NCBI GenBank assembly: GCA_050287845.1
Contig: JBNKCR010000129.1
Coordinates: 7,364 to 71,363, forward strand
From: Polyangia bacterium
GTDB taxonomy: Bacteria; Myxococcota_A; Polyangia; JAAYKL01
DNA length: 64,000 nucleotides
Direction: 5' to 3'
Made by a program: the position numbers and the translations under genes. Below the pieces are notes generated by a model. It did not search any database, had not been told where the DNA came from, and saw only the letters and a program-made list of their open reading frames with translations. Positions 1 to 64,000 of this stretch are shown here, piece after piece; the first letter of the stretch is position 1; the number at the start of each line of letters is the position of its first letter.

Positions 1-314
1 AGAATGTTGATGTCCTGTCCCAGCTCCTGTACTTCCGGGCGTTTTTGCAGGTGAATATTTATGTTATTCACAACTTGCGAGATGGGTGGATCGATGCGGG
101 AATCGTATCGGAGACACAGGCAGGCATCGTCGTGGTCAAACAGGCGACAGGATGCCTGCAGCACTTTCTGAATCTGTTCATCGCTGGTGTAATCAGGCCA
201 GGCCAGGATGCGAACCATTGCATCGGTCCCCATGGGCCATGGTGTGTATGCTCTGGCGATCTCCGAGAGCAGTGGTTTCTTTTTATCGGGGCGAAATACG
301 TCTTCGGATGTCAT
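1..314 (-). CDS. hypothetical protein, N-terminal fragment (gene runs past window start)
   Basis: Reverse-strand frame open from an ATG near 312-314 to the window edge (about 104 codons, MTSEDVFRPDKKKPLLSEIARAYTPWPMG...). Purine-rich AAGGAAG lies just upstream. Same strand as, and about 58 nt downstream of, the methyltransferase gene. No family recognised. Confidence 0.4.
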   Translation of the reverse strand, partial: MTSEDVFRPDKKKPLLSEIARAYTPWPMGTDAMVRILAWPDYTSDEQIQKVLQASCRLFDHDDACLCLRYDSRIDPPISQVVNNINIHLQKRPEVQELGQDINI

Positions 315-372
315 CTGCTTCCTTCTTTCAAAAATGAAATTTCATTTCTGCAAAAAATGAAACGCTGCATAT

Positions 373-1284
373 TTATTTCCATGCGGCCAGATATCCAACC
401 CAGGCTTCCATGTTGTCGGTAGTCTCACAAATGGCATATTCGTCATTTCCATTATCTTCATCAAACCAGGTGTCGATTTGTCTGAAACCGGATTCTTCCA
501 GAATATCCCGCAATTCCGGCATTGTCCAGAGGCGCCAGTCATACGTGAATGCCTTTTGCAGTTTGCTGCCATCGCGAAAGTGGAAATGGATGTGGCAGAT
601 CGTGTGATGGGTGATGGGGCAGAACTGATCCTGGTCCCAGATATAATCGAACTCGCCCATGTCGGTTGGTTCTTCCATTTTGAACTGGGCATCCGGACCA
701 CCATGCAAATCCAGAAGAAGGACGCCTCCCGGTTTGAGCGCTTTTCTGGCATTTTTAAAATAGTCCAGCAGGATTCGGCGCTGATGAAAAATGAAGTATG
801 AGAAATTGAAGGCGGCAATAACGTCGAAATGAGGTTTCGTATCCGCGTCAAGTACATCCCGGCAAAGAAGTGATATCCGCTGGGAATCTTCTTTCAATGG
901 GCGGACATTGTTTGTCATTCCCCATTCAAGGGTGTCCGCATCCAGATCGATGCCAACGGCGGTTCGGTCTGTGGCACTTTTTACCCACTGTGCACAGAGC
1001 AGTGCTGTGCCGCAGAAATCTTCCCGCAGGGTCATCGCAATTCGGTCAGATCTGGATGCGAATATTTCATCCATAAAAGACTGGGTGATTTCGGCATCCT
1101 GCACGGAACGCTGGTACAGGTCGTGTTTGTCGGCGGTTTCAGCGGTGAGAGCGATAACCGGTTTTTGATTTCGGGGTCTTTTCGTTTTCTGCTGTTTTCT
1201 TTTATTTTTCCGTGTCATATGGTCCGGAAGAATGCCAGAGTCCATCATGGATGACAAGGATTTATACCTGTTCTTCCGATTCAC
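373..1284 (-). CDS. class I SAM-dependent methyltransferase
   Basis: 303-aa ORF with methyltransferase-like motifs (EDFCGTALL glycine-rich motif I, acidic GIDLD, GGVLLLDL motif II). Basic Lys/Arg-rich N-terminus. True start may be an internal Met (1248 or 1218). Confidence 0.7.
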   Translation of the reverse strand: MNRKNRYKSLSSMMDSGILPDHMTRKNKRKQQKTKRPRNQKPVIALTAETADKHDLYQRSVQDAEITQSFMDEIFASRSDRIAMTLREDFCGTALLCAQWVKSATDRTAVGIDLDADTLEWGMTNNVRPLKEDSQRISLLCRDVLDADTKPHFDVIAAFNFSYFIFHQRRILLDYFKNARKALKPGGVLLLDLHGGPDAQFKMEEPTDMGEFDYIWDQDQFCPITHHTICHIHFHFRDGSKLQKAFTYDWRLWTMPELRDILEESGFRQIDTWFDEDNGNDEYAICETTDNMEAWVGYLAAWK

Positions 1285-1323
1285 AATGTGCGATGTTCAG
1301 CTTGGATGCTGCGTGTCTATTTT

Positions 1324-2229
1324 ATGAATATCATTACAAGAAATCCATTTCTGTTTTTACTGGTGGGCATCGTGTTCATCAGTTTCTCACCGGTGCTGGT
1401 GCTGGTTTCGGGAACAACTGCGTTGAAGGCCGGATTGTACCGACATCTGTTTGGACTCCTGTTTCTGTTGCCCTTTGTGCTGTCCAGAAAGGTGCGCTGG
1501 TACCACGGAAAATGGACGGTGCTGTTACCCGTGATGGCAGGAGTACTTTTTTTTGTGGATTTATGGAGCTGGCATATCGCCATTGGCCTCATTGGTCCTG
1601 GGTTGTCCACCCTGATTGGGAATTTTCAGGTATTTTTTGTCACGCTGATAGGGGTTGCCTTTCTCAGGGAAAGGCCGCCTGTGCGATTTTATCTGTCGAT
1701 TCCATTGGCGCTGACCGGTGTGTATTTTATTGGCAATTCAGCGGATGGCGTCGGCTCGCCGCAACTCACAGGCATGGCTCTTTGCCTGCTGGCCGCGCTC
1801 TGTTATGCCTTCTTTCTGATTATCAATCGAAAATCGCAAACGCTGTCCAAAAAAATCAGTGCGGAAATGAATCTGCTGTACATGACCCTTTGCGCTGGAA
1901 CACTGTTTGCGTTGGCCGTTGGCGCATCGGGGGAATCGTATGCGCTTCCGGATACCCGGGCTTTTGCAGCGTTGTTCGCCTATGGGCTCTTTCCGCATTT
2001 TATCGGCTGGATCATTATCATCCGGTGTCTGCCACTGGTAAATGCCACCGTTGCCGGAATGACGTTGCTGTTGCAGCCTGTGCTGACATTTGTGTGGGAG
2101 GTATTGCTGCTCGGAAGGCAGTTTGAGCCGTTACAGCTGTTCGGTGGTGCGCTGGCCATTGCAGCGATATATCTGGGAACCATGAAATCAGAGTCGGCGC
2201 ATTCCGACAGCGGGAATTCGCCGCTCTAG
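1324..2229 (+). CDS. DMT-superfamily (EamA-like) transporter
   Basis: About 300 aa, roughly ten hydrophobic helices in two halves, typical of EamA/RhaT drug-metabolite transporters. Start chosen at MNIITRNPF; ORF opens at 1288. Confidence 0.75.
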   Translation: MNIITRNPFLFLLVGIVFISFSPVLVLVSGTTALKAGLYRHLFGLLFLLPFVLSRKVRWYHGKWTVLLPVMAGVLFFVDLWSWHIAIGLIGPGLSTLIGNFQVFFVTLIGVAFLRERPPVRFYLSIPLALTGVYFIGNSADGVGSPQLTGMALCLLAALCYAFFLIINRKSQTLSKKISAEMNLLYMTLCAGTLFALAVGASGESYALPDTRAFAALFAYGLFPHFIGWIIIIRCLPLVNATVAGMTLLLQPVLTFVWEVLLLGRQFEPLQLFGGALAIAAIYLGTMKSESAHSDSGNSPL

Positions 2230-2290
2230 CCCCACAACTCTATAAAAATCACCAATCGACCGAATCTGGCGTGTGTCTTCGCAACTCAAT

Positions 2291-3616
2291 TTAGTCGGTA
2301 TTTCTTTTTCGCAGGTTGGCAAGGTGTTCGGCGATGCGTTGTTCGAATCCGGAAGGTCCTGGGTTGTAGTATCTGGTTCCAGAGAGTGTATCGGGCAGAT
2401 AGGTTTCGCCGGCCGCAAAACCGCCTTCGCTGGGGGGATATCGGTAGCCATCCCCGTAGCCCATTTCCTTCATCAGTTTGGTGGGCGCATTGCGCAGTCT
2501 GGGAGGAACCGGCAGCGGGCCATGTTTTTTGATGTCGCCTTTGGGGCCATAGATGGCGTCCACCTGTGCGTTGGATTTCGGGGCGCAGGCCAGATAGGTG
2601 CAGAGCTGTGCCATGGGATACGCCCCTTCAGGCATTCCCAGACGTTGAAAAGCCTGATCCGCGACCACGGCCAGTTGCAGCGCTCTGGGGTCTGCGTTGC
2701 CGATGTCTTCCGACGCGAAAATAATCATCCGCCGAAGCACGAACAGTGGATCATCTCCCGCCTCCAGCATGCGAAACATCCAGTAAAGCGCTGCATCCGG
2801 ATCTGAACCCCGCATGCTTTTGATAAACGCTGAAACCACGTTGTAGTGTTCTTCTCCCGATTTATCGTACAATAGCGCTTTGGCCTGAGCGGCTTCTTCG
2901 ACGCAGGCCACATCCACCACTCTGTCGTCGCTGTCCATGGCGTGATGGACACTCATTTCCAACGCGGTCAGTGCGTAGCGGGCGTCGCCTCTGGCATTCT
3001 GCGACAGAAACTGCAATGCATCAGTGTCGATGCGGACATCAAATTTGCCAAGACCACGTTGGGAATCCGCGATGGCCCGTTCCAGTACCATCAGAATATC
3101 ATCCGGACCAAGGGGCGTGAGAGTGAGCACTTTACATCTGGAGAGCAATGCCGCAATCACTGAGAACGAAGGATTCTCCGTGGTGGCGCCCACCAGCGTC
3201 ACCACCCCCTGTTCCACGCTTGGCAGCAGCGCATCCTGCTGAGCCTTATTGAACCGATGAATTTCGTCGATAAACAGAATGGTGCGTTTGCGGTAGTGGC
3301 TGCGCGCCATCCTTGCTTTCTGGATAATTTCCCGGACGTCTTTGATGGAACCACCAACGGCGGAATACGAGATAAATTCCGCACCAGTGTGGGCGGCCAA
3401 TACTCTGGCGAGAGTGGTTTTCCCCACACCGGGAGGTCCCCAGAATATCAATGACGGAATTCTATCGGCGCGAATGGCTTTTTCGAGAAACCGACCCTCG
3501 GCCAGCAGATGTTGCTGGCCTGCAATTTCCGATAATTCTCTCGGCCGCATGCGATCCGGAAGTGGCGACAATCGAATGTCGTTGTTTGCGGCGTGGACGA
3601 ACAGATCCTCAGTCAT
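2291..3616 (-). CDS. rarA: replication-associated recombination protein A (AAA+ ATPase RarA/MgsA)
   Basis: 441 aa; Walker A GPPGVGKTT, Walker B ILFIDEIHRF, and the conserved C-terminal RarA region (YPPSEGGF...YLPD). Collinear with E. coli RarA over the whole length by eye. Confidence 0.9.
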   Translation of the reverse strand: MTEDLFVHAANNDIRLSPLPDRMRPRELSEIAGQQHLLAEGRFLEKAIRADRIPSLIFWGPPGVGKTTLARVLAAHTGAEFISYSAVGGSIKDVREIIQKARMARSHYRKRTILFIDEIHRFNKAQQDALLPSVEQGVVTLVGATTENPSFSVIAALLSRCKVLTLTPLGPDDILMVLERAIADSQRGLGKFDVRIDTDALQFLSQNARGDARYALTALEMSVHHAMDSDDRVVDVACVEEAAQAKALLYDKSGEEHYNVVSAFIKSMRGSDPDAALYWMFRMLEAGDDPLFVLRRMIIFASEDIGNADPRALQLAVVADQAFQRLGMPEGAYPMAQLCTYLACAPKSNAQVDAIYGPKGDIKKHGPLPVPPRLRNAPTKLMKEMGYGDGYRYPPSEGGFAAGETYLPDTLSGTRYYNPGPSGFEQRIAEHLANLRKRNTD

Positions 3617-3637
3617 TTGGTGGAAACCGGGGAGGGA

Positions 3638-3913
3638 TTATTTGTCGCTCTTGGTTTTGATGCTGCTCAATTCGTCTTCTACCCGTGCGAGCGTCCGTTT
3701 GACTTCGTCCAGATCTGCCTGGGTGGCGACCTCCATGAATGATGTCAGTTGCTCTTTGCGGGTCCGAATGGCCTCAGAAACCTTGACGGGTACGGATATG
3801 GCTTTTTCAATGATCGTTCCCACCTGCTCGCTTTCCATGGCTTTGGTAATTACCGGCGAGTTCAACAGCTGCATCCCTTTGCTGATGGCGAGTTCTTTTA
3901 AATTGTCTAACAT
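3638..3913 (-). CDS. small coiled-coil protein (phasin-like or UbiK-like), function unknown
   Basis: 91-aa ORF 21 nt downstream of rarA on the same strand; heptad-like charged pattern (LARVEDELSSIKTKSDK). Confidence 0.45.
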   Translation of the reverse strand: MLDNLKELAISKGMQLLNSPVITKAMESEQVGTIIEKAISVPVKVSEAIRTRKEQLTSFMEVATQADLDEVKRTLARVEDELSSIKTKSDK

Positions 3914-3981
3914 GGTGTAACCCTTTCATCTGTCTTCAGAGAATCTATAGACGGGGCTCATGGTTTGTCAATCAATGAATG

Positions 3982-4998
3982 TCAAAGTGGTAATTTAAGT
4001 TGCCTGGGAATTCTGGAGAAATACACGGAGAACCCGGCTTTCTGAAACGCTATCGCACTGTTTTCTCCGGCGCCCGGACTGAGAAACACCGTTTGCACAC
4101 CACAACTTCTGGCAAACTGGATGAGCCCGGTCACATTTTCGGGCTCTCCGAAACGAAAGTGTTCTCCACGGGGAAGCATGTCCGTTTCCCGTCCGCAGTG
4201 GCAGGTGGGAATCTGACTGTTGGTGGTAAAATCTGATTTTAAAAAGGCGTCCTTCGGAACAATGACCACCCCGTCAACGGGCCACCGTCGATTCAGTCGT
4301 TTCACGGCGAGTTTTTCACCGGCGCAGATAGCGACTTCCCGCAGCAGGGCATACGACCGCCGATGGGCCCATAACGGGTATTCGCAATCGGACAGCGCTC
4401 CGACCACATCGAAAAGTGCTGTTGCGGAGTCGTACGTTGCGGCCAGCGCGATGTGCGTGGTATCAGCCTGGGCTTTAATGGCATCCAATAGTCTTGGCTT
4501 CATGGTTCTGGGAGCCGGAGGCCGCGAAAGAGCCGGGACAAAGTCGACAACCATAATATCCCACTTCCCCCGATGCACTGCCGGGCCAAGGAGAGGTGCG
4601 GTGGTTCTGATGCCGGATGTATAAAGGATTTTTTTTTCTTTAAACGTGATTTCCAGCATGGCTGCCCCGGGTCCCATCCCTGATGGCAGCAGACGCAGGT
4701 CCATTTTGCCCAATTTAAACAGGCGTTCGTAAGACACGGCAATGGCATCCATATGCTGACGCCGATTGCCAAGGGTGGCGACTGCAATATCCGAGCCGAT
4801 GATACGCCTGGTTCTGGCTTTCACCTTCATGTTCAAATCCGAAAAGAAGAGCAGTCCCGGATTCTGACTGCCGTTGAATGCCAACGGCGTTCCGGGCAAC
4901 TTAAATCCGTTGTCGTAGACTATACTTCTGGGGCGTTTGTCGGCGCTGCGTAGAAATATCAGGTGTTGGTCCAACTTTTTATCAATTATGTCATCCAC
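3982..4998 (-). CDS. hypothetical protein
   Basis: 338-aa ORF with no competing long ORF on the other strand; no diagnostic motif recognised. Confidence 0.5.
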   Translation of the reverse strand: MDDIIDKKLDQHLIFLRSADKRPRSIVYDNGFKLPGTPLAFNGSQNPGLLFFSDLNMKVKARTRRIIGSDIAVATLGNRRQHMDAIAVSYERLFKLGKMDLRLLPSGMGPGAAMLEITFKEKKILYTSGIRTTAPLLGPAVHRGKWDIMVVDFVPALSRPPAPRTMKPRLLDAIKAQADTTHIALAATYDSATALFDVVGALSDCEYPLWAHRRSYALLREVAICAGEKLAVKRLNRRWPVDGVVIVPKDAFLKSDFTTNSQIPTCHCGRETDMLPRGEHFRFGEPENVTGLIQFARSCGVQTVFLSPGAGENSAIAFQKAGFSVYFSRIPRQLKLPL

Positions 4999-5268
4999 AC
5001 CGGCAGGCTAGAAAATCAGTGTGAAAGTGTCAAGTTGCAACCGTCTATTCTCCTGGTTCCGGGGAATCTATTTTTCAGCAATCATGAAATCGTCAGCTGG
5101 CGCAATCCGGTCCCCGGCGCTCCTTTTCTTGTGTACCATAGCCGTTTTCCGTAATATGACACGTTGAATAGAATCCGGCGCGATTCCGTTATCAATAGAT
5201 GTGACGCAATTATTTGCCCCGGCAGGTCATTATTCTGAAAACATTGAGGATAGCATGCAGCGAGGAGA

Positions 5269-6060
5269 GTGACAGTGAAAAAATACGCCTGTGTCAGTTG
5301 TTTTATTTGTGTATTTCTGTTTTGTGGTATGGGTGCCATGGGTAAACAGGCCAAACCATCCGCCAGGTCTGCGGACGAGGTTCTGCAACTGGTGGACGAC
5401 AACCTCCTGAAGATGGAAGACTCCACGTACACGGTTGAACTGACAGTGGAACGGTCCGGCAAAATCGTTAAAACGATGGAATTCGAGGTGAAGCTCAAGG
5501 GACTTTTCAAAAAGCATATCACCTTCCTTGCGCCAGGGGATCTGGCCGGTACCGCCATCGTAACTACGGAGGATAAAATCACGTATGTGTTTATGCCGGC
5601 GTATCGCAAGGTCCGCCGTGTGGCATCCCATGTGAACAATCAGGGGTTCATGGGAACGGATGTTTCCGGCGAGGAACTGGGAACCGCAGCGTTGTCGAAG
5701 GGATGGAAGGGGAGCATTATTGAAGAAACGGACCAGCACTGGATTTTGAAACTGGTTCCTGAAAAAAGCACTGAGACTACCTATGCCAAAATGATTGTCA
5801 CGGTTTCAAAGCAATGGGGCGGGGTAGTGAAAATAGATTCCTACAACGGGGATGGCAAAAAAGTGAAAACACAGGAAAGGTCTAACTGGGAGTCATTCAA
5901 ATCCTCTGATGGCAAGGTAACGGTTACAATACCTACAGAATTTGTATTCACCGATCATCTGACCGGTTCACAGACACGAATGACGTTTCTGGGGTGTCAG
6001 GTGAATCAGAATATTCCGGACAGCCTGTTTACCCGACGTGCGCTGATGCGTGGCAAATAG
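5269..6060 (+). CDS. LolA-like outer-membrane lipoprotein-sorting family protein
   Basis: GTG start (alternative GTG at 5275) preceded by GAGGAG; N-terminal signal peptide; about 260 aa beta-rich protein of the type usually encoded beside RND/MMPL exporters. Confidence 0.6.
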   Translation: MTVKKYACVSCFICVFLFCGMGAMGKQAKPSARSADEVLQLVDDNLLKMEDSTYTVELTVERSGKIVKTMEFEVKLKGLFKKHITFLAPGDLAGTAIVTTEDKITYVFMPAYRKVRRVASHVNNQGFMGTDVSGEELGTAALSKGWKGSIIEETDQHWILKLVPEKSTETTYAKMIVTVSKQWGGVVKIDSYNGDGKKVKTQERSNWESFKSSDGKVTVTIPTEFVFTDHLTGSQTRMTFLGCQVNQNIPDSLFTRRALMRGK

Positions 6061-6068
6061 GAGAAAAG

Positions 6069-6902
6069 ATGAAGCCAGCTAAACGATATATACTTGAACT
6101 GTGGACGATTCTCGCGGTGCTGTGTTGTGGACTTCCGCTGCTGGCTGTATCCACAGATATACTCCTTCTGCTTCCGGGGTTTCCGGGAACGCCTGCACAG
6201 GCACAGCCATATGTGGACAGAATGTTGCGATATCTGGAGTCCGAATTGTCTCTGGCCGAAGGGAGCATGAACGGTGTGTTTCTGACAGATGGAACACAGG
6301 CATCTGAAAAACTCACGTCGGTGAAACCCGGACTTGCCCTTCTGGGGCCGTCTGTATACGCCGCACACGCCGGTAAAATGAAGATGAAAGTGATTGCCCG
6401 GATAACCGCCAATGGCCGTGGCGAGCAGCAGTATCACGTTATTGTAAAAAAAGAAGGTCCGACATCGCTGCTTTCGTTGTCCGGTAAGGTGAGTGGGACG
6501 GTGGTGCACGATGAAAAATACGTGCTGAATGTACTGCTGGACGCAAAGGTGCCCACCGGACAACTGACTTTTGAACCCAACCCGCGACCACTGCGCGCGC
6601 TGCGTAGTTTGGCCGCTGGTAAGGTTGATGCCGTCATTGTCGACGATGAAACACTCAGGTATATGGAAGAACTGGACTTCGCGGCTTCGTTGAAGAAAAT
6701 TTACACCACCGATGCGGTTCCCGCCCCATGCGTGGTGGTGATGAACGATGGACTCTCCATGGAAAAACAGCTGAAAAAAGCATTGATAGGTCTGTGCGGG
6801 GGAGAATCCGGAAAGGCGTTGTGCGAATCTCTGACTATATCCTCCATCCGTGCCGCCGGGGATGGCGACTATAAAGCGCTTTTGAGGCGATATAACCGGT
6901 AG
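6069..6902 (+). CDS. periplasmic solute-binding-like protein (PhnD/SsuA-like), function unknown
   Basis: ATG 8 nt after the LolA-like stop with AGGAGAAAAG RBS; signal peptide (ILELWTILAVLCCGLPLLAV); motifs DAVIVDDETLRYMEE and PAPCVVVMNDG resemble type-2 periplasmic binding folds. Longer ORF from 5994 rejected. Confidence 0.55.
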   Translation: MKPAKRYILELWTILAVLCCGLPLLAVSTDILLLLPGFPGTPAQAQPYVDRMLRYLESELSLAEGSMNGVFLTDGTQASEKLTSVKPGLALLGPSVYAAHAGKMKMKVIARITANGRGEQQYHVIVKKEGPTSLLSLSGKVSGTVVHDEKYVLNVLLDAKVPTGQLTFEPNPRPLRALRSLAAGKVDAVIVDDETLRYMEELDFAASLKKIYTTDAVPAPCVVVMNDGLSMEKQLKKALIGLCGGESGKALCESLTISSIRAAGDGDYKALLRRYNR

Positions 6903-7052
6903 GTTCAATCCATCCTCCTCAGTCAGTCCCGGCGCCTCCAACAATGATTCGAGTCATCATCCAATTTTTTTCATTGCCAATTTCCGTTCAGAGGTCATCT
7001 TTTTAAGGTTCACTGCATAATAAATAACTGAAATACCGGAAGGGAGGCCTCC

Positions 7053-9797
7053 ATGGCAAACGAACCCGTTGGTGTCCGTCTGAAAGAAACGGCGGAAGGA
7101 AAACGTCTGTTTCTAGAACCAAGTGTCCGATTGAATCAGTGGCGGAAGTGGGGGCCATATCTGAGTGAGCGGCAATGGGGAACGGTGCGAGAAGACTACA
7201 GTGACAACGGGGCGGCGTGGGAGTTTTTTCCCCACGATCACGCCCGTTCGAGGGCTTATCGCTGGGGAGAGGATGGAATAGGCGGTATCTGCGACAATCA
7301 CCAGATTCTCTGTTTTGCACTGGGGATGTGGAATGGGGTGGATGATATTCTGAAAGAGCGGCTTTTCGGACTGACCGGCAACGAGGGAAATCACGGAGAG
7401 GATGTGAAGGAGGTGTATCACTATGTGGACAGCACTCCCACGCATTCGTATATGCGGTTTTTGTATCGATATCCTCAGGGGAAGTTTCCCTATGCCGATT
7501 TGGCCACTGCGAAGCGCAACCGGGACAAGGATCGCAATCAGTTTGAATATGAACTTCTGGACACGGGGGTCTTTGACGAAAACCGGTACTTCGATATTGA
7601 AGTGACGTACGCGAAGCAATCCGAAGAGGATATTGTTATTCAGATTACAGCGCACAACCGGGGTGCGCAGCGAGCGCCACTCACCATATTGCCCACGTTG
7701 TGGTTTCGCAATCTGTGGTCATGGGGACTGCCGGGAAAAAACCGTCCCACCATTCAAAAATTAAGTGATACGTGTGTCAGAGCCCACAGCGATGAACGCC
7801 AGTTCGGCGATATGTATCTGTATATTGATGATGCGGATGAAGTGCTGTTCTGTAACAACGAAACCAACATGGAGCGATTTCATTGGGGCAGCAATCATGG
7901 CGCCCCTAAAAAAGATGCCATTAACAATTATATTACCCGGAAAGGTGGCAGTTACAATCTGGATCCCGACACGGGGACCAGAGCCTCCTTTCATTGCAGG
8001 CTGGAAATAGATGGCGGTGCCAGCCGGCGAGTGACCCTTCGTCTGAGCAGAACCGAGCAGGATACGCCGTTTCATGCTGCGCAGGGAATTATTACTCAGC
8101 GACAGGCGGAGTGTGACGCGTATTATGAAGAACTGTTTCGCGCAAAGAATCTGGACGACGAGAGGAAGTCCATTTCCCGGCAGGCATTTGCGGGAATGCT
8201 CTGGAGCAAGCAGTTTTATCACTATGTGGTCGAAGACTGGCTGAATGGCGATCCCCTTCCGCCGCGTCCGCCGGAGTCCCGGAAATACGGTCGAAATGCG
8301 GGGTGGAAGACCCTGTACAATGAGGACATCATTTCGATGCCGGATAAATGGGAGTACCCCTGGTTCGCCACCTGGGATCTGGCGTTCCATACGGTAACGT
8401 TTGCCCATATCGACCCGGACTTTGCCAAGCATCAGCTGCGACTGTTCACCTGCGAGTGGTTTATGCATCCCCTCGGACAACTGCCGGCATATGAATGGAA
8501 TTTCAACGACGTGAATCCACCGGTCCATGCGTGGGCCACCTGGCGGGTATACGAGATGGAGCGGGAACTGTTCGGTGTTGCGGATTCGACCTTTCTCACC
8601 CGGGTGTTCAGCAAGCTGCTGCTGTATTTCACCTGGTGGGTCAACCGCAGGGACGCTGAGGGGAACAATCTGTTTGAAGGTGGATTTCTGGGGCTCGACA
8701 ACATCAGCGCCATCGATCGGAGCAATTTGGATCTTGTGGGAAATGAAACGCTGGAACAGGCCGATGGTACGGCATGGATGGGAATATTCTGTTTGAATAT
8801 GCTGCGGATATCCGTCGAATTGGGAACGTTGAACGCAACACCGGCGACGGGGCGCGGCAACACCTATAGCGATTTGGCGTATAAATTTTTTCAGCATTTC
8901 CTGCTGATTGCCAATGCCTTCAATACCCTGGGACTTTGGGATGAGGATGATGATTTCTATTACGATGTGCTCAGAGTACCTCGGTCCACCATAAAGAATT
9001 ATCCCGGAAACCCGTCCGGCTTTGAGACCATTCCGCTCCGTATCCGATCCATGGTTGGGCTGCTTCCCCTGGCTGCTGTGGAACAGATTCCCCATATCGG
9101 CCAGCTCAGTGGGTCCACGGATTTCCGGGACCGGGTGCATTGGTTTGTGAACCATCGCCCGGATTTGACACAGAACCAGAACATTTACCTGGATGCATCC
9201 AATGATAATTTATATCTGTCTCTGGTAGGGCCGGAGCGGATGAAACGGATTCTGGCTCGCATGGTCGATCCCAATGAGTTTTTCAGTGATTTCGGCATCC
9301 GGTCGCTTTCCGCTGCACACGCATGGGAAAGGCAGCCATTTAAAATGCCTTACGAATTGTATGCCGAAGGCGGTGGGACGATTCAGCCGGAAGTAAAATA
9401 TCTGCCTGCGGAATCCGATACGGGTATGTTCGGTGGAAACTCCAACTGGCGAGGCCCGGTTTGGATGCCGGTGAACTATCTGCTCGTTGATGCATTGCAG
9501 AAACACCAGGCGTATTATCAATCACAAATCACCATCGAGTTCCCCATAGGCTCGGGTCAGCAATGCGAGCTCAGTGTGATTGCCAGGGAAATTGCGCGTC
9601 GACTGGTTGCCATCTTTCTCTCTCGCGACGGGCAGCGACCCGTGTATGGGAGTACCACGAAGTTTCAGAACGATGACAACTGGAAGGACTTCATTCTGTT
9701 TTACGAGTATTTTCATGGCGACAACGGCGCGGGGATTGGCGCCAGTCACCAGACCGGATGGACAGGTCTGGTGGCCAACCTGATACTGGAGCAGTAA
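7053..9797 (+). CDS. GH63-family glycoside hydrolase (mannosylglycerate/glucosylglycerate hydrolase-like)
   Basis: 914 aa; strong GGAGG RBS; N-terminal block WGPYLSERQWGTVREDYSDNGAAWEFFPHDHARSRAYRWGEDG characteristic of bacterial GH63/MGH proteins. Confidence 0.75.
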   Translation: MANEPVGVRLKETAEGKRLFLEPSVRLNQWRKWGPYLSERQWGTVREDYSDNGAAWEFFPHDHARSRAYRWGEDGIGGICDNHQILCFALGMWNGVDDILKERLFGLTGNEGNHGEDVKEVYHYVDSTPTHSYMRFLYRYPQGKFPYADLATAKRNRDKDRNQFEYELLDTGVFDENRYFDIEVTYAKQSEEDIVIQITAHNRGAQRAPLTILPTLWFRNLWSWGLPGKNRPTIQKLSDTCVRAHSDERQFGDMYLYIDDADEVLFCNNETNMERFHWGSNHGAPKKDAINNYITRKGGSYNLDPDTGTRASFHCRLEIDGGASRRVTLRLSRTEQDTPFHAAQGIITQRQAECDAYYEELFRAKNLDDERKSISRQAFAGMLWSKQFYHYVVEDWLNGDPLPPRPPESRKYGRNAGWKTLYNEDIISMPDKWEYPWFATWDLAFHTVTFAHIDPDFAKHQLRLFTCEWFMHPLGQLPAYEWNFNDVNPPVHAWATWRVYEMERELFGVADSTFLTRVFSKLLLYFTWWVNRRDAEGNNLFEGGFLGLDNISAIDRSNLDLVGNETLEQADGTAWMGIFCLNMLRISVELGTLNATPATGRGNTYSDLAYKFFQHFLLIANAFNTLGLWDEDDDFYYDVLRVPRSTIKNYPGNPSGFETIPLRIRSMVGLLPLAAVEQIPHIGQLSGSTDFRDRVHWFVNHRPDLTQNQNIYLDASNDNLYLSLVGPERMKRILARMVDPNEFFSDFGIRSLSAAHAWERQPFKMPYELYAEGGGTIQPEVKYLPAESDTGMFGGNSNWRGPVWMPVNYLLVDALQKHQAYYQSQITIEFPIGSGQQCELSVIAREIARRLVAIFLSRDGQRPVYGSTTKFQNDDNWKDFILFYEYFHGDNGAGIGASHQTGWTGLVANLILEQ

Positions 9798-10165
9798 TTG
9801 GGCTGCCGAAGACAACAACCTGTCACCGTATCGCTTCTCAGTTATCCGGATACGCTCCTGTGGTTCTGCCGGTGTGGCAGCATCGATTGGAAGCAGAATT
9901 CGCTGACCCAGACGGTATTCGCCTGATTTGGCTGATAAAATTGGTGCGTGCATCGATTTGTGGGGACAGGGAACGATTTTATTTTAGTGAAACTGTTTAA
10001 TTATGTTATGTATGACCTCTCTCAGGCGTCGGACAGGCAAAAAGCGACGTTTTCTATCTGCATGGATTGGCGGCCTGATGATTTTTTTGTGGGTTGACGA
10101 ATTTTTCTTTCAGAATCGACTTTCTCAGACACTTGCAGCTTTGAACTGTAACACGGAGCAGGAAT

Positions 10166-11380
10166 ATGTATTCTTCAACAATTAAGCCGAATCATCAGGA
10201 TCTGATGGGAGAAGGCAAGCAGTGGAGCGGTGGCATCGGTGCATTTGAAACCGTTCAGGCCGGGATTATTCCCTGCAGGAAGTCGGGTACCAACGGAACA
10301 GAAACGGTTTCATCCAACTGCTGGACAATCTGTTTTACCGCGGATTGGGTGGTGGTGGTGATGTGCGCGGGGGATTCTCAGATGCCACTCTCCTATGTGG
10401 CCGCGAATCGGGCGGAAAATATCGGGATGTCGGTACTGCAGTATGTGGATGTCCAGGGTGCTGCGGACACAATGGATAAACATCTGGATTCATATCTCGC
10501 CCCCGATGGCATTCTGGCGATGGATGTCATCAAGCTGGCCAAAGATGAAATACAGAAATTGGCCTCGATTTCGGAAACCAGATTCAAGGGCGCATTTCAC
10601 GGTGAACTGTACAATCTGCATAAAACGGGGCTGTCCATGGCCATTGGCGTGGTGTGTATAGACCGGTCCAGTCGCGACGCAGTGCTGTGGAAGTGTGGCA
10701 ATATCGACATCCTGTATAAGTATGGTGTCGATTATCTGTTGCAGGCGGCGTTTGAGGAGGATTCAACAGTCTGGTCCAGTAAAACCGGGTTGACGGCGTC
10801 TGCCCAGCTGTTGAAGTGCCAGGGAGTGGCGCAAATCAGCATGCGCAGCGCCGGCGCCAGGGACATGGCCTGTGCCATTTCGGAAACCAGCCTGCCGGAC
10901 TCGGAGTTCCAGCTCATTCGCACCGAGGAGGATGCCGCCTGGGTAACATGGTGTGCGACATCGGCGCCGGAAGAATTGGTGGAAATCACCAGCCAGCAAT
11001 TTGAGCACGGAAGGGAATTCACCGAAAGCATCCGGCTGGCCGAGGAAAGTGGCCATGGATTCTTTTATCTGGGCAACAGATTCTTTTCCATAGAAAATAT
11101 AGAATCAATATTCAGTGAAGGGGCTGTGGCCAGCGAGACCATGGGGCTCTGTCTGGCCAACTGTTCCCTGATAGACGATGGGTGTATTGCGCTGTTAAGC
11201 AATCTCAGATATGTGCGGTATCTGGATTTACGACACACATCCATAACCCCTGCCAGTCTCACATACCTGCAGAAATTCAAGAATCTGACATTTCTCGATT
11301 TAACTGAAACCCAAATTCGCGCCAGCCATCTTTCGGGGTTGGACTTTCCCGAAGGTATGCGGTTGAGAATCGACATCTGA
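10166..11380 (+). CDS. hypothetical protein with C-terminal leucine-rich-repeat-like segment
   Basis: 404-aa ORF; C-terminus LSNLRYVRYLDLRHTSITPASLTYLQKFKNLTFLDLTETQI has LRR periodicity. Confidence 0.5.
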   Translation: MYSSTIKPNHQDLMGEGKQWSGGIGAFETVQAGIIPCRKSGTNGTETVSSNCWTICFTADWVVVVMCAGDSQMPLSYVAANRAENIGMSVLQYVDVQGAADTMDKHLDSYLAPDGILAMDVIKLAKDEIQKLASISETRFKGAFHGELYNLHKTGLSMAIGVVCIDRSSRDAVLWKCGNIDILYKYGVDYLLQAAFEEDSTVWSSKTGLTASAQLLKCQGVAQISMRSAGARDMACAISETSLPDSEFQLIRTEEDAAWVTWCATSAPEELVEITSQQFEHGREFTESIRLAEESGHGFFYLGNRFFSIENIESIFSEGAVASETMGLCLANCSLIDDGCIALLSNLRYVRYLDLRHTSITPASLTYLQKFKNLTFLDLTETQIRASHLSGLDFPEGMRLRIDI

Positions 11381-11664
11381 TTCTTCTCGTCCAGGTTCAT
11401 GCAATTTTTCGCTCATCGATTCTGAACCCGCTGTCCCGTCGAATCAGGGGACATCAATGGATTTCTCCGCTCCGGCAACGGAACATTTGTTCGATTTTTT
11501 CCTGAGCTGCACCACCGTTGTGACGTCTTTTCCCGGGAGGGCGATGTCTTTTCCGGGGCTTTTCGCTTTTTGGTTTGAACCGGCATGTAAACTGACTATG
11601 ATGACCGCGGTTTCTATGAAATTTACGACAAGTACAACCTGCTATACGATATTGGAATAATTAA

Positions 11665-14154
11665 ATGAAATTTGACCGCTTTCTTCAACGCTGGGCGAGC
11701 ATCGTCTGCCGCTACCCTGTTCGCATCACTGTTTTTGCCCTTGCTTTTGCCCTTGCCGGGGCATTTCTCGCCACTCACATTAAAATAAAGAGTAGTTTCA
11801 CCAATTTGCTTCCGGACAATTCGTCTTCGGTCATCGATTTAAAGGAGATTTCCGCACGCATGGGGGGAATGGGCACCCTGATGATTCAGGTGGAAGGCAA
11901 GAGCCGAAACGACTTGCCGGCCATGGAGAAGTTCGCCGATGATCTGGCGAAGCGAATGGCTGCGTACCCTAAAGATGAAGTGCTTTTTGTGGACTACAAA
12001 GTAGATGCGCCCAAAGGGTTTTTCGAGCGAAATAAATACCTGTATGCCGATAAACAGGAGCTTTCGGATATTTACAAAGAACTCAAGGATTACATCGGCG
12101 ACAAAAAAGCCAAAGCCAATCCGTTCTACATCGATCTCGGAGATAACGACGACGACGAAAAAAAAGAAGCGCTGAATGTGGATGAGTACCGGGAGAAGTA
12201 CAACGAAAAGCTGAGCCGTTTCGATAAATACATTGATGGATATCTTACCAACGAGGCCGGGGATATGCTCATTGTAGTGGTGAAAACCCCCGGCGAAAAT
12301 ACCGGCGTGGATTTTGCGCTTCGCTTTGTGGACAAAGTGGAAAAGGAGATCGCCCAGCTCAATCCCAAAAAGTATTCCAAAAACATGGAGGTGTATCTCA
12401 CCGGAGAGCTCAAAACCCTCCCCGAAGAATACAACGCCCTGCGCAATGACATTCTGTTTGTGTCCAATCTCTGCGTGCTGCTGGTGTTACTGGCCGTATC
12501 CATCTATTACCGGTCGTTCAAGTTGACATTGGTTCTCAGTATTGGCCTGGTGTGTGGGGTGACCACCACCTTCGGTATTGTCTACCTGGCCATCGGATAC
12601 CTCACGGCGGCAACGGCATTTCTTGCGGCGGTGGTTTCCGGGAATGGCATCAATTTTGGCATATACTTCCTGGCGCGGTTCATTGAGGAGCGTGCCAATG
12701 GCAAACCCATGGAAGATACCATCGCCACCACCCTGAAGAGCACGGTGGTGTCGGTGGCCACGGCCGCATTTGCCGCTGGCGCCTCCTATGCATCCCTGAT
12801 GGCCACCCAGTTCAAGGGATTCAACCAGTTCGGGTTCATTGGCGGTATTGGCATGTTGATTTGTCTGGTGTTTGCGCTGACCCTCAACCCCGCATTGCTG
12901 GTTCTGATGGAACGATACTGGCCACTTTCGCAAAAGACGATAAACTCGTTTAAAAACAAAAAGAGTCTGGCGCATGTGGCCGCATGGCTGGTGGAGAACC
13001 ATTCCAGAAAGCTTCTGGTGTTCGGTGCCGTGGCCATTCTGGTATCTACCGTATCCCTGGTGATGTTTCTCCGGGACCCCTTTGAGTACGATTTTCGAAA
13101 TCTTCGCAATCAGTCTTCTCAGAAGTCCGGATCCGGTAAGCGGAGTGGCGAAGCCGAAGCCATTCTGGGAGAGCGGTCCAGTCCACACATCGTACTGGCC
13201 GACAATCTGGAACAGGTGCCTCTCATTAAAAAAGCGCTACGCAAGTATTACAAGGATAATCCTGACGAGCGCTGGCAGGCCATTAAATTCATTAAAACCA
13301 TTTACGACTATCTTCCGGGAACGGTGGCAGAGCAGAAAGAAAAAATCGATATTCTCAATAAAATCCGCGCTCTGGTGCTGAAGAACATCGATTTGCTCGG
13401 TGACGATAAAAAGCGGGACGAAATCATGGAGTTTGTTCCGGAAAAAGAGTTGTCGCCGGTGACGGTGGAAACGGTTCCCGAAGAGCTGGTGCGGCCTTAT
13501 GTGGAGCTGGACGGCACCCGGGGCACGTTGCTGCTGGTGGATATGAACGGCAGTATATGGCGCAAGGAAACCATGGAACGGTTTTCACGGGTCATCAAGC
13601 GGATTCGTCTGGAAGATGGAACAGTTATCCGTTCCAGCGGCAAGGTGGTCATCTTTAACGACATGCTCGATTTTGTGGCCAACGAAGCCCCCTGGGCCAC
13701 CCTGGGGGCGTTCATTGCGGTGCTCATTATTATCGGTATTTCTTTTCGGCGGCTCAAGCATTCGCTCATTGTGGGGGGCGCCATGATGACAGGTGTGATT
13801 CTCATGATGGGCGTTGCAGTGGCGTTTGAACAGAAACTGAACTTCCTTAATTTTATCGCCATTCCCATTCAATTCGGTATCGGGGTGGATTATACGGTGA
13901 ATATCTACGCCCGTTTCCTGCAGGAAGGGCCGGGGTCTATGGGCAGCATCCTGCGAAAAACCGGAGGGGCCGTTCTCATTACCAGCACCACCACCATCAT
14001 CGGGTATGGGTCCATGTGGTTTTCCATCAACGGGGCCATCAACTCCATGGCAAACCTGGCCAACATTGGCGAAGTTACCTGTCTGTTTACAGCCATGTTG
14101 CTGATGCCCGCCTTCGTTGCGGTGTTCGCCCACGGGTTGAAAAAGAAGGCGTAG
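11665..14154 (+). CDS. MMPL-family RND-superfamily exporter (HpnN-like)
   Basis: 829 aa; N-terminal TM helix, large periplasmic loops and two blocks of about six TM helices with sterol-sensing-like GxxxG-rich segments. Confidence 0.8.
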   Translation: MKFDRFLQRWASIVCRYPVRITVFALAFALAGAFLATHIKIKSSFTNLLPDNSSSVIDLKEISARMGGMGTLMIQVEGKSRNDLPAMEKFADDLAKRMAAYPKDEVLFVDYKVDAPKGFFERNKYLYADKQELSDIYKELKDYIGDKKAKANPFYIDLGDNDDDEKKEALNVDEYREKYNEKLSRFDKYIDGYLTNEAGDMLIVVVKTPGENTGVDFALRFVDKVEKEIAQLNPKKYSKNMEVYLTGELKTLPEEYNALRNDILFVSNLCVLLVLLAVSIYYRSFKLTLVLSIGLVCGVTTTFGIVYLAIGYLTAATAFLAAVVSGNGINFGIYFLARFIEERANGKPMEDTIATTLKSTVVSVATAAFAAGASYASLMATQFKGFNQFGFIGGIGMLICLVFALTLNPALLVLMERYWPLSQKTINSFKNKKSLAHVAAWLVENHSRKLLVFGAVAILVSTVSLVMFLRDPFEYDFRNLRNQSSQKSGSGKRSGEAEAILGERSSPHIVLADNLEQVPLIKKALRKYYKDNPDERWQAIKFIKTIYDYLPGTVAEQKEKIDILNKIRALVLKNIDLLGDDKKRDEIMEFVPEKELSPVTVETVPEELVRPYVELDGTRGTLLLVDMNGSIWRKETMERFSRVIKRIRLEDGTVIRSSGKVVIFNDMLDFVANEAPWATLGAFIAVLIIIGISFRRLKHSLIVGGAMMTGVILMMGVAVAFEQKLNFLNFIAIPIQFGIGVDYTVNIYARFLQEGPGSMGSILRKTGGAVLITSTTTIIGYGSMWFSINGAINSMANLANIGEVTCLFTAMLLMPAFVAVFAHGLKKKA

Positions 14155-14336
14155 TTTTTTCCATTCCATTTATTGCCACAGGTTTCGCGCTTTATCCCCG
14201 AAGCAGGCTTCCTTTCCATTGTCGCTGCGAATTCCGCAGGTATGACAGTTGCCCGCCTCTCAGAAGCAATGGTTCATCTCTGGGGGTCATTTATGGATTA
14301 CTTTAGAGATACTTCCGTACATCTCCGGAAGGAGGA

Positions 14337-17177
14337 TTATCCCTTTTCGGCTTTCAGCATGTGAACCACCCGTGAAATGCCGGTGACGATGATGAGACCG
14401 AGGGCGTAGGACATAATGATGAGACTGCCGGTGGAGGTTTTGATGTAGGTATCGCCCGGGCAAAGGGAATAGGAAAAGAGCAGGTTGGAAAATACCACCT
14501 GCAGCAGTAGCAGCGCCGCCGCCAGGGTGGCGGGCAGATACAGATTCGGGCGGCTATCGGGGGTCGATGGCCGCACGGTGAGTCGCACTGTCAGCCAGGC
14601 CAGCAGCAGGGGCTGCAGATAATAAAACACGAGTAGCGCAACACTCACGGGAAGAACCATTGGCATCCGGTAGCCGATAAATGCCTTGAGCACCATGAAG
14701 TTTCCGGGAGTGAACAACTGTCCCTGCATGGTGAGTGTGTGAACAAAGAACACAATAATCAGAAACGCCACATACACATGCCGTCGGAGGCTCCCTTCGA
14801 TATAGGCATTGTGTGCGTACAGCCATCTGAATACCAGTGCCGAGACGAAAAGTACGGTGAACTCTCCCCCTGTTTGCTGCTGGGTCATTACCGCAAGCAG
14901 CAGCAGTAGTAGCCAGTAGTCCCCGTGACCGGGTTTCTCTTTTTTGAGGGCCACAATCAGGAACGCAACCGTTGCCGCGAACAGCACTGCCAGCATGAGA
15001 TTGGAGTCCATGGCACTCAATCGATAAAACAGATGAAGCGAATACACCGCCGCCAGTGCGCTGTAACGAATGGGACGTCCGGCGACACCTTTGTAATGGC
15101 GGTTGATCCAGTATCCGAATCCGGCCAGCGTCACAAAAAAGAGAATACTGTGGCTGAGGGAATTGGTGCGAAGATAAATGGGTAGCTGCCTGAAAAAGTT
15201 GAGGCCGAGTTCGGGAATCTGGCACACGCCGGCAAAGGCAATGATTCCCAGCAGGGGCAAGGCTTTCACCAGCCGGTTTGCCACCGCGCCCGCGTCTGTG
15301 GACTGGTGATAATACGCGGCCGCCAGCAGTACAATATATCCCAGTGGGATAACGTATTGATAGTATCGGCACGGGGTGGCAATGACGAATGCGGTACTGA
15401 GGCCCCACAGCAGCAACGCCCCAACGCCGGGAGCTTCCGTTTTTGTTCGGGAAGCAGTTTTAAGGGCAAATACCAGATACAGCATCGCCGAGATTCCCAG
15501 TGTGGCATACAGATACAGCGCCCGTACGCCCGCAGACTGCTTGAGATACACCTGCGACGGAAACCAGTAAAAAACAAATGAAACTGCGATGGCAGCGATG
15601 GACACAATGCCGGCAGGTCGGAGAATCTGTCGGTTCAGCGCGGGATACAGGGGCATCCCCAGAAGCAGGCTTCCCGCAAACAGCCACCATGAATACGCTT
15701 TGGGCACCGTGAAAATTGCAGCCAGACAAACGATGGCGATGCCGGTGTGCCACAGGGATACGGGGCGGTTGAAGCTGGATGCCCAGAGCAATATCAGGAC
15801 TATGGCCAGAAGAATCCTGGGCAGCAGCAACAACGATGCGCTGGCATCGAATTTAATGCGATTCACCCCGGCAAGGAGCGCATCAATGGATGATGTGTCC
15901 ACGGTTTCACTGTCGCCGAACTGAGCGTTCAATGCGGTGTATAGCTTTTGCTTCTGGTCAAAAAGCTCGCGTTGGGCCAGACTGATCTGGTCCTGATATG
16001 CGGCGGTGAAAATATCCGGGAGCGATCCGCAGTTCTGGGTGGCGAGGGGTGCGCCTGTGAGCACCGATACAATGTTGACAATATCCACCTGGGGAATGGA
16101 CGCCAGCGATGTGTTTTTGATGCCTTCGCCAAAGGCCCACAGAAACGAGGTCTGTTCGTCCTTGCTGATTCCCCCATGCTGTCCGCGTTCGGTGGTGCCA
16201 TGATCACTGAGTACGAGCCACGCAATTTTTTCATTTTTAAATTCATCGGTCAGGTGGAGAAGTTCGGTTTCCAGATGCTGGTGCAGTTCCCTGAGAGGTT
16301 TGCCGTACACACCGTATTTGTGAGACATATGGCCGGTTTCTGCGATATGAATGGTAATGAGACCATTGCGTTTATCGCTGATGGCGGCTCGAAGCTTTTC
16401 CATCATGGTATCTGAGCCGTACTCCACGAAAAGCCCGAGATCCCGTCGGGTGAAGGAATCGTTAATCCCTCGCTTGAAATTGTCCAGCCATAGCGCTTCG
16501 CCGATATGATAGGTGCGCCGACCAGTCATCTGAACATTCTCGAAAATATTGTTGGCCACGGCTTCTTCGGCAAGAAAATCGGATTTTACCTGTACCAGCG
16601 ATGGCTGATCCCCGGTGCCAAGGGTGTAGACACCGGCGATGGTGAAGGTGAAGCTGTCGAGCAGCACCTTTGCCACAAAACCATCATGTTCGGCTTTGGC
16701 GTGCACTCTCTTGAGATTGCGCAGGGCGGTGTCATTGCTCAGGTCATCGTAAATGAACATTACCGTCTGAGATGCAATCGCCTGTCGATCGGTTGGCTGG
16801 GGGGCGAGGTTTGCCACTACTCGGTTCTGAAACCGGAGTTCGAACCATTCGCGTTCATTCAATAGGAACGCGAACGCTACGCCGAAACAGAAAAAAATTA
16901 TTGAGAGTGATGTAATGACCCTGGGTTGGGATAGTCTGAATTCTTTTTGCACAATAACCCCGTTTACGCCGTTTACCCGATACCGGTTGCTGCAATCTGC
17001 TGATGCTGCAGCGACGAAAAGGGATATAGCCTTAAGCCAATAAATTACCAAGGAGAAAAACCGATGAACCTGGCGCTCAGAACGGGGCGATTGGGCAATT
17101 CGCATCATCATTTCGACCACTGTCATCGGGACTGCAAATGAAAAAGGGCAGATTTGGCTTTGTTTGCACTTTTCCAA
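14337..17177 (-). CDS. membrane protein with N-terminal alkaline-phosphatase-superfamily domain (phosphoethanolamine-transferase / PigN-like architecture)
   Basis: 946 aa; TM anchor near aa 87-106; catalytic-type motifs (MFIYDDLSND, HIAETGHMSHKYG, LVLSDHGTTERGQHGG); then about 500 aa of polytopic membrane domain. Start uncertain (alternative Met at 17105). Confidence 0.7.
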   Translation of the reverse strand: MEKCKQSQICPFSFAVPMTVVEMMMRIAQSPRSERQVHRFFSLVIYWLKAISLFVAAASADCSNRYRVNGVNGVIVQKEFRLSQPRVITSLSIIFFCFGVAFAFLLNEREWFELRFQNRVVANLAPQPTDRQAIASQTVMFIYDDLSNDTALRNLKRVHAKAEHDGFVAKVLLDSFTFTIAGVYTLGTGDQPSLVQVKSDFLAEEAVANNIFENVQMTGRRTYHIGEALWLDNFKRGINDSFTRRDLGLFVEYGSDTMMEKLRAAISDKRNGLITIHIAETGHMSHKYGVYGKPLRELHQHLETELLHLTDEFKNEKIAWLVLSDHGTTERGQHGGISKDEQTSFLWAFGEGIKNTSLASIPQVDIVNIVSVLTGAPLATQNCGSLPDIFTAAYQDQISLAQRELFDQKQKLYTALNAQFGDSETVDTSSIDALLAGVNRIKFDASASLLLLPRILLAIVLILLWASSFNRPVSLWHTGIAIVCLAAIFTVPKAYSWWLFAGSLLLGMPLYPALNRQILRPAGIVSIAAIAVSFVFYWFPSQVYLKQSAGVRALYLYATLGISAMLYLVFALKTASRTKTEAPGVGALLLWGLSTAFVIATPCRYYQYVIPLGYIVLLAAAYYHQSTDAGAVANRLVKALPLLGIIAFAGVCQIPELGLNFFRQLPIYLRTNSLSHSILFFVTLAGFGYWINRHYKGVAGRPIRYSALAAVYSLHLFYRLSAMDSNLMLAVLFAATVAFLIVALKKEKPGHGDYWLLLLLLAVMTQQQTGGEFTVLFVSALVFRWLYAHNAYIEGSLRRHVYVAFLIIVFFVHTLTMQGQLFTPGNFMVLKAFIGYRMPMVLPVSVALLVFYYLQPLLLAWLTVRLTVRPSTPDSRPNLYLPATLAAALLLLQVVFSNLLFSYSLCPGDTYIKTSTGSLIIMSYALGLIIVTGISRVVHMLKAEKG

Positions 17178-17300
17178 TGATTACCATGGAGTGGGTAAAG
17201 AAGTTCACAATGAACGATTTTTACGTTAAGAGTTCCAGATAGATTACTCGGGAGACGCCCCCGGACCGGGTGCTCCCCCAGGAGACAGGGTTACTGTAAG

Positions 17301-19436
17301 ATGGCTCATTTTGGTGAAGTTTCGATTGTCGCAACTGCTCTTTTAACACTGATTGCGGTTTGGTTGGGTCTGTTCAGAAAAGATGCGAAATCTGATGATG
17401 CATTACGACGAATCATTCTGGCTGCAGCCACCATGGGGACCGTGGCTGGTGCTGTGCTGGTGTTTTTACTGGTGACCCACGATTATCGCGTTGCATATGT
17501 GCGGATGTATGCGGCTCGCTCCATGACATTGGGATATCTCGTCACCGCTCTGTGGGGAGGCCAGCAGGGGTCGCTCATGTTCTGGGCAATGCTTCAGTCA
17601 TGGTGCATGGCCGCAGTGGCATACTGGTTCAGGGAAAAGGATGAGCGCCTTATCCGGGTTGCCCTTGGAATTCTGGGGGGGATTGCGGTGTTCTTCTGGC
17701 TGCTGGTGCTGACTCAATCGAACCCGTTCAAGTTGAACGGTGAGGATCCGCTCACCAGTTCCGGTCTGAATCCATTGCTGCGGAACCCGTATATGGTGTT
17801 TCACCCGCCCACGCTGTTTCTGGGATTTGCCGGCTTCTCCATCCCATTTGCGATTGGACTGGCGGCCATGGTCCGGGGTCGGAGCGACAGCGAGTGGCTG
17901 GTGCCGCTTCGCCCGTTTGTCCTGGTGGCATTTGCCTTTCTCAGTGTGGGCAATATTCTGGGAATGGTCTGGGCATATGAGGAACTCGGGTGGGGCGGAT
18001 ACTGGGGATGGGACCCGGTGGAAAACGCGTCCCTGATGCCCTGGTTTACCGGCACTGCACTGGTGCACGCCATGATGGCCCAACGCCGATGGGGAATCAT
18101 GAAGCGCTGGACGCTTTCGCTGATTGTTGTAACCTGGCTGCTCACCATTTTTGGCACCTTTCTTACCCGCAGCGGCATCATTCAATCGGTGCATGCATTT
18201 TCTGATGCCACGGAGGGACCGTATCTGCTGGGGATCATCGGACTGGTGCTGGTGGCGTTTATCATTCTGATGATTGGGCGGTACAAGTCTCTTCATCCCG
18301 ATATGAAAGTGGAGCTCTGGTCCAGACAATGGATGTTTGAGCTGTCCAACTGGCTTTTCACTGCGGCGCTGCTCTTTGTGGGGCTGACAACCCTGTGGCC
18401 GCTGTTTCACGGGCTTCTCGAAGGGGAACAGGCCATGGTACCACCGGCCTTCTTTAACAAGTGGATGGTCCCCATTGGTCTGACGCTGTTTGCCACCGTG
18501 GGTGCATGTACGTTGCTGCCCGGGTCCAAAGCCTTGCGTCGGCCCGAAATTAGGCGCACCGTGCTGTCTCAGGCCATTGTGATTTCGATACTTTCGGCGG
18601 GCGCGGGCCTGCTGGTGGGGATACATCCGAATCTCGGTGGCGCGATGTCTGTGGCACCGGCAATCTCTGTTGGTCTGATTGTATTTGTGATGTTGTCGTT
18701 GTTCATTCAGATGCGAAAGAGTTATCTGGCGGGAAGTCGGACACGGCTTGGCGGGCAAACCGTGCACCTGGCGATGGTGTTGATGTACATCGGGTTTACC
18801 GGTGCGGGATTTGTGACAGAGAAAAAGGCCAATGTGGGTATGGGCGAATTCATGTATCTCGACGATGTGAAAATCACGTTTCTCGGATTGCGCTCCGACG
18901 TCAATTATGAGCGGGAAGCGCTGTTTGCCGACCTGGAAGTGGTGGAATCCACTGGCGCCGTTACTCTGGTTTCTCCGGCCCGTTATCTGTATCATTCTCA
19001 TCCGAAGCAGCCCACCAGCGAGGTCAATATTCTGATGGGCGTTAAACGCGATTTGTTTTTTATTCTTGGGGAAACGGAGGCCCAGACCGGGCGGGCGGTG
19101 ATTAAAGTATTGTCAAATCCACTGGTGATCTGGATTTGGCTTGGCGGTGTGCTTCTCGTGTTTGGTGCGCTACTGGCAATGTCCCGGGCAGGACTCAGAG
19201 ATGTTCTGCAAATGAAGCCCGCTATGCGGCAGCGGCTGTTTCCACTGGGCGTTGGTGCGATAGCTGTCGCGGCGGTATTGCTACCCGGCTATCTGTGGCT
19301 GGGGGTCCCGGGCGCCATAGCCTTTTTCGGTGTCCTCGGGCTTTTGACCGCTTTCGGTCTTCTCATGTATGCCGTGGTGAAAAAGACGACCATTGGGGAT
19401 GGCAATACAATTGAGCATGCGGATGACGGCAATTGA
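17301..19436 (+). CDS. ccmF: cytochrome c-type biogenesis heme lyase CcmF
   Basis: 711 aa; WWD-domain signature WGGYWGWDPVENASLMPW (aa 231-248); collinear with E. coli CcmF including the N-terminal WGGQQGSLMFW block. Confidence 0.85.
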   Translation: MAHFGEVSIVATALLTLIAVWLGLFRKDAKSDDALRRIILAAATMGTVAGAVLVFLLVTHDYRVAYVRMYAARSMTLGYLVTALWGGQQGSLMFWAMLQSWCMAAVAYWFREKDERLIRVALGILGGIAVFFWLLVLTQSNPFKLNGEDPLTSSGLNPLLRNPYMVFHPPTLFLGFAGFSIPFAIGLAAMVRGRSDSEWLVPLRPFVLVAFAFLSVGNILGMVWAYEELGWGGYWGWDPVENASLMPWFTGTALVHAMMAQRRWGIMKRWTLSLIVVTWLLTIFGTFLTRSGIIQSVHAFSDATEGPYLLGIIGLVLVAFIILMIGRYKSLHPDMKVELWSRQWMFELSNWLFTAALLFVGLTTLWPLFHGLLEGEQAMVPPAFFNKWMVPIGLTLFATVGACTLLPGSKALRRPEIRRTVLSQAIVISILSAGAGLLVGIHPNLGGAMSVAPAISVGLIVFVMLSLFIQMRKSYLAGSRTRLGGQTVHLAMVLMYIGFTGAGFVTEKKANVGMGEFMYLDDVKITFLGLRSDVNYEREALFADLEVVESTGAVTLVSPARYLYHSHPKQPTSEVNILMGVKRDLFFILGETEAQTGRAVIKVLSNPLVIWIWLGGVLLVFGALLAMSRAGLRDVLQMKPAMRQRLFPLGVGAIAVAAVLLPGYLWLGVPGAIAFFGVLGLLTAFGLLMYAVVKKTTIGDGNTIEHADDGN

Positions 19437-20124
19437 ACGAATAGACCACATATCCATTAAAGAGGTGACCAAACTGTTCGGCGCGCAGGCAGCGCTGAAG
19501 AAAGTGTCACTCGATTTCCGAACAGGGGAAACTGTGGGGATTATCGGCCAGAACGGTGCGGGAAAGTCCACGTTGCTTTCCATTCTGTCCACGGTGATGA
19601 AACCGACTTATGGGTGCATGGAAGTGAATGGCGCCGCCGCTGGTCCCCTGTTGCGCGGCAGAATCGGGGTGTTGTCCCACAAGGCATTGGTATATCCCGA
19701 GTTGACCTGCGAAGAGAATCTTACCCTTTTTGCTGATTTGTACGGAGTCAATCGAAGCACGGTTACCCGTCTGGAAAAACAACTGTTTCTGACGGAATTT
19801 TTTGCAGATCGGCCCGCTGGAGTGTTGTCGCGGGGGCAGTTGCAGCGACTTTCGCTGGCCAGGGCGCTGATTGCTTCTCCGGATGTTCTATTGTTGGACG
19901 AACCCTCTTCAGGCCTGGATGGAAAGTCCACCCGGTTGATTGAAACACTGGTTGCCGAACATCGCGAGAAGCAGGGGATTTCCCTTATGGTGTCTCATGA
20001 TCCGGCACTGGTGGCGCACTTGTGTACTCGGGTTGTACTGCTGGTTCAGGGGCAGGTGAAAGTGGAATGCGGCGCATGTGACGCAACAGAAATTGCCCGG
20101 ATGCTGGAGGAGAGAGCGCTGTGA
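19423..20124 (+). CDS. ccmA: heme exporter ATP-binding protein CcmA
   Basis: Walker A GQNGAGKST, ABC signature LSRGQLQRLSLARAL, Walker B LLLDEP; overlaps the ccmF stop. ORF opens at 19393; start at MTAIERI chosen. Confidence 0.85.
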   Translation: MTAIERIDHISIKEVTKLFGAQAALKKVSLDFRTGETVGIIGQNGAGKSTLLSILSTVMKPTYGCMEVNGAAAGPLLRGRIGVLSHKALVYPELTCEENLTLFADLYGVNRSTVTRLEKQLFLTEFFADRPAGVLSRGQLQRLSLARALIASPDVLLLDEPSSGLDGKSTRLIETLVAEHREKQGISLMVSHDPALVAHLCTRVVLLVQGQVKVECGACDATEIARMLEERAL

Positions 20125-20798
20125 ACTGGATGAAAACGGCCTGGTGTATTTTTTTGAAGGATTTGCGTATCGAGCGAAAAACCGGGCAGATTGTACCCAC
20201 TACGTTTGTGTTTGCACTGCTGGTGGTGGTGCTGTGCGCGTTTGCGTTTGATTTGAATAAAAACACGGTGTCCAATGCCGGTGCCGGGGCGTTGTGGCTG
20301 GCCATTTGCTTTTCGGGCGTTCTGGCGGTGGGCCGAAGTTACCTCAAGGAAAGAGAAATGGGCGTATGGTCCGGGCTGCTCCTGTCGCCCGCTTCGAAGA
20401 CCGGTTTCTATCTGGGAAAACTACTGGGGCTCATGGTGTTCCTGTTGTTGGTTTCCGTATTGCTTCTGCCACTGGTGCAGCTCTTTTTTCATGTGTCCGT
20501 TTTTTCCAATCTACACCGCATCGCGCCCATTCTGCTGCTTGGTATTCTCGGATTCTGCGCTGCTGGCGCGCTGTTTGGTGCCATGATTGTGAGAACGTCC
20601 GTTCGGGATCTGGTATTGGGAGTGGTCCTTCTGCCACTGATATCGCCCGTGCTGATTCTGTGTTCCAAAGCTACCCAGCTGGCCGTTTCCGGTGCAGCGT
20701 TTTCGGCGATACTGGAGTATTTGCGACTGGTGGTAGTGGCGGACGTGCTTTTCCTTGCAACTGGCATATGGTTGTTTGAGTTTTTGATGGAGGACTGA
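20121..20798 (+). CDS. ccmB: heme exporter membrane protein CcmB
   Basis: 225 aa, six hydrophobic helices; ATGA start/stop overlap with ccmA. Confidence 0.8.
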   Translation: MNWMKTAWCIFLKDLRIERKTGQIVPTTFVFALLVVVLCAFAFDLNKNTVSNAGAGALWLAICFSGVLAVGRSYLKEREMGVWSGLLLSPASKTGFYLGKLLGLMVFLLLVSVLLLPLVQLFFHVSVFSNLHRIAPILLLGILGFCAAGALFGAMIVRTSVRDLVLGVVLLPLISPVLILCSKATQLAVSGAAFSAILEYLRLVVVADVLFLATGIWLFEFLMED

Positions 20799-21025
20799 AC
20801 TGCAAATACGGATGCATCTGCAGTACCGGTATCCGGAAATTAATCGCGAGTTTCACGTTCCTTTTCTTCGCCTGCCCAATTCAGTTTTATTATCCAAATG
20901 CTTTAATTTTACTGGAATGTTGAAAAGATTGGTTAAAAATGTGCATGACTTCTTGACCAGTGTTAGATTGGAGCTAAACAAACTTCGTTCAAATCATAAA
21001 TTGTATAGCAAGACGGAGGAGTGTC

Positions 21026-21376
21026 ATGTCGACTACGACTAAAAAGAAATCAGCACCTGCAAACAAAACCACCAGGAAGGCCAGCGCCCCGAAAGCAACC
21101 GCGAAGTCTGCCGCACCCAAAAAGCAGAGTACTTCGAAAACGGCGGCCCCCAAAACGGAGGCCCCTAAAAAAGCTGCGGCAAAGAAACCGTCTTCGGGGA
21201 ATGGCACATCCAGAGCAAAGGCGCAGTCCCGATTGCGTCAGCAGAGCGACAACATTGTCACCCATGAGATGATAGCAAATAAGGCGTACGACATCTGGGC
21301 TCAGAATGGCTATCCCCATGGCATGGATATGCAGAACTGGCTCCAGGCAGAGCGGGAACTGCGCGTTCACAACTGA
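21026..21376 (+). CDS. DUF2934-domain protein with Lys/Ala/Pro-rich N-terminal tail
   Basis: 116 aa; C-terminal motif IANKAYDIWAQNGYPHGMDMQNWLQAEREL matches the DUF2934 signature; N-terminal 70 aa is a histone-H1-like basic low-complexity tract. Confidence 0.65.
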   Translation: MSTTTKKKSAPANKTTRKASAPKATAKSAAPKKQSTSKTAAPKTEAPKKAAAKKPSSGNGTSRAKAQSRLRQQSDNIVTHEMIANKAYDIWAQNGYPHGMDMQNWLQAERELRVHN

Positions 21377-21594
21377 GTCGGGTTTCAGTTCACGCGTCAT
21401 AATGAGAATTATCATTCCAAAAAATATGTTTGCGAGACGCGGTAGACTGCGCGTGGCTCATGGTCTCGGGAAATAGTGTGTAAACGCCGCTTCGTTTGGA
21501 TGGGGGGAGGTGCAATGTGGTGGTCTGTGCCGGACCGGGGAAGGCATGGTTCAGGAATGGCCTTGCCGATTCATCAACGGTATATTGACCCGGC

Positions 21595-22917
21595 CTAATC
21601 CCAATTGGCCGACTTCGTATCCCATGCGGGATCAGAACAATAGGGGCAACTGTCGCCTACCAGCATTCCTTTTCCGGCGTCGCTTTCATCCCCTTTGAGG
21701 GTCCATTTGAGCCATGCCAGAATAATTTTCGTGAAATCGCCGCTCCCGCCCTGGCCCAGGTCGCCACCGTGTCCGATGTCCTTGCTGAAATACATAATCG
21801 GATTTTCAAGCTTGCTGATGGCATCGTAGTCGCGAAGTCCATTTTCGTAGGCCATATCACTGGGGCCGCCCTGCACAAACAGCACTGGCGTGTGAACGGT
21901 CTGATAAAAGGCATTGTCGGCCGCGAACATGCCGCTGCTGGTCAGCCCCCAGTTTGTCATCCGGGGATCACCTGCGGTGCCTTCGGCCATTAATCCACCG
22001 CAGGAGAAACCGTTGGCTGAGATTTTTGTGGGGTCAAGCTTGTGATAGTAGGGACTGCAGGGTTTGTGATTCTGCTCAATCGCCCAATCAATATATCTGA
22101 TTAGCGGTGCGCCCATTGCAGTCATGTCTCCGGTATCCATGCTGCGATTGCTGGCGTCGCCAGGGGTGCCATCCGCTACAACGAAAAATCCGTAGGAGGC
22201 AATTTCACCCATTGCTGCGGAGTTGGACCCGCCGTTTCGGGAACAAGCACCCTCACCCCATACAAATATGGGGAACCGTTCCTGGGCGTCCAGGTCGGCG
22301 GGACGGTAAATGGTGCCCTCGTTGATGCCGGAATCCGGATTTGTCTCTACCACCACATCATATGGACCGCTTCCGCTGGCGTTTATGCTGCTGACTTTCT
22401 GTGAATCTGTGCAGCTTCCATCAATATCCGGGCCGTCCACGTCACCGTCCGAATCTGTATCGGTGTCGGTGTCTGTATCGGTGTCGGTGTCGGTGTCTGT
22501 GTCTGTGTCGGTATCTGTATCGGTATCAGACTCCGGAATGGTCGCGCCTTCGCAACAGCGCAGCTCTCCTTCGCAGACGCCATTTCTTGCGGTGCCGTCC
22601 CACGAAACGCAGTGGGCCAGACATTCGTATGCGCAGATATCATCTGCATCGGAGTCCGTGTCTGTGTCTGTGTCGGAATCCGTGTCGGTGTCAGTGTCCG
22701 AATCTGTGTCGGTATCGGTATCCGAATCGGTATCAGTATCGGTATCCGAATCTGTGTCGGTATCGGTATCGGTATCCGAATCGGCGTCGCTGTCCGAATC
22801 AGAGTCGTCGGACGAGGAATCGTCTCCGGTGGTGTCCACTCCGCATGTCGGAAATGCGGTACATGCGAAAATCAGCAAAAATGCATACAGTACCATTTTT
22901 ATATTTTTTAACTTCAT
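21595..22917 (-). CDS. secreted alpha/beta-hydrolase esterase with Asp-Thr/Asp-Ser repeat linker
   Basis: Start chosen at MKLKNIKMVLYAFLLIFAC (signal peptide; ORF opens at 22977). Two acidic repeat tracts separated by a six-Cys segment, then a catalytic domain with nucleophile elbow GFSCGG. Confidence 0.75.
   Translation of the reverse strand: MKLKNIKMVLYAFLLIFACTAFPTCGVDTTGDDSSSDDSDSDSDADSDTDTDTDTDSDTDTDTDSDTDTDTDSDTDTDTDSDTDTDTDSDADDICAYECLAHCVSWDGTARNGVCEGELRCCEGATIPESDTDTDTDTDTDTDTDTDTDTDTDTDSDGDVDGPDIDGSCTDSQKVSSINASGSGPYDVVVETNPDSGINEGTIYRPADLDAQERFPIFVWGEGACSRNGGSNSAAMGEIASYGFFVVADGTPGDASNRSMDTGDMTAMGAPLIRYIDWAIEQNHKPCSPYYHKLDPTKISANGFSCGGLMAEGTAGDPRMTNWGLTSSGMFAADNAFYQTVHTPVLFVQGGPSDMAYENGLRDYDAISKLENPIMYFSKDIGHGGDLGQGGSGDFTKIILAWLKWTLKGDESDAGKGMLVGDSCPYCSDPAWDTKSANWD
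22425..22821 (-). repeat. coding hexanucleotide microsatellite (GAY-ACN/AGY)n encoding (D-T/D-S)n
   Basis: Runs of gtatcggtgtcggtgtctgt-type units on the plus strand (about 22440-22520 and 22640-22800), inside esterase codons 53-185. Confidence 0.8.
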
Positions 22918-23317
22918 TATATTGGTTCCTTTCAATTTGTTTTCAGGTCCCGGTTCCATTCGGGGCGAATACTCCATAAAAAATCACAGAATTTTCAGAG
23001 TTCCAGTATCCCGACAGCAAGTGAACAGCGCAGGAATAGTGACATTATTTATGCAAAATGCTGTTTTTCGGAAACGCGACGACTGCGTCGAAAAACATTC
23101 CACGCTGGTTGGTTTCAGTCTGATTGTCGCGTCGGATGCGGATTCGGAGCATATTGACTCCATGCGGATTGTCTAATAAGGAACCCATGAGAAACTGGGC
23201 TTCTGAGCATCTTTTTTTGTAAAGACATCTCAGGGGAAAATGGTAGGATGCCGTTTTTCTGAAAATCAGAAAATCACAATGTATGAACATTCGCAAACTG
23301 GAACATAGGCAACCTGC

Positions 23318-25612
23318 GTGAGTGACGATTCGAAAATTAATGAAGTGATAGCAGAGGAGCAGGCGCTCCTCTCAAAAGTAGTAGTTCATCTGACAACCTC
23401 CTCCAGAAAATCCAGTGTTTACGCCGATTATGATGCGGAATTAATCGAACTTCGGGATGCCCTGGCCGAAGCATTGCCTGAAGATGTACCGTCTCTTGTC
23501 GAGCAGATGACGCGTCTGCAGGCCATTGCGGCACAGCGGGGTCAGGGAGAAGATGTACCGGTGGATCCGGCAAGTCCGTATTTCGGCCACATGCAATTAG
23601 AAGAGGATGGCGAAATTCGGGATGTTCTCCTTGGCAAGCGTACCTACATTTCACCGGGGGATGGCATCCGTATCGTGGATTGGCGAAACGCGCCCGTGAG
23701 CCGTATGTATTACTGCTACGACGAGGGCGATGATTATGAAGAGAGTTTTGGCGGCAAGGTGCGCAGCGGCACTATTTCCACTCGCCGATCGATTACCATC
23801 ACCCGGGGCCAGTTGAGGCGCGTGGATTGTCCCCTGGGGACGTTGGTGAAAAAGGGGGAAGAGTGGATTCGGCTGCGAGAGGCCGGTGCAAAACTTTCAG
23901 GGGGACAGGGCAGTGCCATTCGGGGAACGCGGACGGGGAAATTGGGAGTGGATGCCTATGGCGACTTCAGACAGGACAAGCATTTGCCTGAGATTTCGGC
24001 CCTGCTCGACAAGGATCAGTTTGCACTGATTTCAAGTGATGAGGATGAGCTGCTTGCGGTTCAGGGAAGTGCGGGTTCCGGAAAAACCACAGTGGGACTT
24101 CATCGCATTGCGTATCTGGCATACAGCAGAACAGCTAAAGTGAAGCCATCGAATACTGTCATCATCGTATTGAACAGCGCGCTGGCATCGTACATTGCGG
24201 ATGTGTTGCCGTCTCTTGGGGTTCGCGGGGTCAAGGTCTGGACGTTTGAAAACTGGTGCTCGCGTCTGAGAAAACGGCACATCCCCGGTCTGCCGTCTTT
24301 ATACAGCGAATGGACGCCATCCATTGTGTCCCGTGTGAAAAAGCACCCGGCGTTGCTTCGCATTCTGGATGACTGGGTGGACATGCAGGACGAGACTCTG
24401 ACTGAGAAGATGCTGAAAACGGTCAGCGGTTACAATGATGCTGCCAGGGTGGAAAAAGCATGGAAAACCATTCAACGTCTGCCCATTGAGATTCGGAGGA
24501 GACGGATGCTCAAGTGGCTCGATGGCGAAGCGCGGATTGGGAGAGATACCGGTGATGGTCTTGATATGAAAACCGCGATTGCCCTCGATTCAGCGCTGCA
24601 GCGGATGGGGGAGGTGACAGATGATGTGGTGAATGACTGGGCTGATCTGTTTACGGATAAACGCCAGTTGAAGCATATGTTCGAAACCCACGCCCCGGCG
24701 GAATTTACGGAGTCGGAGCTGGATCGTGTTCATCAATGGTGCACAGATGCATATAAAAAAATATTTGATCAGATGGACGATGATGGCGAAGAGACGATTG
24801 AGGAAGATGACCGCGCAACTATTGACAGGGAAGACGACGCCATTTTGCTCCGACTTTATCAGCTGAAAAAGGGTTGGCTGCGGGAAGGGGGAAAACGTAT
24901 CGAATATGACCACATGATGGTTGATGAAGTGCAGGACTTCAGTGCGCTTGAAGTGCGGGTGTTGATTGGCGCTGTAGGGCAGAACCGTCCGATAACCCTT
25001 GCCGGAGATACAGCGCAGAAAATTGTTCGGGAAGGCGGATTTGATAATTGGGAAGGTTTCATTGACGACCTCGATGTTCAGAATGCCAGACTGGAGCCGC
25101 TTAAGATTGCATATCGGTCCACCATTGAGGTGATGGAAGTGGCGAGAGCCGTGCTCGGACCCCTTGCGGGAGATGAATCGGTGGCCACCCGTCATGGCGC
25201 CCCGGTGGAGGTTCACCAATTTTCAGATCCGGGGCAGGCGGTAGATTTTCTGGGTACCTCGCTTCGGGAACTGTTTCTCAGGGAGCCTCTGGCCAATGTG
25301 GCGATTATTGCCCGGCACGTGAACCAGGCAAAACTGTACTATCAGGGATTGAAGAAGGCGGAAATTCCCAGATTGCGTCTGGTTGTGGAACAGGATTTCT
25401 CTTTTACCCCCGGTATCGAAGTCACTGAAATCCGGCAGGTAAAAGGGCTGGAATTCGATTATGTGGTGATGGTGGAGTGTAATGAGGATTCCTACCCGGT
25501 CACCGACGAAGCCCGGCATCTGTTGCACGTGGGAATGACCCGTGCGGCTCACCAGTTATGGCTGATAACTACCGCGAATCCGTCTCAGCTCATCCCGAAG
25601 AATCTTCTTTGA
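23318..25612 (+). CDS. HelD-like UvrD-family helicase (RNA-polymerase-associated helicase IV type)
   Basis: 764 aa; GTG start; N-terminal region with IVDWRNAPVSRMYY motif; Walker A GSAGSGKTTVGLHRIAYL; C-terminal helicase motifs (LLHVGMTRA). Confidence 0.75.
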   Translation: MSDDSKINEVIAEEQALLSKVVVHLTTSSRKSSVYADYDAELIELRDALAEALPEDVPSLVEQMTRLQAIAAQRGQGEDVPVDPASPYFGHMQLEEDGEIRDVLLGKRTYISPGDGIRIVDWRNAPVSRMYYCYDEGDDYEESFGGKVRSGTISTRRSITITRGQLRRVDCPLGTLVKKGEEWIRLREAGAKLSGGQGSAIRGTRTGKLGVDAYGDFRQDKHLPEISALLDKDQFALISSDEDELLAVQGSAGSGKTTVGLHRIAYLAYSRTAKVKPSNTVIIVLNSALASYIADVLPSLGVRGVKVWTFENWCSRLRKRHIPGLPSLYSEWTPSIVSRVKKHPALLRILDDWVDMQDETLTEKMLKTVSGYNDAARVEKAWKTIQRLPIEIRRRRMLKWLDGEARIGRDTGDGLDMKTAIALDSALQRMGEVTDDVVNDWADLFTDKRQLKHMFETHAPAEFTESELDRVHQWCTDAYKKIFDQMDDDGEETIEEDDRATIDREDDAILLRLYQLKKGWLREGGKRIEYDHMMVDEVQDFSALEVRVLIGAVGQNRPITLAGDTAQKIVREGGFDNWEGFIDDLDVQNARLEPLKIAYRSTIEVMEVARAVLGPLAGDESVATRHGAPVEVHQFSDPGQAVDFLGTSLRELFLREPLANVAIIARHVNQAKLYYQGLKKAEIPRLRLVVEQDFSFTPGIEVTEIRQVKGLEFDYVVMVECNEDSYPVTDEARHLLHVGMTRAAHQLWLITTANPSQLIPKNLL

Positions 25613-25805
25613 AACAATTTGTTGATTTTTTTTGAAACAGTTTGTTACACCGGTGGGCAGATGAGTTATATCCGTAACTGAAATGAATCACTGTGACGCT
25701 GGGGGTACGGTGTGATGGCAGCGGCTTCCTGATTTGGCGATGTATATGCACGCGAGATAACCGAATCGTCGCATGTATTGTGCACAGGGAAGGATAATAA
25801 CCGCC

Positions 25806-27194
25806 ATGCATATTCCTGAAGAACTTTTTGAACTGGTGTTTCAGAGCATCAGCGAAGGGGTTTTCACTGTCGATGAAAATTTTCGAATTACCGCATTCAA
25901 CAGCGCTGCGGAGAAAATTACCGGAATTCCGGCGGAAATGGCCGTGGGACGAAAATGTCACGAAGTGTTTCGGGCCAATATCTGTCAGAACCGCTGTGCC
26001 CTGAAACATACCCTTCAAACGGGAAATCCCCGGTCGGATGTGCGGGTGGATGTACTGGATGCCAATATGGACCCCATTCCCATTGAAGTGTCCACTGCCG
26101 TTCTTCGCGATACGGACGGACGGATGATAGGCGGCGTGGAAATCTTTCGGGATATCAGTGAAATTGAACTGCTGCGGGGCGAGCTGGGGCAGCGGCACGA
26201 GTTTTCCCGCATCATTGGTGCCAGCCCTGCCATTCAGTCTGTCCTGTCGGTGGTGCCACAGGTGGCGCAGTCTGATGCGGCCGTGCTCATCCAGGGGCAG
26301 AGCGGCACCGGGAAGGAACTGGTTGCCGGTGCCATCCACGAACTGTCACGCCGCCGTGACAAGGCGCTTGTCAGAGTCAATTGTGCGGCATTGCCGGATA
26401 CGCTTCTGGAATCAGAACTTTTCGGATATATGAAAGGCGCATTTACCGGGGCGGTGGCGGACAAACCGGGCCGGTTTGCGCAGGCCGATGGGGGGACGCT
26501 GTTTCTGGACGAAATTGGAGACATATCACCGGCGTTTCAGGTAAAGCTGCTCCGCGTGCTCGAAGAAGGGGAGTTTCAACCTCTGGGCAGCACGCGAACC
26601 ATCACCGTTGATGTGCGATTGATTTGCGCCACAAATCTGGATTTGGCGCAGATGGTCCGCGATGGTACTTTCCGGGAAGATCTGTATTACCGGATTCGGG
26701 TGGTACCGTTGCATATGCCTTCCCTGGCAGAGCGCCGACAGGACATCCCCATGCTCATCGACCATTTCGTGAAACTGATTTCGGCCAGAATGGGTAGACG
26801 GCCGCCAGGGTTCAGTCCCCGTACCATGCGACTTTTATATGAATATCATTATCCTGGAAATGTACGTGAACTGCGAAACATTCTGGAGCGCGTTCTGGTG
26901 CTCTGCAACCAGGACGTGGTGGAACCACCGTGTTTGCCCCCGGAAATATACATGCCCCGTCATTTCGAATCCGCTTCGGTTGTCCCTGGGGAAGAGGCGG
27001 AACCGGGTAGATTGGCCGCCAATAACGATTCCCTTCGGAGAAGTGTTTCGCCGCCTTACCTGGCCGGAGATGAAGCGGCGACCTTGAAGCAGGCGCTGGC
27101 AGCTGCTTCCTGGAATCGGAATCTGGCGGCAAAACGCCTTGGAATCAGTCGTACTACACTCTGGCGCCGTATGAGAAAATACGGCCTCGAATAA
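25806..27194 (+). CDS. sigma-54-dependent transcriptional activator with N-terminal PAS domain
   Basis: PAS-like N-terminus; AAA+ sigma-54 interaction domain with Walker [15 protein letters not shown] motif, arginine finger region; C-terminal Fis-type HTH ([24 protein letters not shown]). ORF opens at 25773. Confidence 0.85.
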
Positions 27195-27282
27195 ATCTCC
27201 GTTCGAAGTGCAGATGTTATAGATGTTTTTTTGAACAGTCGTTTTGTTGATTTGCCCTTCCAGATAGGGCAACCATTTATGG

Positions 27283-27603
27283 ATGTCTTTTCGGGAAAAA
27301 TGGCGGCATGCATTTGCGCTGGAACCGGCTTTGCCGCCGGAGCCGGAGACACTGCCGGGTGTGCTGGAAAAATTTGCGGCACAGGTGGTGGAACGTCGGA
27401 TGGAGACACCGGCAATTCTGTTTCTGGAGATGGCGCGCCCCCTCAATTTCATTGGCAGCCAGTTGATATTTGCGGTCACTCCGGTAGCGGGGCTGTTTAA
27501 AACGGACCACGAGCTCAACGAAGTTGCCCGTGCGCTGGAACACCGGGGTGCCATTGAGAGAATGGTTCAGCGCATCGAGCAACTTTCCCTGGAACGGAAA
27601 TGA
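27283..27603 (+). CDS. hypothetical small protein (first gene of a three-gene operon)
   Basis: 106-aa ORF whose stop overlaps the start of the next gene (ATGA). Confidence 0.5.
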   Translation: MSFREKWRHAFALEPALPPEPETLPGVLEKFAAQVVERRMETPAILFLEMARPLNFIGSQLIFAVTPVAGLFKTDHELNEVARALEHRGAIERMVQRIEQLSLERK

Positions 27604-29378
27604 CTGACTTTGAAGGTGCCAATGAAGGTCGGGTCATCGTTATCACCGATTGCGGGTCCACTACCACCAAAGCCATTCTGATTGAGAAAACAAATGGCGT
27701 GTATCGGCAAGTCTGTCGCGGAGAATCTCCCACGACAGTGGAAGCACCGGTGGAAGACGTGACTGTAGGAGTAAAGCGCGCATTGACGGACTTGTCGGCA
27801 ATCAGTGGCAGACAGCTGATCGACGAAAAAAATGACATTATCCGACCGGCCCGGGGCAGGGTTGGATGCGACTGGTATATTTCCACATCGTCTGCCGGTG
27901 GTGGATTGCAGATGGCGGTTCTGGGACTGGTGAAAAACATCAGTGCATCGTCGGCGCTGAAAGCGGCCCTGGGGGCTGGTGCAATTGTGACCGAATGCAT
28001 CGCCAGTGATGATGAAAAGGATACCCTCGCTCAGGTGGAACGGCTGCGCAGGCTACGGCCGGATATGGTGCTGCTGGCCGGAGGCACCGATGGCGGGCAA
28101 ACGACAGGCGTGGTGGAATTGGCGGAACTGCTGGCCCTTGCGGAACCGCAACCCCGATTCGGGGACAGATTTCAGTTGCCGGTGGTGTATGCGGGAAATC
28201 GGGATGTCCGTGATGAGGTAGGTCGGATTCTATCGAAAACCGCAAAAGTGATTCATACAGACAATGTGCGTCCGACCATTGAAGCAGAGACACTGACATT
28301 TGCACGGGATCGCATTCATTCGCTTTTTCTGGAGCATGTGATGCAACAGGCGCCCGGCTTTTCAAAACTTCTCGCCCTGTGTGATACCGATGTGATGCCA
28401 ACACCGTCCGCGGTTGGAAAAATGCTGCAGCTTCTTGGCGAAAAGCAGGGCATCAATGCATTGTGCGTGGATATTGGCGGCGCGACCACCGACGTATTCT
28501 CTGTAATGAATGGCCAATTCAATCGGACGGTCAGCGCCAACCTGGGGATGAGTTACTCCGCTGCGTTTGTGCTGAAGGAATGTGGTCTCGAAAATATCAG
28601 TCGATGGTTGCCGGTTGAAATGGATGAGGGCGAATTGCTCAATCAGGTAATGAACAAGACCGTTCGCCCCACCACGATTCCCGATACGGAAGAAGCGCTG
28701 ATGGTGGAGCAGGCTCTGGCCCGGGAAGCATTGAGAATATCATTGGAACAGCACACGGCGTTTGCCCACGAATTGAAAGGTGCGGTGACAGAACGCAACA
28801 TTGATGGTGGATTTTCTTCGGGTCAGGTGGCGAAGTGGCGCATGGCCAATGTGAATCTGCTGATTGGTTCCGGCGGTGTGCTTTCCCATGCGCCCTGTGA
28901 AATGCAGACCGTGGCCATGCTGGTCGATGCCTTTTTGCCGGAGGGCGTAACAGTGATTGCCAGGGACTCGGTATTCATGATGCCCCACCTCGGGGTGTTG
29001 AGTGGCATGGATGAAAATGCCGCGCTGGAAGTGTTTTTCAACGATTGTGTTATTCCGCTGGTAACGTCCGTGGTGCCGAAGGGACGATGGAAAGCGGGAC
29101 AGTCAGTTGTATCCTATCGGTTTTCGTCTGAATCCGGTCAGCATTGGTCGGGGACGCTTCGCTGGGGCGAGCTCAAAATGTGCCGTGCGCCGGATGGCGG
29201 CATGTTGACCCTGACACCGGCGCGGCATGTGGATTCGGGATTCGGTCCGGGGAAACCGGGGACGATTTCAGTTAAGCCCTCGCGCCTGGGAATATTGTTT
29301 GATGGAAGATCCCGCCCTCTGGTCAACCGGGATGCCAACCTGTGGCAATCACTTTTTAAGGAGGGGCCCCATGAGTAA
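27600..29378 (+). CDS. ASKHA-fold ATPase, glutamate-mutase-L (GlmL/MutL)-like
   Basis: 592 aa; two nucleotide-binding-like motifs in the arrangement seen in GlmL: ITDCGSTTTKAIL near the N-terminus and VDIGGATTDVFSV mid-protein. Confidence 0.6.
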   Translation: MTDFEGANEGRVIVITDCGSTTTKAILIEKTNGVYRQVCRGESPTTVEAPVEDVTVGVKRALTDLSAISGRQLIDEKNDIIRPARGRVGCDWYISTSSAGGGLQMAVLGLVKNISASSALKAALGAGAIVTECIASDDEKDTLAQVERLRRLRPDMVLLAGGTDGGQTTGVVELAELLALAEPQPRFGDRFQLPVVYAGNRDVRDEVGRILSKTAKVIHTDNVRPTIEAETLTFARDRIHSLFLEHVMQQAPGFSKLLALCDTDVMPTPSAVGKMLQLLGEKQGINALCVDIGGATTDVFSVMNGQFNRTVSANLGMSYSAAFVLKECGLENISRWLPVEMDEGELLNQVMNKTVRPTTIPDTEEALMVEQALAREALRISLEQHTAFAHELKGAVTERNIDGGFSSGQVAKWRMANVNLLIGSGGVLSHAPCEMQTVAMLVDAFLPEGVTVIARDSVFMMPHLGVLSGMDENAALEVFFNDCVIPLVTSVVPKGRWKAGQSVVSYRFSSESGQHWSGTLRWGELKMCRAPDGGMLTLTPARHVDSGFGPGKPGTISVKPSRLGILFDGRSRPLVNRDANLWQSLFKEGPHE

Positions 29379-30432
29379 TCCGGCATCGCCTGTGCTGACT
29401 GTCTGCGGCAATATGAGTCTTGCACGAACGCGTAGGATACCGCCCGGGGCAAGGATCACCGTGGAACGGCATAGCGGAGTATGCGCGACGGATGTGGTGG
29501 CAACAGCGGACGTTTCGGGGCAGATGGTGTCGGTGGATGCCGCGGCGTTATTGGGCGTGGCCAAGGGGAGAATCCTCGATTGTCTGGCAGTTGGTATTGG
29601 CGACAAAGTAACTGAAGGTCAGGTGATTGGACGACGGGATGCGCTTATGGGAATATTTAAAACCGTACTTGTATCGCCTCTGAATGGCACCGTGGAAAGT
29701 GTATCCCGGGTGTCTGGACATCTGATGATACGCGAAACATCGCATCCGGTAAATGTGCGCGCGTATATCGCTGGACGTGTTGAAAAGATAGACCAGAAGA
29801 ACGGAGTGACGGTTTCAACCACCGGTGCACTGATTCAGGGGGTCGTCGGTGTAGGCGGCGAAGTGACTGGCACACTCTGTTCGACTCGGGACGAAAATCT
29901 GGCCGGTCGAATTGTGTGTGCCTTTGAATCGATAGATGCGCAGGGACTTCGTCATTTTCGCGATGCAGGTGCGCTTGGTGTGATTGCACCGGGGATTGAT
30001 GGAAAAGCGTTGATGAATTTTTGTGGTGCGCATTTGAATCCAGCGGCGACCGGGGATGAAAACGTGGGAATTACCATGGTGTTCACAGAAGGGTTCGGTG
30101 CGCTGCCAATGGCGGCGAAAACCCGAAGTATACTGATGGCGCTGATGAACCGGGAAGTATCGATGAGCGGCGTCACTCAGGTGCGGGCGGGAGTGATTCG
30201 ACCGGAGCTGATTGGTCCGCCAGTGACGGTGGCTGATGGTGAAAATTCTCATTCTATCCCCGGGCGTCTCGTTAAAATCCTCCGGGGACGCCACATGGGG
30301 CGCGAAGCCCTTATCATGGATGAACCGGCAACCCCCCAACTTCTGCCATCCGGCATTTCTGCGCTCATCTACAGGCTGAAACTGACCGATAGCGGAGACG
30401 TCATCACTGTTCCAAGGGTAAATGTGGAGTAG
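29371..30432 (+). CDS. hypothetical protein, translationally coupled to the GlmL-like gene
   Basis: Start at MSNPASPVLT overlaps the upstream stop by 8 nt; 353 aa; Gly/Val-rich with a barrel-sandwich-hybrid-like segment (GQVIGRRDALMGIFKTVLVSPLNGTV). ORF opens at 29227. Confidence 0.55.
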   Translation: MSNPASPVLTVCGNMSLARTRRIPPGARITVERHSGVCATDVVATADVSGQMVSVDAAALLGVAKGRILDCLAVGIGDKVTEGQVIGRRDALMGIFKTVLVSPLNGTVESVSRVSGHLMIRETSHPVNVRAYIAGRVEKIDQKNGVTVSTTGALIQGVVGVGGEVTGTLCSTRDENLAGRIVCAFESIDAQGLRHFRDAGALGVIAPGIDGKALMNFCGAHLNPAATGDENVGITMVFTEGFGALPMAAKTRSILMALMNREVSMSGVTQVRAGVIRPELIGPPVTVADGENSHSIPGRLVKILRGRHMGREALIMDEPATPQLLPSGISALIYRLKLTDSGDVITVPRVNVE

Positions 30433-30523
30433 ACACACACATAGATGCGTCATTGAATTTGCTCTATACTCTACGTTCGGGAATTTGCATCGGCACAGAC
30501 AGAGGCTTCGGTCTCAGATTCCT

Positions 30524-31441
30524 TCATGTGGTTTTTGCTTTTGCGTATTCAATTTCCGGATAGATTTTTTTAATGCACGCTGGACAGATGCTGTGACTGA
30601 AAATCACGTCAGCGTGCCGGGACAGATAAATCTCCATCTGGTTCCAGTATCCTTTGTCGTCCCGAATCTGCTTGCACGACGAACAGATTGGTAACAGTCC
30701 CTGTAACGTTTGGCTTTTTTCGATGGAATCCAGCATCTGGGCGGACACAACGTATCGCTTGCGACTGACAAACTCAGTGTAATATGCGAGAAATGTGAAC
30801 GCGAGCATGAAACTGATAAAAAAGAAGTTGTAAATAAGAAATATAAACGCATTTGTTGGCACGATGACCCCAATCAAGAGCTCAAAAATGACCATGCTGC
30901 CCATGAGGGCGAAAATGGAGTATGTGAAGCCGATACCCACAGTACAGAATATGCCGCAGAAAGAAAGCACAACGCCCATGATATACGGAGAGAATACGCC
31001 GGGGGGACTGAGCGCTGTCTGGATGGTGCAGAATGTACCCACCAGAATAATAAAAAGCGTTGAACTCCACACCAGATAGGGTCTGATGGGATGCCACCAC
31101 GAGAAAGCCAGCATTGCACCTGCCAGACTCAACAGAATGATTCTTGAGGTGATGACCAGAGCGGCCTGCGGTCCAAAGAAGGGCTTGTCCAGGATGCTGA
31201 AAATACTGCCGAACAGGATCACCATGATCCACGCGACACGGACAAAATTTATCGTTGAATCAACCGTTGTCTGACGGTATTTTTTTTCGATTTGATTATC
31301 CAGAAAGTGTAACAGAAATTTGTGGAGTCGATACTTTTCGGCGTTCATATTCACATCTTCAATTGCAGTGCCTGATTGGTTCGAAACAGCCGAATCCGGG
31401 TGCGGAATAACCAGGGCGTTGTCAGTCAGCTTGAGCAGCAA
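30524..31441 (-). CDS. polytopic membrane protein with C-terminal CxxC-N(27)-CxxC tail
   Basis: About six hydrophobic helices followed by the cytoplasmic tail LPICSSCKQIRDDKGYWNQMEIYLSRHADVIFSHSICPACIKKIY. Start may be the internal MNAEKYRL (31348). Confidence 0.6.
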   Translation of the reverse strand: MLLKLTDNALVIPHPDSAVSNQSGTAIEDVNMNAEKYRLHKFLLHFLDNQIEKKYRQTTVDSTINFVRVAWIMVILFGSIFSILDKPFFGPQAALVITSRIILLSLAGAMLAFSWWHPIRPYLVWSSTLFIILVGTFCTIQTALSPPGVFSPYIMGVVLSFCGIFCTVGIGFTYSIFALMGSMVIFELLIGVIVPTNAFIFLIYNFFFISFMLAFTFLAYYTEFVSRKRYVVSAQMLDSIEKSQTLQGLLPICSSCKQIRDDKGYWNQMEIYLSRHADVIFSHSICPACIKKIYPEIEYAKAKTT

Positions 31442-31585
31442 CTATGTCCAGTGATCAAATGTGTTTCAAATTGCGGCTTTTGCAAATGAAAAGGAGCGGG
31501 TGCATGCATTTCTGGAGAAAAGGTGGCAAATGGACTGCAGGGTTATTGGTTTACTTGTCACCCGCGATGAACGGCGGCACCCCAT

Positions 31586-34500
31586 TCAGGGAGTATGCGG
31601 TTTGAACCCGCCTCCACCGGGGGTTTCGATGGTGAGGATGTCCCCGGGAAATACATCTACCGTATCACAGCCCCCCAGTGAAAGTTGCGTACCGTCTGCC
31701 CGTTGCAGGCTGTTTTTTCCCGGAGCGCCATTTTGACCGCCAAAGAGCCCTCTGGGGGCGTGGACGCGGTGACTCGATACAATGCTGACCGTCAGAGGCT
31801 CTTTGAAGGCAATGCGACGGATAGCACCGTTTCCGCCATTGAAGCGCCCCGGACCGCCGCTGCCATGCCGCACGGAAAACTGTTCCAGTTTCACTGGAAA
31901 TCGGGATTCCAGCACCTCGGGGTCCGTTATTCTGGAGTTGGTCATGTGGCATTGAATCGCGTCGGTGCCGTGAAACGATTGGCCGGCCCCACTGCCGCCA
32001 CAGATGGTTTCGTAGTATTGATACTGATAATTGCCGAAAGTGAGGTTGTTCATAGTCCCCTGGGAACCAGCCAGTTTGCCAAGGGCCTGCAACAGAACAT
32101 CCACGATGTGCTGGGAGGTTTCCACGTTGCCTGCCACCACGGCCATGGGATAGCCGGGGTGGAGTATGCATCCTTCCGGTACAATGATTTCAAGGGGAAT
32201 GAGACAGCCGCTGTTCAACGGAATGTCTCTTGTGAGTGTGCGAAAGACATAGAGTACCGCGGCATGGGTGATGGACAGGGGGGCATTGAAATTGTGTCCG
32301 GGGTTTTGCGGTGAGGTCCCGGTAAAATCAATTCGGGCGGTTCGTGCCGGCTGGTCGATATGAACACTCACACAAATCCGGTCTCCTGTATCCATTTCAA
32401 TTTCGGCAGCGCCGTTCTGCAGGGTAGTGAGCACCTCCCGCACCGATGCGGCGGCGTTGTTCTGGACGTGGGTCATGTAGTTGGTGACCACGACCGTTCC
32501 GAACTGGCTCACCAGATGACAGAGCTCCGCATCGCCTTTGGCATTGGCGGCCACCTGCGCACTGATGTCGGCGATATTGCACTGCACATCTCTGGCCGGA
32601 TGCGCAGATGCCAGAAACCGCTGTTGCAGTTCAGCTTCCTGGAATTCTCCGCGGTGGGCTATCCTTATTCCGTCGAACAGGATGCCCTCGTCATCAATGT
32701 GCACACTGTCGGGGGGGATCGAACCGGGGGTGGTGCCGCCGACATCGGCGTGATGTCCCCGGCTGGCAACAAAAAAGAGAGGCGTTTTTGCATTGGCCGC
32801 AAACACCGGCGTCACCACCGTGAGGTCAGGCAGGTGGGTACCGCCGTGATAGGGGGAATTGAGCAGGAACACATCGCCTTTTTCCATGGGGGAGTATTTC
32901 TCAATGATGGCCCTGACACTGGGGGACATGGAACCAAGATGAACGGGAATATGTGGGGCATTGGCCACCAGATTTCCCTGTGCGTCAAACACGGCGCAGG
33001 AAAAGTCCAGCCGTTCCCGGATATTGACTGACGCTGCCGTATTCTGGAGGGTGTATCCCATCTGTTCGGCCACGTTCATAAAACGGTTGTTGAACAGTTC
33101 CAGAAACACGGGGTCCACATCAGTGCCGACGGCAACCGTTTTGGGTAATGGCTTATGTCGGGTAAGGAAAAAGTGTCCGGCCGTGTGCAGCGTGGCCTGC
33201 CAACCCGGTTCAACCACGATGGTGGAATTGGGCTCGATGATAATACACGGACCGGTCAGTACCGCGCCCGGATGCAGGTCGTGGCGAAGGAAGATACTCG
33301 CATCCAACCATTTGCCGCCGGTAAAGAAACGGGTGTGCTTTCCCTCTTCAAGGATATATGAATCAGTAAGTGTTTCCGAAGCGTCTCGGGGCGTCATGCC
33401 TCCCTGACGTACTTCACACACGGCCTTGGCCACTTCGATGGGTTTTCGATTGAAAACAAATCCGAACCGGTTGCGGTGAATTTCTTCAAACTCTTTACGC
33501 ATCTGAGTGATGGCGCCGAACGGGACTGAAAGGGGGCTGTCTGTCCCTGAATATCGAAGCAGCAACCGCTGATACACCACCGGCGGTCGAAAGTGGGAGG
33601 AAAGCTCGGTGGCACACGCCCGGTTCAGTTTTTCAAATATGGCATGGAGCCCGGGGATATTTTCTTCCACCAGTTCGAGAAGTACCGAACGTTCCTTTAC
33701 CACCACGTTGTCGGCCAGTCCCATCCCCAGGGCGGAGAGCACGCCCGCTTCGGGATGGATGAACACGCGGGTCATTCCCAGCACGTCAGCTGTGCGGCAG
33801 GCATGCTGCCCCCCGGCGCCGCCGAAGCAGCACAGGGTGTATTCCCGAACGTTGTATCCCCGTTGCACTGAAATTCGCTTGATGGCCTGCGCCATATTTT
33901 CCACGGCGATGTCCAGAAAGCCTTCCGCGATGTCGGCGACGCTTCTGGATGTTCCGAAGGACCGGTTGATTTCGTCGGTCAAGGTCTCAAGCCGCAACAC
34001 CGCAGCCGCCCTATCGAGAGACTCGTCGCCGGATGGACCGAATACCTTTGGAAAATACTCGGGCAATATTTTTTTCAGCACCACGTTGCAGTCTGTCACC
34101 GTGGGCGGTCCGCCGCGGCGGTACGATGCCGGACCGGGACTGGCACCGGCGGATTCCGGTCCCACCTGGCAGCGGCCATCACTGAATTTGAGAATGGATC
34201 CGCCGCCCGCCGCCACGGTGTGAATGTTGAGCATGGGGCACTGCAGGCGGACATCGGCGATTTCGGATTCGTAGTTGAGTTCGTACTCACCGTTAAAGTG
34301 GGCGACGTCCGTGGAGGTGCCTCCCATATCAAAGGTAATCACGTTGTGATATCCGGCGGCCCGGCAAGTGGTGACTGCGCCAACGATGCCTCCGGCCGGC
34401 CCCGAAAGAATGCTGTCTTTGCCCTGAAAATGGGCGGCATCTATGAGGCCGCCATGGGATTGCATGAACATAAGCGACGGCATACCGCCATCCGGCGTTG

Positions 34501-35224
34501 CAGCGTTTGTATGCAGGCTTGATTGTACCTGCGAAACATAGCGTTTGAGGAGCGGTGACAGATATGCATCCACCACGGTGGTATCACCGCGACTGATAGC
34601 CTTGATGGATGGACTGATGCGGTGCGATACCGATATGTGATGAAAACCCATTTCAACCGCAATATCTGCAATCCGGTTTTCATGGGTCCCGTTGCGGTAT
34701 CCGTGCAACAGCACAATCGCCACGGTCCGAACGCCGGAAGACAGGATACTTTTCAGAACTCTGCGGGTATGGGGTTCATCCAATGGTGTCAATATAACGC
34801 CATTTGCATCAATCCGCTCCCGAATTTCATGGACACTTTCGTACAGGGCCAGCGGTCTCTGAATGTGCAGTCTGAATAGATCGCGGCGATGCTGATAGCC
34901 GATGTGAAGCAAATCTCCGAAGCCTTCGGTCACCAGAAGTGCCACCCGTTCCCCCCTGCGTTCCAGCAGCGCATTGGTACCTACCGTGGTACCCATCTTC
35001 ACCACTTCGATTTTGTCGGTGGTCCATGGGGAAGGATCTGCATCGGCGAGAAGTTTGCGGATGCCAAAAATGGCAGCATCCTTGTACTGCTCCGGATTTT
35101 CAGACAAGTATTTGGCGGAATGAATCTGCCCATCGGGCGAGCGGCCGACCACGTCGGTGAAGGTGCCCCCCCGATCTATCCAGAATTGCCATCGGCGGGT
35201 TTCGGAATGTTTTTTTCTGTTCAC
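31586..35224 (-). CDS. 5-oxoprolinase / hydantoinase family protein (fused HyuA-HyuB type)
   Basis: 1212 aa; N-terminal hydantoinase-A ASKHA motif [13 protein letters not shown] and a C-terminal hydantoinase-B-like half, in one polypeptide. Confidence 0.85.
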
Positions 35225-35367
35225 TGGGGTTTTCCTTCAACATCGGTCAGGCTCATGTCGCTGCATTTTGTTGCTGCTCAGCAACAGTTTTGGCGGGAAG
35301 ATAACACATTCGACAAATGGATGTCGTGCCAAATCAATGGGTGTAACGCGCCAATAGAGTGTCATCA

Positions 35368-36840
35368 TCAGGCTGGATTCGCCTGGCGCATCCGGCGTCG
35401 CAGCATGCAGCCGGTGACTTCAATGGGGTGACTGCGCAGACTTTCGTTGATGCTCGACAGGGTACGGTTGTCAACCGCTGTTTCACCGGATGAGAGTCCT
35501 TTGCCAATCACCGTTGTATCCACTGTGGTCATGAAATCGCGCAACAACGGGATGCAGGCGTTTGAAAAGAGGTAGTTGCCGTACTCTGCAGTATCCGAGA
35601 TGGTGATGTTCATTTCTTTCAGTTTTTTGCGGGCAATGGTGTTGGCAATGAGGGGCGTCTCATGGAGCGCCTCATAATATGCCGACTCCGGATAAATGCC
35701 GGCGGCGGTCATGGCTTCAAATGCCAGCTCCACCCCGGATTTGATAAACGCCACCATCAGAATACCGTTTTCAAAATAGTCCTGCTCCGGAATACTGTCC
35801 TTATCATCGCTTCTGGAATTTTCAAAGGGCGTCCGGGCGGTTTCCGAACGCCATCTGAGCAGATCCGCATCGTTGTTGGCCCAGTCCGCTATCATGGCGG
35901 CCGAGAAGTCGCCGGTGAGAATTTGCTCCATGTGTTTTTCAAACAATGGCCGCAGGATGTCCTTCAGGGTATCCGCCAGCTCGCAGGCCCGCACCCGGGC
36001 GGGATTGGACAGCCGGTTGAGCATCAGTGTGATGCCGCCCTGCTTGAGTGCATCGGTGATGGTTTCCCATCCATACTGAACCAGCGTTGCCGCATAGGAA
36101 GGGGCGATGCCGCCGGCAATCATTCTGTCGTAGCACAGGATGGATGCGGTCTGCTGGATCCCGCAGAGAATGGTCTGTTCTCCCATCAAATCCGATTTCA
36201 CCTCCGCCACAAATGAGGATTCCAGTACCCCCGCCCTATCACAACCCAATCCGCAGCAATAGGCTTTGGCCGTTTCGATTCCCCCGTTTTCCGGGTCATT
36301 CTCCCGGTGAACGGCAATGAGCGCCGGCACGCCGAATCCCCGCACATATTCCGCACGCACTTCTGAACCGGGCGATTTCGGCGCCACCATAATCACCGTG
36401 ATGTCGTCGCGAATGCGCATGCCTTCCTCGACAATATTGAATCCATGGGCGTACAGAAGCGTTGCCCCTTTTTTCATCAGAGGCATCACCGTTTCCACCA
36501 CCGCTGAATGTTGCCGGTCCGGTGTCAGATTGGCCACAACGTCGGCGGTGGGAATCAGCGTGTCACTGGTGCCCACTTCAAAGTGGTTTTCAACTGCCCG
36601 AATGTAACTGGGGCCGCGGTTGTCAATGGCTTCCTGTCGCAGGGCATAGGCCACATTCAAACCACTGTCTCTCAGATTGAGTCCCTGGTTGAGCCCCTGG
36701 GCGCCGCATCCGACAATGACAATCCGCTTACCCCGAAGACGCGCCACGCCGAAAAACTCGCTCGCATCCATCATTCGACAGCAGCCGAGTTCTCTGAGCT
36801 TCTGTGCAAAAGTCAGGGTATTGAAAAAATTCTGTCCCAT
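35368..36840 (-). CDS. ilvC: ketol-acid reductoisomerase, class II
   Basis: Start at MGQNFFNTL aligns with E. coli IlvC Met1 (MANYFNTL); Rossmann motif [12 protein letters not shown]; conserved [19 protein letters not shown] and C-terminal [13 protein letters not shown] blocks. ORF opens 24 codons upstream. Confidence 0.9.
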
Positions 36841-36964
36841 TGGTGTTTTCCTTTCACGAATCCACACGCCGATTTCGCCAGTGTGCGCACGTGTGGGGGC
36901 GGCAATTGCCAACCGTACAGAAAGTTTAGGAAAGAAGACTTGTTGCGTAAAGTGAATCTATGTA

Positions 36965-36995
36965 AATATGTAATTGCGTAATATGCAACAATAGG
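36965..36995. promoter_or_regulatory. putative LysR-type (IlvY) operator, TTGC-N7-GCAA dyad in the ilvC-ilvY divergent intergenic region
   Basis: Sequence ttgcgtaatatgcaa about 17 nt upstream of the ilvY start, fitting the T-N11-A LysR box architecture; position approximate. Confidence 0.35.
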
Positions 36996-37005
36996 ATGGC
37001 GAAGT

Positions 37006-37902
37006 ATGGACCATGGTGATTTACGAAATTTTATTGCCCTTGCTGAAACACTGCATTTTGCAAAAGCGGCAGCGCGGGTGCACATCAGTCCCTCCGCGCT
37101 CACCCGGGGAATTCAGCGGCTGGAATCCGAGGTGGGCCATACCCTCTTTGCCCGGGGAAACCGACATGTGAAGCTTACCCCGGCGGGGCGGACTTTTCTT
37201 ACTTACGCCGAAGGGGTGCTGGCGGACTGGGAGACCTGTCGTGCCACCCTGCAGAAAAAGGGCGACGTGGTGGAGGGCTCCCTCTCCATCTACAGTTCGA
37301 TTACCGCAGTGTACACCATTCTTTCCGCAGTGCTGCGTCCCTTTCGCAATCGATATCCGGCGGTACAGGTGAATCTGTCCACTGGCGCGGCGGCGGATGC
37401 CATTGGCAGGGTGCGAGACGGTCTGGCGGATTGTGCGGTGGCGGCTATGCCGGAGACGCTGCCTGCCTCGGTTTCTTTTTTGAACCTCACCACCACGGCC
37501 CTGGTGTGTATCGCCCCGGTGGGATTCAGGCGGATTCCCCGATTCAATCCGGCGGGGGGAGTGGATTGGCAGCGTACCCCCATCATTATGCCGGACAGAG
37601 ATGCGGCGCGAACCATGCAGCAGAAATGGTTTCTGGCCCAGGGCATTGCGCCGTTGATTTTTGCGGAAGTGGCCGGAAATGAAGCCATCATTGCCATGGT
37701 CAGCCTTGGATTCGGTGTGGGGATTGTTCCGGAAATCGTGCTGAATCAGAGTCCATTGCGGGAAAAGGTGCAGATCCTCAATATTTTGTCACCATTGCCC
37801 CCGTATGCCATCGGTGTTGTCTACGCAACCCGCCGGGAGACGGACCCCAGAATTGCCGCCTTCTGCGACGTTGCCCGGGAAACTGCCCTGGGAACCGGTT
37901 GA
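37006..37902 (+). CDS. ilvY: LysR-family transcriptional regulator IlvY
   Basis: 298 aa; N-terminal wHTH (LHFAKAAARVHISPSALTRGIQRLE); divergent from ilvC as in enterobacteria; collinear with E. coli IlvY by eye. Confidence 0.8.
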   Translation: MDHGDLRNFIALAETLHFAKAAARVHISPSALTRGIQRLESEVGHTLFARGNRHVKLTPAGRTFLTYAEGVLADWETCRATLQKKGDVVEGSLSIYSSITAVYTILSAVLRPFRNRYPAVQVNLSTGAAADAIGRVRDGLADCAVAAMPETLPASVSFLNLTTTALVCIAPVGFRRIPRFNPAGGVDWQRTPIIMPDRDAARTMQQKWFLAQGIAPLIFAEVAGNEAIIAMVSLGFGVGIVPEIVLNQSPLREKVQILNILSPLPPYAIGVVYATRRETDPRIAAFCDVARETALGTG

Positions 37903-37919
37903 AGCGCGGGAGTATCCGC

Positions 37920-38456
37920 TTATTCAACTTTTATAAAGCGGTCCGGGGAAACATTGCAGACGGGACAATCTTCGGTGGGTTCTCCCACGTGCACATATCC
38001 ACAGACGGAACATACGTAATAATCGCTTTCCCGTTCATCGAGCATGTGGTCAATGGCGCTCCGGTACAGTTTGCCATGCACCTCTTCGGCATCCCGCGCC
38101 TGAGAAAAGCTGATTTCCGCAGCGCGGTTCCCCTCCTCAATGGCAGTTTTGATGAACCTGGGATAAATGCCTTCGCTGATTCGGGTTTCGCTTTCAAAAC
38201 TCTCCTGGAGATTCTCCTGGGTGGATTTAATGACGCGCAGGATGCGCAGATGTTTCAGGGCGTGAATCTCCTCCGCGGCACTGATGGCGCGGAACAGACG
38301 AGCCATCTGGGGATATCCCTCCCTATCCGCCTTTTCGGCAAACCCTTTAAGACGCAACGCTGCCGTTGCTTCCCCGACAAACGCTTCGTAAAGATTGTCC
38401 TCGGTTTTCTGTTTTTCCGGTTTGAGTTTCAAAGCTTCCATTTCCTGCTCCATCAT
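37920..38456 (-). CDS. rbr: rubrerythrin
   Basis: 178 aa; ferritin-like diiron four-helix region with E-x-x-H pairs, then C-terminal rubredoxin-like CSVCGYVH...CPVC. Confidence 0.85.
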   Translation of the reverse strand: MMEQEMEALKLKPEKQKTEDNLYEAFVGEATAALRLKGFAEKADREGYPQMARLFRAISAAEEIHALKHLRILRVIKSTQENLQESFESETRISEGIYPRFIKTAIEEGNRAAEISFSQARDAEEVHGKLYRSAIDHMLDERESDYYVCSVCGYVHVGEPTEDCPVCNVSPDRFIKVE

Positions 38457-38527
38457 TTGCCATCGGTATATTGGTGATACCCGGCGATTTTATCCATGTC
38501 TGTTGCCATTGAAATATGAGTTTATTG

Positions 38528-38564
38528 CGCTGCTAACTGGTATAGTAATACCAGTTAGCAGAAT
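38528..38564. promoter_or_regulatory. perfect 13-bp inverted repeat (TGCTAACTGGTAT-N4-ATACCAGTTAGCA), candidate operator upstream of rubrerythrin
   Basis: Read directly from the sequence; about 75-105 bp upstream of the rbr start and followed by a TATAAT-like hexamer; position approximate. Confidence 0.4.
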
Positions 38565-38989
38565 TACTATAATCACAGATTCCGGATTCTCACCTGAATT
38601 TGCGATAAAATGTGTACTTTTTTCAGTGGCACACTGCGGCACAGTCGCCGAATCGGTGTTCAAACCGAATTCATCTTTAAATTCAGGCACATAACATAAA
38701 TGGAGCTAAGCAATCGGCAGTGGAATAGCACTTGCATCCGGAGTGGGCGTATAAAAAAGCCATCTCGCGGACCAGACGCTTTATTGGCCGAAACGGCCAT
38801 CCCGGGTTCGCCCGTACCGCAGGAGGGGTAAAAATTGCCATGGTACGGGCGAACCCATATTTCAGACACCCCGGTTCAGATTCCCGCAGATAATCCGCCC
38901 ATACTGTTGACGTTGCTCACCGGATTTCTTAGGTATCGCATCCGGACAGATATGCGCGGTGCGAAGAAAACCGGTGGGGATGAAGGCCT

Positions 38990-41077
38990 ATGACACAGAA
39001 CAGAACGCAGACTGAAGAAAAGCACTATCTCGATACCATACAGGGCAAGCTGAAAACGGCCTATGCATCGCTGGACCATCGGGTGAACCGGTACGCAAAG
39101 GAAATCCAGGAGCAGAAAACATATCTGTGGGAGCAGCGCAGCGACATGGATCATGCGGAAAAGGTCTCTTCGAGGCAGGCAGCGCTGCAGATGGTTCGGA
39201 GCGGAGAAATGGCGCAGAAAAGCCAGTCCCGGATAGCCCGGCTGATTCAGTCGCCCTGGTTCGGTCGAATCGATTTCAGACGCACGCCATCCGCCGATTC
39301 GTCGCGAATGATATATGTGGGAGTTCACTCCTTCTCCGACGATGACACTGGCAATATTTTCATCCACGACTGGCGCGCCCCCGTGTCCACCATGTTTTAC
39401 GACTTTGAACTCGGTCCGGCCCGATACGATTCTCCGGACGGCCTGATTGACGGAGAGCTCACCCTGAAACGTCAGTTTCGAATTCGCAACGGCGAAATGG
39501 AGTTCATGCTCGAAAGCGGGCTGAACATCATGGATGACGTTCTCCAGGAGGAACTCAGTCGCACATCGGATGAGCGGATGAAAAACATTGTGGCCACCAT
39601 TCAGCGGGATCAGAATGCCATCATTCGAAACGAAGACGCCGACGTGCTGATTATTCAGGGGGTTGCCGGGTCGGGGAAAACATCCATTGCCCTTCACCGG
39701 ATAGCGTTTCTTCTTTATCGTCACCGGGAGACATTATCATCGAAAGATATCCTCATTATTTCACCCAATCGGGTGTTCGGGGATTTTATCGCCAACGTGC
39801 TGCCGGAATTGGGCGAAGAACAGATCGCGGAGCTGGGTATGGACGACCTCGCCGACGAGCTGCTGGAGCGCAAAATAAAGTTTCAGACTTTTTTTGAAGA
39901 AACCCTGGCCCTGATGGAAAAAGGCGATGATGCGCTGCGGCAACGCATTGCGGCGAAATCAACGGTGGACTTCATCCGAAAGCTCGACGCGTATATCGCC
40001 CATGTGGAATCCACCCGTTTCGCGGCCACGGATGTATGGATTGGCAACTATGCGGTGCCCGCCTGGGTTGTCGAGCAGGCTTTCAGCAAGCGGCCGGATC
40101 TTCCGCTGACAAAGCGAATCGGATGGGCGGCAGAAGTGGTGGTGCACGAAGTCTGGGTGAAGTACCGGTATGAAGTCCCGGCGAAGGAGCGGGCGCAGCT
40201 CAAACGGGATATTGGCAAAATGGTTAAAAAATCGACGTTGCGGGCCCTGTACAGGGAATTCTTCGCCTGGCAGGGGAGGCCGGAGCTGTTCAAAGCGGGG
40301 CCTCGGGGGAAGTTGGAACACGCGGACGTGTATCCGTTGATATATCTGAAAATAAAAGTGGAAGGCATTTCTTTGCCCTATCCGCAAATCAGACATCTGC
40401 TGGTGGATGAAATGCAGGATTATACACCGGTGCAGTATGCGGTACTCGGCAAACTGTTTTCGTGTGCCAAAACGATTCTCGGCGATTCGTCCCAATCTGT
40501 GAATCCCTACAGCTCGTCGAAATCAGAAACCATCGGCGAGGTGTTTGCGTCTGCTGAATGTGTGCAGCTCCAGAAGAGTTATCGGTCCAGCTATGAAATT
40601 ACCCGGTTCGCCGGCGCCATGTTTCCGGACTTGAATATCGAAGCGATTGAGCGCCACGGTGAATCGCCGAATGTGCGGCCGTGCAAATCCCGGAAAGAGG
40701 AGATGGACACCATACAGACAGAGCTCCGTCACTTTAAACAGGGGAGCGCACGAACTATTGGCGTCATCTGTAAAAGCCAGAAACAGGCGCAGAAACTGTA
40801 TAGCGAAATTGTAACGAATTTTCCCGAGGCGCAATTGCTCACGGAAAAAAGCAATGCATTCAAAAAAGGTATCATCGTTGCGGCGGTGCACATGTCAAAG
40901 GGACTCGAATTCGACGAGGTGCTGCTGCCCAATGCATCTGCCGAAAATTATGGCAATCGGATGGATCGTCATCTGCTGTACGTGGCCACGACGCGGGCCA
41001 TGCACCGACTGACCCTGACGTACTCCGGATTGCCATCTCCCTTTATTCCCGAACCACCGCTGAACGAATCAGAGTAG
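38990..41077 (+). CDS. HelD-like UvrD-family helicase, second paralog
   Basis: 695 aa; IHDWRAPVSTMFY motif; Walker A GVAGSGKTSIALHRIAFL; C-terminal LLYVATTRA. Confidence 0.75.
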   Translation: MTQNRTQTEEKHYLDTIQGKLKTAYASLDHRVNRYAKEIQEQKTYLWEQRSDMDHAEKVSSRQAALQMVRSGEMAQKSQSRIARLIQSPWFGRIDFRRTPSADSSRMIYVGVHSFSDDDTGNIFIHDWRAPVSTMFYDFELGPARYDSPDGLIDGELTLKRQFRIRNGEMEFMLESGLNIMDDVLQEELSRTSDERMKNIVATIQRDQNAIIRNEDADVLIIQGVAGSGKTSIALHRIAFLLYRHRETLSSKDILIISPNRVFGDFIANVLPELGEEQIAELGMDDLADELLERKIKFQTFFEETLALMEKGDDALRQRIAAKSTVDFIRKLDAYIAHVESTRFAATDVWIGNYAVPAWVVEQAFSKRPDLPLTKRIGWAAEVVVHEVWVKYRYEVPAKERAQLKRDIGKMVKKSTLRALYREFFAWQGRPELFKAGPRGKLEHADVYPLIYLKIKVEGISLPYPQIRHLLVDEMQDYTPVQYAVLGKLFSCAKTILGDSSQSVNPYSSSKSETIGEVFASAECVQLQKSYRSSYEITRFAGAMFPDLNIEAIERHGESPNVRPCKSRKEEMDTIQTELRHFKQGSARTIGVICKSQKQAQKLYSEIVTNFPEAQLLTEKSNAFKKGIIVAAVHMSKGLEFDEVLLPNASAENYGNRMDRHLLYVATTRAMHRLTLTYSGLPSPFIPEPPLNESE

Positions 41078-41394
41078 TAGATTCTGTATATGTTCTTGCC
41101 ATCGTAAGCCCGCCGGAACAGCGGTCGGCCCACCCAGGGCAGTACAAATATAAATTTTTTATTCGATTGGAAAATATCTCATTCAATGGGACGATAGAGT
41201 GACGATTCGCAAAAAATAAACTACCGACTCCACAAAATGAAAAAAATGGTGTACATGAGGATTACGTTGCTGATTTATGCGAAAAAATCATCACATCCCT
41301 ACCGGCATTCTGCTTTAAGCTGCGCTGGTTAGATTACGTTACTCACATATCTGAAGCTTTTGTATCAGACATTGACCCCGGGCAATTTGGAGGA

Positions 41395-42747
41395 ATGACT
41401 ATGGATAAATTTTTTGAAACACTCAGTAGAGAAGTCAGGGAGAACGATGCCATTTCGAATGATATGTTCAAGAAGTTCAATGTCAAACGGGGGCTGCGCA
41501 ACGAAGATGGCAGTGGCGTGCTGGTGGGTCTTACGGAAATCTCAAGTGTTATGGGGTATACGAAATACGACGAGGAAGTAGTTCCTGTTGAAGGCCGTCT
41601 GTTCTATCGGGGATTCGATGTGAAAGACCTTGTTACCCTCGATGTCGAGCTTCAGGCGAAGCATTCTCTTTTCGAAGAAACGGCATATCTTCTTCTGGCG
41701 GGCAAACTTCCAGATCAGAAGGAACTTGCGTATTTCCGTCAATTGCTGGCATCCAATCGCAGATTGCCGAAAAATTTTGTGCGGGATCAGCTCTCCACAT
41801 TCCGGACGCCTGATATTATGAACGCACTGGCACGTTCGGTGCTCACTCTGTATATGTCGGATTCAAACCCGGACGACACAGCTCTTGACAATCTGCTTCG
41901 GCAGTCGGTGGAGCTGATTGCCAAAGTGCCATCCATTGTGGCCTATGCGTATCGGGTGTATCTGGAAGCTTTCAAACAGCAGAGTCTGATTATTCACAAA
42001 TCGAATCCGGAATACACCACCGCGGAGAACTTCCTGCATCTGATTCGAGATAACGGTCAGTTCACCGATACCGAAGCCCGGGTTCTCGATACGGCCCTGG
42101 TGCTGCATGCCGACCACGGTGGCGGAAACAACTCCACGTTTGCCGCGCGGGTTGTCACGTCCAGTGGCACGGACACCTACTCGGCCATCGCCGCAGCGCT
42201 TGGTTCGTTGAAAGGGCCTCTGCATGGTGGCGCCAATCTCTACGTGATGAAAATGATGGACAGTATTAAAGCCGATGTATCGGACTGGAATGACAACGAG
42301 CAGCTGCGCAGTTACATCCTGAAAATATTGAATGGAGAGGTGGGGAACGGCTCCGGAAAGGTTTATGGATTCGGGCATGCCGTGTATACCCTGAGCGATC
42401 CCAGAGCCAAAATCCTTAAACAATACGCTGAACAACTGGCCAATGAGAAAAATCGAACCGAGGAATTTGCGCTGTATGCCAAGTTGGAAGAAATTGTCCC
42501 CGAGGCATTTGCCGAGTTTAAGGGCGGCGGGAAAGTGGTGGCTCCGAACGTGGATTTCTACAGCGGATTTGTGTACGACTGCATGGGGATTCCAAGGGAA
42601 GTATATACCCCTCTGTTTGCCATGGCGCGCGTCGCAGGCTGGGTGTCCCATCGCATAGAGGAAATACTGGTTCAGCGGCGCATCATGCGTCCCGCTTACA
42701 AAAACGTCACGACCATCCGAACTCATACGCCGCTCAATAAACGATAG
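41395..42747 (+). CDS. citrate synthase (or 2-methylcitrate synthase)
   Basis: 450 aa; signature GFGHAVY and HADHGGGNNSTF active-site region; ADHEG-type catalytic His context. Confidence 0.85.
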   Translation: MTMDKFFETLSREVRENDAISNDMFKKFNVKRGLRNEDGSGVLVGLTEISSVMGYTKYDEEVVPVEGRLFYRGFDVKDLVTLDVELQAKHSLFEETAYLLLAGKLPDQKELAYFRQLLASNRRLPKNFVRDQLSTFRTPDIMNALARSVLTLYMSDSNPDDTALDNLLRQSVELIAKVPSIVAYAYRVYLEAFKQQSLIIHKSNPEYTTAENFLHLIRDNGQFTDTEARVLDTALVLHADHGGGNNSTFAARVVTSSGTDTYSAIAAALGSLKGPLHGGANLYVMKMMDSIKADVSDWNDNEQLRSYILKILNGEVGNGSGKVYGFGHAVYTLSDPRAKILKQYAEQLANEKNRTEEFALYAKLEEIVPEAFAEFKGGGKVVAPNVDFYSGFVYDCMGIPREVYTPLFAMARVAGWVSHRIEEILVQRRIMRPAYKNVTTIRTHTPLNKR

Positions 42748-43144
42748 ACTCAATCAATTCAGAATCCGCTCGTCTGGCCCGGTTTGGGGCGTCACAATCA
42801 TCGGTTCACTTTCTGTTGAAAAAATAGCGGCAACGTACAATCAGGTTTCTGCATACTCCATGCAGCAGTTTTCGGATAACTTTCCCGTGAATTGCCACCT
42901 GCATTCAGCTTTCGCACACCCTGTAAAAAGCACAGTGCACGATACAGATAGTCTGGGCTTCAATTGTAAAACACTTTTTTTAATTTGCAGGCCCATCCGG
43001 AGTGTGACTGGCATTTCCTGTGCAATGAACACGAACATACTCTTTGCCGGCGAGGAAACCGGGATGCGTTCCGTTTTTGCAGCGCGTCTCAAACAAACAC
43101 TTTTACATTTCCTTAACTATGGGGAAAGACCAGGAGAAAGAATT

Positions 43145-43807
43145 ATGAAAAGAAGAAGTATTTTTGCATTGGTATTGTCGACGATTCTGTCATTTTCAGC
43201 ATTGGCTTCTGCACAGGAAATTATTCCGTCGTTTCAACTTCGTCTCGACAATGAAATTTATCCCATGACTCAGAGTGACCCACAAAGTGAGCCACAGACA
43301 TGGACCGCCGTGTTTTATCTGAACGAGGAGGAAGCTGAGCGAAATGAAGGGGTTCAGGCCAATATTGACTTCCAGATTGGGGATTTGACAGGGGGCACCA
43401 GCTGGTCCTATTGCTACTATCTGGAGGAGAATGTTTCCGTTCCCGAAACCGGACTGATTACAGAGAAAGGTGATATCAATCAGGTGCCTTTCCGCCTGTC
43501 TGCGGACGACCAGATTCCGGGCCGGTACAAAGCAGTACTTAACGCCAGTAGCGGTGCCATCGATTTCACATATCTGGATGAAGGCACCCTGGGAGACGTG
43601 AACCTTGATGGGGTTGTGGATATCGTAGATTCGCTGCTGATTTCTCAGGACTACGTCCACACCCCCATTACCTCTACCTACGAAACGGATCTTGCGGATG
43701 TTAATTGTGATGGAAGCGTGAATGTCGTTGATTCATTGCTGATTGCCCAGGCGTACGTTCAGGTTCAAAGCGCCATCGACACAATCGCGGAATGTGCCGC
43801 CAACTGA
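43145..43807 (+). CDS. secreted protein with C-terminal dockerin-type tandem repeat
   Basis: Start at MKRRSIFALVLSTILSFSALASA (signal peptide, GGAGAAAG RBS upstream; ORF opens at 42860). C-terminus has two Ca-binding-loop-like repeats, DVNLDGVVDIVDSLLISQDYV and DVNCDGSVNVVDSLLIAQAYV. Confidence 0.7.
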   Translation: MKRRSIFALVLSTILSFSALASAQEIIPSFQLRLDNEIYPMTQSDPQSEPQTWTAVFYLNEEEAERNEGVQANIDFQIGDLTGGTSWSYCYYLEENVSVPETGLITEKGDINQVPFRLSADDQIPGRYKAVLNASSGAIDFTYLDEGTLGDVNLDGVVDIVDSLLISQDYVHTPITSTYETDLADVNCDGSVNVVDSLLIAQAYVQVQSAIDTIAECAAN

Positions 43808-44002
43808 AGCGCTGACCACTTAACTCTCCATTTTGATTCGCCTGACCCCGTTTTCTCAATACAATTGAAGCTGACGTTATCAGATGCAGAAATGCGCAGT
43901 CAGTGCCACCAAACAAAATCATTCCGAGCGTATGTGTTGGGGCACTGATGGGAGCAAAGGTGTGGGCGTTCCCACAGCGCATGACGAGGGAAAAAATGGG
44001 GG

Positions 44003-45199
44003 TCAGAACTGGGAGAAAAACGCCCATGTATCAGCGGGAACCCAGGAAGACGCGCCTCCCGGCGTTGGTGTGTTGCCACCGACGAAGATGCAGGCCCGTA
44101 CGGGGTACCCCTGTTGGCAACCTTCGAAATCAACGCACTCCGGTGTATTACCGCTACTATCAGTGGGGTCGGGCATGGCCTCGGCAAATGCATCCCGGCC
44201 CATGCCCGGGTCCGGCGCTATGCACCCGTTTGTCTTCGCAAAATCCTGCAGCGGTGGTACGCCGTACCCCGGATATTTGCAGACACTGTCGTTGATGCCA
44301 TGGGTCATATAATAGGCAACGGGACTGCTGTGCTGCTCGCAGCCACTCATTGGGCCCCCGGAATGAGCCGCAACCGCGCGAATCACATCCCCCATGGCGC
44401 AGGCCATGGCATAGGACATGGAACCGCCCATACTGAAACCCTCGCAGAAAATGCGCGATTTATCGATGCAAAGTTCGTCCTCCATTTTTGAGATCAGCTG
44501 ACGGGAAAATTCGACATCATCCCCATTGCGGTTCCACCAGGCATTGTTCAGCCCCTGGGGGGCGACAAAAATCGTACTCCCCTCGGCCAGATTCCATAGA
44601 CCATAATAGGAGCCCTGACTGACCCAATCCGACGTTTCGCCCATCGAATGATACGCCATCATTAAACGATATGGTTTATTGTTGTCGTAATCATCCGGAA
44701 TCTTGAGGTTGTATGAGCGGCTTGAGCCCGAGACATCTATGGATAGTCCGTTTCCACTCGAAAGCGTCGATGTTTTCCCGCAGCCGGCGCTTTTGTCGGG
44801 ATCACCATCTGTATCGGTATCCGTGTCGGTAACCATTTCCGTTTCCGTTTCCGTTTCCGTTTCCGTTTCCGTTTCCGTTTCCGTGTCCGTGTCGGTATCG
44901 GTATCGGTATCGGTGTCTGAACCCGTGTCGGAATCCGAATCAGAGTCTGAATCCGTGTCGGAGTCTGAATCCGTGTCGGAGTCGGAATCCGTGTCGGAGT
45001 CGGTATCCGAATCTGTATCTGTATCTGTATCGGAATTGGTATCGGTAGCTGTATCGGTATCCGAATTTGAATCGGCATCACTGCTGTTGATGTCACTAGT
45101 CTTATCTTGATTGACTAGTTCTGTATCGACGCACGTTGCCAGGGCAAATGAGATAATCATCAGAAAAAACAGATGTTTCCAGTCAGATATGCAATCCAT
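44003..45199 (-). CDS. secreted esterase (PHB-depolymerase / feruloyl-esterase-like alpha/beta hydrolase) with Asp-Thr/Asp-Ser/Glu-Thr repeat linker
   Basis: Start at MDCISDWKHLFFLMIISFALATC (signal peptide; ORF opens at 45298); about 100-aa acidic repeat tract; catalytic domain with GFSMGGSMSYAMACAMGD nucleophile elbow and several Cys. Confidence 0.75.
   Translation of the reverse strand: MDCISDWKHLFFLMIISFALATCVDTELVNQDKTSDINSSDADSNSDTDTATDTNSDTDTDTDSDTDSDTDSDSDTDSDSDTDSDSDSDSDTGSDTDTDTDTDTDTETETETETETETETEMVTDTDTDTDGDPDKSAGCGKTSTLSSGNGLSIDVSGSSRSYNLKIPDDYDNNKPYRLMMAYHSMGETSDWVSQGSYYGLWNLAEGSTIFVAPQGLNNAWWNRNGDDVEFSRQLISKMEDELCIDKSRIFCEGFSMGGSMSYAMACAMGDVIRAVAAHSGGPMSGCEQHSSPVAYYMTHGINDSVCKYPGYGVPPLQDFAKTNGCIAPDPGMGRDAFAEAMPDPTDSSGNTPECVDFEGCQQGYPVRACIFVGGNTPTPGGASSWVPADTWAFFSQF
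44797..45094 (-). repeat. coding hexanucleotide microsatellite encoding (D-T/D-S/E-T)n
   Basis: Runs of gtatcggtatcggtgtc and gtttccgtttccgtttcc units on the plus strand inside the esterase gene. Confidence 0.8.
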
Positions 45200-45378
45200 A
45201 AAAAGTCTCCCTTCTTCGGTAAACCCTCTAACCGCAACAGAACTTCGCTGCGGTGATGTATTCTCCCGCTGTCTCGGTAGGTTGCCGTGCCAATACAAAG
45301 TGTTGAGGAGAAGGAGAAATGGGTTGGGATATCTGAACTATCGGCGGATGTCAAGATAGTTGTCGCATGAGTGTTGCA

Positions 45379-46224
45379 TCATGCGGCCTCCTTAATTGAG
45401 ACTTTTGCCGGATTGAGGGACACCGTTTCTACCGGGATCCAGTTTCGTGTTTTTCCAGTCCAACGGTTTGGTTCTTTTTGTTTTGCACTCTCATAAACCA
45501 AATGTCGTTGACGCAAAATTTCTTTATCATCACCATTATGGCGCGCCTCGGGGGTAACGAAGCGGATGCCGCTGTGTAAGTGTTTTGTATTGTACCAAAT
45601 CACAAATTTCTCCATCCAGCGCCTTGCTGAATCGATGGATTCAAACGGCTTGTGAGGGTATTCTGGTCTGTACTTTAATGTTCTGAAGATTGACTCGGAA
45701 TAGGGGTTATTATCGCTTACTCCCGGGCGACTGAAAGATGCCATCACGCCAGGCTGGTCAAGTGTCGCAAGCATTGTGGCGCCTTTCATCGGGCCGCCGT
45801 TGTCTGAATGCAAAGAAAGCTGATTTGCATCTACACCATTGGCGTCAATAATCTGGACAATCATGGCAGATGAAATTTCCATACACTCACGGTCGTGAAT
45901 TTCCCATCCAATAATCTTTCTGCTCCAAACGGCCAGCACAAGATACGGATAATAAAACGTTCCTCTGACCGCTGCAGGCAAGTACGAAATATCCCAACTC
46001 CACACCTGATTGGGGCCCGTTGCCAAAAGTTCATCGGGTCGATTGTGCGTTGCGGGTTTTGAGGATTCTCGATGTTGCTGTTGTCCCTCCTCACGAAGAA
46101 TCCGATACATGGGAGACTCGGATGCCACGTACACGCCGCTATCAGCCAACCTGGGTACAATTTGATAGTTCCCTTGAAGGGTTGACCGATACGCCCAAAG
46201 AAGCGCTGACAATGGGCATCGCAT
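45379..46224 (-). mobile_element. IS3-family transposase remnant (OrfB integrase-core part only; OrfA and the 5-prime part missing)
   Basis: Integrase-core (rve) signature PNQVWSWDISYLP...YYPYLVLAVWSRKIIGWEI and the DDE region; no HTH OrfA frame upstream; transposase-like similarity starts only about 30 codons into the ORF. Confidence 0.7.
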
Positions 46225-46439
46225 CTATTCTTGACGCAAAAGAAATCGCGATGCTGGCCATTGGAAAACACAAATCGAAGATTCTTCAGCGGATAGTTGA
46301 GTCACCCCCTTCAATAATGGTACCGGCATCTTTTCTCTTTTCGCACCCTCAGACAGTTATTTTCGCAGACAGTGCAGCCGGCCAACTTCTCGATCGACAA
46401 CGCGCTGACGTGACCTGGTTTCCATCCCCTCTGAAGTAA
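46130..46439 (+). pseudogene. glucosamine-6-phosphate deaminase (NagB/6-phosphogluconolactonase family) 3-prime fragment
   Basis: C-terminal about 80-100 aa (ALTMGIASILDAKEIAMLAIGKHKSKILQRIVE...SHPQTVIFADSAAGQL) parallels E. coli NagB residues about 185-250; no upstream two-thirds of the gene; abuts the IS3 remnant. Confidence 0.6.
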
Positions 46440-46575
46440 CACGTGAACAATTCTGACCAGTGTCGTATTGATGCCGCATCTAAAACGTTTCAGCGGAAGT
46501 GGTCAAGTAAGAGTCGAATATCCTTTTCGCCCTGATTGTCTGTGAAAGGCACTATAACCGGCTCTGAGAGTTCTG

Positions 46576-47448
46576 CTACATGTGCCTGGCGAACAGTTTG
46601 CTCATGGCATCCCGGGAGATGGGGGGCTGTTTTACGAGTGGTGTGGTCTCGATTTGGGGAATCCGGTCCTGGAAAGCGTTGCCGCTGTCATCGTGGTAAA
46701 AGAGCCCCACCGGAATCTCGTCGCCCCAGGCCATGGCTTTTTCAATGGCCCGGATGCGATCGTTGGTTGGATAATCCGGGTCATCGTTGATATTCACGAT
46801 GCGGTCTTTGTACCACTTGAAGGTGTTCACTTTGTTCATGCTCACACAGGGTTGGAGAATTTCGATGTAACTGAGGCCTCTGTGCTTCACGCCCATCTGA
46901 ATCAATTCGGACAGATGTTTGGTGTCGCCTGAAAAACTGCGCGCCACAAAACGACATCCAAGGGTCAGCGCCAGCGCCGGTCCGCGCAGGGGATACGATA
47001 TCACGCCACGGGGCTGAAGCCTGGTCTGCAGTCCCATGTCACTGGTGGGGGACGCCTGCCCCTGGGTCAATCCATAAATCTGATTGTTGTGAACCATCAG
47101 CGTCACATCAATGTCCCTGCGGAGGGTATGCAGAAAATGTCCGCCACCTTCACCATACATATCCCCATCCCCGGAGTTCAGGAGAATGGTCATATCTTCA
47201 TTGGCCAGCTTGGCGCCGGTGGCGGCAGGCAGTGCACGTCCATGAAGACCACAGTATGCGTTGGCCGTGATGTACTGGGGCAGCTTGGCTGCCTGACCGA
47301 TTCCAGCCATCATCATCACTTCGTGGGGTTCTTTGCCCAGCGCTTCCAGTGCGTCCTTTACGGCGGCAAGAATGCCAAAATCGCCGCAACCGGGGCACCA
47401 TGCGGTTTCTTTTACTGTACAGATATTGAACGATTTGCACTCACTCAT
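46576..47448 (-). CDS. 2-oxoacid:ferredoxin oxidoreductase, beta (TPP-binding) subunit
   Basis: 290 aa; N-terminal Cys cluster (CPGCGDFG); TPP-binding GDG motif (NSGDGDMYGEGGGH); overlaps the alpha gene stop/start. Confidence 0.85.
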   Translation of the reverse strand: MSECKSFNICTVKETAWCPGCGDFGILAAVKDALEALGKEPHEVMMMAGIGQAAKLPQYITANAYCGLHGRALPAATGAKLANEDMTILLNSGDGDMYGEGGGHFLHTLRRDIDVTLMVHNNQIYGLTQGQASPTSDMGLQTRLQPRGVISYPLRGPALALTLGCRFVARSFSGDTKHLSELIQMGVKHRGLSYIEILQPCVSMNKVNTFKWYKDRIVNINDDPDYPTNDRIRAIEKAMAWGDEIPVGLFYHDDSGNAFQDRIPQIETTPLVKQPPISRDAMSKLFARHM

Positions 47449-49148
47449 TTTACCACCTCCAGAACCGCTTCGGTCAGGTCTTCGACAATATAGGGCCGAC
47501 CATCGTATTTCGTCATGATTTCGGGCTTGATGCCGGTGCTCTGAGCGATGATGGCTGCCAGTTGACCCGTACTGTTGCCTTCCACCGAGATGATGCGTTT
47601 GCTTTTTTCAACCGCGCTGCTGAACTGTCTGGTTGGAAATGGCCAGATATCCGTGAGATGCACGTGATTGAGATGCACCCCCCGTTCTTTCAGAATGGCC
47701 ACGGACTCTGACAGGGTATCTCCAGTGGAACCCCAGCTGACCACTGCCACTTCAGCGTCCCTTGTGCCACTGGTCTGCACATTGTACGTGGCACTCAGTC
47801 GCGCGGTTTTCCGTGCGCGCTTTTCAACCATAGCCTTTCTGATTTTCGGATCATCCGTAATGTGGCCGGTCTCCACATGTTCGTGGCTGTCGGTGAGCAT
47901 CAGATGTTTGCTCTGCCCCGGGTACGCTCTGGGAGAAATGCCTGAATCCGTAATGGCATATCGTTTGTACTCAGTCATCTGAGACAGTGTTCTGGTTGAG
48001 ATCATCGACGTTTCTGTGGGAATCCGATCCAGATTGTACTGATCAACCGTGAAGAACGAATCCGCAATATGCTGGTCAGAAAGCACAATCACCGGAATCT
48101 GGTATCGGTCGGCGATATTGAATGCCCTTGCGGTGATGTAAAAAATATCTTCCGCGTTGGTGGCGGCCAGAACCGCCCGGGGGAAATCCCCATGGCCGGT
48201 GAACGTGGAGAAGAGCAGATCGGCTTGCTCCTGACGGGTGGGAAGCCCGGTTCCAGGACCGCCGCGCTGGCAGTTGACAATGACAAGAGGCACCTCTGAA
48301 ATACCGCAGAGGGAAATCGTTTCACTCATAAGCGCCATACCGCCACCGGATGTGGATGTCATGGCGCGAACGCCCGCCATGGACGCGCCCACTGCCTGAT
48401 TCACCGCGGCGATTTCGTCTTCTGCCTGTTCTGTGACGATGCCTGCAGTCACCTCGGCATTGGCCAGGTAGGTGATAATACCGGTGGAAGGCGACATGGG
48501 ATAGCAACTGATGAATTTCATGTTCGCCGAAAGCGCTCCCAGCGCAGCGGCTTCGTTTCCGTTGAGAAACAATCTGGATGGCGCGCCGTCAATGGTTGGA
48601 AGCGAACCCAGTCTGCCCGCATGGGCTTTTCCCCGGGTGTTGCCTTCCGCTGCCGCACCGATGTTACCGGCCGAGATGGTCTCGTCCCTGAAACGCTCCC
48701 TGAAAAGGGTATTGAGAAGTTCAATATCCAGACCAAGGACACCCAAAACGAATCCCACCGCTGCGGAGTTGGAGTAAATGGGCTTCTTTCCAGTCTCCAT
48801 CGCAATCTGTCTGAGTGGGACATCGATAATCCGGGGATCGGCGATGTTCGCCTTCAGTGTAGCATTGTCAACGATCGCAATGCCATCTTTGTGGAGCGCT
48901 TCAATGTCGCTCTCCATTTTTTCCCTGTCGAGGGTGACCAGTAAATCCACCTGCTTTTTCATCGCCCACACGGGGACATCGCTGATGCGCAGTTGAAAAA
49001 AGTTATGTCCGGCGCGAATTCGCGACTCTGAATCCTGCACGCCAAACACGTGGTAACCGGCCCGCACGCAGGCCTTTCCCAGCAGTTTTCCGGTACTCAG
49101 AAGTCCCTGTCCGGCTGCTCCAGCCAATCTGATATTAATGTCGGTCAT
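47445..49148 (-). CDS. 2-oxoacid:ferredoxin oxidoreductase, fused gamma-alpha subunit
   Basis: 567 aa; N-terminal gamma-type domain (LAGAAGQGLLSTGKLL) fused to an alpha-type domain (CYPMSPSTGI, GGPGTGLPT). Confidence 0.85.
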   Translation of the reverse strand: MTDINIRLAGAAGQGLLSTGKLLGKACVRAGYHVFGVQDSESRIRAGHNFFQLRISDVPVWAMKKQVDLLVTLDREKMESDIEALHKDGIAIVDNATLKANIADPRIIDVPLRQIAMETGKKPIYSNSAAVGFVLGVLGLDIELLNTLFRERFRDETISAGNIGAAAEGNTRGKAHAGRLGSLPTIDGAPSRLFLNGNEAAALGALSANMKFISCYPMSPSTGIITYLANAEVTAGIVTEQAEDEIAAVNQAVGASMAGVRAMTSTSGGGMALMSETISLCGISEVPLVIVNCQRGGPGTGLPTRQEQADLLFSTFTGHGDFPRAVLAATNAEDIFYITARAFNIADRYQIPVIVLSDQHIADSFFTVDQYNLDRIPTETSMISTRTLSQMTEYKRYAITDSGISPRAYPGQSKHLMLTDSHEHVETGHITDDPKIRKAMVEKRARKTARLSATYNVQTSGTRDAEVAVVSWGSTGDTLSESVAILKERGVHLNHVHLTDIWPFPTRQFSSAVEKSKRIISVEGNSTGQLAAIIAQSTGIKPEIMTKYDGRPYIVEDLTEAVLEVVK

Positions 49149-49337
49149 GAGGTCTCGGGCTCCATTTTCTGTTGATATACATTGAGAATAGTATCTCGCT
49201 TTCTATATTCGCAATCACCAGAGTTAAACACATCTCAGGCTGAGTGCAACCTCACCGTCGTAACATCCGGCCTTCATCGGACAGATGCTTCGGGAATTAC
49301 ATCAGACATGAAAGTAAACATGATGCTGCGCGGCCAA

Positions 49338-49853
49338 TCAGGCGCCATCGAGACCATGACGCTCTGATGCGTCAAACCAGGCTTCGGGGTCCTGCAGATA
49401 CGCAAGGGAATCTTCGATGGAAAGCTGGTGATCATGTTCGATTTTTTTCAGAAAACCGAAGAATTCCTGTTCTCTGGGGTTCTTGCATTTTTTCACCAGA
49501 TCCGCATAGAAGTCTGCGGCGTCTTTTTCAAACTGAGCTGCCGCTTTCAATGCTTCAATATCACTGTCGTCGTGGGCTTTTGTTTCTTCAGCCTTGTAGT
49601 CGAGTTTTTCGAGCTCTTCTTTTACATTGCTGTCCTGCATTTCCAGGTTCACATCTTCTGGCCATGCGCCATCCGCCAGGAGCGTACTGTGGAGTTTGTT
49701 AATCCACCGTTTGTGGTCTTCCTCTTCCTCCGCCAGCGTTTCAAGCAGACGTTTCACCACGGGATTGGTCGAACGGGCCGCCTCTTTCAGATAGTAATCT
49801 TTTTCGCGTTGCTCATTGTCCATTGCAAATTTTATTGAAGAAATTTTATCCAT
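49338..49853 (-). CDS. ferritin-like / rubrerythrin-like diiron domain protein
   Basis: 171 aa; paired E...E-x-x-H helices (TLAEEEEDHKRW, KKIEHDHQL); no rubredoxin module. Confidence 0.6.
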   Translation of the reverse strand: MDKISSIKFAMDNEQREKDYYLKEAARSTNPVVKRLLETLAEEEEDHKRWINKLHSTLLADGAWPEDVNLEMQDSNVKEELEKLDYKAEETKAHDDSDIEALKAAAQFEKDAADFYADLVKKCKNPREQEFFGFLKKIEHDHQLSIEDSLAYLQDPEAWFDASERHGLDGA

Positions 49854-49896
49854 AACTTTGCTCCTTTACAAAAATCGATGTCCACAAAAGTGAAAA

Positions 49897-50385
49897 CTAG
49901 TTTTCCACCAGCACAACCTCATCGTATTCGACTTCAAATCGCAGTTTGTGCTTTGCTTCTTCCTGGGCCAGCGCAAGAAACAGCGCTTTAATCTCGGGGG
50001 TATCCACTCGACTCGCCAAATCCATGTACAGGCGGAATGCCTGTTTCTCCTGTTGCATGGCAAACAGCAGAATATCCTGGTACGACGGGGATTCACCCAG
50101 CTTCACAGGAACTGTATAATCCGAGAGCTTCATATCGGATGTCGCCGAAGCGCTCTCCAGTACATCTTCGCCTTCCAGAACGTCCTCAAGCTTTTTCCGG
50201 TGTTCCATTTCTTCTTCAGCGTACTCCAGAAAGATTTTTCTGATTTCATTGTTCTTCGCCCTGGCGGCCAGATCGGTATAGAGTACCGCTGAGCGCTGTT
50301 CAAGAGATATGGCATACTCCAGGATGTCCTTTGTGCTCAGGTGTCCGGTCATCGTTATATTCTCACCATTACGTAAGACAGGCAC
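49897..50385 (-). CDS. ferritin-like / rubrerythrin-like diiron domain protein
   Basis: 162 aa; YAEEEMEHRKKL and LAQEEAKHKLRF motifs; start may be the internal MTGHLSTKDI (50352). Confidence 0.6.
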   Translation of the reverse strand: MPVLRNGENITMTGHLSTKDILEYAISLEQRSAVLYTDLAARAKNNEIRKIFLEYAEEEMEHRKKLEDVLEGEDVLESASATSDMKLSDYTVPVKLGESPSYQDILLFAMQQEKQAFRLYMDLASRVDTPEIKALFLALAQEEAKHKLRFEVEYDEVVLVEN

Positions 50386-50441
50386 GGGTGTTGCGCAAAA
50401 CGCTTACGGATTCGGGCAACACTTTCGCGCCTGCGGATTCA

Positions 50442-50984
50442 TCAGAAATATCGTTTCAACAGTCCGGCAAATGCCTGACCGTGCCTTGCTTCGTCTTTGC
50501 ACATTTCATGTACGGTATCGTGAATGGCATCGTAATTCAGCTGTTTGGCTTTGGTTGCGATGTCCTTTTTCCCCTGGCAGGCGCCGTGCTCCGCAGCGAC
50601 GCGCATTTCCAGGTTTTTCTTTGTGTCTGCCACAAGCACTTCACCCAGAAGCTCAGCAAACTTGGCCGCATGTTCCGCTTCTTCGAATGCAATGCGTTTG
50701 TATGCTTCGGCAACTTCCGGATACCCTTCGCGTTCCGCCTGTCGGCTCATGGCGAGGTACATGCCCACCTCCGTGCATTCGCCCATGAAATTCTGACGCA
50801 ATCCTTCCAGTATTTCGGCGTCAACATCTTTGGCCACGCCAATGCGATGCTCATCCGCCCAGGTCATTCCGGTACCGGACTGCTCCTGAAATTTTTCTTT
50901 GGGGGCGCCGCATTGGGGGCATTTGTCCGGCGCACTGTCGCCTTCGTATACGTAACCACAAATGGTGCAAATGTATTTTTTCAT
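50442..50984 (-). CDS. reverse rubrerythrin (N-terminal rubredoxin-like, C-terminal ferritin-like)
   Basis: Start at [15 protein letters not shown] (ORF opens at 51005); CxxC...CxxC at the N-terminus (CTICGY...CPQCGAP), then a diiron four-helix region ([20 protein letters not shown]). Confidence 0.8.
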
Positions 50985-51065
50985 TTGATACTCCTCTTTT
51001 TTCAATCGGTTAATTGTTGTTGATGTGATTGCATCATTAATGTCTCCGCGCGTATTGTCAATCGC

Positions 51066-51311
51066 TCATGTGTGCCACTTGCCTGCAATCCGATGCTTCT
51101 CACACTCTTTTTCTGTGAGTTTGATCAGTCTGTAGGCGGTATCGCGCAAAATACTGTAAATCACGCCACAGGAATCATCATCCCTGTCCCGGTCGCCCTC
51201 ATCCGCCAATGCCAGCATTTCCTGGCTGAGTCGCATGGTTCTGAGCAGATTGTCGTTGTACGGTTTGTACGGTTTTGTCATCTCGCCATCCATTCTGCGA
51301 TGTATCACCAT
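51066..51311 (-). CDS. hypothetical small protein
   Basis: 81-aa ORF directly upstream, same strand, of the reverse rubrerythrin gene; no motif recognised. Confidence 0.35.
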   Translation of the reverse strand: MVIHRRMDGEMTKPYKPYNDNLLRTMRLSQEMLALADEGDRDRDDDSCGVIYSILRDTAYRLIKLTEKECEKHRIAGKWHT

Positions 51312-51635
51312 TTTTCCGCCGGCATCGCGATGGCAGGCTATTTAGCGAATGCCATGCCAGTTTAAAAAAACGTTTAATATCAACCTGTTGATTGAATTGT
51401 TGTTCAAAAATGTCTCATTGGCAGTGTCTCGGCGCGTTGCTTCCGGGGCTGTGAGACAAACGGCCGACGAGACAGATACTGCGGCGACAAATCGGTGTTG
51501 GTGCGGTCAAATCCTGCCTGAAAGAGATTGTGTCGAGGTTCGCAGTAGCGGCGGGAACTTCCATGATTACAGTGGTGAAACAGCAGATCACAATCATATA
51601 TAACCGTGCAGTTTGCACAGTGATACAGGAGAACA

Positions 51636-51902
51636 ATGATGAGCAGCCCCAAAACCTATGAATACAGGGCCAATCTTTCCCGGGAACAGATTCTGGAATA
51701 TCTCGAGAATGTTGCAGCCGGTATCCGGTCCGGTAAAGTGATATTACAAAACGGACAGGGGGAGCTGGCGCTGGAAACAACCCCCACCACCAGGCTCGAA
51801 GTGTCTGTGAAGCAGAGCGCTAAATCCACCGGTCTGAAACTCAAGTTCAAGTGGCGAAATGATACCGATTCCCGGGATGAGTCCAGTACCGCGGAGAACT
51901 GA
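51636..51902 (+). CDS. hypothetical small protein (amphi-Trp-domain-like)
   Basis: 88-aa ORF with GGAGAA RBS; pattern ELALETTPTTRLEVSVKQSAKSTGLKLKFKW resembles the amphi-Trp small-protein family. Confidence 0.45.
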   Translation: MMSSPKTYEYRANLSREQILEYLENVAAGIRSGKVILQNGQGELALETTPTTRLEVSVKQSAKSTGLKLKFKWRNDTDSRDESSTAEN

Positions 51903-52200
51903 GCGCCGCCGGGATGAGTTCTCTCCCCGGAATGCCGGGATGCGATTCCCATGGTTTTACTGATGGTGAATATTTACCGGATTTTTGAAAACGGATGTTT
52001 TATCACCGAAATATGCCGAAAAAGTGGAAACCCGGTCTTCAGCACTGTCCGGAAATGCCGATTTTCAGGGTGTCTCTCAATTGCGCATGTATCGCTTATG
52101 CGAGCAAACCAGTTGGCAGAAACATTGAACAGAACTGAAGCATTGAACAGAATTGAAACATTGAAATCATCACCATACGAACCCGGGATAATGAGAGATC

Positions 52201-53019
52201 ATGACCTTTTTGGAACCGTATTCGAGCCCGCGTGTACTTGCCACGGCCGGTCTCCCCAATGAGCAGGATCGCTTTTCAGACGCAGGGATAATTTCGAAAG
52301 CGCCCGTGGAGGTGACCCACGAACTGGCTTCGCTGCTGGCGCACCTGCATGAGCGCGTATCTCCCAACTATCGTCCGCGCGAAATCATTCTGGAGCTGTT
52401 GGCCGAGCTCGAAAGAAAATCGGCATTCACCGCCCAGCATTCGATGAAGGTGGCCACCGTTGCCCGCATTCTCGCCAAATCACTGCATCTCGATATTGTG
52501 GCCCTGGAGCGAATCAGCCTTGCTGCGTTACTCCACGACGTGGGCAAACTGGTGATTCCCATCCGCATCCTGAACAAAAAGAAAGCGTTGTCGGATGCAG
52601 AACGCCGTTGCATCCAGACCCATGCCGTATTCACCGATGTCATCCTCTCCGCATTTCCCATCTTCGATGCCATTCGGGGGATTGCCACACTGCATCACGA
52701 ACACCTCAATGGCACCGGGTATCCGTTCGGGTATGGCGGCAGCGACCTTTCCATGGAAACGCGGATTATCACCGTGTCCGACATCTTTGTTGCATTGACC
52801 GAAGATAGACCCTATCGCCCCGGCGTGACCCAATCCGCCGCACTCCACAAGCTGCAGATGCTGGCCAGTGAGGATATTGTGGACCGCAGGCTGGTGGAAA
52901 GTGCCAGGCAACATCTGCTTCCCCACAACCACTCTTCCGCCATCTGGTTTCCATCCCGGACCGCCATCTCCATCGCCCTCGATTTCGAGTCCCTGCAGAC
53001 TGCCGGAATGATTTCGTAA
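52201..53019 (+). CDS. HD-GYP domain phosphohydrolase (putative c-di-GMP phosphodiesterase)
   Basis: 272 aa; HD motif LLHDVGKL and GYP motif HLNGTGYPFG. Confidence 0.8.
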   Translation: MTFLEPYSSPRVLATAGLPNEQDRFSDAGIISKAPVEVTHELASLLAHLHERVSPNYRPREIILELLAELERKSAFTAQHSMKVATVARILAKSLHLDIVALERISLAALLHDVGKLVIPIRILNKKKALSDAERRCIQTHAVFTDVILSAFPIFDAIRGIATLHHEHLNGTGYPFGYGGSDLSMETRIITVSDIFVALTEDRPYRPGVTQSAALHKLQMLASEDIVDRRLVESARQHLLPHNHSSAIWFPSRTAISIALDFESLQTAGMIS

Positions 53020-53114
53020 TCACCTTTCTTTCAGGGACATAAGAAATATGCGACGTGCGGGTCCTGTGCTATAACAATCTCTGGTTTACAAAGCGTGACA
53101 ACAAGGGAGGTCCT

Positions 53115-53999
53115 ATGAATCGATTGGGTATCAGTCTCTGTATCTGCATCTTTGCCATCGGTTGCGGTGGCGGTAATCCAGCCATATCGGATTCGGCAGT
53201 TTCACCTGCCCGGGAAAATTCTGATGGAAACGTTTCCACGGCACCGGGAGGCGTTGATGAGTTCGGCACCAGAACCGGTGATGCATCCGGGGGCGGGGTC
53301 AGTGGTTCGAAGTTGACCCCCACGGAAACCGAAGCCGTGCTGAAACTGATTGTGCAGTCCGAAGGCGTTGGGCCAATGGCGAAGGTGGTGGTGAGAGCGG
53401 TGACTTTGGACGGAAAGAAATTTTACACGCCGGAAACGGATTCCATGGGATACACGGAAATTCTGGTGCCCAGGGGAGCGCAGTTGACGCTCACGTATCT
53501 GTCTCTGTTCACCGATGATATTCAGAAGCAGACCGTCATTCCCGACAAACCCCATGTGACCATGAAACTGACACTCACCTGGATTCCCCCCAAACCCCGG
53601 CCCATTGAAACGCCGGATCCCGGGGTGCTGATTGCGCAATCCCCATCTGCTGAACCATCTCTCATCCTGGATGGCGTGGTGTTCGATACCGGCAAATCCA
53701 CGCTTCGTCCGGAATCCTACGAGCACATTGAATCGGTGCTGGAATACCTCACATATAAACCCAGTGCGATTATTGAGCTGTCCGGTCACACGGACAACGT
53801 GGGCAATCCGAAGAAGAATCTGAATCTTTCCGAAGATCGGGCAAACGCGGTGCGGGACTATCTGATTTCAAAGGGGATAGATGGCAGTCGCATCATTGCA
53901 GTGGGATATGGCGAGCAACGGCCGATTGCGTCCAACAATACCGAAGAAGGACGCCAATTGAATCGACGTACCGAAGCCAAAGATATCGCAAAACTATAG
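53115..53999 (+). CDS. OmpA-family lipoprotein (peptidoglycan-binding OmpA/MotB C-terminal domain)
   Basis: Start at MNRLGISLCICIFAIGC with AGGGAGG RBS (ORF opens at 53055); lipobox AIGC; C-terminal domain with NLSEDRANAVRDYL...GYGEQRPI. Confidence 0.8.
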   Translation: MNRLGISLCICIFAIGCGGGNPAISDSAVSPARENSDGNVSTAPGGVDEFGTRTGDASGGGVSGSKLTPTETEAVLKLIVQSEGVGPMAKVVVRAVTLDGKKFYTPETDSMGYTEILVPRGAQLTLTYLSLFTDDIQKQTVIPDKPHVTMKLTLTWIPPKPRPIETPDPGVLIAQSPSAEPSLILDGVVFDTGKSTLRPESYEHIESVLEYLTYKPSAIIELSGHTDNVGNPKKNLNLSEDRANAVRDYLISKGIDGSRIIAVGYGEQRPIASNNTEEGRQLNRRTEAKDIAKL

Positions 54000-54222
54000 C
54001 GCCACGGGCAGGACGGTGCGACGCTTCCCCGGTGCGCCGGGATGTGAAGCCCACCGCATCGCCGGTCTGTCGCCTAAACAACGAGACGGCCTTTCGTAAT
54101 ATTATTAATTTAGCAATTATTTGTTTTCGGTAAGTACAGAAAATACGTGTAGTTTTTGGTTCGCGCAGTGGTATAAACCTTTGGAACGGATAAAAAATGA
54201 TTTTCGCAACCCCGGACCAGAT

Positions 54223-55851
54223 ATGACATTGATCCGTTTTTTATTGAGTGCGTCCCTGAAAATGACGCTGCTCACCATATTCGTGGCACTGCTCAGCGGC
54301 GCATTCAGCGGCGCCGTTGTGGCTGTGGTGCATCGGACGATTGAATCAGACCGTGAACTGACGCTGCTGCTGGGTATCGCATTTGTTCTGGCGGCGACCG
54401 GTAAACTGATTACCGGATATTTCAGTGAAGTCATGCTCACCAGAAGAGCGCAGACCGCCGTCGCCGCGTTGCGTCTGGACCTGGTTCGCAAACTGCAGCG
54501 GGTGCCGTTCAAGCGCTTTGAGGAGTTGGGACAGGCGAGGATTCTCACCACCTTCACCGACGATGTGGCGTCAGTAAGCCAGGGGCTGTACCAGCTGCCG
54601 GCATTCACCATCAACGTTGCGGTGTCTCTGGGCGGGGCGCTGTACCTGGTATATCTGTCGTGGCAGACACTGTTTCTCCTCGGCGGGCTGTCGCTCATTG
54701 GCGCCCTGGTGTATCGCTTCATGCTGAGACGTGCATGGCGGGTGTATGGCCTGGCGCGCGATGAGCGGGATCGACTGAACAATCACCTCGTTACATTGAC
54801 CCGGGGTATGAAGGAACTCAAACTGCACCGACCGCGACGTCATGCCTATACCGAAGTTGAGCTCCAACACAGCACCGACAGGCTCATGGAACTGGATGTC
54901 AAATCCCACTCGCGGTATATTCTGGCCCACAGCACCACCCATTTTTTTCTGATGGTCCTCATCGGACTGATTGTATTTGTCTCGCCCCAGCTCCTGCATA
55001 TTTCCGAAACCACGGTGACCGGATATGTGTTGATTGCACTTTTTCTGATGGGACCCCTGAGCGGGATTGCCGGCACCATGCCGGTATTCAGCCGGGCCGG
55101 GGTGGCTGTGGATCGCATCCGCAAACTGGGGATTTCATTCGATTCCGGCAAGCAGGAAAAAGCGGTGGTCACTGCAGAGGACGCCGCGTCGTTTATGGAA
55201 ATATCGCTGAATGAGGCCACATGTGTCTATGAAAGGGAAGGGGACGCCCCCTTTACCCTTGGACCGGTGAACCTGAAATTCGGTCCGGGCGAATTGATTT
55301 TTATTACCGGCGGAAATGGAAGTGGCAAGTCTACCCTCGCGAAGTTACTCACCGGTCTGTATGCACCCGGGGACGGTCAGATTCTGTGGAATGGCACACC
55401 GGTGACTGACGAAAATCGGGATGATTACCGGCAGCTGTATACCACGGTGTTTTCAGATTTCTTTTTATTTGAATCGCTGCTGGGACTGGATTCCCCCAAT
55501 CTGGACACCCGGGCGCAGAGCCATTTGAAAAATCTGGGACTCGATAAAAAAGTGCGCATTGAACATGGCGCATTGTCAACGGTGAATCTTTCAACCGGAC
55601 AACGAAAGCGGCTGGCATTGCTGACCGCATATCTTGAAAATCGACCAATCTATGTGTTTGACGAGTGGGCAGCGGACCAGGACCCGTCGTTCAGAAAAGT
55701 GTTTTATGAAGAACTGATTCACGATTTGAAAGCAGAGGGCAAAACAATCCTCGTGATTACGCATGATGACAGATATTTTCACCTGGCGGACCGACATTTT
55801 GAAATGAGGGACGGGCAGATGGCAGAACGGGACAGACAAAAAAAGGAATAG
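54223..55851 (+). CDS. cyclic-peptide/siderophore-type ABC exporter (fused permease-ATPase)
   Basis: Start at MTLIRFLL (ORF opens at 54121); N-terminal six-helix permease; C-terminal ATPase with Walker A GGNGSGKST, signature LSTGQRKRLALL, Walker B IYVFDEW. Confidence 0.8.
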   Translation: MTLIRFLLSASLKMTLLTIFVALLSGAFSGAVVAVVHRTIESDRELTLLLGIAFVLAATGKLITGYFSEVMLTRRAQTAVAALRLDLVRKLQRVPFKRFEELGQARILTTFTDDVASVSQGLYQLPAFTINVAVSLGGALYLVYLSWQTLFLLGGLSLIGALVYRFMLRRAWRVYGLARDERDRLNNHLVTLTRGMKELKLHRPRRHAYTEVELQHSTDRLMELDVKSHSRYILAHSTTHFFLMVLIGLIVFVSPQLLHISETTVTGYVLIALFLMGPLSGIAGTMPVFSRAGVAVDRIRKLGISFDSGKQEKAVVTAEDAASFMEISLNEATCVYEREGDAPFTLGPVNLKFGPGELIFITGGNGSGKSTLAKLLTGLYAPGDGQILWNGTPVTDENRDDYRQLYTTVFSDFFLFESLLGLDSPNLDTRAQSHLKNLGLDKKVRIEHGALSTVNLSTGQRKRLALLTAYLENRPIYVFDEWAADQDPSFRKVFYEELIHDLKAEGKTILVITHDDRYFHLADRHFEMRDGQMAERDRQKKE

Positions 55852-55859
55852 TATTTTTT

Positions 55860-58800
55860 ATGTTGGCATATGGAATAGATACCATCAACGAAGCTTTAAA
55901 ACGAAATGCAGAGCAGTATGGCGACGACATTGCGTTCCGATTCATCCAGGGCGGTACAGATGAAAAGAGTATCACCTACGCCGAACTGTATTCGAGAGCG
56001 CTGCAGATAGCTTCGCAGTTTCGATTGGCAGAAATCCCGTTACAGTCGAAGGTATTGATTCTGTATCCGTCCTCCCTTGAATACATCTGCACGCTGTTCG
56101 GTTGTTTTCTGGCGGGGACAACCGCGATACCGGCGTATCCACCGGTGTTCAACCGGTCACTCTCCGCCCTGCGGAATATCGTTCTCGATTCCGGAGCAAC
56201 CATCGCCTGTGTGGAATCGGCGATTCGGGAGCAGTTGCAACCGTTGCTTCACACGGAGTCCTGGCTCGAAAATCTGAACTGGATGACCCCGGAAGAAGAT
56301 GTTGACGACGCCGTCGATACGAGCGCCCTGCCAGATGTGGCGCCGGAAGACCTGGCCGTTCTGCAATACACGTCCGGTTCCACCAGTGCCCCCAAAGGCG
56401 TGATGTTGTCCCATCGAAATCTGGTGGCCAATGCCCATATGCTCATGGCGCGTGTGCAGGCGACCGCCCGGGTAGACAGAATGGTCGCCTGGCTGCCCCC
56501 GTTTCACGATATGGGTCTCATCGGGAGTATTCTGGCGCCGGTATGCGCCCGGGTGGAATCCACCCTGATGCCCCCCAGTTCGTTTATCAAAAAGCCCCTT
56601 CGCTGGCTGGAAGCGATTTCCAGATATCGGGGAACCATCACTGCGGCGCCGGATTTCGCGTACGAGATGTGTGTGCATCGCACCCCTCCGAAGCAGCGGG
56701 AACTGGTGGATCTCTCCAGCCTGCGCGTGGCCCTGAACGGGGCGGAGAAGGTTCGCGAAGACACGCTGAACCTGTTCTGTGATGCGTTTAAATCGCAGGG
56801 ATTCTCAATGTCGGCATTTGCGCCGTCCTACGGGTTGGCGGAAGCGACACTGGGGGTTGCCATCAAACGGAATGGCAATACGCCGCTTGCCCGCCGATTT
56901 GATACGGAGAAACTGAAGGAAGGGTTGGCGGTCCCGGTCGGCGGCGATGACGGCACATCCCTGGTCACCTGCGGCAAGCCCCTCGATGGCGTGGATGTGA
57001 AAATTGTTTCCATTGAAACGCGGCAAGTCGTTACACCCGGGATGATTGGCGAAATTTGGGTGCGCAGCGCCAGCGTGTCCAGGGGATACTGGCAGAAAAT
57101 CGAGTTGAGTCGTGAGATTTTTGAAGGAACGCTGCCTTCGGATGGCAGACCGGATGAGAAGTATCTGGCCACCGGTGATTTGGGATTCCTGTATGACAAT
57201 GAATTGTATGTGACCGGCCGCCACAAGGATCTGATCATTGTGCTGGGGGTCAATCATTATCCGGAAGACATCGAGAAAACAGTTGAATCCGCCCATCCCG
57301 CCATCCGGCAACATACTGTCATTGCGTTTGCGCTGCCGATAAACGGGACCGAGCGCGTGGTGGTGACCACTGAGATTGCCCGGGGCAATGAATTCGCCCT
57401 CGACGACATCATTGGTGCCATCCGCAATGCCATCAGCACCCGACATCAGTTGCCGGTGTACGATATTGTGCTGCTTCCCCAGGGAGGACAGGTGGCCAGG
57501 ACCACCAGCGGGAAGCCACGGCGCAGCGCGTCCCGGCAGAAGTACGAAGCCAACGGGTTTACGCCGCTGGGAAGCAGTCAGATGCAGCAGGGGACAGAAT
57601 CGGGTTCTCCGGCGGAAGAAATTGCAGTGGTCCAGCGGGTCATGGCGGAAGTGCTTTCGGTGGACCGGGTTTCAGCAGACGACGACTTCTTTGCCCTGGG
57701 CGGACATTCGCTCATCGCCACCCAGCTGGCCTCCCGGTTGGCATCTCTCTGGGAAAGAGAGGTGCCCGTGCGGGTGATATTCGAGCGGCCGACGGCTGCC
57801 CGGCTGGCGGGGGTGCGGCACTCGCTGCCGGTGACCGGAAAACGGAATCAGATACAGAAGGTGGACCGAAGCGGTCCGCTGGTGCTTTCCCACTCTCAGG
57901 AGCGAATGTGGCTGTTGCACCAGCTGGAACCGGATGGCACGGCATACAATGTTTCCGGTGCGGTAGTGGTGGATGGTCCGTTCAACGTGGTCCATTGCCA
58001 GACGGCGATGCAGCGCCTGGTTGACCGCCATGAAACCCTGCGAACCACTTTCCCTTCCGAAGGCGGTACGGTTTCTCCCATGATTCACTCCAATGTGAAA
58101 ATCAACGTTGTTTGTGAAGACCTGTCGAGCGCCGATGACCCGCTGGAACAGGCCGCACGCAAGGGGTCGCTGCTGGCCCACAGGCCGTTTGATCTGGCGA
58201 GGGATTTGCTGATACGGGTTGCCATATTCAAAGTTGCCGACGTTCGGCATGCCATTGTCATTTCGATGCATCATGTCATCTCCGATGCATGGTCTCTGGG
58301 CGTGGTGCTCAAAGAAATCATGGAAGACTACCTGGCATTGAACCGGGGCGAAGTTCCGACTTCGGTGGTGCCGGACATTCAGTATGTGGATTACGCGGCC
58401 TGGTTCCGGCCCGTCGTGGAAAGTGAACGGTTCAATGATGAACTGTCGTATTGGCGGAACCGACTGCAGGGCACACCGAATCTTGAACTGCCCACCGATC
58501 GGTCCCCGGGTTCGAATGTGAGTTCAGCAGGGGAAATGGAACGACTGCAAATTTCGGAAACCCTGCGCAATGAAATTGAGGATTTGGCCCATCAACATGG
58601 CGCCACGCCATTCATGGTGATGCTGCTGGCCTTTGAAACCCTGTTGTACCGGTACAGCCGGCAAACGGATTTTGCCATCGGGGTGCCCATTGCCAACCGC
58701 AATCATCATCAGTCCGAACATCTGGTTGGCACCCTGGTCAATACCCTGGCTTTCCGCGCGAATCTGAATCCAAAGGAGGCATTCAGTGCGCAACTGGAAC

Positions 58801-61775
58801 GCATCCGGGAAGACTGCCTCGATGCGTATGCCCATCAGCAGTTGCCGTTTGAGCGGCTGGTGCAGGAACTGCATCTCGAACGGCGAGCGGGACAGACGCC
58901 CCTGGTGCAGGTGATGTTTGACTACGCCAATCCGCCCATGCCAAAGGCCCGGACCGACGAATTTTCGCTATCGCCCCTGTTCATTTCGAGACGGGCTGCC
59001 CAGTTTGATTTGAGTCTGCTCACCCTGGATTCCGAAATCGGATTCGTGACAGCGATGGAATATAGGAGCGATTTATTCGATGCGTCCACCGTGCGGCGCA
59101 TGCTGGACCATTACCTGCGTATTCTGAAATTGGCGGTCACCAATCCCACTCAGCGTCTTTGTGACATGGCGTTTCTTTCTCAGGATGAAATCCGGGAAAT
59201 CGTTGCTCTCGGCGCCAGCACAAATATGAAACCGGTTTCATCGGATACCACGGTCGCGCGCATTGTGGCTGGTGCCGATGGGGTGACAGGTAAAATGGCG
59301 GTGACAGATGAAGTCGATGGGATCACGTACGGCAGGTTGATGGAACTGACTCGTACGGCTGCCGCAAAGATGGCTGCGGCCAACGTGGCAGCGGGAAGCC
59401 GGGTGGCAGTATGTCTGGAACGGTCACGGCTGATGCCGGCGGCACTGCTGGCGGTGCACTGGCTGGATGCGGCGTACGTACCCATCGACCCGCATTTCCC
59501 GGCTGAACGGGTGAGATACATGCTGTCGGAGACCACGCCCGCGGTGGTGGTCTGCGATGAGGCCACCACCGCCGCGTATCCGGAGTTGGCGCAATACCCG
59601 TGTCTGCGGATTGAAGACGTGGTACAGAGCGAGCCCCTCACGCCACCACCTCTGACCACCCGACCCGATTCCACGGCGTATATTATTTTTACTTCCGGCT
59701 CCACGGGAAAACCAAAAGGAGTGGAGATTCCCCAGCGCGCCATGCTGAACTTTCTGGAGTCCATGGCCCATACACCGGGAATGACTGCCACCGATCGCCT
59801 GCTGTCCGTCACCACCATATCGTTTGACATTTCAGTGCTCGAAATCTTTTTACCGCTGCTCTGTCAGGCCGAAGTGAAGATTGTCGGCAGCGATACGGCA
59901 TTGAACGCCCAGAAACTGCGGGGAATACTGGAAGAGACTGATGTCACCGTGATGCAGGCCACGCCGGTCACCTGGCGGATGCTCATTGAATCCGGATGGG
60001 CAGGCAGCGATTTGTTGACGGTACTCTGCGGCGGTGAAGCAATGCCCGCTGATCTGGCGGAACAGTTGGTTACTCGCAGTAAAGCCCTGTGGAATATGTA
60101 TGGGCCTACGGAAACCACCGTGTGGTCCACGGTTCAGCAAATCAGAACAAAGGAAGCCATTGATATTGGCCGGTCCATTGATCGGACCGCAGTGTATATT
60201 CTGGATGCCACAAAACAGCTTTGTCCCATTGGTGTCACTGGCGAAATCTATATCGGCGGCGCCGGCGTGGCCAAAGGATATTTCAAGCGTCCGGAACTCA
60301 CGCAGGAGCGATTTGTCAAAGACCCCTTTACCCCCGGATTCGGCGATCGCATGTATGGTACCGGCGATCTTGGACGCATGCGATCGGATGGCACATTCGA
60401 ATGTTTCGGTCGTCTGGATCATCAGGTGAAAATTCGTGGATACCGCATTGAGCTGGGTGAAATTGAAGTTGCGCTGAAACAATTGCCCGAAGTGGCGGAT
60501 GCGGTGGTCATTCCCTGGGAGGTAACCCCCGGGGATGCGCGTCTTTCCGCCTATATTATCGCAGAAGGGACGGCGCCAGAGAGCGAGCAACTGCGAAATG
60601 TACTTCGAAAATCGCTGCCGGGATACATGGTGCCCAGCTGGTTCACGGTGATGGCCCAGTTCCCCACCACGCCCAACGGTAAAATTGACCGCAAGGCACT
60701 GCCTGGCCCCGATGCGAAACTGGAAGTGCAGAGCCCGCTGAGAGTCGCCCCGCGGAGTGAGACAGAGAAAGCGCTGGCCGTCCTGTGGGCCCGGACCCTG
60801 GATGTGACCCATCCGAGTATTACCGACAACTTCTTCGATGTGGGACACTCGCTGCTGGCTGCCCGGTTGTTCGGGCAAATCGAAAAAGAGATGGGGGTTT
60901 CGCTCCCCCTGTCGGTGCTGTTTTCGCATCCCACCATTGAGATGCTGTCCGCATACATCGACGGACAGGTCGATGAACTGGGGTATTACGAACTGAAATA
61001 TGTGGTGCCCATCAAACCCCGGGGGCGCGCCACGCCGGTGTTCTGTATCCACGGCGCCGGGGGGAACGTGCTCAATTTTGAGTCCCTCGCAAGGCATATC
61101 GACGCGGATTGTCCACTGTATGCCATCCAGGCCCGTGGGGTGCATGGCACGGAAACGCCCTTTGACACCATTGAAAAGACGGCGTCGGCCTATCTGGAAG
61201 AAGTCATGGAGATTCAACCGACCGGTCCATACATTATCATGGGATACTGCGCCGGTGGGGTTGTGGCATTTGAAATGGCCAGGCAGATTCAGTTGAAAGG
61301 TGACATGGTGCGGGATTTGATTCTGATAGATACGTTCCGTCCCGGGGTTGGCTATACCATTCCCTCATTCGGCAAACGGGTGCTTCGCGCGGCGACCAAA
61401 GGTCCGGGGCATTTCTTCCGACACAGTTTCTCCAGGCTGCATCGAATTAAAGAGGACAACGCCAATCTGAAGGCGCTGAACAGGCACCTGAGCGCCGGCG
61501 AGCCGGTGCCCCACGAACTGAGGACCCTTTGGCTGACCCGGGCGTTTCTGGACTCCGTTGAAAAGTACCAGCTGCCGGTGTACGATGGGGCACTCACCAT
61601 CTTTGAAGCGGCGGATGTTCCTTCGGATCTGGTGTGCAGTGAGCCCAATCTGGGATGGGATGGATACGCTGCGTCCATCAGTTGCACCAAAGTGCCGGGA
61701 GGCCACCTCACCCTCACCGACGAACCCAACGCAAAAGTCCTGGCCACCGAACTCTGCAACCGCCTCCACCGCTGA
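55860..61775 (+). CDS. non-ribosomal peptide synthetase, FAAL - carrier - C - A - carrier - TE (single amino-acid module with lipid-loading domain)
   Basis: 1971 aa. FAAL-like domain aa 1-565 (TSGSTSAPKGV). Carrier GGHSL (Ser617). C domain HHVISDAWS (aa 804-812). A domain core motifs FTSGSTGKPKGV, FDIS, NMYGPTE, GEIYIGGAGVAKGY, YGTGDL, GRLDHQVKIRGYRIELGEIE, LPGYMVP, PNGKIDRKAL. Second carrier FFDVGHSL (Ser1664). TE with IHGAGGN and GYCAG. Confidence 0.9.
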   Translation: MLAYGIDTINEALKRNAEQYGDDIAFRFIQGGTDEKSITYAELYSRALQIASQFRLAEIPLQSKVLILYPSSLEYICTLFGCFLAGTTAIPAYPPVFNRSLSALRNIVLDSGATIACVESAIREQLQPLLHTESWLENLNWMTPEEDVDDAVDTSALPDVAPEDLAVLQYTSGSTSAPKGVMLSHRNLVANAHMLMARVQATARVDRMVAWLPPFHDMGLIGSILAPVCARVESTLMPPSSFIKKPLRWLEAISRYRGTITAAPDFAYEMCVHRTPPKQRELVDLSSLRVALNGAEKVREDTLNLFCDAFKSQGFSMSAFAPSYGLAEATLGVAIKRNGNTPLARRFDTEKLKEGLAVPVGGDDGTSLVTCGKPLDGVDVKIVSIETRQVVTPGMIGEIWVRSASVSRGYWQKIELSREIFEGTLPSDGRPDEKYLATGDLGFLYDNELYVTGRHKDLIIVLGVNHYPEDIEKTVESAHPAIRQHTVIAFALPINGTERVVVTTEIARGNEFALDDIIGAIRNAISTRHQLPVYDIVLLPQGGQVARTTSGKPRRSASRQKYEANGFTPLGSSQMQQGTESGSPAEEIAVVQRVMAEVLSVDRVSADDDFFALGGHSLIATQLASRLASLWEREVPVRVIFERPTAARLAGVRHSLPVTGKRNQIQKVDRSGPLVLSHSQERMWLLHQLEPDGTAYNVSGAVVVDGPFNVVHCQTAMQRLVDRHETLRTTFPSEGGTVSPMIHSNVKINVVCEDLSSADDPLEQAARKGSLLAHRPFDLARDLLIRVAIFKVADVRHAIVISMHHVISDAWSLGVVLKEIMEDYLALNRGEVPTSVVPDIQYVDYAAWFRPVVESERFNDELSYWRNRLQGTPNLELPTDRSPGSNVSSAGEMERLQISETLRNEIEDLAHQHGATPFMVMLLAFETLLYRYSRQTDFAIGVPIANRNHHQSEHLVGTLVNTLAFRANLNPKEAFSAQLERIREDCLDAYAHQQLPFERLVQELHLERRAGQTPLVQVMFDYANPPMPKARTDEFSLSPLFISRRAAQFDLSLLTLDSEIGFVTAMEYRSDLFDASTVRRMLDHYLRILKLAVTNPTQRLCDMAFLSQDEIREIVALGASTNMKPVSSDTTVARIVAGADGVTGKMAVTDEVDGITYGRLMELTRTAAAKMAAANVAAGSRVAVCLERSRLMPAALLAVHWLDAAYVPIDPHFPAERVRYMLSETTPAVVVCDEATTAAYPELAQYPCLRIEDVVQSEPLTPPPLTTRPDSTAYIIFTSGSTGKPKGVEIPQRAMLNFLESMAHTPGMTATDRLLSVTTISFDISVLEIFLPLLCQAEVKIVGSDTALNAQKLRGILEETDVTVMQATPVTWRMLIESGWAGSDLLTVLCGGEAMPADLAEQLVTRSKALWNMYGPTETTVWSTVQQIRTKEAIDIGRSIDRTAVYILDATKQLCPIGVTGEIYIGGAGVAKGYFKRPELTQERFVKDPFTPGFGDRMYGTGDLGRMRSDGTFECFGRLDHQVKIRGYRIELGEIEVALKQLPEVADAVVIPWEVTPGDARLSAYIIAEGTAPESEQLRNVLRKSLPGYMVPSWFTVMAQFPTTPNGKIDRKALPGPDAKLEVQSPLRVAPRSETEKALAVLWARTLDVTHPSITDNFFDVGHSLLAARLFGQIEKEMGVSLPLSVLFSHPTIEMLSAYIDGQVDELGYYELKYVVPIKPRGRATPVFCIHGAGGNVLNFESLARHIDADCPLYAIQARGVHGTETPFDTIEKTASAYLEEVMEIQPTGPYIIMGYCAGGVVAFEMARQIQLKGDMVRDLILIDTFRPGVGYTIPSFGKRVLRAATKGPGHFFRHSFSRLHRIKEDNANLKALNRHLSAGEPVPHELRTLWLTRAFLDSVEKYQLPVYDGALTIFEAADVPSDLVCSEPNLGWDGYAASISCTKVPGGHLTLTDEPNAKVLATELCNRLHR

Positions 61776-61799
61776 ATCACTGAATTCGAACAGGAAGAC

Positions 61800-61860
61800 A
61801 TCGGATACGCCTGGTTGGCGTATCCCCGGGATCGCTGGGCTCCAGTCCTGTTTTCTGCAG
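61800..61860 (+). terminator. candidate intrinsic terminator after the NRPS gene
   Basis: Perfect 9-bp stem GGATACGCC/GGCGTATCC with 5-nt loop about 28 nt after the stop, and a short T run (tgttttctg) about 25 nt further on; the T tract is not adjacent, so weak. Confidence 0.3.
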
Positions 61861-62094
61861 TGCACATTGATGTGTAGAGGAGGGGAAGACGATAATGACG
61901 GTCATTGCTTTCTGATATCGGCGCCGTTTTGCACTGCTGCTTCGGATAGATCATGATAAATTTTTAAACATGTTTCTGAAATTGGTGGCGATGAAGATGC
62001 CTCCAGAACACTCCGCCATTGTTTCAGCAATTTCTCCATCTCAGGACAGTGATCATTATAAAATTGCCACCTTGCTTCCGCTGCATCCCGCCCG

Positions 62095-62365
62095 ACTTCG
62101 TTGCTCGTCGGTCGCATACCCCGGTATGTTCCGCTCCTCGCGCCTTGCCGGTCCGGCGCAGCAAATGCCATGTTGGAAATTTTATTTCGACCACTGTCCT
62201 TAGGTCTTGCTCATAAATAACTCTGCCATTCATGCAACAAACTTGACATCCCTGCTGCGTTGCTCCTCCTCGCCATACCGCCAGTATGACTCGTTGTCGC
62301 GCCTTGCCGGATATGTCATCCTGTTACCTGAATCAACAGATTTATTTATGAGCAAACCCTTAGAC
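62095..62365. repeat. intergenic composite repeat: about 55-bp imperfect direct repeat plus about 20-bp inverted repeat (ttgctcataaataa core)
   Basis: Copy A about 62099-62155 and copy B about 62258-62312 share cgttgctc...cgcgccttgccgg; inverted copies of (c)ttgctcataaataa at about 62204-62220 and 62341-62361. Confidence 0.4.
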
Positions 62366-62444
62366 AAAATTAAATCTGAAGTTTAATTTTGTCTGATTTT
62401 GTTTTGGGGAACAGGAGATCTCCCCTGCTGGATGCATAAACCAT

Positions 62445-63116
62445 TCAATTCAGAATATGGGGCAAAACGAGGCGCAGGTCTTTGTGTGGGATTTCCACGT
62501 CGCAGAGGTTGGCGAGGGTTTGGGATTTGCAGTTGAAGGCAATGGAGAGGCCGGCGGATTTGGCAATCCAGATGTCGTTTTCGTTGTCGCCCACAAATAC
62601 GGCCTGTTCTGTGGCGATGCCCGCCTTTTCGCACAGATGACGCAACCCGTCGGCTTTGGCTTCCACGTCAAACGGGGTGTGAATGCCCCCGTCAATATCG
62701 CCGGATGCATTGAAATGGATGCGGTTGATGAGCACGTCGTCGAAGGCGAAATGGGGAAACAGCACATCGAGCACCGTCTGAATGGAACCGGACACCACGG
62801 CCACCGCCAGTCCCGCAGCCTTCAGGGTCTTAAGGGTTTCCATGGCGCCGCACATGGGTTTCAGTGTGCGACACATCTGAATGATACCGTTGCGGTTGGC
62901 CCCGGCTGCCCGAAGCAGTTTTAAATCGTGGCGAAACCATTCTTCGTAGGTGATGGCGCCGGAAAAATAGTCGTCGTAGGCCTGCTGTCGTTCTTTGGGG
63001 TCGGTATGGAACCCTTCGTGCAGGGTTTTCCAGATGTACACCGTATCGTCAACCAGGGTGCCGTCCAGATCGAAACATACAAGGGAATAGGGGAGCGGGA
63101 ATTCAGATGTGTTCAC
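62445..63116 (-). CDS. HAD-superfamily hydrolase (phosphatase-like)
   Basis: 223 aa; motif I LVCFDLDGTLVDD near the N-terminus; motif IV region VFVGDNENDIWIAKSAG. Confidence 0.75.
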   Translation of the reverse strand: MNTSEFPLPYSLVCFDLDGTLVDDTVYIWKTLHEGFHTDPKERQQAYDDYFSGAITYEEWFRHDLKLLRAAGANRNGIIQMCRTLKPMCGAMETLKTLKAAGLAVAVVSGSIQTVLDVLFPHFAFDDVLINRIHFNASGDIDGGIHTPFDVEAKADGLRHLCEKAGIATEQAVFVGDNENDIWIAKSAGLSIAFNCKSQTLANLCDVEIPHKDLRLVLPHILN

Positions 63117-63988
63117 AGTCGGTTCCGTTTTAAAAATTCTTCAATCTTAAGACTGATGAGGTCCGGATATTCCAGGGGAACAAAATGGGTGCCGCCTTTT
63201 ACCAGTAAAAATTCCCGATGGGATTTGTCGCCCCGGGTGAACTCCCGGGTGCGCCTTTGCGGAATGAGTTTGTCCATACTGCCGGAAACCGCCAGTATGG
63301 GGTTCTGGGAATCTTTTACAATGGCGGAGGCATTGTGTCTGGATGCCATCTGCTGGTAGTAGGTGTAGTGGCGGGTGGGGATGTTCACAAAGTCGCGAAT
63401 GATGGCATCCATAATCAGTTCGTCGGCGGAAGGCGCCATCAGGCCCAGTCTTCTGGCCCAGCGACTGGGATGTTCATTCTTTCGAATCATCTTGCGAAGT
63501 CTCGAGACCGCTTCTTCCTTCTGGGACAGCCATTCCACCGTCTGGGTGAGGTTGGGGCGGATGCCAATGGTTTCAAACAGGGGGTCGCTCAAGTGGGCAA
63601 ACGGTTTTCCGGCAACGCCACTGATGGCGACCAGGGCCGCAATATCGGACGACGCCAGACACTCCGCTGCCACCTGAGTCCCGAAGGACCAGCCAATCAG
63701 AATGGCTCTTCTGTGACCGTCCTGCGCCATCAACTCCTGTTGAAACCCCGCCAGCAGCGGGACATCCAGCTCCCGTTTGGCAAAGAGCGAAGATGATGCG
63801 TCGTAGCCGGGATACTCAATCATGTAGAGCGGATGATTGCTTCGCAGCACGGCGGCAAGGCTGGACCAGATAAGATAGGTGCCAAATACGCCACCCCACA
63901 TGTAGACGGGGATTCCGGAATCGTTGTCACAGATGCTGCGCACGGTGAGTTCGCAGTCACAATGCATCTTCCGGGATTCAATCTGCAT
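63113..63988 (-). CDS. alpha/beta-fold hydrolase
   Basis: 291 aa; nucleophile elbow GWSFG (ILIGWSFGTQVAAE); stop overlaps the HAD gene start; start codon lies 12 nt from the window end. Confidence 0.7.
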   Translation of the reverse strand: MQIESRKMHCDCELTVRSICDNDSGIPVYMWGGVFGTYLIWSSLAAVLRSNHPLYMIEYPGYDASSSLFAKRELDVPLLAGFQQELMAQDGHRRAILIGWSFGTQVAAECLASSDIAALVAISGVAGKPFAHLSDPLFETIGIRPNLTQTVEWLSQKEEAVSRLRKMIRKNEHPSRWARRLGLMAPSADELIMDAIIRDFVNIPTRHYTYYQQMASRHNASAIVKDSQNPILAVSGSMDKLIPQRRTREFTRGDKSHREFLLVKGGTHFVPLEYPDLISLKIEEFLKRNRL

Positions 63989-64000
63989 GGTCAGTCCATC

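What the first reader, a model, noticed from the sequence alone, without database searches (positions are those of the whole stretch)
62095..62365. Composite direct-plus-inverted repeat element between the NRPS and the HAD gene
Two imperfect copies of an about 55-bp sequence (cgttgctc...cgcgccttgccgg) are each followed by a copy of ttgctcataaataa, the second in inverted orientation. The layout resembles a small MITE-like element or a duplicated structured RNA or regulatory module in the 670-bp gap downstream of the synthetase.
Basis: seen in the sequence. Interest (0 to 1): 0.4.

Follow-up and report, generated by a model that had tools for sequence, protein, structure and literature searches.

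The report
Two tandem hairpin mini-transposons (MITEs)
The repeat is two neighbouring copies of a roughly 157-base non-coding jumping element that folds into a long hairpin. The family occurs in many bacterial phyla, and its centre is unusually well conserved and looks like a structured RNA or single-stranded DNA motif.

Summary
The gap between the NRPS and HAD genes holds two complete tandem elements: unit 1 (62044-62199) and unit 2 (62203-62359). Each is a full-length imperfect hairpin with its own terminal inverted repeats, and both are bracketed by TAA triplets on the minus strand.

A related metagenome contig with the same HAD and NRPS-end context carries a single TAA at exactly this spot. 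Both units are therefore insertions with target duplication.

A pattern taken from the shared core found at least 118 loci, against about 1.4 expected by chance. These span Acidobacteriota, Verrucomicrobiota, Gemmatimonadota, Planctomycetota, Myxococcota, Pseudomonadota and others, often with several copies per genome and up to 98% identity within a genome.

Across 122 copies the hairpin shows strong covariation (93% paired against 67% in shuffles). G-U pairs outnumber A-C by 248 to 59, which marks the window's minus strand as the folding strand.

The central module (CAAGGCGC, three tandem G.A steps, GAGCAACGC) is better conserved than the termini. No Rfam family matches, and no transposase partner was found.

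Verdict: a MITE of IS5/Harbinger-like type, from an apparently undescribed cross-phylum family with a structured core. Interest is moderate.

The parts
62360..62362 (-). HAD-proximal copy of the target triplet (TAA on the minus strand, TTA on the plus strand).
   Evidence: Read directly from the sequence. The empty-site contig L122 has a single TAA here.
62203..62359 (-). Unit 2: a 157-nt hairpin element. On the minus strand it reads GGGTTTGCTCATAAATAA ... TTATTTATGAGCAAGACC.
   Evidence: Inverted repeat I2, fold, covariance-model hit at 62228-62334(-) with 43.7 bits and E 5e-9, end analysis.
62337..62359 (-). Unit 2 terminal inverted repeat, 5' arm on the folding strand.
   Evidence: (I2).
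62250..62310 (-). Unit 2 conserved core. On the minus strand it reads CCGGCAAGGCGCGA, then the apical hairpin CAUAC..GUAUG, then GAGCAACG.
   Evidence: (D1, D7).
62203..62225 (-). Unit 2 terminal inverted repeat, 3' arm on the folding strand.
   Evidence: (I2).
62200..62202 (-). Middle TAA triplet, shared by the two units.
   Evidence: Sequence and comparison with L122.
62044..62199 (-). Unit 1: a 156-nt hairpin element. On the minus strand it reads GGACAGTGGTCGAAATAAAAT ... ATTTTATAATGATCACTGTCC.
   Evidence: Inverted repeat I1, fold, covariance-model hit at 62065-62179(-) with 71.6 bits and E 3e-16, end analysis.
62091..62151 (-). Unit 1 conserved core.
   Evidence: (D1, D7).
62041..62043 (-). 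Third, degenerate copy of the target triplet (TGA on the minus strand). It is followed by GATG.., which is also what follows the single TAA in the empty site.

Best explanation
The region holds two independent, adjacent insertions of a non-autonomous foldback transposable element (a MITE), 156 and 157 nt long. Each copy consists of terminal inverted repeats that begin GG(G/A), a long imperfect stem, and a conserved apical module. Each is bracketed by a duplicated TAA.

Shown: both units are insertions relative to an orthologous empty site. They belong to a family of about 157-160-nt hairpins present in many copies and many phyla. The flanking triplets are direct repeats. The hairpin is maintained by compensatory changes out to the tips. 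One strand, the window's minus strand (the sense strand of the HAD gene), is the one that folds.

Inferred: the elements are moved in trans by a DDE transposase of the IS5 / PIF-Harbinger type. That type makes a 3-nt staggered cut at T-W-A, and here the second insertion would have re-used the TAA regenerated by the first. The conserved core (CAAGGCGC, three tandem G.A/A.G steps, apical stem-loop, GAGCAACGC) probably acts in single-stranded form, as RNA or ssDNA, as a protein-recognition or stability module needed for the element's own propagation.

At this locus the pair is most likely a passenger in a convergent 3' gap. If HAD transcription reads through, it adds two very stable hairpins to the HAD 3' UTR.
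For: Empty site. Contig L122 (HAD 87% identical) aligns to window 62470-62359, then 62036-62012, then 61781-61690. It has one TAA where the window has TAA-unit2-TAA-unit1-TGA.

Family size and spread. They come from at least 10 phylum-level groups. The covariance model found 122 hits in 0.8 Mb, with up to 3 copies per 8 kb. Copies within one genome are 94-98% identical in several MAGs. One copy sits on a plasmid of the cultured Desulfosarcina sp. BuS5, flanked by TTA.

Target duplication. 17 of 36 type-1 copies have identical flanking triplets. Where both flanks are TWA, 16 are direct and 1 is inverted (p = 2.7e-4). Element length clusters at 157-158 nt.

Structure. 93.1% of pair cells are paired against 67.5% in shuffles. 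The covariation score is 0.569 against 0.160 (0 of 500 shuffles reach it), and slid controls give 0.04-0.09. G-U/U-G pairs outnumber A-C/C-A by 248 to 59. In the terminal repeats the same asymmetry is 28 to 8, and the variable segment matches the copy's own other arm at 0.91 but other copies at only 0.41.

Non-coding. The only ORF across the region has no Pfam match and is absent from the empty site.
Against: No autonomous element with matching ends and no IS5-like transposase was found in 0.95 Mb of fetched loci, in the window, or on the BuS5 plasmid. The termini share only a GAATAAG stretch with the E. coli IS5 inverted repeat.

Contrary to a textbook MITE, the centre is better conserved than the termini, and the two termini of each copy co-vary. 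That pattern fits a mechanism that needs the folded single strand. It does not fit simple recognition of double-stranded ends.

The flank evidence cannot fully separate a 3-nt duplication from a 2-nt (TA) one. Copy number in the source genome itself is unknown beyond these two copies in 64 kb. Transcription was not testable.
Confidence: 0.75

Rival explanations
1. The elements are mobile hairpins moved as a folded single strand by a non-DDE enzyme, in the manner of REPIN/RAYT or IS200/IS605-derived elements. In that case they are not classical MITEs, and the conserved core is the enzyme's recognition hairpin.
For: Compensatory evolution runs along the whole hairpin, including the termini. There is clear strand asymmetry. 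The core is better conserved than the ends. Verrucomicrobial variants carry one core in each orientation, so that either strand offers a 'sense' core. No DDE partner was found.
Against: Flanking triplets are direct repeats whatever their sequence (TAA/TAA, TTA/TTA, even TTT/TTT), and the empty site holds one copy. This is the signature of a staggered cut. RAYT and IS200/IS605 elements make no duplication. There is no GTAG/CGTC tag, and the size is 4-8 times that of a REP. The ends are true terminal inverted repeats, which differs from the subterminal hairpins of IS200/IS605 elements.
Confidence: 0.15
2. The two units are duplicated genes for a host-beneficial structured non-coding RNA, or a cis-regulatory 3' UTR module of the HAD gene, and not selfish DNA.
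For: Covariation is strong, the internal loops are conserved, and G-U and G.A pairs make sense on one strand only. In the window that strand is the HAD sense strand, downstream of the stop codon.
Against: There is no conserved gene neighbourhood. Many genomes hold several copies, some near-identical. The units have terminal inverted repeats plus duplicated triplets, and the orthologous locus lacks them. In co-directional gene contexts the folding strand is more often antisense (17) than sense (5), by crude gene calls. No Rfam family matches.
Confidence: 0.07
3. The pattern is a chance or local tandem duplication of intergenic DNA, or a degraded protein-coding remnant (the 89-aa ORF at 61902-62171 on the minus strand).
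For: Only two copies occur in the 64-kb window. An ORF does span unit 1.
Against: A model built from other phyla hits both units at E 3e-16 and 5e-9. The outer stems of the two units differ in sequence, yet each pairs with its own partner arm. The ORF has no Pfam match and is interrupted in the empty site. The two units read the shared core in different frames.
Confidence: 0.02

Closest known systems
Prokaryotic MITEs (for example Correia, ERIC and Chunjie; reviewed in PMC10969869)
   Same: Small, non-coding and multi-copy. They have terminal inverted repeats and target-site duplications, are mostly intergenic, fold into hairpins, and can insert next to or into one another.
   Different: Families in that review are each reported from a particular genus, family or similar group. 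This one spans many phyla. Its centre is better conserved than its termini, and the two termini of each copy co-vary.
Tourist/mPing-type MITEs and their PIF/Harbinger-IS5 (PHIS) transposases. The 3-bp duplications of canonical Harbinger elements, and the 0-, 2- or 3-bp duplications of their relatives, are stated in PMC12730594; the TWA target and the GG.. termini are from my own knowledge.
   Same: Three-nucleotide TAA/TTA duplication, termini starting GG, and a size of about 150-450 nt. A subgroup flanked by CTAG/TTAG is reminiscent of the 4-bp YTAR target of the IS5 group (my knowledge).
   Different: No partner transposase was identified here. Similarity to the E. coli IS5 inverted repeat is limited to GAATAAG. 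The full-length hairpin with a conserved core is not a feature of those elements.
REPINs / REP elements mobilised by RAYT transposases (PMC2817692, PMC3733652)
   Same: Intergenic and high in copy number, with a hairpin kept by compensatory changes and single-strand logic.
   Different: REPs are 20-40 nt, carry a GTAG or CGTC tag, and make no target duplication. The elements here are about 157 nt with direct-repeat flanks.
MRSC-65-2 'mobile/repeat sequence candidate' (Breaker laboratory, NAR 2024, PMC11109978)
   Same: A single long stem with strong covariation, dozens of copies per genome and diverse phyla. It is judged selfish and may act as DNA.
   Different: That motif is defined by a conserved UYCCGG repeat. 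Only 15 of 116 copies here (sense strand) and 19 of 116 (antisense) contain it, and not at a fixed place. Its alignment was not available for direct comparison.

Membership tests
Prokaryotic MITE | Small size and no coding capacity | tested here: met
   Units are 156 and 157 nt, and the family mode is 157-158 nt. The only spanning ORF has no Pfam match and is absent from the empty site.
Prokaryotic MITE | Terminal inverted repeats | tested here: met
   (I1: 35 nt, 77% complementary; I2: 27 nt, 85%). Across the family, the outer 24 nt of the two arms of a copy are 88% identical in inverted comparison.
Prokaryotic MITE | Target-site duplication, shown by comparing a filled site with an empty one | tested here: met
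   L122 has a single TAA where the window has TAA-unit2-TAA-unit1-TGA. Family-wide, direct TWA flanks outnumber inverted ones 16 to 1.
Prokaryotic MITE | Multiple dispersed copies in one genome | tested here: met
   Met for other carriers: for example, five contigs of one Acidobacteriota MAG and three sites on one Pseudomonadales chromosome at 97-98% identity. For the source genome only two copies in 64 kb are visible.
Prokaryotic MITE | An autonomous IS with matching ends | tested here: inconclusive
   None was found in about 0.95 Mb of loci, in the window, or on the BuS5 plasmid. Whole carrier genomes could not be scanned.
IS5 / PIF-Harbinger-derived element | 2-4-nt TA-centred duplication (TWA or YTAR) | tested here: met
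   TAA/TTA flank type-1 ends. CTAG/TTAG flank type-2 ends.
IS5 / PIF-Harbinger-derived element | Ends similar to a known IS5-family IS, and a cognate DDE transposase | tested here: inconclusive
   The E. coli IS5 inverted repeat GGAAGGTGCGAATAAG shares only GG.. and GAATAAG with the element ends. tblastn with InsH found nothing significant in the loci.
REP / REPIN (RAYT-mobilised) | 20-40-nt palindromes with a GTAG/CGTC tag and no target duplication | tested here: not met
   The elements are about 157 nt, their ends start GG(G/A) or GTGTCC/GCAGYCC, and their flanks are direct repeats. Association with RAYT genes was not tested.
IS200/IS605-derived PATE | Subterminal hairpins at each end, and insertion 3' of a fixed tetranucleotide without duplication | tested here: not met
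   The two ends pair with each other and do not fold on themselves. The duplicated triplet varies between copies: TAA, TTA, TTT.
Any Rfam 15 RNA family | Covariance-model match | tested here: not met
   No relevant hit at E up to 10 on the window region or on a canonical copy, and none at gathering score on 12 loci.
MRSC-65-2 motif (PMC11109978) | Conserved UYCCGG sequence repeat in a single long covarying stem | tested here: not met
   The long covarying stem is present. UYCCGG occurs in only 15 of 116 copies (sense) or 19 of 116 (antisense), at no fixed position. The published alignment could not be compared.
Structured non-coding RNA (generic) | Expression as a discrete RNA | not testable with these tools
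   No transcriptome data. Only the indirect strand asymmetry is available.

The most novel reading that the evidence does not exclude
The conserved apical module may be a functional single-strand motif that the element needs in order to move or persist. The module is CAAGGCGC, then three tandem sheared G.A steps separated by one and two Watson-Crick pairs, then a covarying stem-loop, then GAGCAACGC. If it is needed, these elements would represent a hybrid mode of mobility: hairpin-dependent like REPINs and IS200/IS605 elements, yet producing a target duplication like a DDE transposon. The same module has been carried for a long time across more than ten phyla on termini that have diverged. The verrucomicrobial Y-shaped form, which places one core on each strand, would be an adaptation to this strand dependence.
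Probability: 0.3. Interest if true: 0.8.

Novelty: new variant of a known kind. Interest (0 to 1): 0.5.

Why it matters
First, it settles the local question: the odd repeat next to the NRPS gene is selfish DNA. It is not a regulator of the synthetase or of the HAD gene.

Second, the family it belongs to appears undescribed. It is absent from Rfam 15, and nothing matching it appears in the 2024 review of prokaryotic MITEs. It is not identifiable with the one comparable published motif. Yet it is abundant in soil and sediment lineages that are mostly known from metagenomes.

Third, its centre behaves like a conserved structured RNA or ssDNA motif while its ends behave like transposon termini. 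This makes it a tractable case for asking whether some bacterial MITEs need a folded single strand to move.

Practically, such elements break short-read assemblies; a Logan contig ends inside unit 2. They also generate false ORFs and false 'structured RNA' calls.

Tried and rejected
- Rfam search of the window region, of a canonical copy and of 12 loci: nothing relevant.
- Coding hypothesis: the ORFs across the units are in different frames, have no Pfam match, and are absent from the empty site.
- Neighbour-gene enrichment within 2.5 kb either side of 118 loci: every large cluster was a spurious ORF running through the element itself or low-complexity high-GC sequence.
- Search for longer elements bounded by the same ends in the fetched loci: the candidates contained ordinary genes and no transposase.
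- Search for a split core (5' half without 3' half), as expected if a transposase gene sat in the apical loop: 119 of 121 occurrences are intact, and the other two are point mutants.
- BuS5 plasmid scanned for further ends matching its copy: none. Its annotated transposases are of the IS4, IS3 and Tn3 families.
- tblastn with E. coli IS5 InsH against all loci and the window: no significant hit.
- Viral contig scan for the core: zero hits. Plasmid collection: one hit only.
- Relatives at 72-80% HAD identity have different downstream genes, so they are uninformative as empty sites.
- Orientation relative to neighbouring genes, by crude frame-composition gene calls: preference for convergent gaps, but no sense bias that would support a 3' UTR function.
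- sigma-54 and sigma-70 promoter readings of the core, and a twister-sister resemblance recalled from memory: not supported by inspection or by Rfam.
- Identity with the published MRSC-65-2 motif: its UYCCGG repeat is not a feature here.
- The metagenome scan was not used. No pattern could separate a parent IS from the far more numerous small copies.

Full report
**What is in the sequence.** The 670-nt gap lies between a convergent NRPS gene (55860-61775, plus strand; A-C-A-PCP-TE domains) and a HAD-family phosphatase gene (62445-63116, minus strand). It contains a direct repeat with 159-nt spacing: 62091-62151 and 62250-62310, 76% identical, including an exact 14-mer. Each repeat copy sits at the centre of its own long inverted repeat: 62040-62074 / 62169-62203 for the first and 62199-62225 / 62337-62363 for the second. 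The region is therefore two tandem units of about 157 nt, each an imperfect hairpin from end to end. The outer stems of the two units differ in sequence, but each pairs with its own partner arm. The minus strand folds much better than the plus strand: -138.7 kcal/mol (z -9.1) against -102.8 kcal/mol (z -6.1).

**It is a member of a very large family.** I scanned one genome per species with the two loop sequences shared by the units: CGTTGCTC, a 20-45 nt gap, then TCGCGCCTTGCCGG. I estimate about 1.4 matches by chance for 22 specified bases in 596 Gb. The record titles name many groups:
- Acidobacteriota (Vicinamibacterales, Thermoanaerobaculia, Holophagales, Terriglobia)
- Verrucomicrobiota
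- Gemmatimonadota
- Planctomycetota
- Myxococcota
- Pseudomonadota
- Actinomycetota
- candidate Eisenbacteria, Krumholzibacteriia and Binatia
- 'Deltaproteobacteria'

Some assignments of short MAG contigs may be binning errors. The distinct subfamilies on chromosome-scale contigs are not. Laid side by side, the hits show an apical hairpin and flanking stems whose sequences change while pairing is kept. Folding representatives shows hairpins of about 160-190 nt in every group.

A covariance model was built from 20 Acidobacteria-type copies. It hits the window only at 62065-62179(-) (71.6 bits, E 3e-16) and 62228-62334(-) (43.7 bits, E 5e-9). It finds 122 copies in 0.8 Mb of fetched loci, several loci holding two or three, and 26 more matches in a further 145 kb. 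Copies within one genome reach 94-98% identity in several assemblies, which indicates recent spread. The window's two units are only 66% identical to each other, so they come from different subfamilies. A single copy lies on a plasmid of the cultured Desulfosarcina sp. BuS5. None was found in viral contigs. No Rfam 15 family matches.

**It is an insertion.** The HAD protein's closest relative outside its own cluster (87% identity) is encoded on a 1.3-kb JGI metagenome contig, L122, with the same arrangement: the HAD 3' end facing the NRPS thioesterase 3' end. L122 aligns in three blocks:
- to window 62470-62359 (96 of 112 identical)
- then directly to 62036-62012 (23 of 25)
- then to 61781-61690 (86 of 92)

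On the HAD-sense strand, L122 reads ..ctattgtt-TAA-gatg... The window reads ..ttttgtc-TAA-[GGGTTTGC..GCAAGACC]-TAA-[GGACAGTGG..CACTGTCC]-TGA-gatg... One triplet in the empty site has therefore become three triplets around two elements. This is the expected result of two insertions, each duplicating the target, with one later A-to-G change. More distant relatives have other genes downstream and no copies.

**Ends and target across the family.** Extending each hairpin outward gives a median length of 165 nt including flanks. With ends defined as GG(G/A)..., lengths cluster at 157-158 nt. 'Type-1' ends, which include both window units and the BuS5 copy, read GG(G/A)YYYG, then six variable bases, then (G/A)AATAA, and are flanked by TAA or TTA. 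Of 36 such copies, 17 have identical triplets on both sides. When both flanks are T-W-A, 16 are direct repeats and 1 is inverted (p = 2.7e-4), and one copy has TTT/TTT. 'Type-2' ends (GTGTCCTG.., GCAGYCCGTGG..) are flanked by CTAG or TTAG.

A TA-centred target of 2-4 nt fits the IS5 / PIF-Harbinger superfamily. PMC12730594 documents the 3-bp duplications of canonical Harbinger elements, the 0-, 2- or 3-bp duplications of their relatives, and their kinship with the bacterial IS5 family. The specific TWA and YTAR targets are from my own knowledge. I could not find the partner. No longer element with these ends and no IS5-like transposase turned up in the loci, the window or the BuS5 plasmid. The E. 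coli IS5 inverted repeat shares only GG.. and GAATAAG with the element ends.

**The hairpin is maintained, and on one strand.** On the model-based alignment of 122 copies:
- 93.1% of pair cells form standard pairs, against 67.5% in shuffles.
- 26 of 30 pairs show double changes.
- The covariation score is 0.569 against 0.160, and no shuffle of 500 reaches it.
- Sliding the partners by 1-3 columns drops the score to 0.04-0.09.

These counts lean towards the model's structure and do not correct for relatedness, but the effect is large. G-U plus U-G cells number 248 against 59 A-C plus C-A. Independently of the model, in the termini the differences between the two arms of a copy are of G-U type 28 times and of A-C type 8 times. 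The variable segment of the terminus (positions 8-14) is 91% identical to the copy's own other arm but 41% identical to other copies. So the two ends of each copy evolve together. Recognition of double-stranded ends by a transposase does not explain that; selection on a folded single strand does.

**The conserved core.** The 22 bases used for the scan are conserved by ascertainment, so they are set aside here. The secondary copies found only by the model, and the diverged verrucomicrobial partner copies, still keep CAAGGCGCGA and GAGCAACGC. Between these two sequences, read on the folding strand, lies GC|GA|S|GA|NN|GA|stem-loop|GA|NN|GA|S'|GA|GC. S and S' covary (G-C in 66 copies, C-G in 44). 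The GA dinucleotides face each other as tandem G.A/A.G steps (column counts). The BuS5 copy replaces the first two steps with Watson-Crick pairs (GAAAG/CUUUC), which confirms that these positions form a helix. On the opposite strand the same positions would be C.T mismatches, again pointing to one folding strand. Many subfamilies share a second conserved asymmetric loop (GAGGCGCC opposite GGGAUGCAUC). Verrucomicrobial members are Y-shaped elements of about 290 nt. One outer stem encloses two core hairpins in opposite orientation, so each strand carries one 'sense' core.

**What I conclude, and how sure I am.**
- I regard it as established (about 0.9) that the two units are insertions of a multi-copy mobile hairpin element.
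- Calling them MITEs moved by an IS5/Harbinger-like DDE transposase is the best-supported mechanism (about 0.55-0.6 on its own). It rests on the duplications and the terminal repeats, and no partner has been identified.
- I think it likely (about 0.6) that the core works in single-stranded form. Its actual role is unknown. The obvious candidates are protein recognition during transposition, processing or stability of read-through RNA, or protection of the palindrome.
- At this locus I see no sign of a regulatory role. The elements sit 82 nt past the HAD stop codon in a convergent gap. That is also the commonest context in the family: 18 convergent against 3 divergent by crude gene calls. In co-directional contexts the folding strand is more often antisense (17) than sense (5).

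**Comparison with known things.** The elements meet four of the five defining features of a prokaryotic MITE; the fifth, a cognate IS, is unresolved. They differ from the families in the 2024 review (PMC10969869), each of which is reported from a particular genus, family or similar group. Here the spread is cross-phylum, the centre is better conserved than the ends, and the ends co-vary. They share hairpin compensation with REPINs but fail the REP definition on size, tag and lack of duplication. The nearest published analogue in kind is the Breaker laboratory's MRSC-65-2 'mobile/repeat sequence candidate' (PMC11109978): one long covarying stem, dozens of copies per genome and diverse phyla. 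Its stated hallmark, a UYCCGG repeat, is not a feature here, so I do not equate the two. I therefore rate this as a new variant of a known kind, of moderate interest.

Noticed in passing
window 61782-62011: About 230 nt between the NRPS stop codon and the flank shared with the empty-site contig have no counterpart in L122, which has 9 nt there. The segment gives no covariance-model hit and has no obvious terminal repeats. It contains a terminator-like hairpin at 61834-61846 (plus strand). This looks like a separate, unexplained indel.
   Followed up: partly
window 62362-62394: A perfect 13-bp inverted repeat (AGACAAAATTAAA / TTTAATTTTGTCT) lies between the HAD stop codon and unit 2. Its last base is the T of the TAA target. 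The same hairpin is imperfect in the empty-site contig, and no T-run follows it on the HAD strand.
   Followed up: partly
L001 6570-6681 (equivalent to window 62444-62333): A Logan assembly contig with an identical HAD gene ends about 30 nt inside unit 2. This looks like an assembly break caused by the repeat.
   Followed up: no
L024 4590-4960, and similarly L007, L040, L058, L064, L088, L090, L094-L096, L118, L119: Verrucomicrobial members are Y-shaped composites of about 290 nt. An outer stem flanked by CTAG encloses two core hairpins in opposite orientation (fold -169 kcal/mol, z -11.4).
   Followed up: partly
L002 5879-5955: A truncated copy, consisting of a terminus plus the 5' half of the hairpin broken inside the core, overlaps the 3' end of a minus-strand ORF (5954-6454). 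Decayed fragments of the family therefore exist.
   Followed up: no
window 61902-62171 (minus strand): An 89-aa ORF with an ATG start runs through the left arm and core of unit 1. It has no Pfam match and cannot exist in the empty-site relative, so gene callers would predict it falsely.
   Followed up: yes
L120 6001-6167 (NZ_CP087953.1:100042-100208): The only copy found in the plasmid collection lies in an unannotated gap of a conjugative-type plasmid of the cultured Desulfosarcina sp. BuS5. This offers an experimentally accessible host.
   Followed up: partly
L106 1231-1531: A Gemmatimonadota locus holds two tandem copies 174 nt apart, like the window's pair. Gemmatimonadota-type copies also carry an extra short insert, sometimes GCGAAGC, in the 3' strand of the internal loop.
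   Followed up: no
L123 / L124 and L121 (relatives with 72-80% HAD identity): The gene order TrkA, GcvT, GcvH, GcvP, hydrolase, HAD is seen upstream in L001 and L123; L121 and L124 retain the hydrolase-HAD end. The gene downstream of HAD is an NRPS only in the window and in L122; the other relatives have OmpA or another gene there. The NRPS cluster therefore abuts a variable junction.
   Followed up: no
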